A stretch of DNA of 64,000 nucleotides from Longimicrobium sp. (GCF_036388275.1 NZ_DASVSF010000108.1:13626-77625), one strand, 5' to 3'. Numbered from the stretch's first letter, positions 1-64,000 are shown. Translations and numbers: made by a program. The notes: generated from the sequence alone by a model not told the origin.

Positions 1-435
1 GCGCAGCTCCAGCGACAGCCGCCGTGCGCGCAGCAGGATCTCCACCCGCGCCCGCAGCTCGGGGCGCTCGATGGGGGCCACGATCAGCTCGTCGACGCTG
101 CGCCACACGTGGCGGGTGATCATCTTCACCCCCGGCCGCGAGGTCACCAGCAGCACGGGAAGAAAGGCCGGGTGCTCGGCCGTTTTCCGGCGCTGCACCC
201 GCTCCCACAGGCGGTCCAGCGCGCGGCCGTCGAGCACGCACAGGTCGAAGTCGCCGTCCAGCGCCTCATCGTCTTCCGCCGGCACCACCGCGTAGTCGCG
301 CGACAGCTCGCAGGCCAGCAGCGAGCGGTTCTCGGGCTGGTCCAGGAGCAGGAGGATGCGGCTGCCGCGCCCCTCCGGCGGGCGCGTCGCCTCGGGCGTG
401 GCGCGGGCGGGGTCCGCGACGGGCGCGCCGTTCAT
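1..435 (-). CDS. Receiver-like (possibly pseudo-receiver) domain protein, N-terminal part only; the gene continues past the left edge of the window
   Basis: Not in the ORF track because there is no stop in the window. Hand translation from the ATG at 435-433 gives MNGAPVADPARATPEATRPPEGRGSRILLLLDQPENRSLLACELSRDYAVVPAEDDEALDGDFDLCVLDGRALD...LPVLLVTSRP...ELIVAPIERPELRARVEILLRARR. This shows a CheY-like pattern with an acceptor-type Asp (CVLD) and T/S (LVTS), but Ala where the conserved Lys is expected. The ATG overlaps the upstream stop (ATGA at 432-435). Confidence 0.6.
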   Translation of the reverse strand, partial: MNGAPVADPARATPEATRPPEGRGSRILLLLDQPENRSLLACELSRDYAVVPAEDDEALDGDFDLCVLDGRALDRLWERVQRRKTAEHPAFLPVLLVTSRPGVKMITRHVWRSVDELIVAPIERPELRARVEILLRARRLSLELR

Positions 436-1904
436 TCGCGCGCGGGCTCGTCGTGGCTCACCCGCTCCGGCATGCCGGTCAGCACGCCGCGAAGCCCCAC
501 GAGGGGGGCGCCCACCTGCACCCCGTCGCAGGTGACCTCGATTTCCCTCAGCGTCTTGGCGAAGTCGCTGAGCCGCTTCTTCAGCACGCCCACCGCCTTG
601 CGCAGCTCGCCCCCCATCTCCAGGTAGCGAAGGAAGATGAGGTTGTCGCACAGGTAGCTGACGCCGATGTCGGTCGCGCGGAAGTCGCCGGTGATCGAAT
701 CGGTTTCGTTCACCAGCAGCACGGTGACGCCCATGTTCTTCAGGTAGCGCCCCAGCGAGTGCAGGTGCGTCACCAGGTCGTCGCCGGCCAGCGTGAGTCG
801 GTATCCCGAGACGCCGTCGATCATCACGATCCGCACCCCGCGGTCTTCCACCTCGCGGCGCACCATCAGCGCGAACTCGCCGGGCGAAAAGCGCAGCGGC
901 TCGATCTCCACCACGTGGAGCGACCCGTCGGCCATCATGTCACGCACGGAGATGCCCACGTTGTCGCAGCGGTGGAGCAGCGTCTCCAGCCCCTCCTCGA
1001 ACGCGTACACCACCGAGCGCTCGCCGCGGGTGGCCGCCTCCTTCATGAACTGCATGCCCAGCGTGGTCTTTCCCACACCGCTGGGGCCGCTCAGGATGGT
1101 GATGGTGCCGCGCTCGATGCCCCCGCACAGCATCTCGTCCAGCTCGCCGATGCCGGAGGGGATGGGCTCGGGATCGAAGGGCCGCTCGTGCGCGGCGGGC
1201 ACCAGGCGCGGGTACACCTCCATGCCGGCCGCGGTCAGGCGCATGGAGTGGCGGCCGCCCTCGAAGTCAGACCCGCGCAGCTTGCTGACGCTCAGGTACC
1301 GGCGCAGCACGCCGTGCTCGGCAGAGATTTCGAGGTCGATGATCCCGTCGCTCATGAAGCGCAGGTCGTCGTCGGGAACGCTGTCGGTGGGTTCGGAGCT
1401 CAGCAGCACCGTGGCGCCGTGCTCCACCAGGTAGCGGACGAACGACAGCGCCTGCTTGCGGAACTGGAAGGCGTCGGGGGCCAGGTAGCGGAGCGTGGTG
1501 ACCGCGTCGACGAACACCCGCTGCGGCTTGAGCCCCTCGATGGTTTCCACGATCTGCCGCGTGGTGGGGTCGCGCTCCACGTCGGCCGGGGAAAAGATGT
1601 CGTAGCTCTGGTTCTGGGCGAAGAACTCGCGGGTGGGGCTCAGGTCCAGGAAGGAGATGCCCGACAGGTCCAGCCCCTGCGCTTCCGCGTCGCTGCGAAG
1701 CTGCGTTTCCGACGACTCCAGGGTGATCAGCAGCGCCCGCTCGCCCAGCGCCACGCCGGTGAGCAGGAAGTGAAGCCCCAGCGTGGTCTTGCCGGTGCCG
1801 GGGCCGCCGCGCACCAGGTACGCGCGTTCCGGCACCAGGCCTCCATGAAGCACTTCGTCGAGGCCAGGCAGCCCCGTTGGGCGCCGCGGAGTGCCGGTAT
1901 CCAC
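432..1904 (-). CDS. kaiC: KaiC-like double RecA-domain ATPase (circadian clock protein KaiC homolog)
   Basis: 490-aa ORF with two tandem RecA/KaiC modules. Each has a Walker A (RGGPGTGKTTLGLHF and LSGPSGVGKTTLGMQF) preceded by the GLPGLDEVL / GIGELDEML motif. GTG start. Confidence 0.85.
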   Translation of the reverse strand: MDTGTPRRPTGLPGLDEVLHGGLVPERAYLVRGGPGTGKTTLGLHFLLTGVALGERALLITLESSETQLRSDAEAQGLDLSGISFLDLSPTREFFAQNQSYDIFSPADVERDPTTRQIVETIEGLKPQRVFVDAVTTLRYLAPDAFQFRKQALSFVRYLVEHGATVLLSSEPTDSVPDDDLRFMSDGIIDLEISAEHGVLRRYLSVSKLRGSDFEGGRHSMRLTAAGMEVYPRLVPAAHERPFDPEPIPSGIGELDEMLCGGIERGTITILSGPSGVGKTTLGMQFMKEAATRGERSVVYAFEEGLETLLHRCDNVGISVRDMMADGSLHVVEIEPLRFSPGEFALMVRREVEDRGVRIVMIDGVSGYRLTLAGDDLVTHLHSLGRYLKNMGVTVLLVNETDSITGDFRATDIGVSYLCDNLIFLRYLEMGGELRKAVGVLKKRLSDFAKTLREIEVTCDGVQVGAPLVGLRGVLTGMPERVSHDEPARE

Positions 1905-2044
1905 GTAAGATCCTCGCTGGATGTTTGGAAAGGCCGCCGGAAGCGTTCGGGCGATCCCGAATACATGAACCGCGCCACGTCACGGACGTTGGGACCGCGA
2001 ACCTTCGCGGGTGAAGGGATGTCCCTTGCGAGTTTGCGTTTTCC

Positions 2045-2056
2045 GACGATACTCAA
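2045..2056 (+). promoter_or_regulatory. AT-rich 12-mer GACGATACTCAA upstream of the small peptide gene (possible -10 region or operator)
   Basis: Exact 12-mer also present at 46962-46973, and as a 1-mismatch inverted copy at 46995-47006. It lies about 48 nt upstream of the GTG at 2104. Confidence 0.3.
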
Positions 2057-2103
2057 CGGATTGCGCCGTACGGCGCGCGTTGGCCCTCATCTGGAGAAAA
2101 CCC

Positions 2104-2277
2104 GTGAAAACGAAGACAGCCCTGGATCTGAACACGCTGCACGTCGAGACCTTCGAAACCGCCAACCTCGTCGTGGTCGCCGAAGCCGAGAAGGGGACGG
2201 CGTGCTGGGAACTGTGCGCCGCCGATCCCACCAGCGACCCCGACGCGGATTCGTGCGGGCCGCACAAGTGCGTCTGA
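2104..2277 (+). CDS. Small Cys-containing peptide (57 aa), leader/core-like organisation; candidate RiPP or bacteriocin precursor
   Basis: In frame within ORF 2011..2277. GTG at 2104 is preceded by GGAG at 2093-2096. Sequence: VKTKTALDLNTLHVETFETANLVVVAEAEKGTACWELCAADPTSDPDADSCGPHKCV (4 Cys, acidic C-terminal half). Confidence 0.45.
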   Translation: MKTKTALDLNTLHVETFETANLVVVAEAEKGTACWELCAADPTSDPDADSCGPHKCV

Positions 2278-2315
2278 GCGTTTCCTGAAAGGCAGCCCCC
2301 CATCCGGTGTAACGT

Positions 2316-2371
2316 TCCCCCTCTCCCGCCCTCTCCCGCGCTGTTTGCGGGGGAGGGGCCGGGAGAGGAGG
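2316..2371. repeat. Fam-D GC-rich hairpin repeat (CCCCTCTCCCGC..loop..GCGGGGGAGGGG) between convergent genes; probable bidirectional terminator
   Basis: Imperfect palindrome ttccccctctcccgccctctcccgcgctgtttgcgggggaggggccgggagagg. The same motif recurs at more than 10 other intergenic sites. Confidence 0.7.
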
Positions 2372-2377
2372 ACCCAC

Positions 2378-3469
2378 CTACCGCGCCTCCACGGGATACG
2401 CCACCGGCTCGGCACGCGGATGCAGCGCCACCCGCACCGCGTCACCAGCCGACGCCTCGTGCGGACGACCGTGGATCAGCACCTCGGGGCCTCCGTCCAG
2501 CGCCACGCGGTAGAACGTGGCCGATCCCGCGTACCGGCGGTCCAGCACGCGGCCGGGGAGCGCGCCCGCGGCATCGGTCCCGGCGAGCTCCAGCCCCTCG
2601 GGCCTCACCATCACCCGCAGCGGCGCGCCGGGAGCACGGGGCGCATCCGCCGAGAGCGCCGCGGTCCACGCCGCCCCACCCGCAAGCCGGCAGACGGCGC
2701 GATCTCCATCCCCCGAATCCACCGTGGCATCCAGGAAGTTGGCGCGCCCCAGGAAGGACGCGACGAACGCATTGGCGGGCGATCCGTACAGCTCCTCGGG
2801 CGAGCCCACCTGCTGAAGCCGGCCGCGCTCCATCACCGCGATGCGGTCCGACAGCGCGAACGCCTCTTCCTGGTCGTGGGTCACGAAGATGGCCGTCATC
2901 CCCAGGCTCTTGAGCAGGGCGCGCAGCTCGTCGCGGGTGCGCTCGCGCAGGGCGGCGTCCAGGTTGCTCAGCGGCTCGTCGAGCAGCAGCAGCGGCGGCT
3001 CGGGCGCCAGCGCGCGGGCCAGCGCCACGCGCTGCTGCTGCCCGCCGGACAGCTCCTGCACCTTGCGCTTGCCGTGGCCGGCCAGCTCCACCAGCCCCAG
3101 CGCCCGCTCCACCCGCGGCCCCACGACGTCCTTGCGGTCGCCGCGCGACTTGAGGCCGAACGCCACGTTCTCCCACACGTCCAGGTGGGGGAACAGCGCG
3201 TAGTTCTGAAAGACCATCCCCACGTCGCGCTTCTGCGGCGGCAGGGCCGTCACCTCGCGCCCGCCCAGGACGATGCGGCCCGCCGTGGGATGCTCGAAGC
3301 CGGCGATCATCCGCAGCGTCGTCGTCTTTCCGCAGCCGGAGGGGCCCAGCAGCGTCAGGAACTCGCCCGCGGGCACCTGCAGCGACACCGCATCCACCGC
3401 CGTCGTCTCGCCAAACCGGCGGGTGAGGCCGTCCAGCACGAGTATTTCAGAGGAGTATATATCAGGCAT
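2378..3469 (-). CDS. ABC transporter ATP-binding protein (Fe3+/polyamine importer type, FbpC/PotA-like)
   Basis: Walker A LLGPSGCGKTT, signature LSGGQQQRVALARAL, Walker B LLLLDEP, and a C-terminal TOBE-like extension. Confidence 0.9.
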   Translation of the reverse strand: MPDIYSSEILVLDGLTRRFGETTAVDAVSLQVPAGEFLTLLGPSGCGKTTTLRMIAGFEHPTAGRIVLGGREVTALPPQKRDVGMVFQNYALFPHLDVWENVAFGLKSRGDRKDVVGPRVERALGLVELAGHGKRKVQELSGGQQQRVALARALAPEPPLLLLDEPLSNLDAALRERTRDELRALLKSLGMTAIFVTHDQEEAFALSDRIAVMERGRLQQVGSPEELYGSPANAFVASFLGRANFLDATVDSGDGDRAVCRLAGGAAWTAALSADAPRAPGAPLRVMVRPEGLELAGTDAAGALPGRVLDRRYAGSATFYRVALDGGPEVLIHGRPHEASAGDAVRVALHPRAEPVAYPVEAR

Positions 3470-3721
3470 TTAGAACCCGCGGACAGTACGAAGCGCAACC
3501 TCCGCACTGGCATGGATATCTTGGACATACACGGAGAAACGCTGGTGTCGCGTTTCGTTTATCCATGTATTAGATCCGAGAGAAGTCAAATTTCCTGTAA
3601 CAACGTCGTCGAGGTCGGCATCAGATGCGCCTAATGGTTCAAAGATGGTCCAATCATCCACATCCAGCTCAACGGCTGCGAGACCGCTGTTGTCGTTGAT
3701 TATCCGTACGATGCCGCGCAT
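3470..3721 (-). CDS. Hypothetical 83-aa protein encoded on an AT-rich insert inside the ABC operon
   Basis: ORF abuts the ATPase start (3469/3470). GGAG lies about 8 nt upstream of the ATG at 3721. No hydrophobic segment. The line 3541-3600 counts 25/60 G+C versus about 70% in the flanks. Confidence 0.55.
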   Translation of the reverse strand: MRGIVRIINDNSGLAAVELDVDDWTIFEPLGASDADLDDVVTGNLTSLGSNTWINETRHQRFSVYVQDIHASAEVALRTVRGF

Positions 3722-3740
3722 GGGCTACTCCGATTAAGGA

Positions 3741-4775
3741 TTACCGTGCACCGCGGTTGCGGACGTTCTCGTCCCAGTGGCGCATCCACTCGTTGCCGCG
3801 CTCCTGGAGGAGCTTCCAGTCCATCGGCTCGGCAACCAGCTTCTCCTGGGCGGCTCGGAGGCGCGGAGGCATGCTGTCCTGCGGAAAGTCGGTGCGCGCC
3901 GGGAGCCGGAAGAACTCGCGCACGGCCGGCACCAGCGCGGCGTTCCCGCCGATGTACTCCACGAAAACCTTGGCCGCCTCCGCGTTCGGCGCGCCGCGCA
4001 CGATGGCGACCGCATCCACGATCAGCGGGGTGCCGCTGGTGGGGATGGTATACTCGATCGGGTACTGGGCGCGCACCATCTCGATGTCCGGCAGCGCCCA
4101 GAGCGTCACGTGCCCTTCCTGGCGCGCCAGCATCTGGTACAGCATGGTGGGATTGAGGACGTACTGCTTGGTGTTGGCGTCCAGCCGGCGAAGCCACTGG
4201 AACCCCTGCGCCGTATCACCGGTGGCGCGGAGGCCGCGCTGCACCACCATGCCGAAGATGGTGCGCATGGTGCCGCTGGCCATGGGATCGCGGATGAGCA
4301 CCTTGCCCTTCCACCTGGGATCGAGCACGTCGTCCCAGTCCTTGGGTGCCTCGGCGGCGGACACCACCTGCGTGTTGTACGCGATCACCTCGGGGGTGAT
4401 GTAGGTGCCGAACCAGTATCCCTCCGGGTCCTTCGCCTCGGCGGGGACGGCCGTGGCCCACGACGGGGTGAAGGGCTGCAGCATGGAGTCGGCGGCGGCC
4501 TGCTCGAACATGTTGGCCGGGGCGCCCCACCACACGTCGGCCTGCGGGTTCGCCTTCTCCGAGCGGACGCGGTCGAACACCTCCTGCGATCCCATGTCGA
4601 CGTACTGCAGGTCGATGGTGGGGTTCGCGGCCTCGAAGCGCTTCTCGAACGCCTGCAGCATTTCGCGCCCGTGCGGCGAGTACACGGTGAGCACCTGCCG
4701 GCCGTCGCCGCCGCCGCAGGCGGTGGTGAGGGCGGCGAGTGCCAGGATGGAAAGCCCGCGGGCGGTGGTCAGCAT
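3741..4775 (-). CDS. ABC transporter periplasmic substrate-binding lipoprotein (Fe3+/thiamine/polyamine SBP fold)
   Basis: Internal ATG at 4775 of ORF 3741..5270 gives MLTTARGLSILALAALTTACGG (lipobox), then VLTVYSPHGREMLQAFEKRFEAANPTIDLQYVDMGSQEV..., typical of this SBP class. The upstream part of the ORF lies in repeat DNA. Confidence 0.85.
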   Translation of the reverse strand: MLTTARGLSILALAALTTACGGGDGRQVLTVYSPHGREMLQAFEKRFEAANPTIDLQYVDMGSQEVFDRVRSEKANPQADVWWGAPANMFEQAAADSMLQPFTPSWATAVPAEAKDPEGYWFGTYITPEVIAYNTQVVSAAEAPKDWDDVLDPRWKGKVLIRDPMASGTMRTIFGMVVQRGLRATGDTAQGFQWLRRLDANTKQYVLNPTMLYQMLARQEGHVTLWALPDIEMVRAQYPIEYTIPTSGTPLIVDAVAIVRGAPNAEAAKVFVEYIGGNAALVPAVREFFRLPARTDFPQDSMPPRLRAAQEKLVAEPMDWKLLQERGNEWMRHWDENVRNRGAR

Positions 4776-4799
4776 GGTTGGTCGATCCAGGTTCGAACT

Positions 4800-5385
4800 G
4801 CGAAAAGCCCCCCTCTCCCGGCCTCTTCCCCGCAAACGGCGCGGGAGAGAGGGGAACTGCGGTGGGGGTTCGACCGGCTTCGGCGCGTGCCGCGGCGGGC
4901 CCCTCCCCCGGCCCCTCCCCCGGCAAACTGCGCCGGGAGAGGGGAGAACGTCACACCGGGTGAGGCTGGCTGCCGGCGCATGCCTTGGGAGCCCCCTCCC
5001 CCCGGCCCCCGTCCCCCGCTGCGCAGGGGAGGGGGAGACCTGAACCACGCTTCGGCTGGCCTCGCGCAACGAACTGGCTCCCTTCCCCCGCGGCTGTTTG
5101 CGGGGGAAGGGCTGGGGATGGGGGGCGCCGGCCCGAGCACCGGGCCTGCCTGTCCACACCCCAGTCCCGAAGTGTACCCCCTCGCCCACGCTGTTTGTGG
5201 GAGAGGGTGGCACGCGTGTCAGCGCGGCCGGGTGAGGGCACCACGGCAGCCGAGGCCTCGGCCTCCTCACCGCTGCCGCGCCCGGACTTGTTTCCCTGCC
5301 GCCGCTAGATCCTTCGGCCCGCGAAGTCGGTGCTGCGGGCCGCTTCCGTGCGCCTGGGCCTCAGGATGACAGGCACTGGCGCTCC
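4800..5385. repeat. Cluster of five Fam-D hairpins plus one D+B composite element (about 215 nt)
   Basis: Successive palindromes cccctctcccggcc..ccccgcaaacggcgcgggagagagggg. Then gtaccccctcgcccacgctgtttgtgggagagggtgg...ctagatccttcggcccgcg...gcgcctgggcctcaggatgacagg, which is near-identical to 16636-16852. Confidence 0.8.
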
Positions 5386-5401
5386 GTCGTCTTGGGAGCG
5401 C

Positions 5402-6145
5402 TCAGGCGGCCGTCAGCAGGATCGGCTTGCCTCGCGTGATCACGAGCGTGTGCTCGTAGTGCGCGGCCAGTCCGCCGTCCTCCGTGCGCAGGGTCCAGCC
5501 GTCGGGGTCCTCCACGAAGCGGCCCGACGTTTCTCCCACGATCGGCTCCACCGTGATCACCAGCCCCTCCGTCAGCCTACGCGTGAGGCGGGGATCGAAG
5601 TAGTTGGGAATGCTGGGCTCTTCATGGATCGTCCGGCCGATGCCGTGGCCGTTCAGGTCGCGGATCACGCGGAAGCCCCGGCGGCGCACCTCGTCTTCCA
5701 CCGCCCGGCCGATGTCGTTCACGCGGTTCCCCACGCGCGCCACCTCCATCGCCCGGGCGAACGCGGCCCGTGCGCACGCCGCCAGCTTCAGCGCGCGCTC
5801 CGGCGCGGGGGCCACCGGCACCGTTACGGCGGCGTCGGCCACGTAGCCGTCCTTGTCCACCGTCACGTCCAGCTTCACCAGGTCGCCGGCCTGGATCACG
5901 CGGCTCCCCGGAATGCCGTGCACCACCTCGTCGTTCACGCTGATCAGCACCTCGCCCGGAAACCCGTAGACCATCTTCGGCGCCGAGCGTCCCCCCTCGC
6001 GGTGCATCACCCGGCCCCCGACCTCGTCCAGCTCGGCCGTAGTCACGCCGGGGCGCAACGCCTTTTCCATCGCCCGGATCACCATCCGCACGACGCGCCC
6101 CGCGCGCTTCATCCCCTCCAGCTCGTCATGCGTTTCGATGGACAT
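5402..6145 (-). CDS. map: Methionine aminopeptidase, type I
   Basis: From the internal ATG at 6145: MSIETHDELEGMKRAGRVV...VNDEVVHGIPG...DVTVDKDGYVADAA...GHGIGRTIHEEP...LVITVEPIV...YEHTLVIT. These are the canonical MetAP metal-ligand motifs. Confidence 0.9.
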   Translation of the reverse strand: MSIETHDELEGMKRAGRVVRMVIRAMEKALRPGVTTAELDEVGGRVMHREGGRSAPKMVYGFPGEVLISVNDEVVHGIPGSRVIQAGDLVKLDVTVDKDGYVADAAVTVPVAPAPERALKLAACARAAFARAMEVARVGNRVNDIGRAVEDEVRRRGFRVIRDLNGHGIGRTIHEEPSIPNYFDPRLTRRLTEGLVITVEPIVGETSGRFVEDPDGWTLRTEDGGLAAHYEHTLVITRGKPILLTAA

Positions 6146-6152
6146 CGGCGCC

Positions 6153-8789
6153 TCAAGGTCTGCGGGGTGTGGCCGCGCCTTCCCGGGCGCCCAGCGCCAG
6201 CAGGTTGGCGAACAGGCGATAGGCGCCGGGCACGCCCTCCGGAAACTGGCGGAAGAACGCCAGCCCCGTGTACACGTACGTTCCCTGCCCGTGCCGCGCC
6301 ACCAGCAGCCCGCCGCGCAGCGCATCGCCGGGGTCGCCCATCTCCAGCACGGGCGTGTACGCCGGGTCCCACGTCTGGGCGAAGTACAGCCCGCGCTCCT
6401 GCACCCATCCCTCCCAGTCCGCCGGCCCGATGCGGTTGGGCGCGGTCAGCACGGGATGCGCGGGGTCGATGGTGCGCACCGGCGAGGCCTCGTCCGTCAC
6501 CCGGCCGTGCGGGCGCGCCATGGTGATGGGGTACGGCGTAAACCGCCCCTCCACGATCTCGTACTTGTTGTACTGCACGATCATCGTGCCGCCGCGCGCA
6601 AGCCAGTCCAGCAGACGCTGGTTGTGCGCCATCAGGTCCGTGCGCACCTCGTACGCGCGGCTGCCGGCCACGATCACGTCGAAGCGCGACAGGTCTCCCT
6701 CGGCCAGGTCGTCCGCATCCAGCAGCTCGGGGGTGATGCCCAGGTTCTGCAGGAACCGCGGCCCCTCCTCGCCCGCGCCCTCGATGTAGGCCACGCGCAG
6801 CCCCGCGGGCACGCGCACGTCGAACGCCCGCACGCGCGACGTGGCGGCGTGGTACAGCGGCCGGGCGCGCACGTGCGGATAGTCGATCATCTGCACGCCG
6901 CGGGTGAAGCGGCGCCCGTCCTCCGCCTGGAAGACGGCGGCGACCGGATAGTCTCCCGCCACCGTGCCCGCGGGCGTGTGGATGGTGAAGCGCACCTCGC
7001 GCACCTCGCCCGGCCGGGTGAAGCGCACCGGCACGGCGCCCTCGCGAATCCTCCAGCCCTCGGGAACGTCCAGCCGCAGCGTGCCGCTGATCCCCGCCGG
7101 CGCCTCGGACGCGAGCCGCACCGTGTACTCCAGCGGCCGGCCCGATGCGGTCGACAGCACGCGCGCCGGCGGATCGAGAAGCACCGACACGGCGGGCACC
7201 ATCATCACCGGCCGCCGCAGCTCGCCCTGGCGCGGATCGACCTCGCGGAACGTGGCGTCCGCCACGGTTTCCATCGCCGCGTCCGCGCCCCGCGCGCCCA
7301 TGACGACTTCGGCGCGCGCCCGCACCGGGGCGTGCTCGAAGGGATGGGCGAGCGCGGAGTCGTTCCGCGGCCAGCGGTACAGGTCGCCTTCCAGCGGCTG
7401 GCGCAGGAAGTACGGCTCGGTGAGCGCCGCGTCCGCCGGCACCGTCACACGGAAACGGCGGACGTACAGCTCGCCCGGGGCGATGACGGATCCCGCGGGA
7501 CGCGAGGCGGAGTCCACCGGCGCGGCGTTCCACCCCGCTGGAAGCTCCGGCTGCAGGACGCGGACGCTGAGGGGGCCCGGGCCGCCATTCCACACCGTCA
7601 GGTCCAGCGTGAACGCCTCGCCCGGGGCGATGCGTGCGTCGCTCGCCACCGCATCCACCACCACACCCGCCGCCTGCATGGCCGCGGCCTGGGCCTGGCG
7701 GATCTCTTCGTCGATGGCGAACACCAGGTCCGCCGTGCCGTTGCTCGCCGGGATGGCCGCGCGCGCCTGCCGGAGCGTGACGAGCGCGTCCGCGAGGCCG
7801 GCGGCCAAGGCAGACGGCTCCAGCGGGTTGAACCGCGCCCGCAGCGCCTCCACCGACTGGTGATAGCGCAGCAGCCCGCGCGCGGCGGCGGACTCGGGAC
7901 GCTCGCTGGGGGCGAAGGTGGTGTCGATGCCCGCCCAGATGGACGGCTCCGGCCCGGCGCCCTCGGGAAAGACGCGGCGCAGGTAGTTGGTGCGGGCACC
8001 CGGCAGTTCCGGCGCGCCCATGTCCTGCGAGCGGTGGCGCGAACGGCTGGCCATGGCCTGCTGAAAGGGCGACCGGCCGATCAGCGGGTCCAACTCCCCG
8101 ACGCGCACCTGCACCGTGGCGCCGTCCGCACGCCCGCGCAGCGACTGGTACAGCTTGGCCGCGTGATGCGGGCGCAGCCCCTGGGCGATCTGCTCGGGAA
8201 AGCGCGCGGGATCGCCCGCGGCGGTGAACGCGTCGTGCGCCACCATGGCCGACACCTGGTGCTGCCCGTGGCCGTCGCGCGGCGTTCCGCTGAACACGGT
8301 GACGATGACGTCGGGCCGGTACTGGCGGATCACCCGCACCACGTCGCGCAGCAGCTCCTCGCGCGGCCAGTGGCGAAAGGCCTCGTCGGCCGACTTGCTG
8401 AAGCCGAAGTCGTACGCGCGGCTGAAGAACTGCTCCGCGCCGTCCACGCGGCGGGCGGCCAGCAGCTCTTCGGTGCGCAGCAGCCCCAGCCCCGCGCCCA
8501 GCTCCGGCCCGATGCCGTTCTGCCCGCCCTCGCCGCGCGTCAGCGACAGGTACGCGACGTCGGCGCCTTCCTGCAGCGCCAAGCGGGCCAGGAGCTGGGT
8601 GTCTTCGTCGTCGGGGTGCGCGCCCACCATCAGCACGCGCTTGCTGACGCCCAGGCGGCGCAGCGAAAGCCCCAGCGCCGCGGCTCCGCGGTACTCGGAG
8701 CCGGCGTCCTGCGCGGGGGCGGGACGGGGCGCGGCCGCCAGCGTGACGGCCGCGGCAAGGATCGCGACGGGAATGCGGCGTCTCATCAT
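6153..8789 (-). CDS. Large secreted PIG-L/LmbE-family deacetylase domain protein
   Basis: Signal peptide MMRRRIPVAILAAAVTLAAAPRPAPAQ, then VLMVGAHPDDEDTQLL (AHPDDE PIG-L motif). 878 aa. Stop is 8 nt from the map start. Confidence 0.8.
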   Translation of the reverse strand: MMRRRIPVAILAAAVTLAAAPRPAPAQDAGSEYRGAAALGLSLRRLGVSKRVLMVGAHPDDEDTQLLARLALQEGADVAYLSLTRGEGGQNGIGPELGAGLGLLRTEELLAARRVDGAEQFFSRAYDFGFSKSADEAFRHWPREELLRDVVRVIRQYRPDVIVTVFSGTPRDGHGQHQVSAMVAHDAFTAAGDPARFPEQIAQGLRPHHAAKLYQSLRGRADGATVQVRVGELDPLIGRSPFQQAMASRSRHRSQDMGAPELPGARTNYLRRVFPEGAGPEPSIWAGIDTTFAPSERPESAAARGLLRYHQSVEALRARFNPLEPSALAAGLADALVTLRQARAAIPASNGTADLVFAIDEEIRQAQAAAMQAAGVVVDAVASDARIAPGEAFTLDLTVWNGGPGPLSVRVLQPELPAGWNAAPVDSASRPAGSVIAPGELYVRRFRVTVPADAALTEPYFLRQPLEGDLYRWPRNDSALAHPFEHAPVRARAEVVMGARGADAAMETVADATFREVDPRQGELRRPVMMVPAVSVLLDPPARVLSTASGRPLEYTVRLASEAPAGISGTLRLDVPEGWRIREGAVPVRFTRPGEVREVRFTIHTPAGTVAGDYPVAAVFQAEDGRRFTRGVQMIDYPHVRARPLYHAATSRVRAFDVRVPAGLRVAYIEGAGEEGPRFLQNLGITPELLDADDLAEGDLSRFDVIVAGSRAYEVRTDLMAHNQRLLDWLARGGTMIVQYNKYEIVEGRFTPYPITMARPHGRVTDEASPVRTIDPAHPVLTAPNRIGPADWEGWVQERGLYFAQTWDPAYTPVLEMGDPGDALRGGLLVARHGQGTYVYTGLAFFRQFPEGVPGAYRLFANLLALGAREGAATPRRP

Positions 8790-8919
8790 TCCGCAAAGCT
8801 ACGGCAGGGCCACGGGTGGCACAACTTGGCCGGGCGTGTGTCAGCCCGGCGGGCGCTCGCACGTTCTCCACCTCGAAGCAGAAGCCGACCCTCGGACACG
8901 ACCAGACACATCGCGCACC

Positions 8920-9348
8920 ATGAAACGAATCGCCCTGCTTGCCGCCGCGCTCCTGCTCGCCTCATGTGAGAGCGACGCCACGCTCGTTTCCGATGAGCAG
9001 CTGACCTTCACCGCCTCCGTCGCGCCGTCGGCGGCCGAGCCGGTGGTGCCGCAGGTGATGAGTGACGGCGGCACCATCCGCGTGAACGGCCTCTTCACCT
9101 TTCCATGCACGACGGGCACGCTGCAGGGTTCCCTCCAGGGCGCCGGGCGCGAGCTGACGCTGAGGGTGGAGGGCCAGGAGCCGACCGGCTGCTTCACCGC
9201 GTTGAGCACCCAGGCGTACCAGGGCGTGATCACAGGGCTCGACCCGGGGGTGTACCACGTCCGCGTGATCCACAACGGTGAGGCGGTTCGGCAGGACGGC
9301 GTGGTGTTTGAGGGGCACGTGCGGGTGCGGGGATCGAACCTGCGCTGA
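8920..9348 (+). CDS. Hypothetical lipoprotein (142 aa)
   Basis: Internal ATG of ORF 8224..9348: MKRIALLAAALLLASCESD (lipobox LASC). No recognisable domain. Confidence 0.6.
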   Translation: MKRIALLAAALLLASCESDATLVSDEQLTFTASVAPSAAEPVVPQVMSDGGTIRVNGLFTFPCTTGTLQGSLQGAGRELTLRVEGQEPTGCFTALSTQAYQGVITGLDPGVYHVRVIHNGEAVRQDGVVFEGHVRVRGSNLR

Positions 9349-9508
9349 GCCCACACGCAGCCTGGGTCATCCATCGAGAGGCGTCCCCGGACCGGGGGCG
9401 CCTCGCTCGATTCAGGCACTCCTCCGAACACAAGTGTTCCCCTTTCCCGTCACGGCCATTACAATAGAGAAATCTCCGCTGCATCTGCCCTCCAGCGCCA
9501 TCCCGCCA

Positions 9509-10621
9509 ATGCCGACCAACACCGGGCCTTCCGCGCCCACACTCCAGGACCAGCTCGTCGACGAATCGTGCTCCATGGTCCGCCACCTGGTGGGCAAGGG
9601 AATGCGCGCACCCGCCGCCCTGGTGCAGGCCGCGGCGGGTTACGAGTCGGCGCGCAACGTCGGCCAGCCGATCGACTTGGCCGCGCTCGCGACCATCCAC
9701 GAGCGGCTGGCCAAGCTGGTGGCTCCCGCGAGCCCGTCCACGCTCTACCTGCTGGACCGCAGCCACCAGGCGCCCAGCCGGCTCGGATCGCTGGGCCCGG
9801 TTTCCGTCGTCCGGCAGCTGGTGTTGTTCTCGATGGGTTGCGTGCTGGCCTTCATCGTGTTCAGCATCTACCACCTGATCGTGGTCAGCCCTGGCGGCGG
9901 CGAGGCGCAGATGTCGCAAGTCGCGCATGCATTCGTCGAGAACGTCTACTGGCTGGCCGCCGCCGGCGTCGGAGCTTCATTCGCCGTGCTCTTCCAGATC
10001 AACGAAACCATCTCGAAGGGCACGTTCGATCCGGACGATGCGCCGGCGTACTGGATCAAGGTGTTCCTGGGCGTGGTCGCGGGATTCATCCTGGTCGCGA
10101 TGGTGCCGACGGAGGGGATCGACAGCGCGGATGCGCAGGTCCTGGCGAAGCCGACCATCGCGCTGCTGGGCGGGTTCTCGGCCCAGGCGGTGTATCGGAT
10201 TCTGAACCGGTTGGTGGAGACGCTGGAAGACCTGTTCAGCGGCGGGCAGAAGGAGCAGGCGGCCATCCGCGAGCAGGCCGTGGCGGCCCGGGCGCAGGAA
10301 GACGCGGTGCAGGCGCGGCTGGTCGTGGCGGGCAAGCTGGTGCAGCTCCAGGAGCAGATCGCGGCGGGCGCCGATGTGAAGCAGCAGGTGCAGGACCTGA
10401 TCCGCAGCTTGGTTCCCGAGAGCGGCGCGCAGGACACGCCTGCCCCCGCCCCCGCGAGCCCGGCCGTGGCGCCGGCCGAGCCGGACGTACCGGAGGTGCC
10501 CGCTGACGCCATCATCGCAACCGGCGTTCCCGTGGCTCCCGTGGTCATCGTCTCGGGCTCGGCGGACGAGGCGCCGCCGCAGGACGCGTCGACCGCGCAA
10601 GTCGAGGCTGCGAAGGGCTGA
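9509..10621 (+). CDS. Hypothetical membrane protein with C-terminal coiled-coil/Ala-Pro-rich tail
   Basis: First ATG after the upstream gene's stop. Hydrophobic segments LVLFSMGCVLAFIVFSIYHLIVV, VYWLAAAGVGASFAVLF, VFLGVVAGFILVAMV. Q/A-rich heptad-like region. Start uncertain. Confidence 0.55.
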   Translation: MPTNTGPSAPTLQDQLVDESCSMVRHLVGKGMRAPAALVQAAAGYESARNVGQPIDLAALATIHERLAKLVAPASPSTLYLLDRSHQAPSRLGSLGPVSVVRQLVLFSMGCVLAFIVFSIYHLIVVSPGGGEAQMSQVAHAFVENVYWLAAAGVGASFAVLFQINETISKGTFDPDDAPAYWIKVFLGVVAGFILVAMVPTEGIDSADAQVLAKPTIALLGGFSAQAVYRILNRLVETLEDLFSGGQKEQAAIREQAVAARAQEDAVQARLVVAGKLVQLQEQIAAGADVKQQVQDLIRSLVPESGAQDTPAPAPASPAVAPAEPDVPEVPADAIIATGVPVAPVVIVSGSADEAPPQDASTAQVEAAKG

Positions 10622-10636
10622 GCTGGCCCAGGCCCT

Positions 10637-10885
10637 GCTGGGGCGACTGAAGTCGCGGCAACGACGGCCCAAAGTCCGCCTTCGCGGACTGCACGCACGC
10701 CCGAGTGCACCAGGCCAGCCGGGGCGCAGTTCAGGTCTCCCCCTCCCCTGCGAAGCGGGGGATGGGGGCCGGGGGGAGGGGGCTCCCAGAGGCATGCACC
10801 GAACCTCGTCGAACCCCGATCGAAGTTCCCCCCTCTCCGCACAGCAGTACCGTGCGGGGAGGGGCCGGGGGAGGGGCCCCCAACG
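10637..10885. repeat. Fam-C variant plus two Fam-D hairpins
   Basis: gggcgactgaagtcgcggcaacgacggcccaaagtccgccttcgcggactg (compare 48035-48100, inverted), then ctccccctcccctgcgaagcgggggatggggg and cccccctctccgcacagcagtaccgtgcggggagggg. Confidence 0.7.
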
Positions 10886-10888
10886 AAG

Positions 10889-10927
10889 AAGCGCGCCGAA
10901 ACCTGGATACAGGTCCGGCGCGCTTTC
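10889..10927 (-). terminator. Hairpin terminator downstream of the TrmH-family gene
   Basis: AGCGCGCCG-N17-CGGCGCGCT, followed on the minus strand by tcttcgtt. Confidence 0.5.
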
Positions 10928-10943
10928 ATGTCTCTGCTTATTT

Positions 10944-11858
10944 CTATTCGCCGTCCACCGGCGGAGGCGCCGAGCGGAAGTCGCGGGGCTCGGCCTCGGG
11001 TGGCAGACCGCCGATGCGGCGGACGTACTTCACCACCTCGATGAAGATCGCGCGGAGAAAGCCCGCCTCGCGCATGTCGGGGTCGGCACGGCGCACCAGC
11101 TCGCGGAGGGTCCTCATCACCGTTTCCGTCTGCCGCGCCTTGAAGAAGTCCACCGCCCACAGCGCGCGCTCCGTGTCGTCGAACAGGCGCTCCAGGGCGG
11201 CCACGTCCGCCGGGGGAGCGTCACCGCGGCGGGGGGCGCGGAACGCCTGGTCGGCGCCCTCGGCCTCCATCCACATCTCGTACGCCATCACCAGCACCGC
11301 CTGCGCCAGGTTCAGCGACGAGTGCTCGGAGGTGGGGATGATGCAGGTGCGGTGGCACATGTCCAGCGCCTCGTTGCTCAGCCCGTGGTCCTCGCGCCCG
11401 TACAGCAGCGCCACGGGCCCGCCCTCCCCCGCCACCGACTGGCGCGCGCGCACCAGCAGCTCCGGCGCGATCTCGCGCGGGCGGGTGACGGCGCGCTTGG
11501 CCCGGCGCGAGCGGGCCGTCATCCCGATCACGTACGAGCAGTCGCCCAGCGCGCTTTCCAGCGAGTCGTGGATCTCCGTGCGCTCCACCAGGTCGTGGGT
11601 GCCGTGGGCGATCCCCTCGATGCGCCACGGGTCCCACAGCGCCGGCTGGATGAGCCGCAGCCGCGAAAGGCCGAAATTCTTCATCGCGCGGATGGTTCCC
11701 GCGATGTTCACGTAGTCCTGTGTCTGCCACAGGACCACCACCACCCCCTCCAGCGACGCGCGCCCCGCCGCCTGCTCCCGCCCGTCCGTCTCGCTCACGG
11801 TCTGCTTTTCCGCTCGGTTTCCGATGCTTGGCCCGCCGGTAGCATACGCCGTGCGCAC
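10944..11858 (-). CDS. SpoU/TrmH-family RNA 2'-O-methyltransferase (TrmJ-like)
   Basis: VVVLWQTQDYVNIAGTIRAMKNFG...LLYGREDHGLSNEAL...IPTSEHSSLNLAQAVLVMAYE, the classic SPOUT motifs. The true start may be an internal GTG. Confidence 0.85.
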   Translation of the reverse strand: MRTAYATGGPSIGNRAEKQTVSETDGREQAAGRASLEGVVVVLWQTQDYVNIAGTIRAMKNFGLSRLRLIQPALWDPWRIEGIAHGTHDLVERTEIHDSLESALGDCSYVIGMTARSRRAKRAVTRPREIAPELLVRARQSVAGEGGPVALLYGREDHGLSNEALDMCHRTCIIPTSEHSSLNLAQAVLVMAYEMWMEAEGADQAFRAPRRGDAPPADVAALERLFDDTERALWAVDFFKARQTETVMRTLRELVRRADPDMREAGFLRAIFIEVVKYVRRIGGLPPEAEPRDFRSAPPPVDGE

Positions 11859-11888
11859 CCCTCGCGGAAGACGGCTGCGGCGTTCCGA

Positions 11889-12386
11889 TCAGGAGCCTTC
11901 GGGCTTTGCGTCGATGGCCACGCGCGCGCTGTCCAGCGGAATGGGAACCACCCACTGGCGCTTTCCAGCCGGGTCGGACAGGTAGGCGTAGACGGTGCGC
12001 CGCTGCGTGGGCTCCAGCGTGACCTCCGCGCGGAAGCTGCCGCCGGTGACGGGAACGTCGACAGGGCCGTAGAGCACGTCGTGCCCATCCTCCACCGTCA
12101 GCTGCACCGTCGTAGCCCCGCGCGTGCGGCCATCGATCGTGTAGCGCCGCTCGCCGAGCTTCGTCACCGTCCCGGTGAGGTCCGCGTCCGCGGACGGCGC
12201 GCTCGTGCGCGCGGCGGTGTCCGCCGGGGGCGCGGGGGCGGCCGGGGCCGTGTCGCGCGGAACGGAATCGGCCGCTGCGATGGTGGTGGAATCGGCCGAT
12301 GCGGGGCGGCCGGCCCCGCCGTCGTCCTGGCAGGCGGCCAGGGAGAGCAGCGCGGCGGCGGAGAGGCGAAGGTGGATCCGGTTCAT
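11889..12386 (-). CDS. Hypothetical lipoprotein (165 aa)
   Basis: Internal ATG at 12386 of ORF 11889..14579: MNRIHLRLSAAALLSLAACQDD (lipobox), followed by an Ala/Pro linker and a beta-rich domain. Confidence 0.6.
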   Translation of the reverse strand: MNRIHLRLSAAALLSLAACQDDGGAGRPASADSTTIAAADSVPRDTAPAAPAPPADTAARTSAPSADADLTGTVTKLGERRYTIDGRTRGATTVQLTVEDGHDVLYGPVDVPVTGGSFRAEVTLEPTQRRTVYAYLSDPAGKRQWVVPIPLDSARVAIDAKPEGS

Positions 12387-12406
12387 GTGCGGTGCAGGAA
12401 AGTGAG

Positions 12407-14263
12407 TCACGCGGCGGCGGGCCGGGGCGCCGCCGGCTTTGCATCGCGCTCGGCCGCGGCGTCGGCGTCGGCCTGGTACCGTTCGCCGTGGCCGGCCAGG
12501 GCGAAGTAGCAGACCATCGCCAGCCCGAAGATGGCGGCCAGCGTGAACTTGATGGCGGTCGGCAGGGGCGAGGTGCTGATGAACCCCTCGATCAGCCCGG
12601 CGATGATCAGCATGACGGCGGTTCCGCCGATCAGCGACACGGCCTCGCGCGCGCGCCGCTGCAGCACCTCGCGCCGCGTGAGGCGGCCGGGGAACAGGAT
12701 GGCGGAGCCCAGCCACAGCCCGGCACCGCCCGCGATGCAGATGGCGGTGATCTCGATCACCCCGTGGCCCGCGACGAAGGTCCACAGATGAAGGCTTTGC
12801 CCCTGGTTCGCGAACAGCCCGGCCACCGAGCCCAGGTGAAGCCCGTTGAACACCAGGATCAGCACCGTTCCCGCCCCGGCCAGGATGCCCCCCGCGAAGG
12901 CCGTGAACGTAACCCCCACGTTGTTGCTGATCAGGCTGCTCGCCATCCCGGGCATCTCCACCTCGGTGACGTCGTAGTACCCCTCGCCCCGCGCCTCCTT
13001 GGCCGCCGCGTTCTCGGCCCGGGCGATCATCTCGGCGGGGATCATCTCGCGCGCCAGCGTGGGCTGCGTGCGGATGGCGGCGAAGCTGAGCACGGCGGGC
13101 ACGTAGAACAGCGCCAGCGCCACGGTGATGGGCCGCCACAGCCGGCGGGCCAGCGCGGCGAACCCGCCGGCCAGGAACACCCGGAAGCGGCGCCACGAGC
13201 GCACGGGCGGGCGGTAGAACAGGTTGTGGCCGCTGCCCACGATGCGCTCCAGCGAGTACAGCAGCTCCTGCGAGCCGCCGTAGGTGCGGGCGCGCGCCAG
13301 GTCTGCCGCCACGCCGCGGTACAGGGTGGCGAAGCGCGACACGCGGGTTTCGCCCAGCTTGTCGAGACCCTGCTTGCGCGCCATCTCCAGCATCTTCTGG
13401 TACTCGTTCCACTCTTCCCGCTGCCGCCGCACGAGGGCCGTGGCCTGCGCCGTCCCCGCGCGCCCCCCGGCGCCCGAGGCCTGCCGCCGCGCCGTCTCGT
13501 CCGCGTGGAGCGTGCACAGGTACGCGTCGGGGCTCACCTGCATCCGGCGCGGGTCGTCGGCCACGTGATGCTCCACGCGCGCCATCAGCTTGCGCGACAG
13601 CTCGGCGCGCACGTGCCCGTCCAGTGAAAGCCGGCGCGAGACGAACATCGACACGGCCGCGAACTCGTCGTCGGCCAGCCGCGGGCGCCCCAGGCTGGGC
13701 GCGTCGGCGGCGGCGGGGTTGTCTTCGGGGATGGGCTGCCCGGTGCGGTCGCGCACCACGACCGTTCCCGCCGCCATGTCGCCCAAGCGCTTGGTCTGTG
13801 GATGAAGCATCATCGAAAGGCCGCCGATGGCGCACGAGCCCACAGGCTGGATGTCGACGCCCAGCTTCACCAGGTTGCGGATGGCGGAGGCGCGCACCGT
13901 GACGGGATACCCGCCGTCGTGCACCACGCGGATGCCCATCCACTTCTTGCCCAGCGTCTGCCCGTCGCGAAGGCCTTCCAGCAGCGCGAAATATCCCCAG
14001 AAGAACACGAAGCCCAGGAACAGGTAGATGCCCCATCCCACCCCGCCCAGCATGTTCTTGCCTCCCACCATCCACACGAAGAAGGCGGCGGTGGCCAGGA
14101 ACGCCAGGTTGGTGAACACCACGATCAGCAGGTCCAGGAGCAGCGCGGTGAAGCGCGAGCCCAGGTCGGCCAATTCGTAGCCGATGGCCACGTGCTCGGG
14201 CGTTTCGACGTCCACCTGCCGGTCGGCGAGGACGTGCGCGGGTGCGGGAGGTGCCTGGACCAT
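12407..14263 (-). CDS. RDD-domain / SpoIIM (DUF95)-like fusion membrane protein
   Basis: From the ATG at 14263. N-terminal RDD-type region (FTALLLDLLIVVF...EGLRDGQTLGKKWMGIRVV). C-terminal SpoIIM-like region (NNVGVTFTAFAGGILAGAGTVLILVFNGLHLG...GHGVIEITAICIAGGAG...LIEGFIS). Confidence 0.75.
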   Translation of the reverse strand: MVQAPPAPAHVLADRQVDVETPEHVAIGYELADLGSRFTALLLDLLIVVFTNLAFLATAAFFVWMVGGKNMLGGVGWGIYLFLGFVFFWGYFALLEGLRDGQTLGKKWMGIRVVHDGGYPVTVRASAIRNLVKLGVDIQPVGSCAIGGLSMMLHPQTKRLGDMAAGTVVVRDRTGQPIPEDNPAAADAPSLGRPRLADDEFAAVSMFVSRRLSLDGHVRAELSRKLMARVEHHVADDPRRMQVSPDAYLCTLHADETARRQASGAGGRAGTAQATALVRRQREEWNEYQKMLEMARKQGLDKLGETRVSRFATLYRGVAADLARARTYGGSQELLYSLERIVGSGHNLFYRPPVRSWRRFRVFLAGGFAALARRLWRPITVALALFYVPAVLSFAAIRTQPTLAREMIPAEMIARAENAAAKEARGEGYYDVTEVEMPGMASSLISNNVGVTFTAFAGGILAGAGTVLILVFNGLHLGSVAGLFANQGQSLHLWTFVAGHGVIEITAICIAGGAGLWLGSAILFPGRLTRREVLQRRAREAVSLIGGTAVMLIIAGLIEGFISTSPLPTAIKFTLAAIFGLAMVCYFALAGHGERYQADADAAAERDAKPAAPRPAAA

Positions 14264-14421
14264 CGGCGTTCGGGAAACCGGGGGGATGGATCGCGGGAGT
14301 GCGCGATGCGGCGCGCGGAGAATGTAAGAGCGATCCGAGCATGACGCGAGCGGGAGTAGATGAATCTGCCGCAACAACAGCGGAAAGCCTACACACACAC
14401 CTCAGCGGCCGACGAGCGCCC

Positions 14422-14886
14422 ATGTCATCCCGATGGAGCGGCCCCGGCGAACCCTCCAACGCACCGCAATCGGCAGCGACTGAGGGATCCGCCACACACC
14501 TGCGGACGTGCACCGGCGCATCCCGCACACCATTCCCTGGTCGAGAGACCCGGACGTGCCACCCGGACCTCCTCCACACCCAAGCAAGCCAGTCCGCGCA
14601 GGCGGACTTCGTGTGGTCGTTGCAGCGAATTCATTCGCCCGTGCCGGGGCCGGCGCCAGGGCGGTGGCAGGGCGCGAAGGCCGGCGTGGCAGCCGAGGGC
14701 CGAGAACGAGGGGGGAGTTGGGCCTCGAATCCAGGGGCGGGTGAACCCCGATCGGGCAGGAAAGAGTCAGGGTTCCGGTGGGTCCGCGGGTGCGGGGCGC
14801 CTCGCGGAGTGTGTGGCGGATCCCTCAGTCGCTGCCGTCCACGGCGTTCGGGTACGCTCGGTGTGGCCGCTCCATCGGGATGACAT
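14422..14886. repeat. Inverted pair of Fam-A repeats (14422-14496 forward, 14810-14886 reverse) enclosing a Fam-C copy (about 14585-14645); MITE-like architecture
   Basis: gtcatcccgatggagcggcc...ggcagcgactgagggatccgccacaca, and its reverse complement tgtgtggcggatccctcagtcgctgcc...ggccgctccatcgggatgac. Confidence 0.8.
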
Positions 14887-14926
14887 CGTGCGGCTTCGGC
14901 AGGTGCCACGCCGTTGGTGCGACAAC

Positions 14927-14958
14927 GAAAAGGGCCCCTCTCGCGAGGGGCCCTTTTC
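14927..14958. terminator. Perfect 14-bp-stem bidirectional terminator downstream of the S8 peptidase gene
   Basis: GAAAAGGGCCCCTC-tcgc-GAGGGGCCCTTTTC, with A-tract and T-tract arms. Confidence 0.8.
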
Positions 14959-15002
14959 GTGTGAGGCGCCGGGTTGGCCCCGGCGCGCTCCGCTTGCCTG
15001 GG

Positions 15003-16322
15003 TTACAGGCCGGCGCCCAGCGAGGTGCCGGTCAGCGCGCGGTACAGGTTCGCGCGGCCGTTGCCGTACTTGGTGTCGTAGCCCGCCGTGCCGATGTCGT
15101 CGGTGGTGCTCTCGAGGCGGCTGCGCAGCGCGTTGCCACGCAGGCCCGTCTTGCTGGCGATCACCGCGGCGACGCCGGTCACGTTCGGGGTGGCCATCGA
15201 GGTGCCCTGGAGCATGGCGTAGCCGCCGCTCAGGTACGAGGCCCAGATGCCCATCTCGTCCGTGGTGTTGCTGTACAGCTGGCCGCCCGGGGCCGAGATG
15301 TCCAGGCCGCTGCCGTACTGCGAGTACGTGGTCAGGGTGCCGCTCCAGTTGAGCGCCGACACCGAGATGGCGTACGGGTCGCAGGCGGGGCAGCCAACCT
15401 TGCCGCTGCCGCTGTTGCCGGCGGCCGCGATCACCAGCACGCCCTTGGTCACGGCGGCGTACTTGATGGCTTCCTTCTCGGAGCGCGACTCGATGCTGCC
15501 GCCCAGCGACAGGTTCATCGCCACCATGCCCGGGTAGTCAGCCGCCGCGTAGATGGCGTTGACGATGGCCGAGGTGGGGCAGCCGTTGGGGCCGCAGACG
15601 CGCTGAACGAGGATCTTCACGTTGCTGGCGGCGCCGGCGACACCCGCCACGCCGACCGTGCTGCCGGCCATGGTGCCGCTGGTGTGCGTGCCGTGGCCGT
15701 CTTCGTCCTCGGGGTTGTTGTCGCCGGTCACCCAGTCCTTGCCCGCGATCAGGCGGCCCGTGAACTCGGGGTGGTCCATGTCGACGCCCGTGTCGATGCT
15801 GCTGATGACCACCGGCGAGCCGCCGGCGCCGCTGCCCTCGACCACGTCCATGTCGGCGTCGAGCACCGAGGCATACGAGGCGGGCAGGGGCTGGCCGTAG
15901 CGCGAGTCAGCCGGATCGCTGAAGTACGCCGTCATGCCGCCCGGGTTGTAGAAGGCCCACAGCTTGGGGTTGATGGCAAGCGGCTGGCGCAGGAAGTTGG
16001 GCTCCGCGTACTCCACGCGCTCGTCCTGCATCAGGCGCTCGGCCTCGGCGCGCTCAGCGCCGCGCTCCACACCCACCACCGAGGTGCGGCTGGCGGAGGC
16101 CAGGGCACGGTTGAACGAAGGTCCGTCCGCACGGCCGGTCAGGTCGGTGATCGAGAAGCCGGGCTTCATCTTCACCAGCACCTCGCCGGGAACCACGGCG
16201 TCCGACACCGACTGGCGCGGGGCGATCTCGGTGGGGCGCGCCTCGGGGGCGTTGGGAGCGTCGGCGCAGGCGGCAGCGGCCAGCGTGAGCAGCCCGGCGG
16301 CTGCGATGCGGTAACGGTACAT
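15003..16322 (-). CDS. Secreted S8 (subtilisin-like) serine peptidase
   Basis: Signal/lipobox MYRYRIAAAGLLTLAAAAC. Catalytic triad motifs DTGVDMDHPE, HGTHTSGT, GTSMATPNVTG. Confidence 0.9.
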   Translation of the reverse strand: MYRYRIAAAGLLTLAAAACADAPNAPEARPTEIAPRQSVSDAVVPGEVLVKMKPGFSITDLTGRADGPSFNRALASASRTSVVGVERGAERAEAERLMQDERVEYAEPNFLRQPLAINPKLWAFYNPGGMTAYFSDPADSRYGQPLPASYASVLDADMDVVEGSGAGGSPVVISSIDTGVDMDHPEFTGRLIAGKDWVTGDNNPEDEDGHGTHTSGTMAGSTVGVAGVAGAASNVKILVQRVCGPNGCPTSAIVNAIYAAADYPGMVAMNLSLGGSIESRSEKEAIKYAAVTKGVLVIAAAGNSGSGKVGCPACDPYAISVSALNWSGTLTTYSQYGSGLDISAPGGQLYSNTTDEMGIWASYLSGGYAMLQGTSMATPNVTGVAAVIASKTGLRGNALRSRLESTTDDIGTAGYDTKYGNGRANLYRALTGTSLGAGL

Positions 16323-16635
16323 GGGCTTCCTTGCAGGGGGATGGTGCGTGAACGATACGCCTGACGGGATTGGACAGGTCCGCTCGTTCGGTGTGATGCA
16401 TCGGGGTAAGGCAACGAGCGCGCCACTCGGAAGCCGCCGTGTGTTTCCGCGTAACTGCTTGTGTTTTCATCGTTTGGGTCGATGCAGCTACTCTGCACGG
16501 ATGGCACGTTCCGATGCACCGCGCACCGTTCTGGTGCACCATCTGGGGCGGGCGTCGCTTTCAATCAGTGCGAGCGAAGCCACTTAACTGCTACACGAAG
16601 GTGTGGCAGGAACAAGGAGCCGCTACCCAGGTCCT

Positions 16636-16852
16636 GAAGTGTACCCCCTCTCCCACGCTGTTTGTGGGAGAGGGTGGAACGCGTGTCAGCGCGGCCGGGT
16701 GAGGGCCCCACGGCAGCCGAGGCCTCAGCTCCAGTGACCGCTGCCCGCGCCCTGGCTTGTACGCATCCGCGGCTGGATCCTTCGCCCCGCGTGGCCCGTC
16801 GTACGGGAGAGTGCGGTGCGCTTGGGGCTCAGGATGACAGGGCTTTCGTGCG
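16636..16852. repeat. D+B composite repeat (about 215 nt), second copy of the element at about 5165-5385
   Basis: gaagtgtaccccctctcccacgctgtttgtgggagagggtggaacgcgtgtcagcgcggccgggtgagggc...ggatccttcgccccgcg...cttggggctcaggatgacagg. Confidence 0.8.
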
Positions 16853-16993
16853 CCATCCTGCTACCGAAGATGACAGATGGTTGCGCACCACGGGACGGAT
16901 GGCGCTCTTGCGGCGCGGGGCGAACGCCCGGCAGCTTGGGCGCGAGGCCGCGGCGTGCTCCTCGCGGCGACACCCCAGAACCCCTGGACGATC

Positions 16994-17120
16994 ATGCGTA
17001 TCCGTATCCCTGTTCTCGCCGCCCTGGCCGGCGCGGCGCTCGCGGCCAGCCCCGGCGCCGCGCAAGAGAGGCGGCCCCTGACCGCGCTGGACCTGTACCA
17101 GATGCGCACGGGCGGGCGGC
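16994..17120 (+). other. Signal-peptide-coding segment of the S9 peptidase, lying in a different frame from the main ORF (apparent 1-nt frameshift near 17111-17121)
   Basis: ATG at 16994 gives MRIRIPVLAALAGAALAASPGAAQERRPLTALDLYQMRTGGR, and the frame then degenerates. The peptidase frame resumes at GTG 17121 (VALSPDGRRVVFVQ). The junction lies in the G/C run acgggcgggcggcgtggcg. Confidence 0.55.
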
Positions 17121-19148
17121 GTGGCGCTTTCGCCGGACGGGCGTCGCGTCGTGTTCGTGCAGACGGAGGTGGATTCGGCAGAGAACCGCTATCGGCGCGA
17201 CCTGTGGATCGCCAACACCGACGGCACGGGGCTGCGCCGGCTGACGTGGACCAACGCCGCCGCCATCGGCGCGCCGCGGTTTTCGCCGGACGGGCGGATG
17301 CTGGCGTTCAGCCAGGCGCGGCAGGGCGGGCGCGGGCAGGTGTGGATCCTTCCCCTGGCCGAGGGCGGCGAGGCGTGGCCGCTGACCAGCCTGCCCACCG
17401 GCGCCGGCGGCCCCGTGTGGTCGCCCGACTCACGCCGCATCGCCTTCACCTCGCAGCTCACGCCCCAGCAGCTGGCGGCCACGGACTCCGCCGCGGCCGC
17501 CGATTCCACCCGTGCAGACTCGGCGCGCGGCCGGGTGGACGGGGCGGCGGTGCGCAACATCCACCGCGACCGGCAGGCGGCGCTGGCCTCCATCCGCGCC
17601 CTGCTGGCCGCCAACGCCGGCGAGCAGGACCCGCGCGTGGTCACCCGGCTGGACTACCTGGGCGAAACCTCCATCGAGGAAGAGCGCTATGGCCAGGTGT
17701 ACGTGGTCGACGTGCGGCAGGGCGCGCGGCCGGTGCAGATCACCCGCGCCGCGTACGGCATCGGCGCGCCCGAGTGGACGCCGCGCGGGGACTCGCTGGT
17801 GTTCAGCGCCGGCCCGCCCGCGGCCGGGCAGCACCCCGACTACCAGATGGAGAGCGACCTGGTGATCGCCCCGGCGTCGGGCGGCGGCACGCCGCGGACG
17901 CTCGCGGAGCCGCGCTTCGCCGAGAACAACGCGATCGTGTCGCCCGACGGCCGGTACATCGTCTACACGCGCTCGCTGCAGGCCGAGTTCTTTACCGCCA
18001 CCAACACCGAGCTGGTGGTGATGCGGCGCGACGGCAGCGACCGCCGCAGCGTCACCGGGGCGATGGACCGCGGCGTGGGCGCATTCACCATCACCGGCGA
18101 CGGCTGGCTGTACTTCACCGTGCAGTCCGAGGGCGCGCAGCCGCTGTACCGCACACGGCTGGACCGAATCGCCCCGGTGCCGGTGGTGCAGGGCCCGCGC
18201 GGTGTGCTGGCCTTCGACGTGGCGGGCGGGCGCGTGGCCTGGGCCGAGATGAACCCCGAGCGCCCCAGCGACGTGTACGTGGCCGACGCCGCCGGCCGCG
18301 GCGCCCGGCGTCTGACGGCGCTGAACGACTCGCTGCTCGCCCGTGTGTACACGAGCCCGTACCACGAGGTGTGGTATCCCTCGTTCGATGGGCGGCGCAT
18401 CCAGGGCTGGTACCTGCTCCCCATCGGCCACCGGCCGGGCGTGCGCGCGCCGCTGGCGGTGCAGATCCACGGCGGGCCGCACGCCATGTGGGGGCCGGGC
18501 GAGGCGTCGATGTGGCTGGAGTACCAGATGCTGGCCGGCGCCGGATACACCGTCTTCTTTTCGAACCCGCGCGGCTCCGGCGGATACGGCAACGAGGGGC
18601 TGCGCAGCATCCAGCGCGCCTGGGGTACGCCGCCCGCCCGCGACATCCTGATCGGCGCCGACACCATCCTGGCGCGCGGCCTGGCCGATCCCGCCAAGCA
18701 GGTGGTGACGGGCGGCAGCTACGCCGGGTTCATGACGGCGTGGCTGATCGCCAAGGAGTCGCCGGAGCGCTTCCGGGCGGCGGTGGCGGCCCGTGGCGTG
18801 TACGACCTGGCGATCTGGTACGGATCGTCGAACACCTGGCGGCTCTTCGAGGGCGAGTTCGGCACCCGCCCGTGGGAAGACCCCGAGGTGGTGCGCCAGC
18901 AGTCGCCGCTGACGTACGTGGCCAACATCCGCACGCCGCTCCTGCTCCTGCACGCCGACACGGATTTCCGCACCACCGTCGCGGGCGCCGAGGCCATGTA
19001 CCGCGCGCTCAAGGTGCTGGGGCGCGAGGTGGAGTTCGTGCGCTACCCGCGCGAGGGGCACGAGCTCACCCGCGCGGGCGAGCCCAAGCACCGCGTGGAC
19101 CACATGCTGAGGACGCTGGAGTACTTCGAGCGGTACGTTTCGCACTGA
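17121..19148 (+). CDS. S9 family serine peptidase (prolyl oligopeptidase / acylaminoacyl-peptidase type) with N-terminal beta-propeller
   Basis: Repeated SPDG propeller motifs. Nucleophile motif GGSYAGFMTAW. C-terminal LLLLHADTDFR and YPREGHEL (Asp/His of the triad). Confidence 0.85.
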   Translation: MALSPDGRRVVFVQTEVDSAENRYRRDLWIANTDGTGLRRLTWTNAAAIGAPRFSPDGRMLAFSQARQGGRGQVWILPLAEGGEAWPLTSLPTGAGGPVWSPDSRRIAFTSQLTPQQLAATDSAAAADSTRADSARGRVDGAAVRNIHRDRQAALASIRALLAANAGEQDPRVVTRLDYLGETSIEEERYGQVYVVDVRQGARPVQITRAAYGIGAPEWTPRGDSLVFSAGPPAAGQHPDYQMESDLVIAPASGGGTPRTLAEPRFAENNAIVSPDGRYIVYTRSLQAEFFTATNTELVVMRRDGSDRRSVTGAMDRGVGAFTITGDGWLYFTVQSEGAQPLYRTRLDRIAPVPVVQGPRGVLAFDVAGGRVAWAEMNPERPSDVYVADAAGRGARRLTALNDSLLARVYTSPYHEVWYPSFDGRRIQGWYLLPIGHRPGVRAPLAVQIHGGPHAMWGPGEASMWLEYQMLAGAGYTVFFSNPRGSGGYGNEGLRSIQRAWGTPPARDILIGADTILARGLADPAKQVVTGGSYAGFMTAWLIAKESPERFRAAVAARGVYDLAIWYGSSNTWRLFEGEFGTRPWEDPEVVRQQSPLTYVANIRTPLLLLHADTDFRTTVAGAEAMYRALKVLGREVEFVRYPREGHELTRAGEPKHRVDHMLRTLEYFERYVSH

Positions 19149-19205
19149 GGGGCCCCACCCCGGCCCCTCCCCGCACGGTACTGCTGTGCGGAGAGGGGAG
19201 CACTG
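19148..19205. repeat. Fam-D hairpin
   Basis: ggggccccaccccggcccctccccgcacggtactgctgtgcggagaggggag. Confidence 0.7.
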
Positions 19206-19261
19206 CGTCGGGGTTCGATGGGCTGCCGGGGCATGCCTCGGCAGCCGGGAGCACACGAAAA

Positions 19262-19292
19262 GCGGCGCGGCCCCCACCGGGAGCCGCGCCGC
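19262..19292. terminator. Fam-T palindrome GCGGCGCGGC-N11-GCCGCGCCGC with flanking A- and T-tracts (bidirectional terminator between convergent genes)
   Basis: gaaaaGCGGCGCGGCccccaccgggaGCCGCGCCGCtttcgtctt. The same palindrome occurs at 27170, 31073 and 34954. Confidence 0.7.
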
Positions 19293-19315
19293 TTTCGTCT
19301 TACGGACAGGTGCCG

Positions 19316-19768
19316 TCAGAGCGACGTCACCAGGATTGCGCCGGCGCCGTGGTCCAGGCCATACCGCTGCGTCGCCTCGTGCGATGGCAGGAACTCGATC
19401 TCGCGCACCTCGCCGGGCCGCATCTGCTCCAGCACCTGAATGCCGCCCATCCGAATGCCGTCACGGTACACCCACACCTGCTCGGCCCCCTGGGTGATGG
19501 ACACCTGCCCGCGGGCCCGCAGCCACGCGGGGCGGGCCCCCTGCAGCAGCGCCAGCAGGTCGCTTTCCGTTCGGGCCGCCAGATCTTCGCGCGTGAGGCG
19601 ATTGCGGTCGCGACGCGGCGCGCGCGCGGCCGGAGTGGCTGCGGGAGCCGGCGAGACGGCGGGGGGGGCACCACCGGACGGGGGGCTTCCCTGCGTACAG
19701 GCGGCGCCGGCGGCGCACAACGAAAGTGACGCGGCCGCCACGAAGGCGCGCAAGCTGAAGACGTTCAT
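19316..19768 (-). CDS. Hypothetical lipoprotein (150 aa) with a TonB-receptor-plug-like C-terminal pattern
   Basis: MNVFSLRAFVAAASLSLCAAGAAC, then a Pro/Ala linker, then ...VWVYRDGIRMGGIQVLEQMRPGEVREIEFLPSHEATQRYG..GAGAILVTS. The domain call is tentative. Confidence 0.55.
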   Translation of the reverse strand: MNVFSLRAFVAAASLSLCAAGAACTQGSPPSGGAPPAVSPAPAATPAARAPRRDRNRLTREDLAARTESDLLALLQGARPAWLRARGQVSITQGAEQVWVYRDGIRMGGIQVLEQMRPGEVREIEFLPSHEATQRYGLDHGAGAILVTSL

Positions 19769-20100
19769 GGGGGTGTACCGAGAGAGCGAGGGAGGGATGA
19801 AGTTGGCCGGAGCCGGGCGCGCACCGTCGCAGCCCGACCCTGGAATCGTGCCGAGACGGATCGTTGCCCGGCCGCCATTCGAGAGTAAACGCGGCGTGCA
19901 CGCGTGTCAACACCTGGTTTGTCCGCATCGGCGCGGCTGCCCGTACGCCGCAATGCGCATCGGCATCCTTGCCATGGCCCGGCGCCGCGCCCATAGTACG
20001 CCCACCACGAACATCCCCCACACGCACGCGCGCGAGCCGACCCCACCCGGCGCCGGCTCGCGCGCGAAACCGCCGGGCTTCACCCCTCGTAGTGCGCCGC

Positions 20101-21000
20101 ATGACAAAGACGACGATCAACGTGGGGGGCAAGCGCTCCCCGTTCTCCAGCAACCGGCCCAACCCGATGCAAAACGCAAAGACCGTGATGATGGGCGGAG
20201 GCGCGTTCCTCCTGCTCCTCCTGGTGTTCATTATGGGCACCAACTCCTTTACGCGGGTAGACAGCACCGAGCACTGCGTACTGACCCGCTACGGATCCGT
20301 GGTGAAGCGCAAGATGAGCACGGGGCTGAACTTTACCCCGCTCTCGGACCCCACGTGCTTCAAGATGACGCAGCGCAACTTTCCCGAGAACGAGGACGGC
20401 AAGGAAGTGATCCAGGCCACCACGGCCGACCCGGTGACGGTGGAAGGCGACGTCGCGGTCACCTGGAGCTACAACCCGAGCTCCATCTACCAGGTGTTCC
20501 TGGACAAGCGCACGCCCGAGGCCGCCGAGACGGAGGTGCTGAACGCCGTGCGCGAGGGCTACCGCAACGCGCTGAACGCGTGGACGGTCAACCGCATCTT
20601 CTCGGCGCAGCGCGCCAACCTGTCGGAAGACGTGCGGCGGCAGATCCAGTCGAAGCTGGGCAACCGCGCCATCATCCACCAGGTGTTCGTGCGCGACATC
20701 CGCATTCCGCCCGCCATCGAGCAGGCGCGCATCGCGGCGGCGCAGCAGGCCCAGGTGCTGGACAAGGCACAGAAGCAGTTCGTGATCGACAGCGTAGAGG
20801 CGCGCGGCCGCGTGATGCGCGCCGAGGCGGATGCGCGCGCCAAGGAGCTGGAGGCGCGGTCGTATGCCGCGAACCCTGCGCTGATCCAGCTGGAAAGCGC
20901 CAAGGCGATGAGCCAGGGCCTGTCGCAGGCGTGCCGCGGCGTGCAGACCTGCGTGATCGGCGGGAGCGTGATGGATACCTGGAAGAGCCAGGCGCCATGA
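20101..21000 (+). CDS. SPFH/Band-7 (prohibitin-like) domain membrane protein
   Basis: From the ATG at 20101: N-terminal TM GGGAFLLLLLVFIMG. SPFH-like core (VDSTEHCVLTRYGSVVK...GLNFTPL...) and an Ala/Gln-rich coiled-coil (IEQARIAAAQQAQVLDKAQKQ...). Confidence 0.8.
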   Translation: MTKTTINVGGKRSPFSSNRPNPMQNAKTVMMGGGAFLLLLLVFIMGTNSFTRVDSTEHCVLTRYGSVVKRKMSTGLNFTPLSDPTCFKMTQRNFPENEDGKEVIQATTADPVTVEGDVAVTWSYNPSSIYQVFLDKRTPEAAETEVLNAVREGYRNALNAWTVNRIFSAQRANLSEDVRRQIQSKLGNRAIIHQVFVRDIRIPPAIEQARIAAAQQAQVLDKAQKQFVIDSVEARGRVMRAEADARAKELEARSYAANPALIQLESAKAMSQGLSQACRGVQTCVIGGSVMDTWKSQAP

Positions 21001-21212
21001 TCGGCCTGGCCGTCTTTCTCCTGCTGATCCTGGTGGCGGGCGGGTCCATCGCGGCCCACGTCTCGGCGCACAACAAGATCGCGGGGCTCAGGGGGCAGCT
21101 CACGGAGCTGGAGCGCGAGCGGTCGCGGGACCGGGAGCTTCTGGAGGCGGTGCTGCTGGAAGATGCCGGCAAGGTCAGGCGGCTCGTGGGCACTCGCCCG
21201 CCCGCCGCGTAG
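20997..21212 (+). CDS. Small membrane protein (71 aa) translationally coupled to the SPFH gene
   Basis: ATGA overlap at 20997-21000. MIGLAVFLLLILVAGGSIAAHV TM followed by a charged helix. Confidence 0.5.
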   Translation: MIGLAVFLLLILVAGGSIAAHVSAHNKIAGLRGQLTELERERSRDRELLEAVLLEDAGKVRRLVGTRPPAA

Positions 21213-21240
21213 CCGGTCTCCGCCGGGGCTGGACGGGGTA

Positions 21241-21274
21241 GGGGCTGCCGTGCACGCCACGGCAGCCCCTTTTC
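21241..21274 (+). terminator. Rho-independent terminator
   Basis: GGGGCTGCCGTG-cacgc-CACGGCAGCCCC followed by TTTT. Confidence 0.8.
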
Positions 21275-21388
21275 GTCATCTGGGCGGGTGAACCCGCGGC
21301 TGGATCTGCGGAAAGCCCCGGCTCAAGCCGCTATCGCGTCCCGCCCGGGGCTTCCCCTGCACGCACACCGCACCTGCCGAACCCGCAC

Positions 21389-21600
21389 GATGTCATCCCG
21401 ATGGAGCGGCCCCGGCGGCCCTGCCCGTACACCGTAATCGGCAGCGACTGAGGGATCCGCCACACACGCTGCCTGATGCACCGGTGCGTCGGCTGGCCGG
21501 GCCCATGGAGCCGAGGCCGCGACTCTGCACGGGCGAATGAATTCGCTGCAACAAACACACGATGTCCGCCTGCGCGGACTGCACGCTTTCGTGTGCCTCC
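21389..21600. repeat. Fam-A copy (21389-21467) and inverted Fam-C copy (about 21520-21600)
   Basis: gatgtcatcccgatggagcggccccggc...ggcagcgactgagggatccgccacaca; gcacgggcgaatgaattcgctgcaacaaacacacgatgtccgcctgcgcggactg. Confidence 0.8.
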
Positions 21601-21741
21601 GGCGGTCGTGCGCGCCCATGCTCCGGTGCAAGCCCGACTGCGCCTGCGCGCAGGTTAAGCCCGACGGAACGCGTCAGCGGCCCGCGTCGGGCTTTCCGCT
21701 GTTGGTTACGACGGGTTCACCCGCTCCCGCAGAGGCGGGAC

Positions 21742-22068
21742 ATGCCGCCAAACACCGTCCCCATCGCGCACCGGGATGTCCCACGCAGTGGACATGTCGC
21801 CGAATCATCTGTATCCGCGGTGAGGGCACAGCCCCGCACCCGCTTCGACTCGCTGGCCGACATCTTCGACGCCATGCGCAGCCGGGCACGCGCCATGGGC
21901 GGCGATGCTATCGTCGGCCTTTCCATCCAGGAGCCGCGCGGTGAGACGGTCATCGTCAACAACGGCCCGGTGTCGGTAGCGTCCTCGTCCGGTTCCACCA
22001 CCTACTCCGGCACCGTCGTCCGCTTCGCCGACCCGAGCTGCGCCACCGCGCCAGCAAGCCAGACCTGA
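21742..22068 (+). CDS. Hypothetical protein (108 aa)
   Basis: ATG at 21742 preceded by GAGG. The FDSLADIFDAMRSRARAMGGDAIVGLSI pattern is reminiscent of YbjQ-like small domains, a weak resemblance only. Confidence 0.4.
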   Translation: MPPNTVPIAHRDVPRSGHVAESSVSAVRAQPRTRFDSLADIFDAMRSRARAMGGDAIVGLSIQEPRGETVIVNNGPVSVASSSGSTTYSGTVVRFADPSCATAPASQT

Positions 22069-22110
22069 CCCGCGAAGGTGTGGGCAGCCGGGAGGCAGCG
22101 AGTGCTCGGC

Positions 22111-23352
22111 TCATCCTCCCGGAACGATCCTGTACTTCACCAGCGTGGGCACGTCGAGCTCGTCCTTCTCGACGGCCCAGACCTGCGTGCGGTCCGCGTA
22201 CGCTACACGCACCCCGGCCGGCACCCACGCCCGCGCGATCATCCGGCCGCTCGCATCAAGCACGTGCCACCACGCCATCTCGCGGCCCAAGTCCTCGCGG
22301 CGAAGCCATATCGTGCCGTCGCGGCCGAGCACCAGTTCGGTGACAGGCGGCAGGAAGTGGGGGCGATACAGGTTCTGCCTGATCTGCCGGCGAAGCACCG
22401 CGGCCTCCGGAGTCCTGATCCGGGTTTCCCCGAGCCCCCCGACGTGTTCGTCCACCGCGCGCTCCACCCTCTCACGCGTCAGGGGCTGCGGCCGATATTG
22501 ATAGTTCCTGGAGAGTGTGACGCGCCCTGAGTAACGGAGGCGCTGGACGGAGAACACGGTCGAATCCGGACGCGTCGCGGCGTTCCGTCGCACGATGATC
22601 ACCGTGGAACCATCCGGCGAAACGGCGGTCAGCGGCGTGTCGGTGAACGGCTGCGGAAAGTAGGTCCGGCTCGTCCCCTCCGAGATCACGCCAAACTCGT
22701 TTCGGTCCTCGCGGCGCGCGAGCAGCCCGATGGGCTCGCCACGCGCGGTGAAGCGCACCATTGGGACGCTGACGGGTTTGGACCCGGCGATCACGAACAG
22801 GGGCGCCTGCCAGAAGCCCAGTACAGAGCCGTCCGCCAGGAGGCTGCCCGGGATGTGCGGACGTCCGTCGGTCAACGGTGCGGCGCGGGAGAAGGAGATG
22901 GAGCGAACGAACCTTCCGTTCGGCAGGAACAGGCTGATGCGCGTCTGCGGGGGATCGGCTACCCACAGCGTATCACCTCGCCACCCCAGGGAGGCCGGGC
23001 GCTCGAACTCGCCGGGGCCGCCACCCTCGCGTCCGATGGAGCGGAGGTAGCGCCCCCGCGCGTCGTAGACTTTTACGACGTTCTCCTGCGGCTGCGAAAC
23101 ATACACGCTCCCGTCGCGGCCGATCGTAACATCCGACACGGCGGACAGCGCGCCCGGCCCATCGCCCGTACCCGCGCGGACTTCCGGGGCCACCCGCCAG
23201 AGCGGCACCTGCGCCTGGGCGGCCAGCAACGAGTACCCGCCGACCAGCAGTGCAAACTGGACGACGGCAGAAACCTTCGGGTGCGAAATCAGAGCGTTCA
23301 GAGTTGGTTTCTGCCCTGACGAGTATCGACGACAGTCGACGGTAACTCCCAA
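22111..23352 (-). CDS. Secreted beta-propeller protein (6-bladed, NHL/TolB-like), paralog 1
   Basis: Repeated blade-like segments, for example IGREGGGPGEFERPASLGWRGDTLWVADPPQTRISLF. Shares this pattern with the downstream paralog. Start uncertain. Confidence 0.65.
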   Translation of the reverse strand: MGVTVDCRRYSSGQKPTLNALISHPKVSAVVQFALLVGGYSLLAAQAQVPLWRVAPEVRAGTGDGPGALSAVSDVTIGRDGSVYVSQPQENVVKVYDARGRYLRSIGREGGGPGEFERPASLGWRGDTLWVADPPQTRISLFLPNGRFVRSISFSRAAPLTDGRPHIPGSLLADGSVLGFWQAPLFVIAGSKPVSVPMVRFTARGEPIGLLARREDRNEFGVISEGTSRTYFPQPFTDTPLTAVSPDGSTVIIVRRNAATRPDSTVFSVQRLRYSGRVTLSRNYQYRPQPLTRERVERAVDEHVGGLGETRIRTPEAAVLRRQIRQNLYRPHFLPPVTELVLGRDGTIWLRREDLGREMAWWHVLDASGRMIARAWVPAGVRVAYADRTQVWAVEKDELDVPTLVKYRIVPGG

Positions 23353-23394
23353 CTCATTTCCTATCGCTACGGTATCGCAGTTCGTATCCGCTGA

Positions 23395-24675
23395 TCAGTG
23401 TGGTTTGTGCAGCGGATAGGAGCGGACGTGCTCGACGTCGAACTCATCCGACCAGACGCCGGTCACATGCTCGCGCCCGATGTCCGTCGCCCGGAAGCCA
23501 TCGGGAAGCCTGACCGTTCCGAGCAGCCGCCCTGACTGCTGAAATACCGCCCACGTACTGCCGGGGCTGCCGAGCTCCTGGTAGTCCTGTACCCAGAGGT
23601 TTCCGTCCGCATCGGTCAGCATGGCCGAGAAGGCCGGCAGGTACGGGGGACGGGGCATTCCCTGCAGGGCTTCGCCTAAGCGGGGGAAGCTCTCAACGAA
23701 GCGATCGAGGTGCGCCTGGGTGAAAGGCCGGCGCGGAACGTCTCTCCGGATGATCCGCTCAAGCCGCCCAGCTTCTCCATACTGCCGGATCTGATATGCG
23801 TCCGTGCTGCCGACATAGATGTGGGAGCCGTGGGCGGTGGCGCTCGGCGCCGGGGCGAAGGGCACCGTAATGCGGGAGACTCGACGGCCTGAGATGCGCT
23901 GGAACTGCGTAGTCCCCGGGCCAGTATGGATCGTGTCCATCCGGCTGCCCTCGCGCGAGAAGCGCACATAGGCCACGGAATCGCGGCTCACGCCTTCCCG
24001 CGGCGCAGCGGGGCGGTGCACGCCCATGATGAACGAGCCATCTTTCAGCACCCCGACCAGCACGGCTCCGGGACCGACCGAACGGATCGAAACCGACCGG
24101 GCGACCCTGCCCTCCGGGCTGATGATCGTAAAGCGGCCGTTCCCGGCGTCGAGCACCGCCAGCGAGTCACCGGGGAAAGAGACGAGCGCCTCGAGGCTGC
24201 GGAATTCTTCCGGTCCTCGGCCTGCGCGCCCCGCAGTGGCGAGCAGGCGTCCGCTCCGATCGAAAACATGCACCTGGCTGGAGCCGCCGTTGCCGACCGC
24301 GATCTTGCCGTCAGCCAGGCGGATCGCCCCTGCAACACCGTGCAGCTGGTGCCCGGGCTGATTCTCTGAGCCGATATCGACAACCGGCTCGCTTCCCACA
24401 CTCCATTCTGCACCTTGCGGCCAGACGGCCGCGGCGTTTTCGACGATCGCCGGCTCACCTTGGCTTGGGCGAGCATCCCGCTCGGAACCGCAGGCGGCCA
24501 GCACGAACGAGAGCAGAATCGCCGTTCCAATGAGTTGGACGCGGTGGCAAGGTTGGGCGCTGTGATCGCTAGACACGGGAGGGGAGGGCACTCGGATCAG
24601 GTGTAACGGGAGCATCCGAAGTGTATCGGCCTGGCTGAGTGCTGGCAAGGCAAAAACGACGATTCCGGGCGGCAA
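23395..24675 (-). CDS. Beta-propeller lipoprotein, paralog 2
   Basis: LLSFVLAACGSE lipobox. AGRAGRGPEEFRSLEALVSFPGDSLAVLDAGNGRFTII is equivalent to the paralog 1 motif. Start uncertain (probably MLPLHL...). Confidence 0.65.
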   Translation of the reverse strand: MPPGIVVFALPALSQADTLRMLPLHLIRVPSPPVSSDHSAQPCHRVQLIGTAILLSFVLAACGSERDARPSQGEPAIVENAAAVWPQGAEWSVGSEPVVDIGSENQPGHQLHGVAGAIRLADGKIAVGNGGSSQVHVFDRSGRLLATAGRAGRGPEEFRSLEALVSFPGDSLAVLDAGNGRFTIISPEGRVARSVSIRSVGPGAVLVGVLKDGSFIMGVHRPAAPREGVSRDSVAYVRFSREGSRMDTIHTGPGTTQFQRISGRRVSRITVPFAPAPSATAHGSHIYVGSTDAYQIRQYGEAGRLERIIRRDVPRRPFTQAHLDRFVESFPRLGEALQGMPRPPYLPAFSAMLTDADGNLWVQDYQELGSPGSTWAVFQQSGRLLGTVRLPDGFRATDIGREHVTGVWSDEFDVEHVRSYPLHKPH

Positions 24676-24916
24676 ACGACGGGGGCGAAGAATTTGATGC
24701 CTCGCAACACTCGGCTAAAAGGACAAGCACTGTATCGATAGGGAAGCTGCTTGGGCAGCCCCTCCAGACCTCCAAAGCGCTTTGTCGCTTGGCGGCCAGG
24801 ACGGGATTGGCGGCGATGCAGTTGAAGGTTACGTTCCGAGGGGAATCCGACTAGTCTTTCCCGGTCATGGCGGAATCAACCTCCTGTTCGGCCCAGGTTC
24901 TTTGCGAATCTCTCCA

Positions 24917-25960
24917 ATGCTTCAACGACTGGTGTCCTGCTTCTGCCCTCGTGGCCGATCCATCCTTCCCATCGCCATCGTGCTCACCATGGCGCTCGTT
25001 GCGCCGGCCACGAGCCAGGTTCAGGGCACGGTGATCGAGCCGTCCGGGCGACCTGTCTCCGGAGTGGTCGTCGAAGCGTGGGTTGGTGGCCAAACCGTGG
25101 AGAGCGTACAGACGGATGAGCAGGGGCGCTTCACCATCTCCGGCCGCGCCCAGGTTTCGGGGGCTGTTTTCCTGAGCTTCCGGGGGATGGGCTATCGCAC
25201 CCGAACCATGGCGCTTCCCTCCCAGGATTCAAGGCTCCAGGTAGTATTGGAGGCGGCGCCCCTGGCGCTGGCTCCCGTGATCGTCTCTGCCGCGCCGCGC
25301 CGCCTCTGCCCCAACGTGGAAAATTCCCGGGCACGCATGCTTTGGGAGCGCATGCGCAGCCGCTATTGGCCGGAGCACGCGGATACGGTGTTCATCTTCG
25401 GCTTCCACGAGGTGCGCCGGGGGACAGGAACCAAGCAGGAGCTCGACCAGGCCGAAACGGGACGGTCCAGCCGCGGCTGGACCACCAGCGCCCTGGTCAC
25501 GGCCCCACCTTGGGCTATGGCGCGCTCTGGATATGCCACTCCCGCGGCTGGTGGGGCCGGTGAGCGGACGGCCTTCTGGAACTATCGAGCCCTGGACTTC
25601 GGCCAGATGCAGGACTTCACCGGCACGTACTTCGGGCAAGCTCATACCTTTGCCCTGCTGCAGGCCGGGCCGACCGAGATGATGATCAGCTTCTGCCCGC
25701 GAAGCCGGCAGCCACTGGTTGGGCAGATCGAGGGGGTTCTGAGATTATCGGGAGATACGATCCTGGCGAACGCGCGCTGGGCGTTCCGCACTCCACGCCC
25801 GGATGAGGATGCGGGCGGCGAGGCGTCCTACTACCAACCCGAGTCAGCCACGGGACGAGCTCTGCTGGCTCACCAAACACGGTTCTGGAGGAAGACTACA
25901 GGGGGCCGCTACTACTTCGAGAGGCACGAGTTCGTCGATTGGCGTCGGTGGAGCCGATAG
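24917..25960 (+). CDS. Secreted protein with N-terminal carboxypeptidase-regulatory-like (CarboxypepD_reg) domain
   Basis: From the ATG at 24917: signal peptide ...LVAPATSQVQG, then GTVIEPSGRPVSGVVVEAWVGGQTVESVQTDEQGRFTISG. Confidence 0.6.
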   Translation: MLQRLVSCFCPRGRSILPIAIVLTMALVAPATSQVQGTVIEPSGRPVSGVVVEAWVGGQTVESVQTDEQGRFTISGRAQVSGAVFLSFRGMGYRTRTMALPSQDSRLQVVLEAAPLALAPVIVSAAPRRLCPNVENSRARMLWERMRSRYWPEHADTVFIFGFHEVRRGTGTKQELDQAETGRSSRGWTTSALVTAPPWAMARSGYATPAAGGAGERTAFWNYRALDFGQMQDFTGTYFGQAHTFALLQAGPTEMMISFCPRSRQPLVGQIEGVLRLSGDTILANARWAFRTPRPDEDAGGEASYYQPESATGRALLAHQTRFWRKTTGGRYYFERHEFVDWRRWSR

Positions 25961-25982
25961 GCGCCGCCCAAAGGGTGGAATG

Positions 25983-26642
25983 TCAGTTCACTCGCTGCTC
26001 TTTAGCAGCTTCGATCCGCTTGGCCAATTCAGCCACAGAAATGATTCCTGAAACCTTTACGCCGTTGATGAGGCTGGTCGGGGTCATTTCCATCCCGATG
26101 GCCCGCCCGTCCCGCCGGTCCGACTCGATCCGCGCGGCATGCGCCTTCGTTTTCATGCACCGGGCGAACCCGGTCTGATCAGGCACGCCAGCCCCGGTGG
26201 CAAACGCGACCCACGGAATCGTGCCAATGGAGTCCTGCCTGGCAAAAAGCAGGTCCCGGACTTGTTGATACCGTCCCTGTTCACGTGCGCATTCGGCTGT
26301 CATTGCCGCTTCGTACGAATGCGGGTAGCGATCGATGGGAAAGTGCCGGTGGGCGATCGCCACGTCGTTGGGATAGAGTTCTCGAACGCGGTCGAGGGTG
26401 TCTGCGTACGCCCTACAGGCCGGGCACTGGAAGTCGGAGTATTCGATGATCGTCAGCGCCGCCGCGTGCGCTCCGACAGGCTCTCGGTCGTCCAGGTACC
26501 GCTGCCATCCTTCGATCAGAGTTCCGTCGGTAACGACCGTGTGGCTCTCGCGAGCGAACTGGCGCCGCACGACGAGCCCGGTGGTCACAAGAGCTGCGCC
26601 GGCCATTACAACCACAGCAACGTTCAGAAGGCGCTCCCGCAT
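25983..26642 (-). CDS. DsbA-family thiol:disulfide oxidoreductase, membrane anchored
   Basis: N-terminal TM VAVVVMAGAALVTTGLVV. Thioredoxin active site EYSDFQCPACRAY. C-terminal TPTSLINGVKV, typical of DsbA/thioredoxin_4. Confidence 0.85.
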   Translation of the reverse strand: MRERLLNVAVVVMAGAALVTTGLVVRRQFARESHTVVTDGTLIEGWQRYLDDREPVGAHAAALTIIEYSDFQCPACRAYADTLDRVRELYPNDVAIAHRHFPIDRYPHSYEAAMTAECAREQGRYQQVRDLLFARQDSIGTIPWVAFATGAGVPDQTGFARCMKTKAHAARIESDRRDGRAIGMEMTPTSLINGVKVSGIISVAELAKRIEAAKEQRVN

Positions 26643-26790
26643 GTTCCTGATCGAGGTGGAGTCGGCTGAATTGCCCTGGCGTTTCCGGTCGGATATCCAG
26701 CGCGCGTTGAGAGCGTCTCGCGCAAGACGATGCCACAGAGACTGTCGTCCTGCGCGAGCACCTTGCTAGATCAACAGTCGGATTTCACGC

Positions 26791-26976
26791 TCAGCCGCAC
26801 TCGATTTTGTCCGAGCAGACCCTCGTGCCACCTACGTTATCGCACTTGCAGCCTTCGATCACACGGCAGCCGTTCGGAACGGGGCTGCACGGCACCAGCT
26901 CGGTCTGCGCCCACAGGAGGGTGGACCCGCCAGCGACGGTCACGAGGGTACAGGCCAGGAGGAACAGCTTCTTCAT
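26791..26976 (-). CDS. Small secreted Cys-rich peptide (61-aa precursor, about 37-aa mature with 6 Cys)
   Basis: Internal ATG at 26976 of ORF 26791..27081, with GGAG upstream. MKKLFLLACTLVTVAGGSTLLWA/QTELVPCSPVPNGCRVIEGCKCDNVGGTRVCSDKIECG. Confidence 0.55.
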   Translation of the reverse strand: MKKLFLLACTLVTVAGGSTLLWAQTELVPCSPVPNGCRVIEGCKCDNVGGTRVCSDKIECG

Positions 26977-27169
26977 GGTGGGCTCCACAGAAGGGTGAGG
27001 AAGACGTACCAGCAGGTGTCGGAAAGGGTAACGGATACGGCTGAGGCAGGCAAGCGGCGCGGCGAACTCTTTCAGACGCACTTGATTTGCGGTGCGACTG
27101 GAGCGGGACTCCTCCCATCGGCGCGTGATGGCCGCGGATCGGCCGCGCTTGGCTGCCAGCCACCACGAA

Positions 27170-27200
27170 GCGGCGCGGCCCCGCCCAGGAGCCGCGCCGC
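27170..27200. repeat. Fam-T palindrome (copy A) at the left edge of the accessory island
   Basis: GCGGCGCGGCcccgcccaggaGCCGCGCCGCttacgttga. Confidence 0.7.
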
Positions 27201-27219
27201 TTACGTTGATGCTTCCTGC

Positions 27220-27348
27220 TTACGCGGCGAGCCGCCGCACCACCTCCACAGCGCCCCGCTTGTACACCGTCACGTAGACCAGCTTCCCCTCCGGATCGAT
27301 CACCATCCAGTAGCGGCCCCAGCGAGCCTGCGCCTTACCTGGCGGCGA
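27220..27348 (-). pseudogene. 5'-truncated copy (A) of the small gene at 31124..31294
   Basis: Hand translation ...GKAQARWGRYWMVIDPEGKLVYVTVYKRGAVEVVRRLAA*, preceded by an in-frame TAG and with no start codon. About 125 nt at roughly 90% identity to 31085-31215, including stop and hairpin. Confidence 0.7.
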
Positions 27349-27606
27349 CTAGCTCGATTGCGGCGGTAGCGCGAACGTCCGGCGATTTTGCGGAAGGGCC
27401 TTGGCAGCCGCGGCGCTCTTACGCGGCAGTGGAGGCTGCGCGATGAGTCGCCGGGGACGGTCGATGTTATGGCGCCGACCGGCCCATTCTACAAATGTGG
27501 CGATTTAGGTGCGTGCTCCTTAGTTTTCCTCCCCCTGCCTCGGACAACCAAGTTCATCCGTACCCGCCGGGACAACGCTTTAGTGAATACGTGCTTTCCA
27601 AAATCG

Positions 27607-29526
27607 ATGTTCCTTAACTCTGCAACTGGTGAGCTACCCGTGCACGACATCGGAACCGACAAGAGCACACCCGCCGCCAGGCGGGGCCGCAGAGCCCGGG
27701 GCCTCACTGAGGCAGCCCAGCCGCCGAAAGCCGGAAGCGATACGGCCAGCGGCAGCCGAAGGGACAGGACTTCATCATGGTTTGCGTCATTGATCACGGC
27801 CGTTGTTGTCCTCGGCGGTTGCGATGCATTCCCGCCAACGGCGGCGGATTCGCCCCGCATCGTGCCCGTTGGAGAGCCCGTGGAATTTTCCAGTCCCGTG
27901 GACCCGACTGGCTTCTCCGCGAGCGGAACCATTGCTACGGCACCTGACAATGGAGATGCCACGATGGGCCAGCTAAGCTGGCGAGACATCGGGGTTGCAT
28001 TCGGGCAGGAAATGTGGATTCGGGTCCGCACGACGGGGCAGGTTTCGTGGTCACCATTGTACGACAACTTCAGGGACTGCGGAGGCGCGTTCTGCACCGG
28101 TGGTGATGCCGGCCCTGCGTTTGGAACGGGCTCGGCTGGTGGGGCCGGCATAGGCCAGTTCGGCGCGTTGCGAGTACACGTTCGTGCAGTTGGGCCTGAT
28201 GGGGGCGGCTCTTCATGGTCGCCGCTCGTCACACCGGATGGACAGTTGGAGGCGGTGATGCATGTTCGCCCCGGTTGGAAGTTGCAGGCGATGCGCGACG
28301 GCATGCCCGGCCAGCCGAACTGTCTGGCATGCCCCGACCCCTACCAGAGGGGCCGGATGGCGGGGTACTCGATCAGCGGCGAAACCCGAATCCTTGCTGA
28401 GAAGGTAACGCTCATCCAGGTGGAGGCGCGTGAAAGCGTCGTGGCACCGGGACAGCCGGTCACGTTCGACGTCGTCACGTATCCGGGCACGGCAGAACTC
28501 GTCTGGAGATTTCTGCGAGAGGACGTGAACGAATGGGTGTACCCTGACGAGTGCCGTCGAATGACGGCCAGCTGCACGTTTGTGCCGCCGAGCGGCGGAA
28601 GAATGCAGGTCTATGGACGGTGGTACCTGCTCCGCGAGGATTACTACGCGACCAGCAATTCGATTACGGTACGTGAGGCTGCGCTGTCGCTGGAGTGCAC
28701 CCCTAACCCGGTGACACGGGGGAATGAGATGAACTGCACCGCGAAGCCAGAACCTGTGACGGCCCAGCTCACGAACGTACGGTGGACCTTCATTGATACA
28801 GCCGGGAACAACATCCCCGGTCCTAATGGGGACCGCGTGACTTGGGGCGGTATCATGGTGGTCGGCGGGACCATGCACGTGTCGGCCGAAGTCAATGGCG
28901 TGCCACTCGGCGCCGAGCCAGTTGAGGTGAGAGTTGAACGCCGAGCCGATTGGCGAGTTTCGTTCCCTGCGATGCCGGAGCCGGAGCCGAGTTCAGCGCT
29001 CCCGTATCCGCCCGTCACGACTCCTGGCGGTGCGGTTGGAGAGGGCGTGTTTGGGCAATATGTTTACTCATACGGGTTTCCAGCGGGCCCTCTCGGGGGC
29101 GGAACCGGTCCGAATCGGAACTGGTACTACTTGAGGGCACCGCTGGAGATCAATGAACCGCACATCCTCATCAACCCAGGCCTCTACCCAGATGATCCAT
29201 TCTTCCGTGCGCAGCGGGGTGGCTTGGACCAAGATGGCTACAGGCGCTGTGATGCGGCTTTCATGAGATCGGCATTCGCGTCGGTTGTGGCACATGAACG
29301 TGGGCACCATCAGATTGCTGCCGAGTTCTTCGGAACCGCTGGCTCTGAGATGCTGGAGGCCGCTACGGTCTACTCGCCGCCGACTCAGGACGCAGGAGAA
29401 GTGACGGACATTCTACTCGCCCCGACGATCACGGCCTTGGAGGGTCGGCAGTCTGGATTCGATGACAAGAACAAGCTGATGCTTACGTGCAAGCTGCAGC
29501 CCTCCCGAACCACAGGCGACCGATGA
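27607..29526 (+). CDS. Large lipoprotein with C-terminal HExxH (zincin-like) motif
   Basis: From the ATG at 27607. Long basic N-terminus, then SWFASLITAVVVLGGCDAF (lipobox). Cys-paired Ig-like segments (CTPNPVTRGNEMNC). C-terminal SVVAHERGHHQIAAEF. Confidence 0.65.
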   Translation: MFLNSATGELPVHDIGTDKSTPAARRGRRARGLTEAAQPPKAGSDTASGSRRDRTSSWFASLITAVVVLGGCDAFPPTAADSPRIVPVGEPVEFSSPVDPTGFSASGTIATAPDNGDATMGQLSWRDIGVAFGQEMWIRVRTTGQVSWSPLYDNFRDCGGAFCTGGDAGPAFGTGSAGGAGIGQFGALRVHVRAVGPDGGGSSWSPLVTPDGQLEAVMHVRPGWKLQAMRDGMPGQPNCLACPDPYQRGRMAGYSISGETRILAEKVTLIQVEARESVVAPGQPVTFDVVTYPGTAELVWRFLREDVNEWVYPDECRRMTASCTFVPPSGGRMQVYGRWYLLREDYYATSNSITVREAALSLECTPNPVTRGNEMNCTAKPEPVTAQLTNVRWTFIDTAGNNIPGPNGDRVTWGGIMVVGGTMHVSAEVNGVPLGAEPVEVRVERRADWRVSFPAMPEPEPSSALPYPPVTTPGGAVGEGVFGQYVYSYGFPAGPLGGGTGPNRNWYYLRAPLEINEPHILINPGLYPDDPFFRAQRGGLDQDGYRRCDAAFMRSAFASVVAHERGHHQIAAEFFGTAGSEMLEAATVYSPPTQDAGEVTDILLAPTITALEGRQSGFDDKNKLMLTCKLQPSRTTGDR

Positions 29527-30140
29527 AGAGATTCCTGTTCGTGGCGGCCGCGACGGTGCTCGCGGCTGGTACTCTTGACGGTCAGGCTACCCCTGACTCG
29601 GTGAAGCATCGGAACGACTGCCGGTTAGCGCGGCAGGTAGTCGTTACTGGCCACCCTGTGCCCCATCTCCGCTGGGCACTTGGTTATCTCGCGGGGTGCG
29701 GTGCCGGAGAGCAAGGAGCGGCCGTAGCCCAAGCCGTCCGTCGGCTTCGTGCGGAGACCGACACGTCTGTTCTGCGACCCTACTGGTCCGTCACGGGCTA
29801 CCTGCTGGATCGGCGACTCTTCGAAGCAGCCGAAGAGATCGCGATCGATCGGTCGGCCAGTACGCAGGCGCGTGTTTTCGCGACATCAGCCCTCATTAGC
29901 GTGGTGCGACCGGGGTTCATCTCCGATTACAGCCAATTGGTGGGTGGCTTCAGGCCGGACGGCCTTGTTGCAGGGGGGTGCTGGAGCGTTGCCTCGGGGA
30001 AATTCCAAAGGACAGACACGCCGCTACCCGTCGATTACCAGGAACGAATCGCCGCCGTCCGGCAGCGTCTCCGAGGGGATCCCACTGAGCCTCTCGACGT
30101 TCGCACAGCCGCCACATGTCTCCTGCCAAGGAGGAGGTAG
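29523..30140 (+). CDS. Secreted hypothetical protein (205 aa), translationally coupled to the HExxH lipoprotein
   Basis: ATGA overlap at 29523-29526. Signal peptide MKRFLFVAAATVLAAGTLDGQA. Helical-repeat-like composition. Confidence 0.6.
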   Translation: MKRFLFVAAATVLAAGTLDGQATPDSVKHRNDCRLARQVVVTGHPVPHLRWALGYLAGCGAGEQGAAVAQAVRRLRAETDTSVLRPYWSVTGYLLDRRLFEAAEEIAIDRSASTQARVFATSALISVVRPGFISDYSQLVGGFRPDGLVAGGCWSVASGKFQRTDTPLPVDYQERIAAVRQRLRGDPTEPLDVRTAATCLLPRRR

Positions 30141-30270
30141 GGCGAGATAGCAAGGGCCGCCGCCGTATTTGATCCGATCATCCCCGCCGGCCGCGTGCTG
30201 AACGAGCTTGTGTACCGGCGGACGCCAGGGAAGCCGCGCATGCCACCGGTAAAGTGGCTCCCTTCCAGCA

Positions 30271-30346
30271 GGCTACGCCGCTTACGTTGAAGCTCACTTG
30301 GCTACGCCGCGAGCCCCCGCACCACCTCGACCGCGCCCCGCTTGAT
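30271..30346 (-). pseudogene. Short remnant (copy B) of the 3' end of the small gene at 31124..31294
   Basis: Encodes only ...KRGAVEVVRGLAA*. Retains the right hairpin arm and cttacgttgaagctc. About 85% identity over about 75 nt to 31090-31165. Confidence 0.65.
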
Positions 30347-30527
30347 AGGTGGGCTGCCGCGCGGCGTTGCGCGTCTCGGCAGGTATCGGCAACATAAGGA
30401 TCGCGAGCCCGCGTCCGCGTTGCGAGGACACCGCCAGCGTGCCCGCTTCACTTCCGCGCTCGGCTTCGTTTCCGTCGACACGCAAACCGCGCGGGCTTAC
30501 ATACTACGACGAGTATCCCTGCTCGAG

Positions 30528-31028
30528 ATGAGCTTACCATCCGCGGCGCATCTCGCCTTCTGGAACGATCCCGACGAGCTGTTGCAGGCGCTGTATCGGT
30601 TGGGCCGCGAGCCCGTGCCGGAGTTGCGCGAAGCCCTACGCCAACTGCTGGACCACGCCGATCCCGATATCCGCGAAGAGGCAATCCGGGTGCTCGCCAC
30701 ACGCTGGAAGGACGAATCTGCACGGCTGCGGGCTTTCGACATGCTGCGCAACGATCCCACTCCTATGGTGCGGAGCGCTGCGGCATTCGCCATCGGCGGA
30801 ACGTCGACCAGCGCATCGCGCAATCGCGATACGCGGTTGCTGCTATCAGTACTCCGCGACGTAGCGCAACCGATGGACGTCAGGCGTGCAGCATACGACG
30901 CGCTCATCATCGCGCACCGCAAAGGTGCCGGGGAAAAAAGTTGGCCGTTTCCAAGCCATAGATCTGAGTTCGACCCTGTTCGCAGCGTCGATTGGGAGTG
31001 GCTGAGGTCGCTGGAGGAGGCCGGCTGA
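30528..31028 (+). CDS. HEAT-repeat protein (166 aa)
   Basis: From the ATG at 30528: LLDHADPDIREEAIRVLA, LRNDPTPMVRSAAAFAIG, LRDVAQPMDVRRAAYDALI (HEAT/PBS-lyase-type repeats). Confidence 0.7.
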   Translation: MSLPSAAHLAFWNDPDELLQALYRLGREPVPELREALRQLLDHADPDIREEAIRVLATRWKDESARLRAFDMLRNDPTPMVRSAAAFAIGGTSTSASRNRDTRLLLSVLRDVAQPMDVRRAAYDALIIAHRKGAGEKSWPFPSHRSEFDPVRSVDWEWLRSLEEAG

Positions 31029-31072
31029 CGGCACGGCGGGTGAGCAGGGTCACGGGACCAACCTGAATAAAA

Positions 31073-31103
31073 GCGGCGCGGCCCCGTTCAGGAGCCGCGC
31101 CGC
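31073..31103 (-). terminator. Fam-T palindrome (copy C), terminator of the small minus-strand gene
   Basis: aataaaaGCGGCGCGGCcccgttcaggaGCCGCGCCGC, with a T-tract on the minus strand. Confidence 0.65.
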
Positions 31104-31123
31104 TTACGTTGAAGCTCATCTGC

Positions 31124-31294
31124 CTACGCGGCGAGCCGCCGCACCACCTCCACCGCGCCCCGCTTGTACACCGTCACGCACACCAGCTTCCCCTCCGGGT
31201 CGACCACCATCCAGTAGCGGCTCCCGTCGTACTTCGCGACCACGAATCCGCTCGGCTTGGGGTCCGCGGGTGGGGCTGCGGGCAATCTGGGCAT
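31124..31294 (-). CDS. Small hypothetical protein (56 aa); intact member of the ladder of truncated copies
   Basis: Internal ATG at 31294 of ORF 31124..31525: MPRLPAAPPADPKPSGFVVAKYDGSRYWMVVDPEGKLVCVTVYKRGAVEVVRRLAA. Confidence 0.55.
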   Translation of the reverse strand: MPRLPAAPPADPKPSGFVVAKYDGSRYWMVVDPEGKLVCVTVYKRGAVEVVRRLAA

Positions 31295-31430
31295 CGTGCA
31301 CCTCCAATGGGCTTGACCCTCGGCGCCCGGCAGGGCTACTCTTGGTGAGCGGGCGGCCTTCGGGTCGGTTCGCGGTAAGGCTGTCGGCCGTCTCTTGGCG
31401 GGGATACCGGCAGCCTTGCTTTTCGCCCTG

Positions 31431-31484
31431 CTGTCTATATCATAATCGACAGACCGACGTTTGTCAACCTCTGCATCGACAAAA
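31431..31484. promoter_or_regulatory. Divergent promoter/operator-like region with TCGACA / TTGTCAAC repeats and an AT-rich -10-like box
   Basis: ctgtctatatcataatcgacagaccgacgtttgtcaacctctgcatcgacaaaa. The near-palindrome ctgtcta..tcgacag flanks tatcataat. Confidence 0.35.
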
Positions 31485-31718
31485 ATGGACTTCAAAACGG
31501 CTACGGACCGGGTCGCCGGCTGCATCAGCCACGCCGAGATCGCAGAAGCAGCAGGGGTCTCAATTCAGACGATCAGGCAGGCCCGGATGGATCCGGGCTC
31601 AGCCAGCTATAGAAACCCGCCCGCAGGGTGGCAGGCCGTCCTTGTGGCGTTAGCACGCAAGCGATCCGAGGACTTAGCCGATTTCGCTAAACAGCTACAC
31701 GCTAGTTCTCTGCAGTGA
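31485..31718 (+). CDS. Small putative HTH DNA-binding protein (77 aa)
   Basis: Internal ATG of ORF 31461..31718: MDFKTATDRVAGCISHAEIAEAAGVSIQTIRQARMD... (helix-turn-helix-like AEIAEAAGVSIQTIRQ). Convergent with the HEPN gene (stop codons 3 nt apart). Confidence 0.5.
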   Translation: MDFKTATDRVAGCISHAEIAEAAGVSIQTIRQARMDPGSASYRNPPAGWQAVLVALARKRSEDLADFAKQLHASSLQ

Positions 31719-31720
31719 CC

Positions 31721-32413
31721 TCATGCGGCAGCCTTGAGGTATTTACGATGGGAGAGTGCGTCTGTCAGCCCTATCATTATCCTCGTTTGGACACGCAACG
31801 TGAGTGCCTCTAGGGCATCGAGCTCATCCTGATCGATCCCACCGCGTTCAGCTCCGTGCGCGATGTTGTTACGTGTCCCCAGCAGCCGGCTTATTGCTCC
31901 CTCGTCCGCCGCGAACTGATCGTGGGCAAGGCCAAGGCGAAATAAAATCTTTCTAAGAACGATGGGTTTCAGGTTGGATTCCATATCTATCACCTCGTCT
32001 ACATTCAAGGAGACGGTGGTGCTGTTGACGTCCGCGATCCCCTCAATAAACTCCACCTGTCGGGCAAAGCGGTGCAGGGGTGCGTCATCTGGCGCCGCCC
32101 GTCGGAAAATATCTGCCTTCTTATTTGGATCGGACAGTGCCTTGAAAACCCTATCGAGAGAGGCAGCGACTAGGAACGGGCTCGCATCCTCACATCGGAT
32201 CTTCTGCTCGTTGACAGCGTTAGCATACGTCCCAAATGCGGTTTTGCAGAAGCCCTCGAAGTGCGAGTACAACACGAGAATAATAGCCTTACGATAGCGG
32301 AGTCTGTCCGACTCCACTGGAATATTGCTCAGTTGATTTCGAAGGAGCCGTAGCTCATCCAAGCGCCAAGCGAGGTCTCCTTCCAACTGAGCACGAAAGT
32401 CAGCAGAATTCAT
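31721..32413 (-). CDS. HEPN-domain protein (Rx4H motif; resembles the MAE_28990/MAE_18760-type HEPN family)
   Basis: 230 aa, all-helical composition. C-terminal LLGTRNNIAHGAERG contains R-N-N-I-A-H (Rx4H). ATG is 1 nt after the DUF262 stop. Confidence 0.8.
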   Translation of the reverse strand: MNSADFRAQLEGDLAWRLDELRLLRNQLSNIPVESDRLRYRKAIILVLYSHFEGFCKTAFGTYANAVNEQKIRCEDASPFLVAASLDRVFKALSDPNKKADIFRRAAPDDAPLHRFARQVEFIEGIADVNSTTVSLNVDEVIDMESNLKPIVLRKILFRLGLAHDQFAADEGAISRLLGTRNNIAHGAERGGIDQDELDALEALTLRVQTRIMIGLTDALSHRKYLKAAA

Positions 32414-32414
32414 A

Positions 32415-33542
32415 TCATTCTACCGCCGCAGATACTTCGCGCGTCACGAACTCGATCCGTCGTTCCAGCATCCGGCGGAAATTCTTTCCTCCACCGGTGG
32501 TCATTTCTCTAAACTCTCCATCGCGCTTGACACCCTCGAACCGCTCGCGAATACGCGCAATCTGCCCCGCATCATCAGAATCGATAATTCCAAGATGCGG
32601 AATCAAGCTCAGGGCGAATGCCTCATAGTGGAGGGACAGGAACTGGGCTGGCCGACGTTCTCCGGCGACAACGCCAGTGAATGCATTCTCACCCAAGGTC
32701 ATCCGAAGGATTCGGAACGTCCGTTCAAACTGATCTTGCTCATTCTGGTACTCGAAGGGAACGCTTTTGCTGGAGACCTTCTCCATATACTCCGTAAGAA
32801 AGTCGCCTATGTTATGCACGTACGTGGGCATGTCATTCTTGAAAGCAAAAAACCGAAGCACCAGTTCCTGATCGTACTTCTCTTTCCGCTTCTCCTCCGA
32901 CAGATAGGCGATGCATGTCTTAAAATCCTCATTACGGCTCAGCGTAGCAACGAATTCGTTGAAGGCTGGATCCAGCAGCCGGATGGTACAATTCCGAATC
33001 TCCTGCTCCGACGCGAGTTCGCCCCCAGTGTTCAAGCGCTTGAACATGTAGTATCGCAGGCGCGGATCGCTCTCTTTACGGATTACCTCAACACGAACGA
33101 ATGCACGTTTGAGTTTGATAGCAAGGGCGCGGGGCAATGTCTCGTACGTGAGCCCGTTTAATTCGGGAACGATGTCGCATTCCGAGAGAGCGAGGCCCTC
33201 CAACGGCTCTCCGCCCTCGTCCCGCAGCAAACCGCGGAAATGAATGTAAGAGGACAGCCGTTGAAGCCCATCGATCAGTTCATAAGCTCCTTGGGCACGC
33301 TCGATGACGAACAGTGGCGGGAGCGGCATTTCCAGAATCAACGATTCGATCAGACGGGACTGCTTTCCTTCTGACCACCGAAATAGTCGCTGATAGTCCG
33401 GCGAGATAATCAGTTCATCATTGGCGTACATGTCCAATAATTCGTTGAATGATAGATCAAGGCTTTGGGTTCGGACTACTTCAATCCGTTGGTCCACGGC
33501 AGAGATAACATCGATTCCTGCAGCTTCTTGGTTGATGCTCAT
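32415..33542 (-). CDS. DUF262 (ParB/Srx-like, DGQQR motif) protein without a DUF1524/His-Me nuclease domain
   Basis: ATG at 33542 (13th codon of ORF 32415..33578) preceded by AAGGA. ISPDYQRLFRWSEGKQSRLIESLILEMPLPPLFV...YELIDGLQRLSS is the DUF262 signature. No H..N..H or EHI-type motif in the C-terminal half. Confidence 0.85.
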   Translation of the reverse strand: MSINQEAAGIDVISAVDQRIEVVRTQSLDLSFNELLDMYANDELIISPDYQRLFRWSEGKQSRLIESLILEMPLPPLFVIERAQGAYELIDGLQRLSSYIHFRGLLRDEGGEPLEGLALSECDIVPELNGLTYETLPRALAIKLKRAFVRVEVIRKESDPRLRYYMFKRLNTGGELASEQEIRNCTIRLLDPAFNEFVATLSRNEDFKTCIAYLSEEKRKEKYDQELVLRFFAFKNDMPTYVHNIGDFLTEYMEKVSSKSVPFEYQNEQDQFERTFRILRMTLGENAFTGVVAGERRPAQFLSLHYEAFALSLIPHLGIIDSDDAGQIARIRERFEGVKRDGEFREMTTGGGKNFRRMLERRIEFVTREVSAAVE

Positions 33543-33547
33543 ATTGC

Positions 33548-34828
33548 TTATCCTTGTTTGTTGAGCACGAGCGCACACTCTACTGCCTTCGTTACTTTAC
33601 GGTACTCGCGACCACGCGGGTGAATCGCCGCGAGATTCGCTCCAACCTTGAAGTTGGTCTGAGTCGCTACTGACCAACCCATGGACTCACCCATTTCTAC
33701 CACGATACGTGGAAGGTTGATGTGTAGTTCTTTGTAATAGGAGTCCTGGACGACGATCACCGACTTACCACCTGGCACAAGAATACGGTCCACTTCCTGT
33801 AAGGACCGGAACATCGAATCAAAATATTGCACGAAGTAGTTGAAGTAGTAAGTAGAAGACGCGCGCGAGCGATGAGTCTCGACTTCTTTCAGAACGTTGT
33901 GAGAGGTGGCTCCCCAATGCGGGGATAACTTAATCTCCCGACGAGCCATCGTGGGAGTTCCAGTCATGCGATCTCGCATCAGGTCGTCTTCAGCACGTGA
34001 GCAACCTAGGATCGCGAGTTCGGGTCGCGTAGCCACCACATAGTCAATCCTCGTAAGGTACGGAGGTGACGTTACGACTGCATCGATACCTGCGTCCGGT
34101 AGGGGCATAGAATCCGCAGAGGCGACCTCTAATCTGCAGTGTCTTCGGGTGTGTGACTCCGTTGCGCAGGTTGAGCCAGAGATAATCGAGTCCATCTCTG
34201 CCACGTTGCTAAGAAAGGCATTGTTCACCGTAGTCCGGTCAACAGACAGCTTATCTTCGGGCCCACCATCTTTGATCCAGGTCGGATTAGATGTTAGGAA
34301 CGGCCCCAGGAATCCACGCGTGGACCGAAACAGCGCAACGTAAAAGAACGCAGCTAACGAGGAAACCTCACTGAGAGGCGAGCAGTACAGACGCTGATAC
34401 TCATCGCGATCCAGCAGCAGCTCCTGAATCGCATGATCAAAGGTTCGAATAACAGACGCACTCGTCAAATCGAACCATCTGGTTAGAGGATCTGTTGCGG
34501 TGGAATCTAAGGGTAGACGACTTGCTTGATTGATGATTGCCCGGGCGAGCTTTCTTAAACTCCCATGGGCACGATAATCCAAGAGACGTGCCTTCGCCAC
34601 GACTACCATTACCGGATTCAGGTCAAAACCTGTCGCATGGTATCCAAGCTCACTGGCCAATTGTGTGCTCGTACCGCTTCCATTCCACGGATCTAATACC
34701 TGCGCCTCAGGGTGCAACCCGATGGACGAGAGCGCATCTCGAACGAAGTGGTCGGAATAACCAGCATAGTAGCTGTACCAATTCGACCGACTGCCTTTCT
34801 CGGTCGCGCGGCGCTTCGGATTCCTCAA
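33548..34828 (-). CDS. Amino (N6-adenine or N4-cytosine) DNA methyltransferase, motif order I then IV
   Basis: Motif I VLDPWNGSGTS (aa 45-55), motif IV AVVTSPPYLTRIDY (SPPY at aa 254-257). TTG start at 34828 with GGAG upstream; no in-frame ATG precedes motif I. Confidence 0.85.
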   Translation of the reverse strand: MRNPKRRATEKGSRSNWYSYYAGYSDHFVRDALSSIGLHPEAQVLDPWNGSGTSTQLASELGYHATGFDLNPVMVVVAKARLLDYRAHGSLRKLARAIINQASRLPLDSTATDPLTRWFDLTSASVIRTFDHAIQELLLDRDEYQRLYCSPLSEVSSLAAFFYVALFRSTRGFLGPFLTSNPTWIKDGGPEDKLSVDRTTVNNAFLSNVAEMDSIISGSTCATESHTRRHCRLEVASADSMPLPDAGIDAVVTSPPYLTRIDYVVATRPELAILGCSRAEDDLMRDRMTGTPTMARREIKLSPHWGATSHNVLKEVETHRSRASSTYYFNYFVQYFDSMFRSLQEVDRILVPGGKSVIVVQDSYYKELHINLPRIVVEMGESMGWSVATQTNFKVGANLAAIHPRGREYRKVTKAVECALVLNKQG

Positions 34829-34848
34829 TGGCTCCGGCTCAGGACAAA

Positions 34849-34864
34849 GTCAATGTGTTGACTC
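34849..34864. promoter_or_regulatory. Perfect palindrome AGTCAA-tgtg-TTGACT between the predicted promoter and the methyltransferase start (operator candidate)
   Basis: Seen directly. The octamer GTGTTGAC occurs again on the opposite strand at about 34897-34904, overlapping the -35 box. Confidence 0.4.
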
Positions 34865-34873
34865 AGACGCAGC

Positions 34874-34902
34874 ATTCTCATCGTTCTCAGCGCCGATGTC
34901 AA
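34874..34902 (-). promoter_or_regulatory. Sigma70-like promoter for the MTase-DUF262-HEPN operon
   Basis: Minus strand reads TTGACA-17 nt-GAGAAT, about 45 nt upstream of the TTG start. Confidence 0.4.
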
Positions 34903-34953
34903 CACTGCCTCTGGAATGAGCATGGTGCCAAAGCACAGAGGCACAACATGCAG

Positions 34954-34984
34954 GCGGCGCGGCCCCCGCCGGGAGCCGCGCCGC
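34954..34984. repeat. Fam-T palindrome (copy D) at the right edge of the island, immediately downstream of the RND operon
   Basis: GCGGCGCGGCccccgccgggaGCCGCGCCGCttcgtttt, in the same orientation as copies A and C. Confidence 0.7.
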
Positions 34985-35032
34985 TTCGTTTTAAATCTAG
35001 CCCTCCGTTCGCCGCGCTTCCGCGCGCCGCCG

Positions 35033-38000
35033 TCAGTCCGCCGCGATGGGCTCCGGGCGCGGGGCCGTCACCGGCGCGCGGTGCGCCTTCGTCGCGCCGC
35101 GGCGGAAGAGGCGGTTGGTGAAGTCGTCCAGGAGCGTGTAGACCACCGGCACCACGAACAGCGTCAGCAGCGTGGACGTGATCAGCCCGCCGATGACGGC
35201 GCGGCCCATGGGGGCGCGCTGCTCGGCGCCCTCGCCCAGCGCCAGCGCCAGCGGCAGCATGCCGAAGATCATCGCCACGGTAGTCATGATGATGGGCCGC
35301 AGGCGCGTGCGCCCGGCCGAAAGCAGCGCCTCGCGCCGCCCCATCCCCTCCTCGCGCTGCTGGTTGGCGAAATCCACCAGCAGAATGCCGTTCTTGGTCA
35401 CCAGGCCCATCAGCATGATGATGCCGATCATGGTGAACACGTTCAGGTTGCCGCCCGTGGCCAGCAGCGCCAGCGCCACGCCGATGAACGAAAGCGGCAG
35501 CGCCAGCATGATGGCCAGCGGCTGAAGGAACGAGCCGAACAGCGACGCCAGGATGATGTAGATGAAGATCACCGCCATCCCCAGCGCCGCCAGCACGAAG
35601 CCCTTGGTCTCGTTCAGGCTCTGCACGTCGCCTCGGAACACCGTGCGGTACCCCGCCGGCAGCCCCGCCGAGTCCAGCGCCGCCTGCGCCTCCGCCGCCA
35701 CAGTGCCCGTCGCGAAGCCGGGAAGCACGCCGGCGGAGATGGAGATCTGCCGCTCCAGCGACGCCCGCTCGATCTGCTGCGGGCCCATCCCCGGCCGCAC
35801 CGTGGCCACCTGCGACAGCGGGATCATCGCCGGCTGCCCGCTCGCCCCGTCCACCGAGCTGCTGGGCACCACGATCCCCGCCACGTCGGCCGCCGAGGTG
35901 CGCACCGAGTCGGGGTAGATCACCACCACGTCGTGGCTGTAGCCCTGCTCGTCTTCCCACTGGGTGGCGCGCTGGCCGGTGAACAGCGGCTGCAGCGTCT
36001 GCGCGATGCTCCCGATGCCCACGCCCGCCGCCCATGCCTGCTCGCGGTCCACGTCCACGTCCAGCTGCGGGATCTCGCCTTCCTGGCTGCTGTTGGGCTC
36101 GGCCACGCCGGGCACGCTTTCCAGCACCGCCATCACCTGCTCGGCCGCCAGCTTCAGCCGCTCCTGCTCCGGCCCCTGCACGTTCACCTGGATGGGCTGG
36201 CGGAAGCCGCCGAAGATGGTGGGCGTGCCGGTGATGTTCGCCCGCGCGCCGGGAATCCTGGCCAGCTGCCCGCGCAGGTCGTCCTGGATCTCCTGCTGCG
36301 ACCGCGCACGCTCGTCCCGCGGCTTCAGCTTCACGAAGATGCGCCCGTTGTTCGGCGATCCGCGGAAGCCGCCGCCGATGGACATGTAGGTGAAGTCCAC
36401 CTCCGGCATCTTGCGCAGCACGGTCCCCAGCTCGTGCCCGCGCGCCACGGTGTACTCCAGCCGAGAGCCCGGCGTCACGCGGAAGTTCACGTTGAACTCG
36501 CCGCCGTCGAAGTCCGGCACCCAGGTAAAGCCCAGCCGGGGGATGATGAGCATGGACGCCACGATGCACGCCGCGGCGAATCCCACGACCGTCTTGCGGT
36601 GGTCCAGCGCCCAGGCCAGCCCGCGGGGATATCGGTCCGCGACGCGCTCGAACCAGGCGTTGAAGGACAGGGCCACGCGGCGGATGGGGTTGCGCGCCCG
36701 CGGCTGCGCCTCGCCATGGTGCAGCGCCTCCGGGTCCGGCCACACGCTGGAAAGCATGGGGTCCAGCGTGAACGACACGAACAGCGACACCAGCACCGCG
36801 AACGCCACGACGACGCCGAACTGGAAGAAGATCAGGCCGATCTGCCCGCCCATGAAGGCCACGGGAATGAACACGGCGATCACCGCCAGCGTGGTGCTGA
36901 CCACCGCCAGCCCGATCTCGCTGGTGCCCTCGCGCGCGGCGGTGTGATGGTCCTTCCCCATCGACACGTGCCGGACGATGTTCTCGCGCACCACGATGGC
37001 GTCGTCGATCAGCAGGCCGATGGCCAGCGACAGCGCCAGCAGCGTCATGGTGTTGATGGTGAACCCGAACACCCACATCCCGAAGTACGCCGAGATGATG
37101 GAGATGGGCAGCGCCAGCCCGGTGATGATCGTCGACCGCCAGGAGTTCAAGAAGAAGTAGATGATGGCGATGCAGAGGATGGCGCCCAGGATCAGCTCGT
37201 GCTGCACCGACTCCAGCGACGCGCGGATGCGGCGCGAGTCGTCGCTCACCACCGTCATCTTCACGTCGGACGGCAGCTGCGCCTGCAGGGCATCCACCTC
37301 GGCGCGCACGCGGTCGGCTACCTCCACGGTGTTGCTTCCGCTGATCTTCAGGATCTCGACGGAGAGCGCGCGCCCCTCGTTCAGGTAGCTGGCGCTGCGG
37401 GCCTCCGCCGTGCCATCCACCACCGTGCCGACGTCGCCCAGGCGCACCGGCACGCCGCCGCGCACGGCCACGGTCACGTCGCGGAAGGTGCGCGGGTCTT
37501 CCACGCGGCCGGTGATGCGCACCAGTCGCTCCACGTCGCCGCGGCGCACGCGGCCGGCGGGCACTTCCTGGTTTTCGCGCTGCAGCGCCTGCGTCACCTG
37601 CGGGGGCGAGATGGCGTACGCCCGCATGGCGTCGGGGTTCAGCTGCACCTGGATCTGCCGGTTCGTGCCGCCGATCAGGTTCACGCCGCCCACCCCGGGA
37701 ATGGCCTCCAGCCGGGTGCTGATCACCTCGTCGGCCAGCTCGGTCAGCTCGCGCAGGGGGCGGTCGCCGCTCTGCACGGCGATGGACATGATGGCGCGCT
37801 CGTTGGGGTCGAACCGGATGATCACCGGGTCGTCGATGTCCGGGGGCAGCTGGCGGCGCATGCGGGCGATCTTGGACTGCACCTCCTGCTGGGCCGCCAT
37901 CACGTTCACGCCCAGCTGCAGCTGCACGCGCACCAGGGAGCTTCCCTCCAGCGAGGTGCTGGTGATCTCCTGGATCCCCTGCACGGTGTTCAGCGCCTCT

Positions 38001-38203
38001 TCGATGGGCTTGCTGACCTCGCGCTCCATCACCTCGGGGCTGGCGCCCGGATAGGATGTCTGCGCCACCACGATGGGGTAGCTGACGTCCGGGTATTCGT
38101 CGATGGCCAGCCGCTGGTAGCCGATGACGCCCAGCACCACCAGCGTCACCATCATCATGGTGGCGAACACCGGCCGCTTGATGGATACGTCCGAAAGGAA
38201 CAT
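35033..38203 (-). CDS. RND efflux transporter permease (AcrB/HAE1-type)
   Basis: 1056 aa with a 12-TM pattern. N-terminal MFLSDVSIKRPVFATMMMVTLVVLG. Typical AcrB-family segments throughout. Confidence 0.95.
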   Translation of the reverse strand: MFLSDVSIKRPVFATMMMVTLVVLGVIGYQRLAIDEYPDVSYPIVVAQTSYPGASPEVMEREVSKPIEEALNTVQGIQEITSTSLEGSSLVRVQLQLGVNVMAAQQEVQSKIARMRRQLPPDIDDPVIIRFDPNERAIMSIAVQSGDRPLRELTELADEVISTRLEAIPGVGGVNLIGGTNRQIQVQLNPDAMRAYAISPPQVTQALQRENQEVPAGRVRRGDVERLVRITGRVEDPRTFRDVTVAVRGGVPVRLGDVGTVVDGTAEARSASYLNEGRALSVEILKISGSNTVEVADRVRAEVDALQAQLPSDVKMTVVSDDSRRIRASLESVQHELILGAILCIAIIYFFLNSWRSTIITGLALPISIISAYFGMWVFGFTINTMTLLALSLAIGLLIDDAIVVRENIVRHVSMGKDHHTAAREGTSEIGLAVVSTTLAVIAVFIPVAFMGGQIGLIFFQFGVVVAFAVLVSLFVSFTLDPMLSSVWPDPEALHHGEAQPRARNPIRRVALSFNAWFERVADRYPRGLAWALDHRKTVVGFAAACIVASMLIIPRLGFTWVPDFDGGEFNVNFRVTPGSRLEYTVARGHELGTVLRKMPEVDFTYMSIGGGFRGSPNNGRIFVKLKPRDERARSQQEIQDDLRGQLARIPGARANITGTPTIFGGFRQPIQVNVQGPEQERLKLAAEQVMAVLESVPGVAEPNSSQEGEIPQLDVDVDREQAWAAGVGIGSIAQTLQPLFTGQRATQWEDEQGYSHDVVVIYPDSVRTSAADVAGIVVPSSSVDGASGQPAMIPLSQVATVRPGMGPQQIERASLERQISISAGVLPGFATGTVAAEAQAALDSAGLPAGYRTVFRGDVQSLNETKGFVLAALGMAVIFIYIILASLFGSFLQPLAIMLALPLSFIGVALALLATGGNLNVFTMIGIIMLMGLVTKNGILLVDFANQQREEGMGRREALLSAGRTRLRPIIMTTVAMIFGMLPLALALGEGAEQRAPMGRAVIGGLITSTLLTLFVVPVVYTLLDDFTNRLFRRGATKAHRAPVTAPRPEPIAAD

Positions 38204-38233
38204 CCCCGCCTTCTCTTCGTCTCTTGGTTTTCG

Positions 38234-38420
38234 GATGTCATCCCGACGGAGCGGCCACGATCAAGCTGCCGTCTGAACGACAGACCGTAGCGACCGAGGG
38301 ATCCGCCACACACTCCGCACTGGTGCACCACGCCTGCATCGTGGCGGATTCCTCAGTCGGCCCGCCGGGCGTGGGGGCACTCCGCTGCGATCCGCCCGGG
38401 GCCTCCTTCGGAATGACACT
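38234..38420. repeat. Inverted pair of diverged Fam-A repeats
   Basis: gatgtcatcccgacggagcggcc...gtagcgaccgagggatccgccacaca, then gtggcggattcctcagtcggc...ccttcggaatgaca. Confidence 0.7.
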
Positions 38421-38450
38421 CGCGCGGGGGCCCAGTCAGCGTCGGGTTCG

Positions 38451-39623
38451 TCAGCCGCCGCGGGCGCCGCCCTTGCCCTTGCCCTTTTCCGGCCCGCCCT
38501 CGCCCGCCATGCGCACGGCCATCCCCTCGCCCAGCACGCCCACGTTGCCGGCGATCACGCGGTCGCCCTCCGACAGGCCGGTGAGCACCTGCACCAGCCC
38601 CTGCGCCTCGTCCTTGAGGCCCACGGTCACCGGGGCCACGTCGACCTTGCCGTCCACCACGCGGTAGACCACCTGCCCACCGCCCTCGCCCCCCTCGCGG
38701 ATGGCGGAGGCGGGCACCACCATCGCCCCCTCGACCACGCGCGAAACGATGCGCCCGCTGGCGAAGGTGCCGGCGCGCAGCCGGCCCTCGGCGTTGGGCA
38801 CCTGCACGTACACCGTGACCGAGCGGCTGCCGGGGTCCACCGACGGGCTGATGCGCGCCACGCGGCCGGTGAACTGCGAACCATCCGCCGTAAACCGCAC
38901 GCTCTGCCCCGCGGCCACCCCGGCGGCGGCGCGCTCGGGAACGGCGGCGGCCAGCTCCAGCACGTCGCCGCGGACGAGGGTGAACAGACTGGCGTTCCGC
39001 GTGACGTGCTCGCCCGGGTTCACCGTCCGGCGCTCGATCACCCCGCTGACGGGTGCCACCACGCGGGTGTCGCCCACCTCGCGGCGGGTGCTGCCCCGGC
39101 GCGCCTGGGCGCTGGCCAGGCGGGCGCGGGCCGCGGCCACGGCGCCCTCGGCCACGCGCACGTCGCGCTCGGGGATGGCGCCCTCGCGGTGAAGCTCGCG
39201 GTTCTGGTCCAGCGTCCACTGCGCGGTGCCCAGCTCGCTGCGCGCGGCGGCCACGTCGGCGTCGGCGCTGCGGGCGTTGCCGGCCTGGTCGCCCGCCTCG
39301 AACACGGCCAGCAGCTGGCCGGCGCGCACGGGCTGCCCCTCGCGCACGTACACCTGCACCACGTCGCCCTCCAGCCGGGCGCGCACCTCGGCGCGCTCCA
39401 GCGGCTCCAGGTTGCCGGTGACGGGAATGGCGTCTTCCAGCGGCATCAGCTGGGGCGTGGTCACGTCCGTAGCCGCCAGGGTGACGGAGGGGCCGCGCCC
39501 CCCGCCGGGGCCGCCCGGACCGCCCTTGGGGGTCTCGGCGCCCGCATCCTTGGAGCAGGCGGCCGCCGTGGCCAGCAGGGTGCCGCAGGCGACGGCGCGA
39601 AGCGATGAATGCAGGAAGTGCAT
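38451..39623 (-). CDS. RND efflux periplasmic adaptor (membrane fusion protein) lipoprotein
   Basis: From the ATG at 39623: MHFLHSSLRAVACGTLLATAAAC, plus biotinyl/lipoyl-like and beta-barrel MFP motifs (VAPVSGVIERRTVNPGEHV...). Confidence 0.9.
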   Translation of the reverse strand: MHFLHSSLRAVACGTLLATAAACSKDAGAETPKGGPGGPGGGRGPSVTLAATDVTTPQLMPLEDAIPVTGNLEPLERAEVRARLEGDVVQVYVREGQPVRAGQLLAVFEAGDQAGNARSADADVAAARSELGTAQWTLDQNRELHREGAIPERDVRVAEGAVAAARARLASAQARRGSTRREVGDTRVVAPVSGVIERRTVNPGEHVTRNASLFTLVRGDVLELAAAVPERAAAGVAAGQSVRFTADGSQFTGRVARISPSVDPGSRSVTVYVQVPNAEGRLRAGTFASGRIVSRVVEGAMVVPASAIREGGEGGGQVVYRVVDGKVDVAPVTVGLKDEAQGLVQVLTGLSEGDRVIAGNVGVLGEGMAVRMAGEGGPEKGKGKGGARGG

Positions 39624-39631
39624 CGACGGGA

Positions 39632-41074
39632 TCACGGTGCGGTCGCCGAGGGCGACGGAATGGGCCGGCCCAGCGCGCGCGCCTGCTCGGCCGCCGCCAG
39701 GTACAGATCGAAGGTGGCGCGCGCCTCGTTGGTGCGCGCGGTCAGCAGGGCCAGCTGCGCGTCGGACACGTCGAGCTGCGTTCCCAGCCCGCGGGCGTAG
39801 CGCAGCGAGGCCAGGCGAAAGGCCTCCTCTGCCTCGGCCACGGTCTGGCGCACGGCCTCGAAGATGGCGCGCGCGCGGGCCATCTCGGCGCGCGCGGCGG
39901 CGGCCTGGGCGTTCGCCGTCTCCCGCGCCTGCTGCGCCTGCAGGTCGGCCACGGACGCCAGGGCGCGCGCCTGGCGCAGGTCGTTGCGGCCGCGCATGCC
40001 GTCGAACAGGGGAAAGCTGACGGCCAGCTGCAGCGAGCGGTCCGTGAACCATCCGCCGTTCTGCTGCGTGCACACGCGGTCGTCGGCGCTGCCCGCGGGA
40101 CAGTCCACCGTCTCCAGCGCGCCCACCCGCAGCGGCAGCGTCCAGTCCTGCGGGTACGCGGCCCAGCCGTTCACCAGGTTCACCGACACGGTGGGGAGCA
40201 TGGCCGAGCGCGCGATGCGCGCCTGGGCATCCGACGCCTGGGCCCGCAGCCGCGCGGCGCGCACGCCGGGAAGCGCGTCCAGCGCCGCCGAGTCTACCAG
40301 CGCCGCGCCCGCGGATCGATCCGCGATGGCGGCCACCGTCTCCGGCTGCAGGGTGGTGGTCAGGCGGATGGGCCGATTCTCGGGAATGTTGGTGATCCGC
40401 CGCAGCTCCAGCAGCGCCAGCTCGCGCTCGCCGCGCGCCTGGATGGCCAGCGGCTCCAGGTTGCTGCGCTCCACCCGTGCGCGAAGCACGTCGTAGCGCG
40501 AGCCGCGGCCCGCCGCCTCGAACTGCTCGGCCTGGCGGACGCGCGCGGCGGCCAGCGCCACGTTGGTGTCCTGGATGGCCACCAGCCGCTCGGCGAGCTG
40601 CGCGCGCAGGTACGCCTGCAGCGTCAGCAGCTGCACGTCCGTCTGCGTGGCCTCCAGGTCCGCCGCGGCCGCCTCGCGCTGGCGGCTGGCCGCGCGGATG
40701 CCCTGCACCCCCCGGCCGCCCTGGTACAGGGGGACGGACAGGTTCAGGTTGGCGCCGTAGGTGTTGGGCTGGTTGAAGATCTGCCCCACGGCCTGCGCGC
40801 GCGCGTTCTCGAAGACGTGGCTGAAGTTGCTGTTGAGGCGCAGCGCGGGAAGCTGCGCCGCGCGGGCGCTGCCCACGGCGGCGGAGGCCACGTCCAGCCG
40901 GCCCGCGGCGAGCCCGACCTCTTCGCCCTGCCCGGCCAGGCGCAGTGCCTGCTCCAGCGGCAGGTCCAGCGTGTCGCCGGCCTGTGCGGAAAGCGGCGCG
41001 GCGGCGGCCAGCGCCAGCAATAGAAACGCGGCCCCGTGCATCCGGGGGGCGCGTGCAAGGAACTTCGTCATCAC
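39632..41074 (-). CDS. TolC-family outer membrane efflux protein
   Basis: Signal peptide, then two tandem TolC repeats (LDLPLEQALRLA..., coiled Ala/Arg/Gln-rich helices). 480 aa. Confidence 0.9.
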   Translation of the reverse strand: MMTKFLARAPRMHGAAFLLLALAAAAPLSAQAGDTLDLPLEQALRLAGQGEEVGLAAGRLDVASAAVGSARAAQLPALRLNSNFSHVFENARAQAVGQIFNQPNTYGANLNLSVPLYQGGRGVQGIRAASRQREAAAADLEATQTDVQLLTLQAYLRAQLAERLVAIQDTNVALAAARVRQAEQFEAAGRGSRYDVLRARVERSNLEPLAIQARGERELALLELRRITNIPENRPIRLTTTLQPETVAAIADRSAGAALVDSAALDALPGVRAARLRAQASDAQARIARSAMLPTVSVNLVNGWAAYPQDWTLPLRVGALETVDCPAGSADDRVCTQQNGGWFTDRSLQLAVSFPLFDGMRGRNDLRQARALASVADLQAQQARETANAQAAAARAEMARARAIFEAVRQTVAEAEEAFRLASLRYARGLGTQLDVSDAQLALLTARTNEARATFDLYLAAAEQARALGRPIPSPSATAP

Positions 41075-41236
41075 GGAGGTACACCCGGGCCGGCGCGTGC
41101 GCCGGCCGTCTGCGAGGGAAACGGCCCGGAAGAACCGGGACGGTGCTAATTTAGCCGCAGAGGACGGGCGATTGAACCCCCGGCGAACGCGGCCCTCGTC
41201 AACAGGACACGCGTTCCGGCGGATTCGTTGGATGCG

Positions 41237-41878
41237 CTACAGGGCGGAGAGCGCGGCGTGGACGGCGAGGGGATCGAAGCGGGTGCCGGCGCCCGACTGC
41301 AGCAGGTGCGAGCGGGTCGGCGCGCTCATGGCCGCCTGGTACGGGCGCGGCCAGGTGACGGTGGCGAACACGTCGGCGACGCGAAAGATGCCGGCCAGCA
41401 CCAGGTCGCGCTCGGAAAGCCCGTCGCGGCGCAGCTCGGTGTGGTCGCGGTACTGGTTCTCGATCAGCAGGGCGATGCGGGGATGGTACGCCGCCCGGGC
41501 GATGTCGGCGCTCACCCGCGCCTGGCCGCGCACCCACTGCAGCTCCTGCGGAGACAGCGTGCCCCGGCGCTCGATCAGGTCCGCCGGCAGCGAGAGCATC
41601 CCCATCTCGTGAAGCTGCGCGGCCGTGTTCAGGATGTAGCGGTCGCCATCGCCAATGCCCATCGACGCGGCGATGCGCCCGGCCACCATCGCCACCCGCG
41701 CGGCGTGGTCCATCAGCCCCAGCTGCGGCTCCCGCGCCTGCAGCGCCAGTTCGAAGGCGTCGAGGATCCGGGACCGGGCGCCGTGAAGGTGGCCCTCCAG
41801 CTCCGCGGGGTCCACGCCGTCACCTACGCCGTGGGGTGGCGGCCCGTGCAGCTGCCGATGACGCATCCAGTCCAGCAC
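41237..41878 (-). CDS. HD-domain protein, degenerate HD-GYP-like
   Basis: AAQLHEMGMLSLPADLIERRGTLSPQELQWVRGQARVSADI resembles an HD-GYP output domain, but HE replaces HD and no GYP is present. Confidence 0.6.
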   Translation of the reverse strand: MLDWMRHRQLHGPPPHGVGDGVDPAELEGHLHGARSRILDAFELALQAREPQLGLMDHAARVAMVAGRIAASMGIGDGDRYILNTAAQLHEMGMLSLPADLIERRGTLSPQELQWVRGQARVSADIARAAYHPRIALLIENQYRDHTELRRDGLSERDLVLAGIFRVADVFATVTWPRPYQAAMSAPTRSHLLQSGAGTRFDPLAVHAALSAL

Positions 41879-41968
41879 GTGTCACTCTCCTGCGGGGGAA
41901 AACGCGGCGCGGTCCGGAGAGGGGACCCGCGTCCATGGGGATGACGAGGGATCGTGCGGGCCGTCACC

Positions 41969-44086
41969 TCAGCGCGGCGCCGCCAGCCACCCCTCCAGCG
42001 CATCGACGGGCATGGGACGGGCGAAGAGGAAGCCCTGCGCGTGGCGGCATCCCAGCCGGTGCACGGCTTCCTGCTGCGCGGCGGTCTCCACCCCCTCCGC
42101 CGTCACGGCCAGTTCCAGCGCGTCGGCCAGCCCCACGATGCTGCGCACGATGGCCTGGTCCGCCGCGCTCTCGCCGATGCGCTGCACGAACGAGCGGTCG
42201 ATCTTCAGCCGGTCGAAGCCGAACTGGCGCAGGTAGGCGAGGGACGAGTAGCCGGTGCCGAAGTCATCCAGGCAGATCCGTACGCCCAGCTCGCGCAGCG
42301 TGGCCAGCACGGACGCGGCGGTCTGGAAGTCTTCCATGAACGAGGTCTCGGTCACCTCGATCATCAGCCGGCGCGCATCTACCCCGAAGCGGGCCAGCGC
42401 GTCGGTAACGTCCTGCACGGCGCGCGGATGCACCACGTGCCGGCCGGAGAAGTTGATGCTCACGGGCAAGCCGCCCAGCAGGGGATGGTCCGTCCACGCC
42501 TTCAGCTGCCGCGCCGCCGCCGCCAGCACCCAGCGGTCCAGGTCCACGATCTTCCCCGTTTCTTCCGCCACGGGAAGGAACGCCTGCGGCCCCAGCAGCC
42601 CGCGCTCCGGGTGGTTCCACCGCACCAGCGCCTCCAGCCCTTCCACCCCCCCGTCGGCCAGGCAGACGATGGGCTGAAAGTGAAGCGTCAGCTCGTCGCG
42701 GTCGATGGCGCGCTGAAGCTGCTTCTCCACCTCCAGCAGGGCCTCTTCGTGCGCCATCACCCCCGGCTCGGAAAAGCCGTGATGCCCGGCGCCCAGCGTC
42801 TTGGCGCGGTACATGGCGCGGTCGGCCATGGCCAGCACCCCCTCCGGCGTCTCCGCGCACGCGCCCAGCGCCACGCCGATGCTGGCCGAGCAGCACATCT
42901 CCACGCCTTCGATGGTGGCGGGCACGGCAAGCAGCCGCTGGATGCGCTGGACGACGGCGAGGGCGTCCTGCTCGCGCTCCACCCCGTGCAGCAGCGCGGC
43001 GAACTCGTCGCCGCCAATGCGCGCCACCATGTCGCTGGGCCGGATGGACGCGGCCAGGCGCTCGCCCACCACGGCCAGCAGCGCGTCGCCCGCCGCGTGG
43101 CCCAGGCGGTCGTTCACCGTCTTGAAGCGATCAAGGTCCACGAACAGCACCGCGAACTCGGCTCCGTGCTGGCCCTTGGCCTCGCACGCCTGCTGCAGCG
43201 CGCGCAGGAAGGCGGCGCGGTCGGGCAGGCGCGTCAGCGCGTCGCGGTCCACGTCGCCGGCCGGGACGGACGACTCCTCGCGCCCGCTCAGGTCCTCGCA
43301 CCACGTCACCAGCCCCATCGGCCGCTCGTCGTCGGCGGCGACGACGTCCGACCACAGGCGCACGGGAAAGCGGGTGCCGTCGCGCCGCACGTTCACCCGC
43401 TCGCGCACCCAGCGGCGCACGGGGCGCGCGGGCACGCCGCCCTGCGCGCTCCACAGCTCGGGCGGGGCCAGCGCGCGGGCGGGAAGGCCGTACATCTCGT
43501 CCAGCCGGTAGCCATGCATCTGGGCCTCGGCGGGGTTGGAGAAGACGATGGCCCCCGTCTCGTCGGTGATGGTCAGCCCACGATCCACCGCCGCCAGCGC
43601 TCGTTCCAGCAGCTCCAGCCGGGCCTGCGCCGCGCGCAGCGACTCGTCCGCGGCCTGCGCGCGGACCTCGGCCATGGCCGCGGCGGCCATGCATTCCAGC
43701 GCGGCGACCTCGCTCGCGGACCAGGGCCGAACGTTGAGGGCCACCAGCGAGCCGGCGGGCGCCTCGCCGGGGTTGGGCAGCGGAACGAGGGCGAGCGAGG
43801 GCCCAAAAACGAGCGATGGATCGCCGGTCGAGAGTGCGCGGAAGGTGCGGGATTCGCCCGCGTTCCGGGCGTCGCGCAGCGGCGGACCCAGGTGAAGGAT
43901 GGCGGCCAGCAGCGCCTGCTGGTGCTCCGGGGCGCCGGATGCGTGCACGGGAGGATGGCCGGCGCCTTCCAGCAGCACGGCGGCGGCGCCCAGGTTCAGC
44001 CGGGCGACGGCGTTCGCGGCCAGGCGGCGCAGGGTCTCGGCGCCGGGCCCGGAGGCCGCATCGAGTACGGACGGAGGAGTGCGCAT
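41969..44086 (-). CDS. GAF/PAS-GGDEF-EAL c-di-GMP signalling protein
   Basis: From the ATG at 44086: RIGGDEFAALL (GGDEF) and EALVRWNHPERGLLGPQAFLPVAEETG...DDFGTGYSSLAYL (EAL). Confidence 0.9.
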   Translation of the reverse strand: MRTPPSVLDAASGPGAETLRRLAANAVARLNLGAAAVLLEGAGHPPVHASGAPEHQQALLAAILHLGPPLRDARNAGESRTFRALSTGDPSLVFGPSLALVPLPNPGEAPAGSLVALNVRPWSASEVAALECMAAAAMAEVRAQAADESLRAAQARLELLERALAAVDRGLTITDETGAIVFSNPAEAQMHGYRLDEMYGLPARALAPPELWSAQGGVPARPVRRWVRERVNVRRDGTRFPVRLWSDVVAADDERPMGLVTWCEDLSGREESSVPAGDVDRDALTRLPDRAAFLRALQQACEAKGQHGAEFAVLFVDLDRFKTVNDRLGHAAGDALLAVVGERLAASIRPSDMVARIGGDEFAALLHGVEREQDALAVVQRIQRLLAVPATIEGVEMCCSASIGVALGACAETPEGVLAMADRAMYRAKTLGAGHHGFSEPGVMAHEEALLEVEKQLQRAIDRDELTLHFQPIVCLADGGVEGLEALVRWNHPERGLLGPQAFLPVAEETGKIVDLDRWVLAAAARQLKAWTDHPLLGGLPVSINFSGRHVVHPRAVQDVTDALARFGVDARRLMIEVTETSFMEDFQTAASVLATLRELGVRICLDDFGTGYSSLAYLRQFGFDRLKIDRSFVQRIGESAADQAIVRSIVGLADALELAVTAEGVETAAQQEAVHRLGCRHAQGFLFARPMPVDALEGWLAAPR

Positions 44087-44305
44087 GGCAGCACCTGTTC
44101 GGTAACCCGACCGGCATGGCCGCAGGAGAGCGCGGCGGTAGCCTCGTGGCTTTGCGTCCCCGCCTTTCGACGGGTTTGCCGTTGTCGTAGGTGCCCGGCG
44201 CGGGTAAGAACGGCCAGGCGGGTTCAATCACTTCCGGCAACCTTCGCCGTCGCATGGAAGGCGGCGCAAGGAACGTTCCCGGGAACGTCCGTCGCCGGAT
44301 GACGC

Positions 44306-44692
44306 TTACGGCGCGGCGGGAGGCGCCGCGGCGACGATCCGCAGTTCGCGCTCCTCGTCGCCCCGCTTCACGCGGACGGTGTACGCGCGCCCCGGCGCCA
44401 GCCCCGGAAACAGGGGACGCTCCAGGCTGTCGCGTCCGTCAATGGAGAGCACCACGTCGTCCACCATGAACCCTGCCGCGGCCGCCGGGGACTTCGGGGT
44501 CACGGAGGCCACGAACGGCCGCGCGTTGGGGAAGATGCGAAGTGCCAGGCCAAGGGTTCCCGCCGGTGGCCGCGGGTTCCGGACGCCCTGCGAGTCGGCG
44601 GCGGGCGCGGCCGGCACCGGTGCTGGCTGCTGCGCGCGAGCCGGGTGCGCGAACGCAATGGACAGCGCGGCTGCGGCGATGCTGATTCTCAC
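44306..44692 (-). CDS. Small secreted PDZ-domain protein
   Basis: GTG at 44692: VRISIAAAALSIAFAHPARAQQ signal, then LGLALRIFPNARPFVASVTPKSPAAAAGFMVDDVVLSIDG (PDZ GLGF-like loop). Confidence 0.55.
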   Translation of the reverse strand: MRISIAAAALSIAFAHPARAQQPAPVPAAPAADSQGVRNPRPPAGTLGLALRIFPNARPFVASVTPKSPAAAAGFMVDDVVLSIDGRDSLERPLFPGLAPGRAYTVRVKRGDEERELRIVAAAPPAAP

Positions 44693-44814
44693 GGGCAGAA
44701 CCTGGCGCGAAGGTGAGCGTCGGCGATGGGACGCGATTGGAAGCAAGCAGAAGTTGCGCACATCGTCAACTGTTTTCGCGCCCGCGTGCGCCCGGCCTCT
44801 ATCGCGACCCAGCA

Positions 44815-45495
44815 TCAGCACCACATGGCGAACGCGCGGGTGATGTCGGACGGGTGCTCGAAGGTCCAGTCGGGCGTCATCGCCTCGATGGCGTGCAGAA
44901 AGGTATCCTTCTCCCCCGGCGCGGTCTTGGGCCACAGCGCCGCGCCGATCCTCATCCCCGCGTTGCGCCCGGCCTTCAAGTCGCTGGTGGAATCGCCGAT
45001 GTAGATCGTGTCAGCCGGCTCTACACCCAGCGCCGCGGCGGCCGCGAGCAGGCCGGACGGGTCGGGCTTGGGCGCGTGCACGTCGTCGTCGGTGACCACC
45101 ACGTCGAAGTAGCTCAGGTCGGAGTAGATGTGCGTGACGTGCCACGCCTCGCGCCCCTTTCCGGTGACGATCCCCATCGGGTACCCTGCGGATTTCAGGG
45201 CAGACAGCATCTCGACAACGCCGTCGTAGGTGCCCTCGCCCTTCAGGTAGTACATCTCGCCGTACAGCTCCCGCATCTCCGCGTGGCAGGCCTCTCCGCG
45301 CTTCTCGCCGAGCCAGTCCACCAGGAAGCGCCGCTCGGAGACGGGATTTCGCCCGATGATCTCCTTGTCCGTGGGCGCGTAGCCCAGGTGCGGCTCCAGC
45401 GCGCGGCGGTAGCACTCCAGGTACAGGTGATACGTGTCGATCAGCGTGCCATCCAGGTCGAACAGGATGGCCGCGGGGGCACGGGAGGATGTCAC
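44815..45495 (-). CDS. HAD-superfamily hydrolase (phosphoglycolate phosphatase-like)
   Basis: AILFDLDGTLIDT (DxDGT motif I), IVTGKGR, YIGDSTSDLKAG (motif IV). GTG start directly abuts the upstream stop. Confidence 0.85.
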   Translation of the reverse strand: MTSSRAPAAILFDLDGTLIDTYHLYLECYRRALEPHLGYAPTDKEIIGRNPVSERRFLVDWLGEKRGEACHAEMRELYGEMYYLKGEGTYDGVVEMLSALKSAGYPMGIVTGKGREAWHVTHIYSDLSYFDVVVTDDDVHAPKPDPSGLLAAAAALGVEPADTIYIGDSTSDLKAGRNAGMRIGAALWPKTAPGEKDTFLHAIEAMTPDWTFEHPSDITRAFAMWC

Positions 45496-46938
45496 CTACG
45501 AGCCGTGGTAAAGGCGGTCGAGGTCCACGAGTTCCACGTCGGGGCGCGAGGCGGCGGCCGCGTCGATCTCGGGTGTGAACGCAGGGCCAAAGAGCAGCAC
45601 CTTGGCCTGTGCGGCACGCGCCCCCAGTGCCGCGCGCGCTTTCTCCAGGCGCCGCAGGTGCCCGATTCCGATCGTTTCGCCCGCCTTTGCCTCGCCGATG
45701 GCCAGCACCTGCCGCTCCGAAGCACCGGATGCTCCTTCGTCCGACGCCACCACCACGTCCAGTTGGCAATCCTTTCCGTCGATGATCGCGGATGAAGGGC
45801 CGACGATGTCGGGAGCGCCGCCCAGCGTCTCGGGGTCCGCGTAGCGACGCACCCACGCGCGCGCCTGCTCCTCGAACACGGGGCCCCGGACGCGCGCGTC
45901 GAACTGCGCGGAGAGCCTCCGCTCCCACGTGGAACTTGGATCCCGATCGCGCAGCAGCGAAGCGTGGGGCTCCAGGATCGCGTAGTGGAACTGCAGGAAG
46001 GAATCGGCGAGTGCGTATGTCGGCCGCTGCTCACGGATGGGATCGGAGTGCCGGACCACGAACCCCGCGGCGATCAGGCGCTTCAGCGGCGGGTCGATGT
46101 TCGATACGCTTCGGCGCAGCTGGTTGGCGATGGTTCCGGCCGTCACCGCCCCGTTCGCGATCGCCCCCAGGATGCTGTGGTGCATCGCCGGGCTCGCCGC
46201 CGACAACGTGGGATCCTCCGCGAGGAGCGTGGTCGCTTCGTGGTTGAGCGTGGCGGCAGGGGAAAGGACGCGGGCGGCCACCCAGCGGTCGAAGTCGTCC
46301 GCGCGGCTCGGCAGGTCGTGATCCACCATGTCCGTCGCGTAGCCGATCACGCCGCCGATGACGGCATAGACGCGGGCGGCGAGTTCCAGGCTGGGTGAGG
46401 GAAGGTGCTTCGCGGCCTCGCGGTAGTCGAACGGCTGCATGACCAGCTCCATGCCGGCCCGGCCGCGCAGGGGAGCCTCGCCGGTGGTCAGCGAGCGCAT
46501 CATGGCGATCGCGGAGCCGCACAACACGATCCGCGCTTGTCCGGGATGGGCTCGGCGGCCACCGGGGCCAAGGACCGCCGCGATGGTGGAGTCCACTGCC
46601 TGGTCAGCTTCGAGCAGATAGCCGAACTCGTCCAGCACCACGGGCGTCGGGCGGCTCGCCCCGAGCTGGATCAACTGCGCGAACGCTTCTTCCCAGCTTC
46701 CCAGGGACAGGCGCCCCACTCCAAGGTGCGCGCCCAGCGCTTCGCCCAGGCGAGCGAGGTGAACGGCCGATTCGCCCCGGGTCGCCTCCCAGTAAAACCC
46801 TCCGCGCTCCCTCGTCACCGCTTCGAGCAGCGTAGACTTTCCGATCCGCCGACGGCCGTACACCAGCCCCAGCGTGCTGCGGGCCGCCCCCGACTCGAAG
46901 AACGTTTCAATGTGAGGCCGGCTGGATGTGGTGTCCAT
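45496..46938 (-). CDS. AAA-type ATPase with wHTH and C-terminal DUF234-like PD-(D/E)xK domain
   Basis: Walker A YGRRRIGKSTLL, Walker B VVLDEFGYL. wHTH-like ILGAIANGAVTAGTIANQL. C-terminal CQLDVVVAS...VLAIGEAKAG (D..EAK nuclease-fold motif). Confidence 0.8.
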   Translation of the reverse strand: MDTTSSRPHIETFFESGAARSTLGLVYGRRRIGKSTLLEAVTRERGGFYWEATRGESAVHLARLGEALGAHLGVGRLSLGSWEEAFAQLIQLGASRPTPVVLDEFGYLLEADQAVDSTIAAVLGPGGRRAHPGQARIVLCGSAIAMMRSLTTGEAPLRGRAGMELVMQPFDYREAAKHLPSPSLELAARVYAVIGGVIGYATDMVDHDLPSRADDFDRWVAARVLSPAATLNHEATTLLAEDPTLSAASPAMHHSILGAIANGAVTAGTIANQLRRSVSNIDPPLKRLIAAGFVVRHSDPIREQRPTYALADSFLQFHYAILEPHASLLRDRDPSSTWERRLSAQFDARVRGPVFEEQARAWVRRYADPETLGGAPDIVGPSSAIIDGKDCQLDVVVASDEGASGASERQVLAIGEAKAGETIGIGHLRRLEKARAALGARAAQAKVLLFGPAFTPEIDAAAASRPDVELVDLDRLYHGS

Positions 46939-46949
46939 CGGTGCTCCCG

Positions 46950-47006
46950 GATACTCTCGCTGACGATACTCAATCGTACGATACTATCACCGGCTTGAGT
47001 ATTGTC
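46950..47006. promoter_or_regulatory. Iteron/operator-like array upstream of the AAA ATPase gene
   Basis: GATACT at 46950, 46965 and 46980 (15-bp spacing). GACGATACTCAA (46962-46973) faces its inverted near-copy TTGAGTATTGTC (46995-47006). Confidence 0.35.
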
Positions 47007-47099
47007 AAGAACTCGAGTGTTCGGGTAAGCGCGGCTCGCGTCTTGGTGACGGCTGCCGGCCGCAGGTGAGAGATCGTTCAGGCCAGATCACATACTCAA

Positions 47100-47165
47100 C
47101 GTACTCCCGCACTCACTTTCCCTCGATCTCCGTCCGGAGCCGCGTCAGCGCCTCCGCGGGTCACG
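47100..47165 (-). pseudogene. Duplicate of the 3' end of the dynamin-like gene (last ~13 codons plus downstream 8-mer motif)
   Basis: Minus strand reads ...PAEALTRLRTEIEGK*, versus ...AEDALMRLRTEIGGK* at 48337-48380. The downstream flank actcccgcactcactttcc matches actcccgcacttactttcc. Confidence 0.45.
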
Positions 47166-47249
47166 CCGATTGCGCGTACCGGTGCGGAAGGAACGCCGGC
47201 CACCGTACCGGGTATCCCCGTCCCGCTCCAGCGCTACGATCAACTGCTC

Positions 47250-47681
47250 TTGACACAACGATTTACGATGACGGCCAGACATATGCACGCGGCCTCGCTG
47301 GCGGCGCTTGCCGCCGTCCTCGGGGGGTGCGATTCGCCCGTAGGGGCACCCGGGGCATCGGCGCACGCTCGCGTCGATGCCATCGTACTCGCCCCGACGG
47401 GCCAGCCGGCCGCCGGGGTGGAGGTAACGGTTCGCGAGGCCCCGCCCTCGCTGCCGTACCAGTTCACCTCTGACCTCACCGATGCCCAAGGCAGGGCGTC
47501 GGTGACCATCTGGCGCCTGGGCGGGCCGGCGCCGTCCAGCCCCGACACGGTGTCGTTCGTGGTGATGGCCCAGGGCGGCGAACCCGCGGTGCGCGACAGC
47601 GTATCGGTGGTCGTGCGGTTCGCCCCGACGCGGGAAGCCGCGCGGGTGACCGACGCCAAGCTCGCCGTGACCACGCGCTGA
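47250..47681 (+). CDS. Hypothetical lipoprotein (about 140 aa)
   Basis: SLAALAAVLGGCDSP lipobox, then a CarboxypepD_reg-like VLAPTGQPAAGVEVTV...TDAQGRASV. Start ambiguous (47250, 47268 or 47283). Confidence 0.55.
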   Translation: MTQRFTMTARHMHAASLAALAAVLGGCDSPVGAPGASAHARVDAIVLAPTGQPAAGVEVTVREAPPSLPYQFTSDLTDAQGRASVTIWRLGGPAPSSPDTVSFVVMAQGGEPAVRDSVSVVVRFAPTREAARVTDAKLAVTTR

Positions 47682-47791
47682 TCGCCGGTCGCGAACTGGA
47701 CCGCGGACGAAAAACCGATCCCCTCTTCCCCGCCGCCGGGGGAAGAGGGGATCGGGCATGGGAGCGAATCCACACTCCCGGCGTGCACCGC

Positions 47792-48335
47792 GGCCCTGTC
47801 ATCCTGAGGCCCAGGCGCACCGTGCCATCCCGTACGCCAGACCTCGCGCACCGAAGGATCTAGCCGCGGACACGAATCAGCCGGGGCGCGGTAGCGGGCA
47901 TCAGTGCAGAGGCCGCGGGCCCGGGGCGGTTCGAACACGGCCGGCGCATACCTCGGCTGCCCTCTCCCCCGGCCCCTCTCCCGCAAGCGGGAGAGGGGAG
48001 AATTCGATCGCGCTTCCGCTGGCTTCCGTACACTCGAACGGCAGGAGCAGTCCGCGAAGGCGGACTTCGGGCCCTTGTTGCCGCGACTTTAGTCGCCCCA
48101 GCAGGGCCGAGGCCTCTGCTCGTGGTGAAAGCGGTCCCACACCGGTGTCCGAGCCCCCGCCGGGCATCCGAGTCCCCAGGCTCCGTGACCGCTGCCGAGC
48201 CCGGAGTTGTACGCATCTGCGGCTAGATCCTTCGGCCCGCGAGGGATGTGCTACGGGCCGGTGCCGTGCGCCTGGGCCTCAGGATGCCAGGCCCTTGGCG
48301 CACTCACCGCACTCCCGCACTCCCGCACTCCCGCA
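47792..48335. repeat. Repeat-filled spacer: Fam-B (47792-47868), Fam-D (about 47950-48010), Fam-C variant (about 48035-48100), inverted Fam-B (48215-48292), (GCACTCCC)3 microsatellite (about 48304-48335)
   Basis: cctgtcatcctgaggcccaggcgcac...ggatctagccgcgg; ccctctcccgcaagcgggagaggggag; cagtccgcgaaggcggacttcgg; ctagatccttcggcccgcgagggatgtgc...gcgcctgggcctcaggatgccagg. Confidence 0.8.
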
Positions 48336-48336
48336 C

Positions 48337-50100
48337 TTACTTTCCCCCGATCTCCGTCCGCAGCCGCATCAGCGCATCCTCGGCGACGACGAGCTCGCCG
48401 CGGGCCTCGTTCAGCTGCTGCTGCTGCACCTCCACGAACCGGCGGTACGGGGCGATGGACTCGTTCACCTTTTCCTGGCTGTCGCTGATGGCCGCGTGCA
48501 CCTGCCGCGTCAGCGAGTCGTCCAGCTTGGTGCGCAGGTCCGCCACCTTCTTGCTGAACTCCTCCTTGGCCTGCCGCCGCCGCGCGGGAAGGATGTACAG
48601 CCCCGTCACCGCCAGCGCCGTGGCCATCAGGATGCCCGTGAGGTCGGCCGCCGCGCCGGTGATCACCGTGGCCACCAGCGTGCCCAGGCCGATGGCGCCC
48701 ACACCCGCGATCATCGTCGTCCCCGCCCCGCCGCGGACCTCTTCCGCCAGCTTGCGGGCCTCGGCGTCGCGGTTGTAGCTGGAGACGGCCTCGCGCGCCG
48801 TGCTGCCGATAGACCCCAGCAGCGCCTGCCGGTTGTAGCTGAAGCCGCGCCCCACCTCGCCGATCATCCCCTCGCGGTGGCGGTTGATCTGCCGGCGCTC
48901 GATGTAGGCGCCGATGTCCTGCCACAGCTTCAGGTTGCGCTCCACGATCCAGTCGATGATGCGGTCTACCTCCTCGTCGATCAGCTTGGGGGTGTCGGCG
49001 ATCACCTGGCGCTCGAAGTCCACGCGGACGGTGTCGCTGCGCATCAGCTCGCGCACCTTGGTGATGCGGATGGTGGCATCGAAGAAGTTCAGCCCGCGTA
49101 CCTCCATCTCGCTCAGCAGCGCATCCAGCCGGCCCAGCCGCGGCCCGTAGTCGCGCAGCATCTCCTGGTGAAAGGCGCCCAGCTGCGCGTCGATGTTCTG
49201 CAGCGTCGCCACGTCTTCCGACAGCAGCTTCAATCGCTCGAATGCCGTTTCCTTGTACTTGGAGGCCAGCTTCAGCCCCACGTTCAGCGGGTTCAGCAGC
49301 TTCAGGCGAATGCGCTCCTGCTGGTCCAACGTGTTGAGCAGGAAGTCGTCGACGGCGGGAAACCCGCTGGCCGCGTACGCCGTCTCGTCACCGCCCTGGC
49401 GCGCCTGCATGGCCATCTTTGCCGACACGGGAAAGACGAGCGGCTCTTCGCCCAGCAGCGACGTGCCGTTGTCGCGCACGAAGCGCAGCACCTCGCCCCG
49501 GTCGCTCTCTGCACCCAGGATGTCGATCTTGTTGACGATGAAGACGATCTTCTTGCCCCAGGCCCGGATCTGCTCCAGGAAGGTGCGCTCGCTCTCGGTG
49601 AACGGCCGGTCTGCGGAGGTGACGAACAGCACCAGGTCCGACCGGGGAACGAAGTCGCGCGTAAGCTCCTCGTGCTCGCGCAGGACGGCGTTGGTGCCCG
49701 GCGTGTCGACGATGTTGATGTCGCGCAGCAGGGGCGCGGGGTGGGTGCGCTCCAGCAGGTAGGCCTCGATCAGCTCTTCCTCTACCGTGTCGCCCCAACG
49801 CAGGATGTTGATGCGGTCGGTGGTGGGGGTAACGCCCTCGGGCAGCACCCGCTCGCCGATCAGCGCGTTGATGAAGCTGCTCTTGCCGCTGTTGAACTCG
49901 CCGGCGATCACCAGCAGGAACAGCCCCGAAAGCTGCTCTCGCGCCTGCTCGAAGTGCTTGCGGTCTTCCGGGTCCACGTCCGTGCCGAAGCGGTCGAGCG
50001 CCTTGGCCAGCCGGTCCAGCAGCTCGCGTTCGCGCGCGCGCAGCTCGGCCTCGCGCTCGCCCAGGATGCTGTTTCGCCGCAGCAGTTTGCCGATCACCAT
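48337..50100 (-). CDS. Bacterial dynamin-like GTPase
   Basis: From the ATG at 50100: G1 GEFNSGKSSFINALIG, G3 DTPGTNAV, G4 NKIDIL. C-terminal hydrophobic paddle GAIGLGTLVATVITGAAADLTGILMATALAVTGLYIL. Confidence 0.85.
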   Translation of the reverse strand: MVIGKLLRRNSILGEREAELRARERELLDRLAKALDRFGTDVDPEDRKHFEQAREQLSGLFLLVIAGEFNSGKSSFINALIGERVLPEGVTPTTDRINILRWGDTVEEELIEAYLLERTHPAPLLRDINIVDTPGTNAVLREHEELTRDFVPRSDLVLFVTSADRPFTESERTFLEQIRAWGKKIVFIVNKIDILGAESDRGEVLRFVRDNGTSLLGEEPLVFPVSAKMAMQARQGGDETAYAASGFPAVDDFLLNTLDQQERIRLKLLNPLNVGLKLASKYKETAFERLKLLSEDVATLQNIDAQLGAFHQEMLRDYGPRLGRLDALLSEMEVRGLNFFDATIRITKVRELMRSDTVRVDFERQVIADTPKLIDEEVDRIIDWIVERNLKLWQDIGAYIERRQINRHREGMIGEVGRGFSYNRQALLGSIGSTAREAVSSYNRDAEARKLAEEVRGGAGTTMIAGVGAIGLGTLVATVITGAAADLTGILMATALAVTGLYILPARRRQAKEEFSKKVADLRTKLDDSLTRQVHAAISDSQEKVNESIAPYRRFVEVQQQQLNEARGELVVAEDALMRLRTEIGGK

Positions 50101-50139
50101 CCGCCCCCTCGCCGTTCCAGGCTCATCACGTGATACAAA

Positions 50140-50170
50140 GCGGCCCCACGTTGCGCAAACGTGGGGCCGC
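50140..50170 (-). terminator. 13-bp-stem hairpin between the DUF1028 gene and the dynamin-like gene
   Basis: GCGGCCCCACGTT-gcgca-AACGTGGGGCCGC. Confidence 0.5.
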
Positions 50171-50187
50171 ACTGATGAACTGCCATC

Positions 50188-50292
50188 TCACACGGAGGGC
50201 ACGGAGGTCACGGAGGAGGATGGGGAGGAGATTACATCCTCTTCCGTTCCTCCTTTTTTCCTCCGTGTACCCCGTGCCCTCCGTGTGAGGCT
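50188..50292. repeat. Fam-E long palindromic repeat
   Basis: TCTCACACGGAGGGCACGGAGG...about 60 nt...CCGTGCCCTCCGTGTGAG. A related copy lies at 55018-55096. Confidence 0.75.
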
Positions 50293-50297
50293 TTCTT

Positions 50298-51263
50298 CTA
50301 CGGTCGTGCGCTCGTCACCTGGCGAAGGCGCGCGGCGGTTTCGGGCGTCAGGGCGGCGCGCACCGGCAGGTTCTGCACGCGCTGGAAGGCCTTGAGCGCG
50401 GGGATCACCTCTTCGTCGAAGGCGCAGAACTGCGCCTCCGTCGGCGTGCCGTGGCCCGCGCGCGCCAGCAGGTTGCGCAGCGCGCAGATGTGCGGGCCGC
50501 CGGGCGCGCTGACCGACTGCGAGCCGTTGGGGAGGAAGTGGTCGTCGGGGTGAAAGAGCGTCATCCACACGTTGTACACGCGCTCCAGCTCCAGGATGGG
50601 CTCGGGCGCATCTTCCACGTGCAGGTCCGCATACACGTCGTCGCCCCCGCCGTAGCCCGCGCCCGCCTTTACGATCAGCATTCCCGCGCCCTGCCGTCCG
50701 CGCCGGTCGCCGCCCGCCGCCTGCCCCGCCTTGAGCGCCGCCAGCAGCCGCTCGCCGAAGGGGCGCCCCGCCGCCTCCGCCGCCCGGAACGCCGAGGCCA
50801 TCGAGTCCACCACCTCCGGCCCCGTGAGGATGTTGCCCTGCACGCTGAAGTTGGGGCCGCTGCGGTGGCCGGCCCACGCCTGCGCGCTGTCGCCGGTGAA
50901 CGGGGCCACGCGGCACTGCTTGTCCATCACCGCGAACTGCCGCCGCGCGATGCCCGGGTCCGTCCGCACGAACTCCGCGCGCACCTCTTCGGGCGATCGC
51001 CCGGCGCGCAGCATCTCCAGCCCGCGCCGCTTGTAGGAAACGTTCGCGTTGGCCTGCGTGGCGATGGCGCCCGCGTCGGCCTCCGCCGCGGGAACGATGG
51101 ATCCCGCGCCCACCACGCGCGACTGCACGGCCACGCCCAGGAAGCCGTTCACGGGATCGCACGCCACGATGCTGAACGTGGAGAGCGAGGGCGGATTGCC
51201 GTCCTGCGCCACGGCGGGCGCGGCGAGGAGGAGCAGGAACGAGGTCAGGCGGATGCGCATCAT
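50298..51263 (-). CDS. Secreted DUF1028 (Ntn-hydrolase-like) protein with C-terminal peptidoglycan-binding-like domain
   Basis: Signal peptide, then TFSIVACDPVNGFLGVAVQSRVVGAGSIVPAAEADAGAIATQANAN (DUF1028 signature). C-terminal VIPALKAFQRVQNLPVRAALTPETAARL. Confidence 0.8.
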   Translation of the reverse strand: MMRIRLTSFLLLLAAPAVAQDGNPPSLSTFSIVACDPVNGFLGVAVQSRVVGAGSIVPAAEADAGAIATQANANVSYKRRGLEMLRAGRSPEEVRAEFVRTDPGIARRQFAVMDKQCRVAPFTGDSAQAWAGHRSGPNFSVQGNILTGPEVVDSMASAFRAAEAAGRPFGERLLAALKAGQAAGGDRRGRQGAGMLIVKAGAGYGGGDDVYADLHVEDAPEPILELERVYNVWMTLFHPDDHFLPNGSQSVSAPGGPHICALRNLLARAGHGTPTEAQFCAFDEEVIPALKAFQRVQNLPVRAALTPETAARLRQVTSARP

Positions 51264-51302
51264 CGATTCGTTTCGGGTGGATCGCGGAAATGAGCAGCGT
51301 CT

Positions 51303-51671
51303 TCAGTCAGAGCTGCCAGAATCGCACCCGCCACTGTCGAAATCCCCGCCGCTGTCTCCACCGCTGTCCCACGACCCGGAATCGGCGGGCGCGCAGTCGT
51401 TGGTGCCTGCAGCCCACGAAGTGCTGGAATCGGTGTTCCGCGTGTGGTCGTCCAGCGGCTGGTGGTCCATGGTCGATTCGCCATGGGACGCCATCGCCGC
51501 CGAGAAGGAATTCGAGGTGTCGGGATAGGTCGAGGTGCTCCCAGCCGGAGCCGAACGCGCGGCCTTCAGGGCGCGCACCCGGCGGCGCGGGTGGACGGGC
51601 GTACTGCTGTCGAGCGCCTTGATGATCCCGACGATGATCAGCACGATCGCGATGGTGACAATGAATCCCAT
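51303..51671 (-). CDS. Small membrane-anchored protein with Ser/Asp/Gly-rich tail
   Basis: MGFIVTIAIVLIIVGIIKAL TM followed by a low-complexity acidic tail ...DSGGDSGGDFDSGGCDSGSSD. Confidence 0.45.
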   Translation of the reverse strand: MGFIVTIAIVLIIVGIIKALDSSTPVHPRRRVRALKAARSAPAGSTSTYPDTSNSFSAAMASHGESTMDHQPLDDHTRNTDSSTSWAAGTNDCAPADSGSWDSGGDSGGDFDSGGCDSGSSD

Positions 51672-51731
51672 GATGGTCCAACGGCTGAGGCGAAGGGGAA
51701 CGGGGCATGCGGATGAACAAGCAGGAGGAAC

Positions 51732-52814
51732 ATGCCCCGTCTACCGCCGATGTCCAGACCCTCGCTCATCCGAATCGCCGCCGCGCTCGCCCTGCTGCTC
51801 GCCGCCGTACCCGCGGCGGGGCAGACGGTGGTGCGCGGGCGCGTGATTTCGCCCGACACGCTGCCGCGCCCGGAGATGCGTGCGTTCGTGCGGTGGCGTG
51901 CGGCGGGTGACACGCTGCCGCGGGTGGACTCGGCGGCGGTGGATTCCACCGGGCGCTTCGAGGTGCCGGTCGGCGCGGCGGGGGGCGATTCCGTCGACCT
52001 GATGGTGGACGCGGCCGACGTGGCGGCGCGCACCCATCATCCGGCGCTGGTGCGGTTCCGGGCCGATTCGGCGCGCCGGGAGCAGTGCATCATCCTGGTT
52101 CCGCGCCGCTGGCGGATTCCGGCGGGGAGCTACGCGGGCCGCGAGGTGGACATCAGCCCCGTCCGTGCGCGGACGGCCATGTGCCGGGGGTGCGGCTCGT
52201 TCTGGCTGCGGGTGTATGGGTCCAGCGCACCGATGTGGTTCCAGAGCTGGCGGTCGTCGTCGTTTCCGCTGCGGATCGCGTTCGATCGCGAGTACTCGCT
52301 GCCGCGCGGAGCCGCGCCGGACTCGGTGACATTCTGGCGAATCACGCAGGGGGTGGAAGATACGTTTGGCCAGGACCTGTTTCGTCCCGCGCGCTACGCC
52401 GACGTGCAGCCCGAGGACGACGAGCGTGACCCCAACGACGTGGTGCTGGTGCTGGTGGACCGCGACGTAAAGGCCGCTGCGCTGACGACGGTGCTCAGCC
52501 AGGGTGGCGTGGTGGAGTATGGAACGATGAGGCTTCAGCGCGCGGGGCCGCTGACGGACGGGCCGGGCTGGCAACTGGTGGGCCACGAGCTGCTTCACGC
52601 GCTGGGGGCCGGGCACACCTGCGAGTGGAGGTCCGTGGCCGCCGACGTCCTCCGCTGCCCCCAGATGCGCGCGGACGAGCCGACGCCCGAGGACGTGGCG
52701 TACATCCAGGTGCTGTATCGCGTCCGCGACGTTCAGCGGGCCACGGGCGCGCGCTGGGGGCTGGAGGCGGCGCTGGAGGGGGAACGGGTGCTGGGTCGGC
52801 GGCGGGAGTGGTAG
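51732..52814 (+). CDS. Secreted metzincin-type zinc metalloprotease with N-terminal CarboxypepD_reg-like domain
   Basis: Signal peptide ...LLAAVPAAGQ, then TVVRGRVISPD. Catalytic motif VGHELLHALGAGH (HExxHxxGxxH). Confidence 0.7.
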   Translation: MPRLPPMSRPSLIRIAAALALLLAAVPAAGQTVVRGRVISPDTLPRPEMRAFVRWRAAGDTLPRVDSAAVDSTGRFEVPVGAAGGDSVDLMVDAADVAARTHHPALVRFRADSARREQCIILVPRRWRIPAGSYAGREVDISPVRARTAMCRGCGSFWLRVYGSSAPMWFQSWRSSSFPLRIAFDREYSLPRGAAPDSVTFWRITQGVEDTFGQDLFRPARYADVQPEDDERDPNDVVLVLVDRDVKAAALTTVLSQGGVVEYGTMRLQRAGPLTDGPGWQLVGHELLHALGAGHTCEWRSVAADVLRCPQMRADEPTPEDVAYIQVLYRVRDVQRATGARWGLEAALEGERVLGRRREW

Positions 52815-52864
52815 GGTGCTTCCGAGGGGGCGGGGTGGTTCGATGGGCGGTGGCGCATGCGGCG

Positions 52865-53571
52865 GGCGCCCCCCATCCCCAGCCCTTCCCCCGCAAACTG
52901 CGCGGGGGAAGGGAGCCAGCCCGGTGCGTCACCATAACCCCTCGCAACACCACAGCCTGTCATCCAGAGGCCCAAGCGCACCAAACTAGCCCGCAGCACA
53001 TCCCTCGCGGGCCGAAGGATCTTGCATGGGGCGCGCAACAGCCCGGGCGCGGCAGCGGTCACGAAGCAGAGGCCTCGGTGCGTGCCCCGACGTGCGGGTG
53101 TTCAGGTCGGGGACGTCGGCGAGGTTTGGTGTGGTTGGGCGTGTCCGGCGCCGTCCCCCCCGCGAACACCACAGCCTGTCATCCAGAGGCCCAAGCGCAG
53201 CGAACTAGCCCGCAGCACATCCCTCGCGGGCCGAAGGATCTTGCATGGGGCACGTAACAGCCCGGGCGCGGCAGCGTGCACCCACGCAGAGCCTCGGCGC
53301 GTGCCCCGAGGTGCGGTGTTCAGGTCGGGATTGCGGGCGAGGTGTTGTGTGGTTTGGAGAGGCCGGCGCAGTCCCCTGGGTGGCCCCTCCCCCGACCCCT
53401 CCCCGCATGCTGCGCATGCGGAGAGGGGAGAATTCGATCGCGCTTTCGGCAGGTGTGGGGTGCACGCCGCGGCTGTCGGTGCGCTTCGGTCAATGTGTGG
53501 CGGATCCCTCGGTCGCTGCCATCAGCGGCGCACGGGCAGGTTCGGCGTGGCCGCTCCGTCGGGATGACAGG
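52865..53571. repeat. Repeat block: Fam-D, tandem about 219-bp duplication carrying two Fam-B copies (52946-53164, 53165-about 53385), Fam-D, inverted Fam-A (53494-53571)
   Basis: aacaccacagcctgtcatccagaggcccaagcgca..ctagcccgcagcacatccctcgcgggccgaaggatcttgcatgggg occurs twice, 219 nt apart. Confidence 0.8.
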
Positions 53572-53616
53572 CGCGCTCCGGCAGGCTTCGGGGGCATGCC
53601 GGGCGCCGAGGACGCC

Positions 53617-54930
53617 TTACTCCGCCGGGTACAGCCGGTACTTCTCGCGCACGCGGTTCCATTCCGCGTTTTCGGCTTCCCAGCGGCGGTAGATGTCGCG
53701 CGGGTCGTCGTGGCGGCGTACGGCCTCGGGCGCCCAGCGGCTTCCCAGCATCTGCAGCATGGGCCCCATCCCCAGGTTCTGCGGGTGCATGCGGTGGATC
53801 TCCACCAGGAACACCAGCGCGGTCAGCACCGGCTTGAACTGCTCGCGGTCGGTGATGCGCAGGCGCACGCCGCGGCAGAGGCGGTCGCGGTGCTGCATCC
53901 AGTCCCGTCCGCGCGGCGTGAACTCCGCCAGCTCGAACTCCACCCCCGGCAGGTCGTACGCACGAACGCGGCGCAGGAGCTCGGTGTTGTTGATGTACGG
54001 CGCGCCCACGTAGCTGAACGGCGTGGGCGTTCCCCGGCCCACGGACAGGTTGGTGGTCTCCAGCATCACCAGCCCGCTGAACGCCAGCGCCGCGTCCAGG
54101 GTGCGGATGTTAGGCGACGGGTTGATCCACGGCAGCCCCGTTTCGTCGAACCACGCGTCGCCGCGCCACCCCTGCACCGGCACCACGCTCAGCTTGGCGC
54201 CGATGCGGTACTCGCCGTTGACGTACCGGGCCACCTCGCCGGTCGTCATTCCGTGGCGCAGGGGGACGGGATAGTAGCCGGTGATCAGCGGGCCGCGGCT
54301 GCGCATCTCGTACTGCATCAGCGGCCCTTCCGCGCGGGACGTGACGGGATTGGGCCGGTCCAGCACGACGAACGGAATGCCGTGGCGCGCGGCCTCTTCC
54401 ATCGCCATCGCCATCGTCCAGATGTACGTGTACGGCCGCGCGCCGATGTCCTGCATGTCGAAGAGCAGCACGTCGATACCGCGCAGCATGGCGGCCGTGG
54501 GCCGCTCGGTCGATCCATACAGCGAGAACACCGGCAGCCCCGTCCGCGAATCGCGCGACGTGCCGATGCGCTCTCCCCCGTCCACGTTGCCGCGCAGCCC
54601 GTGCTCCGGCCCGAACAGCGCCACCAGCCGTACATCGGGATGGCGGTGGAGGGCGTCGATGGCGCTGCGCCCGTCGCGGGTGACGGCCGTGTGGTTAGTG
54701 ATCAGCCCCACGCGCTTGCCCCGCACCAGGTGCAGCGAATCACGCAGCAGCACCTCCAGCCCGGGGATCACCGGCTCCTGCGCCTTCGCCGCCGTCGGCG
54801 CGTTGACGTAGTTGGCGGGGAGCACGGTGGGCTGCTGCGCCCGCGAAGGCGAGGGGCCCAGCTGCGCGGCCAGCGCGCCGACGCACGCGGCCAGCGCGGC
54901 CACGGGCTTGAGAAGCGTTGTGTAGGGCAT
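53617..54930 (-). CDS. DUF1343 family protein (NamZ-like exo-beta-N-acetylmuramidase family)
   Basis: Signal peptide, then KRVGLITNHTAVTRDGRSAIDAL...LFGPEHGLRGN...VLLFDMQDIGARPYTYI, typical DUF1343 motifs. Confidence 0.8.
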   Translation of the reverse strand: MPYTTLLKPVAALAACVGALAAQLGPSPSRAQQPTVLPANYVNAPTAAKAQEPVIPGLEVLLRDSLHLVRGKRVGLITNHTAVTRDGRSAIDALHRHPDVRLVALFGPEHGLRGNVDGGERIGTSRDSRTGLPVFSLYGSTERPTAAMLRGIDVLLFDMQDIGARPYTYIWTMAMAMEEAARHGIPFVVLDRPNPVTSRAEGPLMQYEMRSRGPLITGYYPVPLRHGMTTGEVARYVNGEYRIGAKLSVVPVQGWRGDAWFDETGLPWINPSPNIRTLDAALAFSGLVMLETTNLSVGRGTPTPFSYVGAPYINNTELLRRVRAYDLPGVEFELAEFTPRGRDWMQHRDRLCRGVRLRITDREQFKPVLTALVFLVEIHRMHPQNLGMGPMLQMLGSRWAPEAVRRHDDPRDIYRRWEAENAEWNRVREKYRLYPAE

Positions 54931-55017
54931 TGGACGATCGATCCCGCGAAACTGCGTTGATGGCGCGATGGGGTGCGGCGGTTAGACTCGCCGCTTGCGA
55001 GGATTGTTCCGCAAAAC

Positions 55018-55096
55018 GCGGTCTCACACGGAAGACACGGAGGATCGGGAGGAACCCTCCCCGGCCCTCCGTGCGCTCCGTGCCCCCCATGTGAGA
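55018..55096. repeat. Fam-E palindromic repeat
   Basis: GGTCTCACACGGAAGACACGGAGG...CCTCCGTGCGCTCCGTGCCCCCCATGTGAGACC. Confidence 0.7.
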
Positions 55097-55103
55097 CCGC
55101 CGT

Positions 55104-55262
55104 TCAGCGCCGCTCGCGGATGTGCACCGCCATCTGCCGGGGCGGCTTTCCGTCTGGCGTCAGCCACACCACGTCCGCACCCTCGTCCCACCCCTGCCGC
55201 TCGCGCCGGATGCGCGCCGCGACCTCGTGTGCGGCCTGGAGAGCCGCGTTCTTCCTGGTCAT
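55104..55262 (-). CDS. Possible small protein (52 aa) downstream of the EAL gene
   Basis: Internal ATG of ORF 55104..55307 preceded by GAGGA: MTRKNAALQAAHEVAARIRRERQGWDEGADVVWLTPDGKPPRQMAVHIRERR. No family recognised. Confidence 0.35.
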   Translation of the reverse strand: MTRKNAALQAAHEVAARIRRERQGWDEGADVVWLTPDGKPPRQMAVHIRERR

Positions 55263-55320
55263 CGGTTCCTCGCGATCTATAGGTCCAGCGCCGGCGGACC
55301 GGCGCATCGATCAGGGAAAA

Positions 55321-56145
55321 TCAGGCCGCGCGGCACAGTCGCGGCGCTACCGCCAGCGTGTCGGGAAGCACCACCACCGGCAGCCCCGCGGCCGGCTTGG
55401 CCATCAGGTACCCCTGCACGCAGTCCGCGCCCAAGGCACGCACGGCGGCCAGCTCCTCCGCCGTCTCCACGCCTTCCACAATCACCGTGCTGCCCATGGC
55501 GTGGCCCAGCATCACCAGCGAGTGCACCACCTGGCGGCGGCCGGTGTGCACGTGAACGCTCCGCACCAGCTCCAGGGCGATCTTCAGAAAGTCGGGCTTC
55601 ACCTCGGCCAGCACGCGCAGGTCCGAGTAGCCGGTGCCCACGTCGTCCAGGGCGATCTGAAAGCCCATCTCGCGGTACCGCATCAGCGCGCGCAGGAACC
55701 CCAGGTCCGAGCGCATCCGCGACTCTTCCGTCACCTCCAGCACCAGGCGGTTCACCGGCACGCCCGTCTCGGCCACCACGCGCTTGGCGAACTCCAGGAA
55801 CTCGGGCTCGCGAATGCGCTCCGCCGACAGGTTCAGGAACAGCAGGGTGTCCGGGCGGCGCCACAGCCCCAGGCGCGTGGCGTTCAGCAGCGCCGCCGTC
55901 CAGCACACCCGCTCCAGGGCGGCCATCTCGCCCAGCCCGCTCGCCGTGGCGAACAGCGTCCGCGCCGAGTGCAGCGGCGAATCCAGCGGGCCGCGGGCAA
56001 GGGCCTCATACCCGATCACGCCAAACCCGTCGGCGCTCACGATCGGCTGGTAGAACGGCGTCACCGTGCAGAAGAACTTCGTGTCCGTCACCTGCGGCTG
56101 CGCGGCCGGCGCGCGACCAGCCGTCTTCATCTCTATGTCGAACAT
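55321..56145 (-). CDS. Stand-alone EAL-domain protein (c-di-GMP phosphodiesterase-like)
   Basis: FYQPIVSADGFGVIGYEALARG, LVLEVTEES, IALDDVGTGYSDLRVLAEVKPDFLKI. Confidence 0.85.
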   Translation of the reverse strand: MFDIEMKTAGRAPAAQPQVTDTKFFCTVTPFYQPIVSADGFGVIGYEALARGPLDSPLHSARTLFATASGLGEMAALERVCWTAALLNATRLGLWRRPDTLLFLNLSAERIREPEFLEFAKRVVAETGVPVNRLVLEVTEESRMRSDLGFLRALMRYREMGFQIALDDVGTGYSDLRVLAEVKPDFLKIALELVRSVHVHTGRRQVVHSLVMLGHAMGSTVIVEGVETAEELAAVRALGADCVQGYLMAKPAAGLPVVVLPDTLAVAPRLCRAA

Positions 56146-56462
56146 GGGTCGGATTCTCCCAGGGATTGTCGCGGTCCTTCAAGGCCGGCCGGCGCCGCGG
56201 TGATGCGGGCTCGTTGGCACGGAGAACAATCTGCATCTCACAACCGGTACGCGAATGGGTCGAACTACCCAAACCATCCGAACGCGTTCAACATCGTTCA
56301 AGTGTGATCTTGAAACGGCGCATCCGCACTCCGGGTGGTTACGGGAGCAAGGGTGTTCGTGGTTTCAGGGTTGCTGGTAGCGAGGCGTTATCACGCTCGT
56401 GGATACGATCCAAGTTGTTGTGAAAGAAAGGATTGAGGATGATGCGAGAGGCTGCGAACGAA

Positions 56463-56499
56463 CCAGGCCGCACCCGCTGAAAGCGCGGATGCGGCCTGG
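56463..56499 (-). terminator. Hairpin downstream of the ChlI-like ATPase gene
   Basis: CCAGGCCGCACCCGC-tgaaa-GCGCGGATGCGGCCTGG (imperfect). Confidence 0.5.
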
Positions 56500-56559
56500 A
56501 TGTGCGTGCTGCGGGACCGGCTCAGGAGCCGGAGCGGGACACGTCAGGTACAGTTCAAC

Positions 56560-58029
56560 TCAGCTGAACATGTCATCGCCGAACTTGAAGCCCCCCGCGC
56601 CCTTGCCCTTGGGGCGCTCGGGCTTGGCGCGGCCGTAGGCGCCGCTCTCGGCGCGGCTGATCTTTCGGTGCGCCGCCAGCCCCTCCAGCAGCAGCTCGGC
56701 CGCGGCTACGGTCATCGCCGGGTCCGCCGGGTTGCTGAGCCCCGCACCCTCCAGCGCCTCGTTCAGCCCGTTGACCGCCGCCAGCCCCGCCAGGCACGCA
56801 TCGGCCGAGGCGCCGTCGCTGATCTGCAGCACGCCGCCCTTGTCGAAGTGCTCGATCACCTCGTCCAGCATCGACACGTCCCACATGCCGTCGAACACGT
56901 CGCGGGCCGCCGCGGCGATCAGGTCGCGCGCGATGGCCTGGGCGCCCTGCAGCTCGCCCTCGTACTCCAGCTCCATCTTGCCGGTGATGGAGGGCATGGC
57001 CGCGTACACGTCGGCGATGCGGGGTAGGATGCGCGGCTCGCCCGCGATCACCGCGCGCCGCTCGGCGTTGCTGACGGCCGTTTCCATCACGCTGATGGGC
57101 ATGCGCTGCGACACGCCGCTGCGCCGGTCGATGCGCTTGTCGTCGCGCGCCAGGAACGCCACGCGCTCCACCAGCTCGGCAACGAACGGGGGAATGCTCA
57201 CCTCCATCGACCCGCCATCGCGCGACAGGTAGGCCTCCTGCCGCGTGATCTCCATCCCCTCTTCCGTCGTACGGGGATAGTGCGTGAGGATCTCGGAACC
57301 GATGCGGTCCTTGAGCGGCGTGATGATCTTGCCGCGCGCCGTGTAGTCTTCGGGGTTGGCGCTGAACACCAGCATCACGTCCAGCGGCATCCTCACGGGA
57401 AATCCCTTGATCTGGATGTCGCCTTCCTGCAGCACGTTGAACAGCCCCACCTGCACCTTGCCCGACAGGTCCGGTAGCTCGTTGATGGCGAAGATGCCGC
57501 GGTTGGCGCGCGGCAGCAGCCCAAAGTTGATGGTCAGCTCGTCGCTGAGCAGGTGGCCGCCCCGCGCCGCGCGGATGGGGTCCATGTCGCCGATCAGGTC
57601 GGCCACGGTCACGTCGGGCGTGGCCAGCTTTTCCACGTAGCGCCGGTCCGGCCCGATCCACTCGATGGGCGCGTCGTCGCCCGCGTCGCGAAGCAGCTCG
57701 CGGCCGTACTTGCTGATGGGGGCGAACGGGTCGTCGTTCACCTCCGAGCCGGCCAGGACGGGAATCTCGGGATCCAGCAGGGTGGCCAGCTGGCGCAGGA
57801 TGCGGCTCTTGGCCTGCCCGCGCAGCCCCAGCAGGATGAAGTTGTGCCGCGCCAGGACGGCGTTGGCCAGCGAGGGGACCACGGTGTCGTCGTAGCCCAC
57901 GATTCCGGGAAACATGGTGTGCCCGTCCTTGAGCCGGGCGATCAGGTTTTCGCGCATCTCCGCTTTCACGGAGCGGGTCTGGTAACCGGAGGCGCGCAGG
58001 GCGCCGAGCGTGGTCGCGAGCTGGGTCAT
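56560..58029 (-). CDS. AAA+ ATPase of the Mg-chelatase ChlI/BchI-like type
   Basis: From the ATG at 58029: FPGIVGYDDTVVPSLANAVLARHNFILLGLRGQAKSRILR..., ...RGIFAINELPDL..., characteristic of ChlI-like ATPases. Confidence 0.75.
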   Translation of the reverse strand: MTQLATTLGALRASGYQTRSVKAEMRENLIARLKDGHTMFPGIVGYDDTVVPSLANAVLARHNFILLGLRGQAKSRILRQLATLLDPEIPVLAGSEVNDDPFAPISKYGRELLRDAGDDAPIEWIGPDRRYVEKLATPDVTVADLIGDMDPIRAARGGHLLSDELTINFGLLPRANRGIFAINELPDLSGKVQVGLFNVLQEGDIQIKGFPVRMPLDVMLVFSANPEDYTARGKIITPLKDRIGSEILTHYPRTTEEGMEITRQEAYLSRDGGSMEVSIPPFVAELVERVAFLARDDKRIDRRSGVSQRMPISVMETAVSNAERRAVIAGEPRILPRIADVYAAMPSITGKMELEYEGELQGAQAIARDLIAAAARDVFDGMWDVSMLDEVIEHFDKGGVLQISDGASADACLAGLAAVNGLNEALEGAGLSNPADPAMTVAAAELLLEGLAAHRKISRAESGAYGRAKPERPKGKGAGGFKFGDDMFS

Positions 58030-58154
58030 CAGGGCAGACGGGTGGCTCGGGAAGGGGTCACGGGCGCGGCGCCTCCGCCGCAAGAACCGGGCGATGTCAG
58101 AATCCGCAGCCCTCGCGGCGTTTCCCATCTGAACCCCCTGACAAGGAGGCCGCA

Positions 58155-58601
58155 ATGGGCTGGGACATCGTCGCCCGCATCCGCGAGCCGCACACCGGCA
58201 TCGACGCCACGCCCTTCATCGGCCTGGTGATGGTGATGCTCGTCACGGCCATGGCGGTGCCCGTCACCACAGCCTGCTACTTCGACCGCCTTGCGACCAG
58301 CGTAACGGCCGACGAGCTGCCCGAGAACCGGGTGACGATCGGCATCGAGCGCAGCGGGATGATCTGGATGGCGGGGCCGGGAGGCGGCATCGGCATCGCG
58401 CCGCGAGACTTGTCGGCCCGTCTGGGCATTGCGCTGGCGGGAGTTCGCGGTACGGAGAGGCGTATCGTGAACATCCGGGCGGACCAGGATGCGCCGTATG
58501 CCCGAGTGCTCGATGCGGTCGCCGCCGCGCGGGCCAACGAGGTCCGTACGTTGGGCCTGATCACCGATCCGCCTCCGGCAGCCCGGCCGGCGGATCTCTG
58601 A
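58155..58601 (+). CDS. ExbD/TolR-family protein (divergent)
   Basis: Strong SD AAGGAGG 5 nt upstream. IDATPFIGLVMVMLVTAM TM and an ExbD-like periplasmic domain (ADQDAPYARVLDAVAAARANEV). Confidence 0.7.
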   Translation: MGWDIVARIREPHTGIDATPFIGLVMVMLVTAMAVPVTTACYFDRLATSVTADELPENRVTIGIERSGMIWMAGPGGGIGIAPRDLSARLGIALAGVRGTERRIVNIRADQDAPYARVLDAVAAARANEVRTLGLITDPPPAARPADL

Positions 58602-58636
58602 ATTTCCTGTTCAACAGCAGACCACGGGAGGACGCG

Positions 58637-59047
58637 ATGGCGATGATTGCGGGAGGAACGCGCGGCGGGTTCACGGCTTCGATCAACATGACGCCGATGA
58701 TCGACGTGCTGCTGGTGCTGCTGATCATCTTCATGGTGGTGCAGGCCAGCCTTCAGCGGGGGCTCTCGGTTCACGTGCCCGCGTCCAAGACGGACGGGCC
58801 GGTGGGGCCGCCGCAGGTCGACAATCTGGTGCTTGAGGTGGAGCCGGGCGGACGATACGCGCTGAATCGGCGGCCGCTGAACGGGGCGCGGCTGACGGAG
58901 GAGCTGCAGGCGGTGTTCGCGAACCGTCCGCGCAAGCTGCTGTACGTGAAGGCTTCCGAGCAGCTCTCGTATGGCGAGGTGATCCACGCCTTCGATGCCA
59001 GCCGCGCCGCGGGCGTGGACATCATCGGCCTGATGCCGCGGAACTGA
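58637..59047 (+). CDS. exbD: ExbD/TolR-family biopolymer transport protein
   Basis: INMTPMIDVLLVLLIIFMV, canonical ExbD N-terminus. C-terminal LYVKASEQLSYGEVIHAFDASRAAGV. Confidence 0.85.
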   Translation: MAMIAGGTRGGFTASINMTPMIDVLLVLLIIFMVVQASLQRGLSVHVPASKTDGPVGPPQVDNLVLEVEPGGRYALNRRPLNGARLTEELQAVFANRPRKLLYVKASEQLSYGEVIHAFDASRAAGVDIIGLMPRN

Positions 59048-59078
59048 TAGCCTGTTGAGCGGCGCTGAACGAAGAGCC

Positions 59079-59107
59079 TTGACGTGTCATTCTGAACAGC
59101 CTAAACT
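59079..59107 (+). promoter_or_regulatory. Sigma70-like promoter upstream of the Abi gene
   Basis: TTGACG-17 nt-TAAACT in an AT-rich spacer. Confidence 0.4.
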
Positions 59108-59119
59108 TAGGGCAATCAT

Positions 59120-59174
59120 AGCCCCCACGCCTCTTCGGTAACACGAATGCGCACCAGGGGGCTTTTTATTTTTC
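59120..59174 (+). terminator. Hairpin plus T-tract between the promoter and the Abi start codon (attenuator or about 60-nt small RNA)
   Basis: AGCCCCC-30 nt (contains a cttcgg loop motif)-GGGGGCT followed by TTTTTATTTTT. The Abi ATG is at 59196. Confidence 0.45.
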
Positions 59175-59195
59175 CCAAGAGCGCGGCGGTTCGTC

Positions 59196-60074
59196 ATGGC
59201 GCGATCCTACCTGAAGCCCGCCCTCTCACCGTCGGACCTGCTAGCCCATCTTCAGAACCGCGGGCTGCACGTCCCGGATCCCGTCCAGGCACTGCACGCG
59301 CTGGAGTACGTGGGGTACTACCGGCTCCTTATATACATGCGCCCGCTGCAGACGCCCGGGCCACCAAAGACGTTCGTCGCGGGAGCCCGGTTCGACGATG
59401 TGCTCTCGTTGTACGAGTTCGACCGGGAGCTGCGGCTGTTGTGCCTGGACGGGATTGAGCGGATCGAGGTAGCGCTTCGGGCAGCCATCGTAAACCAGGT
59501 CGCCGTCCAGCACGGTCCGCACTTTTTTCTGGAGCCTCAGAACTTCGAAAAGCTCGAGTACTTCGTGGAGTTCTTCCAGGCTGCGGCAAAGGCTCGGTAT
59601 CTAGGCGTTCAGCACTACCGGGAGCGGTACGACGATCCTCCGCTCGCTCCTGTATGGACGATCATGGAGGCACTCACGTACGGGCAGCTTTCACACCTCT
59701 TTTCGCGACTGGCGCTCGGTCATCGAAAGCAGATCGCGATTCGGTTCGGCTTCGACGAGTCGATCCTCGTTTCATGGTTCCGATCGCTGAACATGCTGCG
59801 CAACATGTGCGCGCACCACAACCGCCTGTGGAACTTTCAGATGCTGGTCGACCAGCCCAAGGCGGCCAAGCGGATGAGAAACGAGTTTCCCTCGACGGAC
59901 CGGTTCTACGCGCGAGCCGTGGTGCTCGCAACGCTTCTCGATGCCACGGGTCACGGGGCCGGCTGGCGCAGGCGGCTCGTGGAATTGGTCGATCGCTACC
60001 CGACCGTGCCAACGGCGAGCATGGGGTTTCCAGCCGATTGGAGAGCGCGTTCGTTCTGGGCGCAAGCCTGCTAA
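59196..60074 (+). CDS. Abi_2 family (AbiD/AbiF-like) abortive-infection protein
   Basis: YYRLLIYMRP..., ...SWFRSLNMLRNMCAHHNRLWN (RNxxAHHxRLWN HEPN-type Abi_2 signature). Confidence 0.85.
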   Translation: MARSYLKPALSPSDLLAHLQNRGLHVPDPVQALHALEYVGYYRLLIYMRPLQTPGPPKTFVAGARFDDVLSLYEFDRELRLLCLDGIERIEVALRAAIVNQVAVQHGPHFFLEPQNFEKLEYFVEFFQAAAKARYLGVQHYRERYDDPPLAPVWTIMEALTYGQLSHLFSRLALGHRKQIAIRFGFDESILVSWFRSLNMLRNMCAHHNRLWNFQMLVDQPKAAKRMRNEFPSTDRFYARAVVLATLLDATGHGAGWRRRLVELVDRYPTVPTASMGFPADWRARSFWAQAC

Positions 60075-60208
60075 CGGCATGGATAAACAGCAAACGATAG
60101 AGGTGCCCCCGGCGGTGGAGCTTCACGCGTGCGAAACAACGGAGCTCCGCCGATGCATGGGCGCCCGGGGGCTTCCCCCACACGCCCACCGCACCTGCCG
60201 AAGCCACC

Positions 60209-60558
60209 CGATGTCATCCCGATGGGGAGCGCCCCGGAAAACCTGCCTGTACACCAGGGATCGCAGCGACTGAGAGATCCGCCACACAGCGTGGAGCCGC
60301 TCACAGCCGCGGAGAGCGGTACCCGTTCTCTTCGCGGGCGCGCCGTCGCGCGTCGGCAGACGCGGCGTGGGTCCAAGTAAAGCCTCCCGGCCGTCTGCGA
60401 CGCTTTCCGCTGTTGTTGCGGCAGTTCCTGGTCCCCTTCAGGGCCCGGGCACAGCGGACGCGACGGCGCATGAGGCGATGTGTGTGGCAGATCCCTCAGT
60501 CGCTGCGAAGTTCGTCGTTTGGGCAGGTGCCCCTTGGCCGCTCCATCGGGATGACATC
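60209..60558. repeat. Inverted pair of Fam-A repeats (60209-60290 forward, 60480-60558 reverse)
   Basis: gatgtcatcccgatggggagcgcc...gcagcgactgagagatccgccacaca, and tgtgtggcagatccctcagtcgctgcg...ggccgctccatcgggatgacatc. Confidence 0.8.
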
Positions 60559-60560
60559 GC

Positions 60561-60620
60561 GGGTCCGCCTCACTCACGCACTCACGCACTCACGCACTCA
60601 CGCACTCACGCACTCACGCA
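60561..60620. repeat. Octanucleotide microsatellite (CACTCACG) x 7.5
   Basis: Perfect tandem array read directly, 16 nt downstream of the ppk1 stop codon. Confidence 0.95.
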
Positions 60621-60635
60621 CTCACGCACTTCCCC

Positions 60636-62906
60636 TCACACCGAAAGCTCCCACGGCCGCCCGCCCGCGGCGCGGCTGCGGGCCACCGCGTCGCGCATTA
60701 GCAGCTCCTGGTAGTTGATCTCGTCCTCGCCCGGCGCGGGGCGGCGCTGCACGTACTGGCCTTCGGAATCCAGGTCCCACGCCAGCCGATTGTCGCGCAG
60801 CGCCAGTTGCAGCACCTCGACCATCCGCTCGCGGAGCGCCGGGTCCAGCACGGGGACCATCGTCTCCACCCGCTCGTTCAGGTTGCGCCCCCGCCAGTCG
60901 GCGCTCCCCAGGAACAGCTCGGGGTCGCCGCCGTTCTCGAAATAGTAGATGCGGTCGTGCTCCAGGAAGCGGCCCAGGATGCTCACCACCCGGATGTTGT
61001 CGCTGTAGCCCGGCAGCCCAGGACGCAGCCGCGAGTGGCCGCGGACGATCAGGTCAATGCTCACCCCCGCCTGCGAGGCACGATACAGCGCCCGGATCAT
61101 CCCGAAGTCGTCCAGCGCGTTGAGCTTGGCGATGATGCGCCCGGTGCCGCCCGACTCCTGCACCCGGATCTCGCGGTCGATGCGCTCCTCGAACACCCGC
61201 CGCATGTCGCGCGGGGCCACCACCAGGCGGTCGTACTGCTGGTCGGGGGCGTAGCCGGTGAGGAAGTGAAAGAAGTTCACCAGGTCGCGGCCGATTTCCG
61301 AGTTCGCCGTCAGCAGCCCGAAGTCGGTGTAGGCGCGGGTGGTCTTCGCGTGGTAGTTGCCCGTTCCCACGTGGCAGTACGTGCGCGGCCGCCCCTCTTC
61401 CAGCCGCACCACCAGCGTCACCTTGGAGTGCGTCTTCAGCCCGACCAGCCCGTAGGTAACGTGCACGCCCACGTCTTCCATCATCTGCGCGCCGACGATG
61501 TTGTTGGCCTCGTCGAAGCGCGCCGTCACCTCCACCAGCACCGCCACCTGCTTTCCCCGCTCGGCCGCGCGCAGCAGCGCCTGCACCACGGGTGACTTCA
61601 CCCCGGTGCGGTACAGCGTCATCTTGATGGCCAGCACGTGCGGGTCGTCGGCCGCCTCTTCCACCAGCCGCTGCACGCTGGCGTTGAACGACTCGTACGG
61701 GTGGTGCACCAGCACGTCGCCGCGGCGCAGGATGGAAAAGACGTTGGCCTCGTCCTCCGTCTCGCCCTCGTGCTGCAGCGGCTCGGGGACCACCGGCTCC
61801 CACGGCTCGTAACGGAACTGCGGCAGGTCCAGCTCCGCCAGCGGCATGCACTCGGCGTGGTCGAGCATGTCGGCGGCCTCGTACACGTCCGACGGCTCCA
61901 GCTCCAGCTCGCGGATCAGCAGCTCGCGCACCTCGTCGGGCATTCCCCGCTCCACCTCCAGCCGCACCACGGGCGCAAACCGCCGCTCGCGCAGCTCCTC
62001 GGAAATCAGCGCCAGCAGGTCTTCGGCCTCGTCGTCGTCGCGGTCGACGTCGGCGTTGCGCGTGACGCGAAAGGCGCTGGCCGCTACCACCTCCATCCCT
62101 GGAAACAGCGCGCCCACGTTGGCCTGCACCACCTGCTCGACCGGGACGAAGTGGTGCTTGTGCGGGGAGTTGGGCACGGGCACCCAGCGACCCTGCGTCG
62201 TAGGCACCTTCAGACGGGCGAAGTGCATGGTGTTGCGCGCCGCGTGGCGCATCAGCACCGCCAGGGAAAGGCTGAGATTGGAGATGAAAGGAAAGGGGTG
62301 CCCCGGATCCACCGCCAGCGGGGTGAGCACCGGGTAGATGTTGTCGCGGAAGTACCGCGTCAGCCCGGCGCGCTGCTCGGCGTCCAGCTCGGCCCAGTCG
62401 GAGACGGCCACGTCGGCCTCGGCGCGCAGCCGCGGGCGCAGCTCGTGGTCCCAGGCCGTGGCGAGGGCCGCGTACATCTCGGCCGCCGCCTCGGCCACCA
62501 GGGCCAGCTGCTCGCCGGGGGTGCGGCCGTCCAGCGAGAGCGTCTGCACGCCGGCGATCAGCTGCCGCTTGAGCCCGCCCACCCGCTTCTGGAAGAACTC
62601 GTCGAGGTTGCCGCTGGTGATGGCCAGGAACCGCACGCGCTCCAGCAGGGGCGTGCGTTCGTCGCGCGCCTGGTGCAGCACCCGCCAGTTGAAGTCCAGC
62701 AGCCCCAGCTCGCGGTTGAAGTAGAGCGAGGGGTGCTCCAGCTCCGCACCCGGGGGAACGGGCTGCGGCTTCACGGCGCGCGAGGGTGCCCCGGGCGCGG
62801 CCTCGTCGTGCTCGCCGGGGCCGACGGCGCGCAGGGCGGGCCGCCCGCCTGGAGGCGTTGGTTCGGGGGTGGCGGCGGGGGCCGCGGGCGTTTCTTCGGC
62901 GCGCAT
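60636..62906 (-). CDS. ppk1: Polyphosphate kinase 1
   Basis: PSLYFNRELGLLDFNWRVLHQARDERTPLLERVRFLAITSGNLDEFF, plus two PLD-like HKD regions (LKTHSKVTLVVR...). The start was chosen at the ATG at 62906 and is uncertain; the ORF extends to 63152. Confidence 0.9.
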   Translation of the reverse strand: MRAEETPAAPAATPEPTPPGGRPALRAVGPGEHDEAAPGAPSRAVKPQPVPPGAELEHPSLYFNRELGLLDFNWRVLHQARDERTPLLERVRFLAITSGNLDEFFQKRVGGLKRQLIAGVQTLSLDGRTPGEQLALVAEAAAEMYAALATAWDHELRPRLRAEADVAVSDWAELDAEQRAGLTRYFRDNIYPVLTPLAVDPGHPFPFISNLSLSLAVLMRHAARNTMHFARLKVPTTQGRWVPVPNSPHKHHFVPVEQVVQANVGALFPGMEVVAASAFRVTRNADVDRDDDEAEDLLALISEELRERRFAPVVRLEVERGMPDEVRELLIRELELEPSDVYEAADMLDHAECMPLAELDLPQFRYEPWEPVVPEPLQHEGETEDEANVFSILRRGDVLVHHPYESFNASVQRLVEEAADDPHVLAIKMTLYRTGVKSPVVQALLRAAERGKQVAVLVEVTARFDEANNIVGAQMMEDVGVHVTYGLVGLKTHSKVTLVVRLEEGRPRTYCHVGTGNYHAKTTRAYTDFGLLTANSEIGRDLVNFFHFLTGYAPDQQYDRLVVAPRDMRRVFEERIDREIRVQESGGTGRIIAKLNALDDFGMIRALYRASQAGVSIDLIVRGHSRLRPGLPGYSDNIRVVSILGRFLEHDRIYYFENGGDPELFLGSADWRGRNLNERVETMVPVLDPALRERMVEVLQLALRDNRLAWDLDSEGQYVQRRPAPGEDEINYQELLMRDAVARSRAAGGRPWELSV

Positions 62907-63431
62907 GGGTTCGGTCAGTGTCACGAGGGCCGCGACGCCGCGGCCGGCTACTGGTTCACCCCGCGGCATGGGCGCCGGTTCCGTGCCGGGGAGTGCGGCG
63001 GCGCATCTCGCCGCCAGGATCGTTACAAATGGACGCATCCGGCGCGGCGCGATAAAAAGGGATGCGGGACGAACGTTTCCAGCGTAGAATCCCCGGTCCA
63101 CGCGGTCCCGGCGGCGGATGCCGAGCACGGGAATCCGGATTTCCGCGCCCATGATGACGCACGTAAACGGCCACGCGTGGTCAAAAGTAGACAGCTGACC
63201 ACAAATCGGAGTTCACGCCCGTCCACACTGCACCCGCCACCGCCCGAACCGATTGTACGGGGGGTATTTAGGGGAGGCCGGGGTTGGTGCCCCGGCCTGT
63301 GAATGTGCGCTAAGTGTGCACCGTGTGCACCTTTACGGCACCTGCTGGCCCTTGCTTCGGGAAATGTTCGGTATTAGAATAGGTGGTAGGAACGGCGCCG
63401 ACAGCACTCGTGGTTCCACCCAGGATAGGGA

Positions 63432-63851
63432 ATGTCGAACATGAAGGACCAGACGAACAGTGATCCCCGAAGCGCCACGATCAAGCACCTGCGGGAGACG
63501 GCCGCGGGGCGCGTGGAGAACACCTCGTTGCGCAGCGTGGCGAGGGAGATCGGGATGAGCCCCACCGGGCTCAAGAAGTTCCTGCAGGGCACCGCCCCGT
63601 ACTCGCCCACGGTGCGACGGCTGCGCAACTGGTACGTGCAGTACGCGGCCAAGCTGGACCACGTGGTAGAGCGGCACGTGGCCTCGGCGGCGCTCTCGGT
63701 GCTCGTTCACGACCTGCCGCAGGCGTCGCGCGGGCAGACTGCCGCGTGCGTGCTGGACTGCGTGGGCCGGGGCTTCGTCGACCGCGGGCTGTCGCAGCCG
63801 GGGTGGGTCAACGAGCTGCGGCAGGAGTACGGGCCCGAGCACCTGGCCTGA
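63432..63851 (+). CDS. Hypothetical protein with N-terminal HTH-like segment (139 aa)
   Basis: SLRSVAREIGMSPTGLKKFLQG resembles a helix-turn-helix. No further family recognised. Confidence 0.5.
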   Translation: MSNMKDQTNSDPRSATIKHLRETAAGRVENTSLRSVAREIGMSPTGLKKFLQGTAPYSPTVRRLRNWYVQYAAKLDHVVERHVASAALSVLVHDLPQASRGQTAACVLDCVGRGFVDRGLSQPGWVNELRQEYGPEHLA

Positions 63852-63854
63852 GGC

Positions 63855-64000
63855 TCACGACGACGCCACGGGGCTGCCGCTCGCGGCCGGTTGGCCAAGC
63901 GGCGGCCGCCCCGCGTCGTCCTGCATCTTCTTGACACACCAGGCGCACCACACCATCGCCACCAGGGTGATGGCTGCCGCCGGGCCGCCCCACGCCCATC
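63855..64000 (-). CDS. Possible C-terminal end of a membrane protein entering from the right edge
   Basis: Hand translation of the minus strand: ...WAWGGPAAAITLVAMVWCAWCVKKMQDDAGRPPLGQPAASGSPVASS* (a TM helix then a charged tail). This is a different frame from the ORF-track entry 63808..63999. Confidence 0.3.
   Translation of the reverse strand, partial: WAWGGPAAAITLVAMVWCAWCVKKMQDDAGRPPLGQPAASGSPVASS

Follow-up and report, generated by a model that had tools for sequence, protein, structure and literature searches.

What does a DNA methylase guard when its operon partners are a DUF262 protein without a nuclease half and a HEPN protein? We met this question in a stretch of 64,000 nucleotides from a Longimicrobium genome (the window), where three minus-strand genes, coding for a methylase, a DUF262 protein and a HEPN protein, are packed within positions 31721-34828 and form a cassette of 3.1 kb. 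The gene content, motifs and coordinates that a first-pass annotation had given for this cassette were all recovered. The features are as follows.

33548-34828, minus strand: predicted DNA amino-methyltransferase of the N6A/N4C type (PF01555), permuted; assigned by Pfam, PADLOC and invariant motifs
32415-33542, minus strand: NsnA-like DUF262 protein with a predicted ParB/Srx-fold NTPase domain and an all-helical, ParBDB-like C-terminal half
31721-32413, minus strand: HEPN protein of the MAE_28990/RiboL-PSP family, predicted metal-independent RNase, Rx4H at R181-N182...H186
34874-34902, minus strand: candidate sigma-70-like promoter, TTGACA-17-GAGAAT, about 45 nt upstream of the methylase start; a consensus match only
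31619-31636, minus strand: terminator-like hairpin with T-tract, about 85 nt past the HEPN stop; tentative
31720-34953, no strand: low-GC island holding the cassette (GC 0.52-0.54), flanked by an AcrB-family efflux gene on one side and GC-rich, host-like DNA on the other

The first gene (34828 to 33548; 426 aa, TTG start) encodes a predicted DNA methylase of N6A or N4C specificity. Motif I, DPWNGSGT, lies at aa 46-53 and motif IV, SPPY, at aa 254-257. The Pfam profile PF01555 (N6_N4_Mtase) scores 40.6 bits (cut-off 26.7), and its N-terminal half, which holds motif IV, aligns to residues 248-424, as the permuted I...IV order would have it. The PADLOC MTase_II profile matched at 2.3e-23. Among 25 sequences, D46, P47, W48, G50, G52 and T53 as well as S254-Y257 are invariant, and a variable TRD-like segment is found at about aa 81-240.

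The second protein (33542 to 32415) measures 375 aa counted from its ATG; a longer ORF that starts with GTG and reaches 33578 is not supported by the N-termini of homologues. It scores 75.2 bits with PF03235 (GmrSD_N) and carries ELIDGLQRLSS at aa 88-98. All three of its DUF262 motifs (QRxxxW, 51-56; DGLQR, 91-95; FKRLN, 167-171) are invariant among homologues. No Pfam match to the DUF1524 His-Me nuclease (PF07510) was found in the protein, and Foldseek matched its predicted structure, helical at the C-terminus, to no nuclease fold. Pfam, predicted structure and Foldseek thus agree with the first-pass annotation that the nuclease half is missing. The Foldseek matches obtained were Noc (1.9e-4), BrxU (7p9k, 4.4e-4) and SspE (6jiv, 2.2e-3). 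Like the window protein, GmrSD, BrxU and SspE have an N-terminal DUF262 NTPase domain with DGxQR. However, they are single polypeptides whose DUF1524 His-Me nuclease cleaves or nicks DNA, whereas the effector in the window is a separate HEPN protein.

This HEPN protein (32413 to 31721; 230 aa, stand-alone) carries RNNIAH at aa 181-186. Both PF18737 (HEPN_MAE_28990; 97.5 bits, cut-off 26.8) and PF18735 (92.9 bits, cut-off 28.4) match it over residues 6-225, and the NCBI naming of the protein agrees with PF18737 membership. R181, N182, H186 and G187 are invariant among 28 homologues of 43-77% identity. An AlphaFold2 model (pLDDT 92.4) is all-helical and yielded no significant PDB neighbour; what supports the RNase prediction is therefore the Pfam profile together with the motif. 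No PADLOC model matched the HEPN protein even at E <= 10, PD-T4-2_B included.

Reading the junctions directly, we found a 5-nt gap with AAGGA ahead of the DUF262 ATG and a 1-nt gap (TGA-t-ATG) ahead of the HEPN gene, both as annotated. The proposed promoter, TTGACA-17-GAGAAT at 34902-34874 on the minus strand, is present and agrees with 10 of 12 consensus positions; as a pattern match, it is a candidate promoter of the operon. Downstream, the hairpin is a possible, tentative operon terminator: it falls inside a small convergent HTH ORF, and the case for it is weak because the number of such sites does not exceed shuffle expectation. The annotation had also stated that no restriction endonuclease, helicase or ATPase gene accompanies the trio. 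An ORF and Pfam survey found none adjacent to the cassette in the window, and none recurs across 80 related loci.

The base composition sets the cassette apart. GC is 0.50-0.55 over positions 31500-34900 and 0.62-0.78 in the flanks, and GC3 of the cassette genes is 0.56-0.60 versus 0.96 in the adjacent AcrB-family gene. GC of the cassette is also below that of its flanks in 44 of 45 other loci, which supports the horizontal acquisition that had been proposed. Searches at the Longimicrobium island for an integrase, a tRNA or a direct-repeat scar came up empty. On Roseomonas plasmids the cassette lies beside a toxin-antitoxin pair (RelE/ParE), an integrase fragment and IS elements. Carriers include cultured bacteria, among them Desulfitobacterium hafniense, Paenibacillus, Alicyclobacillus and, on plasmids, Roseomonas mucosa.

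Such mobility raises the idea of a selfish addiction module, in which the HEPN toxin would be neutralised by DUF262 and/or by methylation, the cassette would persist on mobile DNA through post-segregational killing, and phage defence would be incidental. Toxin-antitoxin systems commonly use HEPN toxins, and addiction-module behaviour is known from R-M systems. Together with the strong signature of horizontal transfer and the plasmid copies beside RelE/ParE and IS elements, these points speak for it. We nevertheless hold it to be improbable, for reasons that emerge from the comparisons below, although a cassette could serve addiction and defence at once.

Two classical arrangements invite comparison. 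The compact methylase-first operon, the mobile low-GC cassette and the match to the REBASE-derived MTase_II profile recall type II R-M systems, and the window methylase has the SAM-binding DPWNGSGT and the catalytic SPPY. But there is no restriction endonuclease, and the 'R' position is taken by a putative sensor and a non-DNase effector. PrrC-EcoprrI, an anticodon nuclease within a type Ic R-M system, likewise couples a HEPN RNase genetically to DNA modification and is a plausible case of RNA-level killing tied to DNA-level discrimination of self from non-self. It differs in its ABC ATPase, HsdR/HsdS and restriction endonuclease, all of which the window cassette lacks; no hsd genes are present.

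Could DUF262 itself act as the nuclease? Within the ParB superfamily, DNase activity has been reported for some NTPases, and Osa is cited on this point in the Menshen paper. The trio has been noted before: Anantharaman, Makarova, Burroughs, Koonin and Aravind (2013) already list the MAE_28990 HEPN domain together with ParB/DUF262 and DNA methylase genes (Table 1), the same operon context as in the window, whose HEPN protein is a bona fide PF18737 member. Their entry is accompanied by a general analogy to PrrC only, with no quantification, experiments or alternative effectors. In the two-line defence that they proposed on this PrrC/EcoprrI model, the methylase and DUF262 would form an R-M-like first line: DUF262 would cut or nick unmethylated DNA, the complex would hold HEPN inactive, and HEPN would fire only when that first line has been knocked out by a phage anti-restriction factor. 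The gene context has been interpreted in this way in print, and the reported DNase activity in the superfamily also speaks for it. Against it, the window DUF262 protein has no recognisable nuclease domain or fold, and in the characterised GmrSD, BrxU and SspE it is DUF1524 that cleaves, not DUF262. Where Anantharaman et al. took ParB as a DNase, current DUF262 data point to an NTPase sensor. We regard this two-line defence as unlikely, if the least unlikely of the rival explanations.

Among experimentally studied systems, the closest relatives are PD-T4-2 and Menshen. No experimental characterisation of the methylase-DUF262-HEPN trio was found in the literature searched, in line with the first-pass annotation. 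The DUF262-HEPN core, however, does have a validated relative: PD-T4-2 from E. coli ECOR65 is an anti-phage DUF262-HEPN pair that protects against T4, natively and cloned, without a methylase (Vassallo et al. 2022; PMC9519451). A 1.8-kb clone of it was active in E. coli K-12, which evidently tolerates it (PMC9519451). As in the window, a DUF262 gene without a DUF1524 nuclease precedes a small HEPN gene, and PF03235 and PF18735/PF18737 are common to both systems; PF18735 and PF18737 are the top HHpred matches of PD-T4-2B. The two PD-T4-2 genes are smaller (1.54 kb together) and lack the conserved methylase of the window cassette. At the profile level, PD-T4-2_A gave a moderate match to the window DUF262 protein (1.1e-38), weaker than that of NsnA (4.8e-59), and the PD-T4-2_B profile left the window HEPN protein unmatched, so that the likeness of the effectors is at Pfam-family level only. 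Judged by these profiles, the window cassette is a subfamily distinct from PD-T4-2, with an added conserved methylase. That the nearest tested relative gives phage defence in its native host argues against a pure addiction function. With Menshen (NsnABC) the cassette shares an NsnA-like DUF262 protein, which has all three ParB-DUF262 motifs and ends in a helical domain resembling ParBDB. It has neither the NsnB ATPase nor the inPIN-nuclease effector NsnC; instead, HEPN directly follows the putative sensor. The Menshen authors, too, raise the speculation that ParB-DUF262 might be directed at non-modified genomes by methylases associated with it.

To ask how general the arrangement is, we anchored locus counts on HEPN homologues in species-representative genomes (n=66). 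DUF262 lies directly upstream of HEPN in 65 of these loci, and in 57 all three genes stand in the order seen in the window, which confirms that the trio is kept as neighbours in other genomes. The loci span more than 10 phyla, with representatives in Chloroflexota, Bacillota, Bacteroidota, Planctomycetota, Acidobacteriota, Pseudomonadota, Cyanobacteria, Verrucomicrobiota and Bdellovibrionota as well as Methanothrix. The methylase is always the first gene of the trio, mostly 20 nt or less from the next, while the DUF262 and HEPN genes overlap in 42 of 48 clean trios (in 32 the overlap is exactly 4 nt). Each cassette protein has hundreds to thousands of homologues. The trio genes co-diverge (r = 0.65-0.74, Mantel p <= 0.001), and alignments showed both Rx4H and DGxQR to be conserved. 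No fourth gene recurs; the most frequent flanking family was seen at 4 of the 80 loci. These genes are not neighbours by chance. DUF262 and HEPN are a translationally coupled, co-evolving pair, and this coupling suggests a complex, a point in favour of the two-line defence.

Five pairs without a methylase (L001, L003, L027, L038 and L066) retain DGLQR, QRxxxW and Rx4H intact, and among the loci analysed their closest DUF262 relatives are trio members. Methylase-less DUF262-HEPN pairs also occur on E. coli IncF plasmids. The pair can thus exist without its methylase and does not necessarily kill its host, contrary to a simple model in which unmethylated DNA activates HEPN. The persistence of such pairs also counts against a two-line defence, and the repeated loss of the methylase without decay of the catalytic motifs against addiction. 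Methylase-less pairs with intact motifs would suit sensing akin to that of the type IV enzymes GmrSD and BrxU, where DUF262 would read modified phage DNA or another phage cue and activate HEPN. The methylase would then not determine self and non-self; it could be an accessory, serve an epigenetic role, protect against another system in the same cell, or be an orphan that hitch-hikes. PD-T4-2, which acts on T4 with its glucosyl-hmC DNA in the absence of a methylase, fits this explanation, as do the Foldseek likeness to BrxU and SspE and the suggestion that the Dazbog DUF262 protein recognises methylated DNA. Yet the methylase is kept in 57 of 66 loci, always first and usually within 20 nt, and such fidelity over phyla and effector types is hard to square with a passenger gene. 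We rate type IV-like sensing as decidedly unlikely, if not quite as improbable as addiction.

A second census was anchored on the methylase clade (n=54 loci). DUF262 followed by HEPN was found in 32 of these, a SIR2-like gene followed by DUF262 in 11, and DUF262 followed by a partner bearing RNFFAH in 5. At 50 or more of the 54 loci the clade adjoins one DUF262 pair or another, a further point against a passenger methylase. In one locus (L165), a single methylase precedes two pairs, one with HEPN and one with SIR2. Methylase similarity is 0.39-0.40 between architecture types versus 0.40-0.46 within them, with nearest neighbours intermixed, whereas DUF262 similarity drops from 0.43-0.58 within a type to 0.17-0.18 between types (about 17% identity). 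With ancestry controlled, the variable region of the methylase co-varies weakly with the C-terminal half of DUF262 (partial r = 0.23). The cassette thus consists of an exchangeable methylase and a co-evolving sensor-effector pair. Methylase exchange beside type-specific DUF262 proteins fits a generic DNA mark with swappable Abi-type effectors rather than specific protein contacts, and argues against the methylase-DUF262 complex of a two-line defence, though the interchange of HEPN and SIR2 effectors behind one methylase clade speaks for that model. Exchange of effectors behind a sensor is typical for defence systems, which counts against addiction. What is new here is that one methylase clade pairs with other DUF262 subfamilies and effectors, SIR2-like proteins included.

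We consider the chances even that the locus is a mobile, self-contained anti-phage cassette, a methylase-carrying relative of PD-T4-2 with a methylation-gated DUF262 sensor and a HEPN RNase. The methylase would mark host DNA. DUF262 would bind DNA and, as an NTP-dependent switch, separate invading DNA from marked self, then release or activate HEPN, which may cut cellular or phage RNA (tRNA or mRNA) and so abort the infection. The scheme would amount to R-M logic with an RNA-targeting effector, not a DNase, in the 'R' slot. The sequences themselves establish the genes present, their intact motifs, and the conservation, modularity and mobility of the cassette, while the DNA mark, the cue that DUF262 reads, the RNase activity with its target and the abortive outcome are inferred. 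The exchangeable methylase and the type-specific DUF262-effector pairs favour such a mechanism of self mark, sensor and executioner; the intact motifs of methylase-less pairs, the methylase-free PD-T4-2 and the weak co-variation of methylase and DUF262 cut against it. More tentatively, and with somewhat less confidence than for the cassette itself, the locus may belong to a broad class of 'modification-dependent abortive infection', with an exchangeable methylase as self mark, type-specific DUF262 sensors and swappable non-DNase effectors. In the window the effector would be a HEPN RNase, in other loci a SIR2-like NADase or another partner, so that 'restriction' would fall on RNA or NAD+ and not on DNA. 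A single methylase could then license several sensor-effector pairs, as the locus with both a HEPN and a SIR2 pair suggests.

Menshen, Dazbog and PD-T4-2 all raise the question of how DUF262/ParB-like sensors discriminate self from non-self. In the clade described here, the sensor-effector pair is wired to a methylase, which opens this discrimination directly to experiment, and a compact cassette with its own candidate promoter, found in cultured bacteria and on plasmids, is practical to test. If the proposed mechanism is true, it would link R-M-style epigenetic self-marking to abortive-infection effectors and would account for one methylase clade travelling with several unrelated effector types.

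On the minus strand of the window, behind a putative promoter, all three open reading frames of the trio claimed by the first-pass annotation were found in place:

34902-34874, minus: sigma-70-like promoter TTGACA-17-GAGAAT, a putative pattern match to 10/12 consensus positions
34828-33548, minus: methyltransferase, 426 aa, TTG start
33542-32415, minus: DUF262 protein, 375 aa
32413-31721, minus: HEPN protein, 230 aa

Both claimed junctions could be read in the sequence, with an AAGGA Shine-Dalgarno motif and a 5-nt gap before the DUF262 gene and a 1-nt gap (TGA-t-ATG) before the HEPN gene. The suggested foreign composition was likewise borne out by a GC content of 0.50-0.55 in the cassette versus 0.62-0.78 in its flanks; GC3 was 0.56-0.60 versus 0.96 in the adjoining AcrB-family gene. 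The cassette segment is compositionally foreign, and a search of the island borders for a tRNA or an integrase found neither. The observation is real and the initial description of the cassette accurate.

Pfam assigned all three proteins to the proposed families. The methyltransferase carries PF01555 (N6_N4_Mtase) in a permuted, alpha-like motif order: the N-terminal (motif-IV) half of the profile aligns to residues 248-424, and motif I, DPWNGSGT, lies at residues 46-53. It matched the REBASE-derived MTase_II profiles of PADLOC, while the solved structures related to it, beta-class and N4C methyltransferases, matched weakly. The DUF262 protein contains PF03235 (GmrSD_N) and no DUF1524. Its AlphaFold2 model (pLDDT 81) combines an N-terminal alpha/beta domain with an all-helical C-terminal half, and Foldseek matched it to the ParB-family CTPases Noc and ParB, BrxU (7p9k), SspE (6jiv) and sulfiredoxin. 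Since no nuclease fold was among these matches, the description as nuclease-less holds for both domain content and fold. Near the C-terminus, outside the Pfam DUF262 domain, we observed a glycine-rich motif, T-x-G-G-G-K/x-N (window 32482-32502, aa 348-354), of which T348, G350, G351, G352 and N354 are invariant in the window's DUF262 subfamily. The HEPN protein was assigned both PF18737 (HEPN_MAE_28990) and PF18735 (RiboL-PSP-HEPN), and NCBI lists an identical protein (100%) from Longimicrobium sp. as 'MAE_28990/MAE_18760 family HEPN-like nuclease'. Its AlphaFold2 model (pLDDT 92.4) is all-helical and had no significant PDB neighbour in Foldseek (best E = 0.55). Sequence searches of solved structures with the three proteins gave no or weak matches, and none for HEPN.

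The trio does not stand as a new observation, because Anantharaman et al. (2013) already recorded its gene neighbourhood. By analogy with PrrC-EcoprrI, they proposed a role as second-line RNases for HEPN genes that lie in R-M-like operons. For the trio, this would make methylase and DUF262 a first line of defence, with HEPN firing once a phage disables that line; we regard such a two-line arrangement as a minority reading. A validated relative of the DUF262-HEPN core is PD-T4-2 of E. coli ECOR65 (Vassallo et al. 2022), recorded as 'DUF262, HEPN', both genes 1.54 kb and cloned without a methylase. It protects K-12 from T4, and native protection was shown by deletion. In its HHpred table, component A is listed as DUF262/DndB/ParB and component B as HEPN_RiboL-PSP (97.8%) and HEPN_MAE_28990 (96.9%). 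However, the window's DUF262 protein fits NsnA, the DUF262 sensor of Menshen (NsnABC), better than PD-T4-2_A (4.8e-59 and 1.1e-38 against the PADLOC profiles), and its model agrees with the sensor layout reported for NsnA, 'ParB-DUF262 + ParBDB' (PMC12065111). Since, in addition, no PADLOC model matched the window's HEPN at E <= 10, the cassette would probably be called neither PD-T4-2 nor Menshen at the profile level. A literature search covering few subscription journals found neither a study of the PD-T4-2 mechanism nor a paper describing the trio as a system. We would place the cassette, as a variant linked to a methylase, among the PD-T4-2 / NsnA-like defence systems that combine a DUF262 sensor with a HEPN effector.

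To follow the trio through other genomes, an alignment of 28 HEPN homologs (43-77% identity) was used as query. Of 156 confirmed matches, we retrieved 80 loci in species-representative genomes, on which the window's three proteins were then mapped; neighbourhood counts were limited to the 66 in which at least 2.6 kb of sequence precedes HEPN. DUF262 lay immediately upstream of HEPN on the same strand in 65 of these 66, and the complete methylase > DUF262 > HEPN order was kept in 57, so that the proposed conservation of the trio was upheld. Its hosts belong to Chloroflexota, Bacillota, Bacteroidota, Planctomycetota, Acidobacteriota, Pseudomonadota, Cyanobacteria, Verrucomicrobiota and Bdellovibrionota, and include two Methanothrix-type archaeal MAGs. 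Of 48 clean trios, 42 have overlapping DUF262 and HEPN genes, and in 32 the overlap is exactly 4 nt (ATGA); the methylase-DUF262 spacing is mostly -29 to +21 nt. Cassette GC was below that of the flanks in 44/45 loci (mean difference -0.10). The catalytic residues pointed out in the window are also conserved: R181, N182, H186 and G187 of the HEPN Rx4H site are invariant among the 28 homologs, and QRxxxW, DGLQR and FKRLN of DUF262, like motif I and SPPY of the methylase, are invariant or nearly so in the trios and in wider alignments. Pairwise identities of the three genes were correlated (r = 0.65-0.74, Mantel p <= 0.001).

Neither a restriction endonuclease nor an ATPase emerged as a hidden fourth gene: no recurrent family was found in the 80 loci, the largest flanking one occurring in 4/80, and we therefore take the cassette to be complete with three genes. 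On plasmids of Roseomonas mucosa it has as neighbours a toxin-antitoxin pair (RelE/ParE), IS elements and a fragment of an integrase. Its carrier strains include Roseomonas mucosa AD1, Desulfitobacterium hafniense DCB-2 and Alicyclobacillus macrosporangiidus DSM 17980. GenBank phage records yielded no HEPN homologs, and in IMG/VR the cassette is rare (13 loci, mostly at contig ends). Two MAGs of methanogenic archaea (L017 and L064, Methanotrichaceae / Methanothrix) encode HEPN homologs of 41-45% identity; the gene order of L017 looks rearranged, with a methylase fragment downstream. These homologs indicate a putative transfer of the cassette between domains.

Several small elements surround the cassette in the window:

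19262-19292, 27170-27200, 31073-31103 and 34954-34984: copies of a GC-rich palindrome
31461/31485-31718, plus: small HTH-like ORF, 85 aa, convergent, ending 2 nt from the HEPN stop codon
31439-31467, minus: putative, near-perfect sigma-70 promoter match TTGACA-17-TATGAT (11/12)

The palindrome, GCGGCGCGGCCCC-N5-GGAGCCGCGCCGC, measures 31-33 nt, is intergenic, follows genes, and resembles a REP-like dispersed repeat or a shared terminator hairpin. The hairpins at 31073 and 34954 bracket the cassette; we rejected them as insertion scars because the element is dispersed, with four copies in the window. A 69-nt direct repeat of 91% identity (30276-30344 and 31098-31166) reads on the minus strand, in both copies, as a small-ORF C-terminus, '...KRGAVEVVR(R/G)LAA*', followed by the hairpin element, which suggests two paralogous small genes. 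The TTGACA-17-TATGAT site lies in the divergent region between the HTH-like ORF and a small minus-strand ORF (31124-31360) that had no Pfam match. Neither ORF was retained as a controller (C) protein, since no homolog adjoins any related locus.

A second survey was anchored on the methylase instead of HEPN and covered 54 metagenomic loci in which enough sequence follows the methylase.

Arrangements behind the methylase (number of 54 loci)
DUF262 > HEPN, the window's type: 32
SIR2-like > DUF262 (PF13289 and PADLOC SIR2 matches): 11
DUF262 > ~220-aa partner (RNFFAH motif, no significant profile match): 5
DUF262 alone: 1
DUF262 > HEPN then SIR2 > DUF262, in tandem behind one methylase (L165): 1
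Other arrangements, at least 2 with an inverted DUF262 pair: 4

The two clear effector types, HEPN RNase and SIR2-like NADase, are classical abortive-infection effectors. The SIR2-type loci (L124, L134, L141, L148, L153, L158, L167, L168, L171, L175 and L178; for example L167, 525-4022) encode a divergent DUF262 protein, and matched no PADLOC system component beyond NsnA-like and SIR2. In L165 (1080-6357), the methylase is followed by DUF262 > HEPN (2390-4227) and SIR2-like > DUF262 (4290 to the contig end), which suggests that one methylase can serve two sensor-effector pairs. DUF262 is also divergent in the loci with the ~220-aa partner (L122, L127, L130, L154 and L162; for example L162, 5266-7022). 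This partner (Type B) had no Pfam or PADLOC match, and its RNFFAH aligns with the HEPN Rx4H site. Its assignment to HEPN was rejected, as hhalign was not significant and the motif is the sole pointer; it may represent an unrecognised HEPN family.

Mean methylase identity was 0.39-0.40 between architecture types (maximum 0.62) and 0.40-0.46 within them, with nearest neighbours intermixed, and DUF262 identity was strictly type-specific (0.43-0.58 within types, 0.17-0.18 between). Since methylases mix across types and DUF262 proteins do not, the cassette consists of two modules: a methylase that can be exchanged, and a sensor and effector that co-evolve. Such a pattern would be expected if DUF262 regulates its partner effector and the methylase acts via a generic DNA mark, not a specific protein complex. 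Within the methylase, a variable segment (aa 81-240) had a mean identity of 0.28 versus 0.47 for the core, and co-varied weakly with the C-terminal half of DUF262 (partial r = 0.23).

Five pairs of this clade lack the methylase (L001, L003, L027, L038 and L066) and keep intact catalytic motifs; among the loci analysed, their closest DUF262 relatives are trio members (48-66% identity). In L009 a different, beta-class methylase fills the upstream slot, and in L051 an IS element separates methylase and DUF262. DUF262-HEPN-type pairs without methylase also occur on conjugative plasmids of E. coli and Salmonella, one adjoining pemIK. Two of them, on E. coli IncFIA/IncFIC (IncF) plasmids (L082, 3986-5686; L083, 3929-5524), are not PD-T4-2 proper, since NsnA was their better-scoring profile and PADLOC gave no match for their HEPN partners. 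They probably represent modules of a PD-T4-2-like kind, still unannotated, for defence or stability.

Given the intact methylase-less pairs and the activity of PD-T4-2 without a methylase, the DUF262-HEPN pair need not poison its host when its own methylase is missing. Both findings count against a simple methylation-dependent trigger. Either the methylase-less pairs sense another cue, or another methylase of the genome covers for the missing one, or the notion that unmethylated DNA triggers HEPN is wrong. That the cassette is mainly a selfish addiction module seems improbable to us. Type IV-like sensing, with the methylase as an accessory, is an unlikely reading, if a little less so than addiction. 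The best-supported model, to which we give about an even chance, remains the one initially proposed, in which the methylase marks self, DUF262 reads the modification and HEPN executes. The existence of the cassette is unlikely to surprise a specialist much; its exchangeable methylase and swappable effectors offer a testable handle on self/non-self discrimination by DUF262 proteins.
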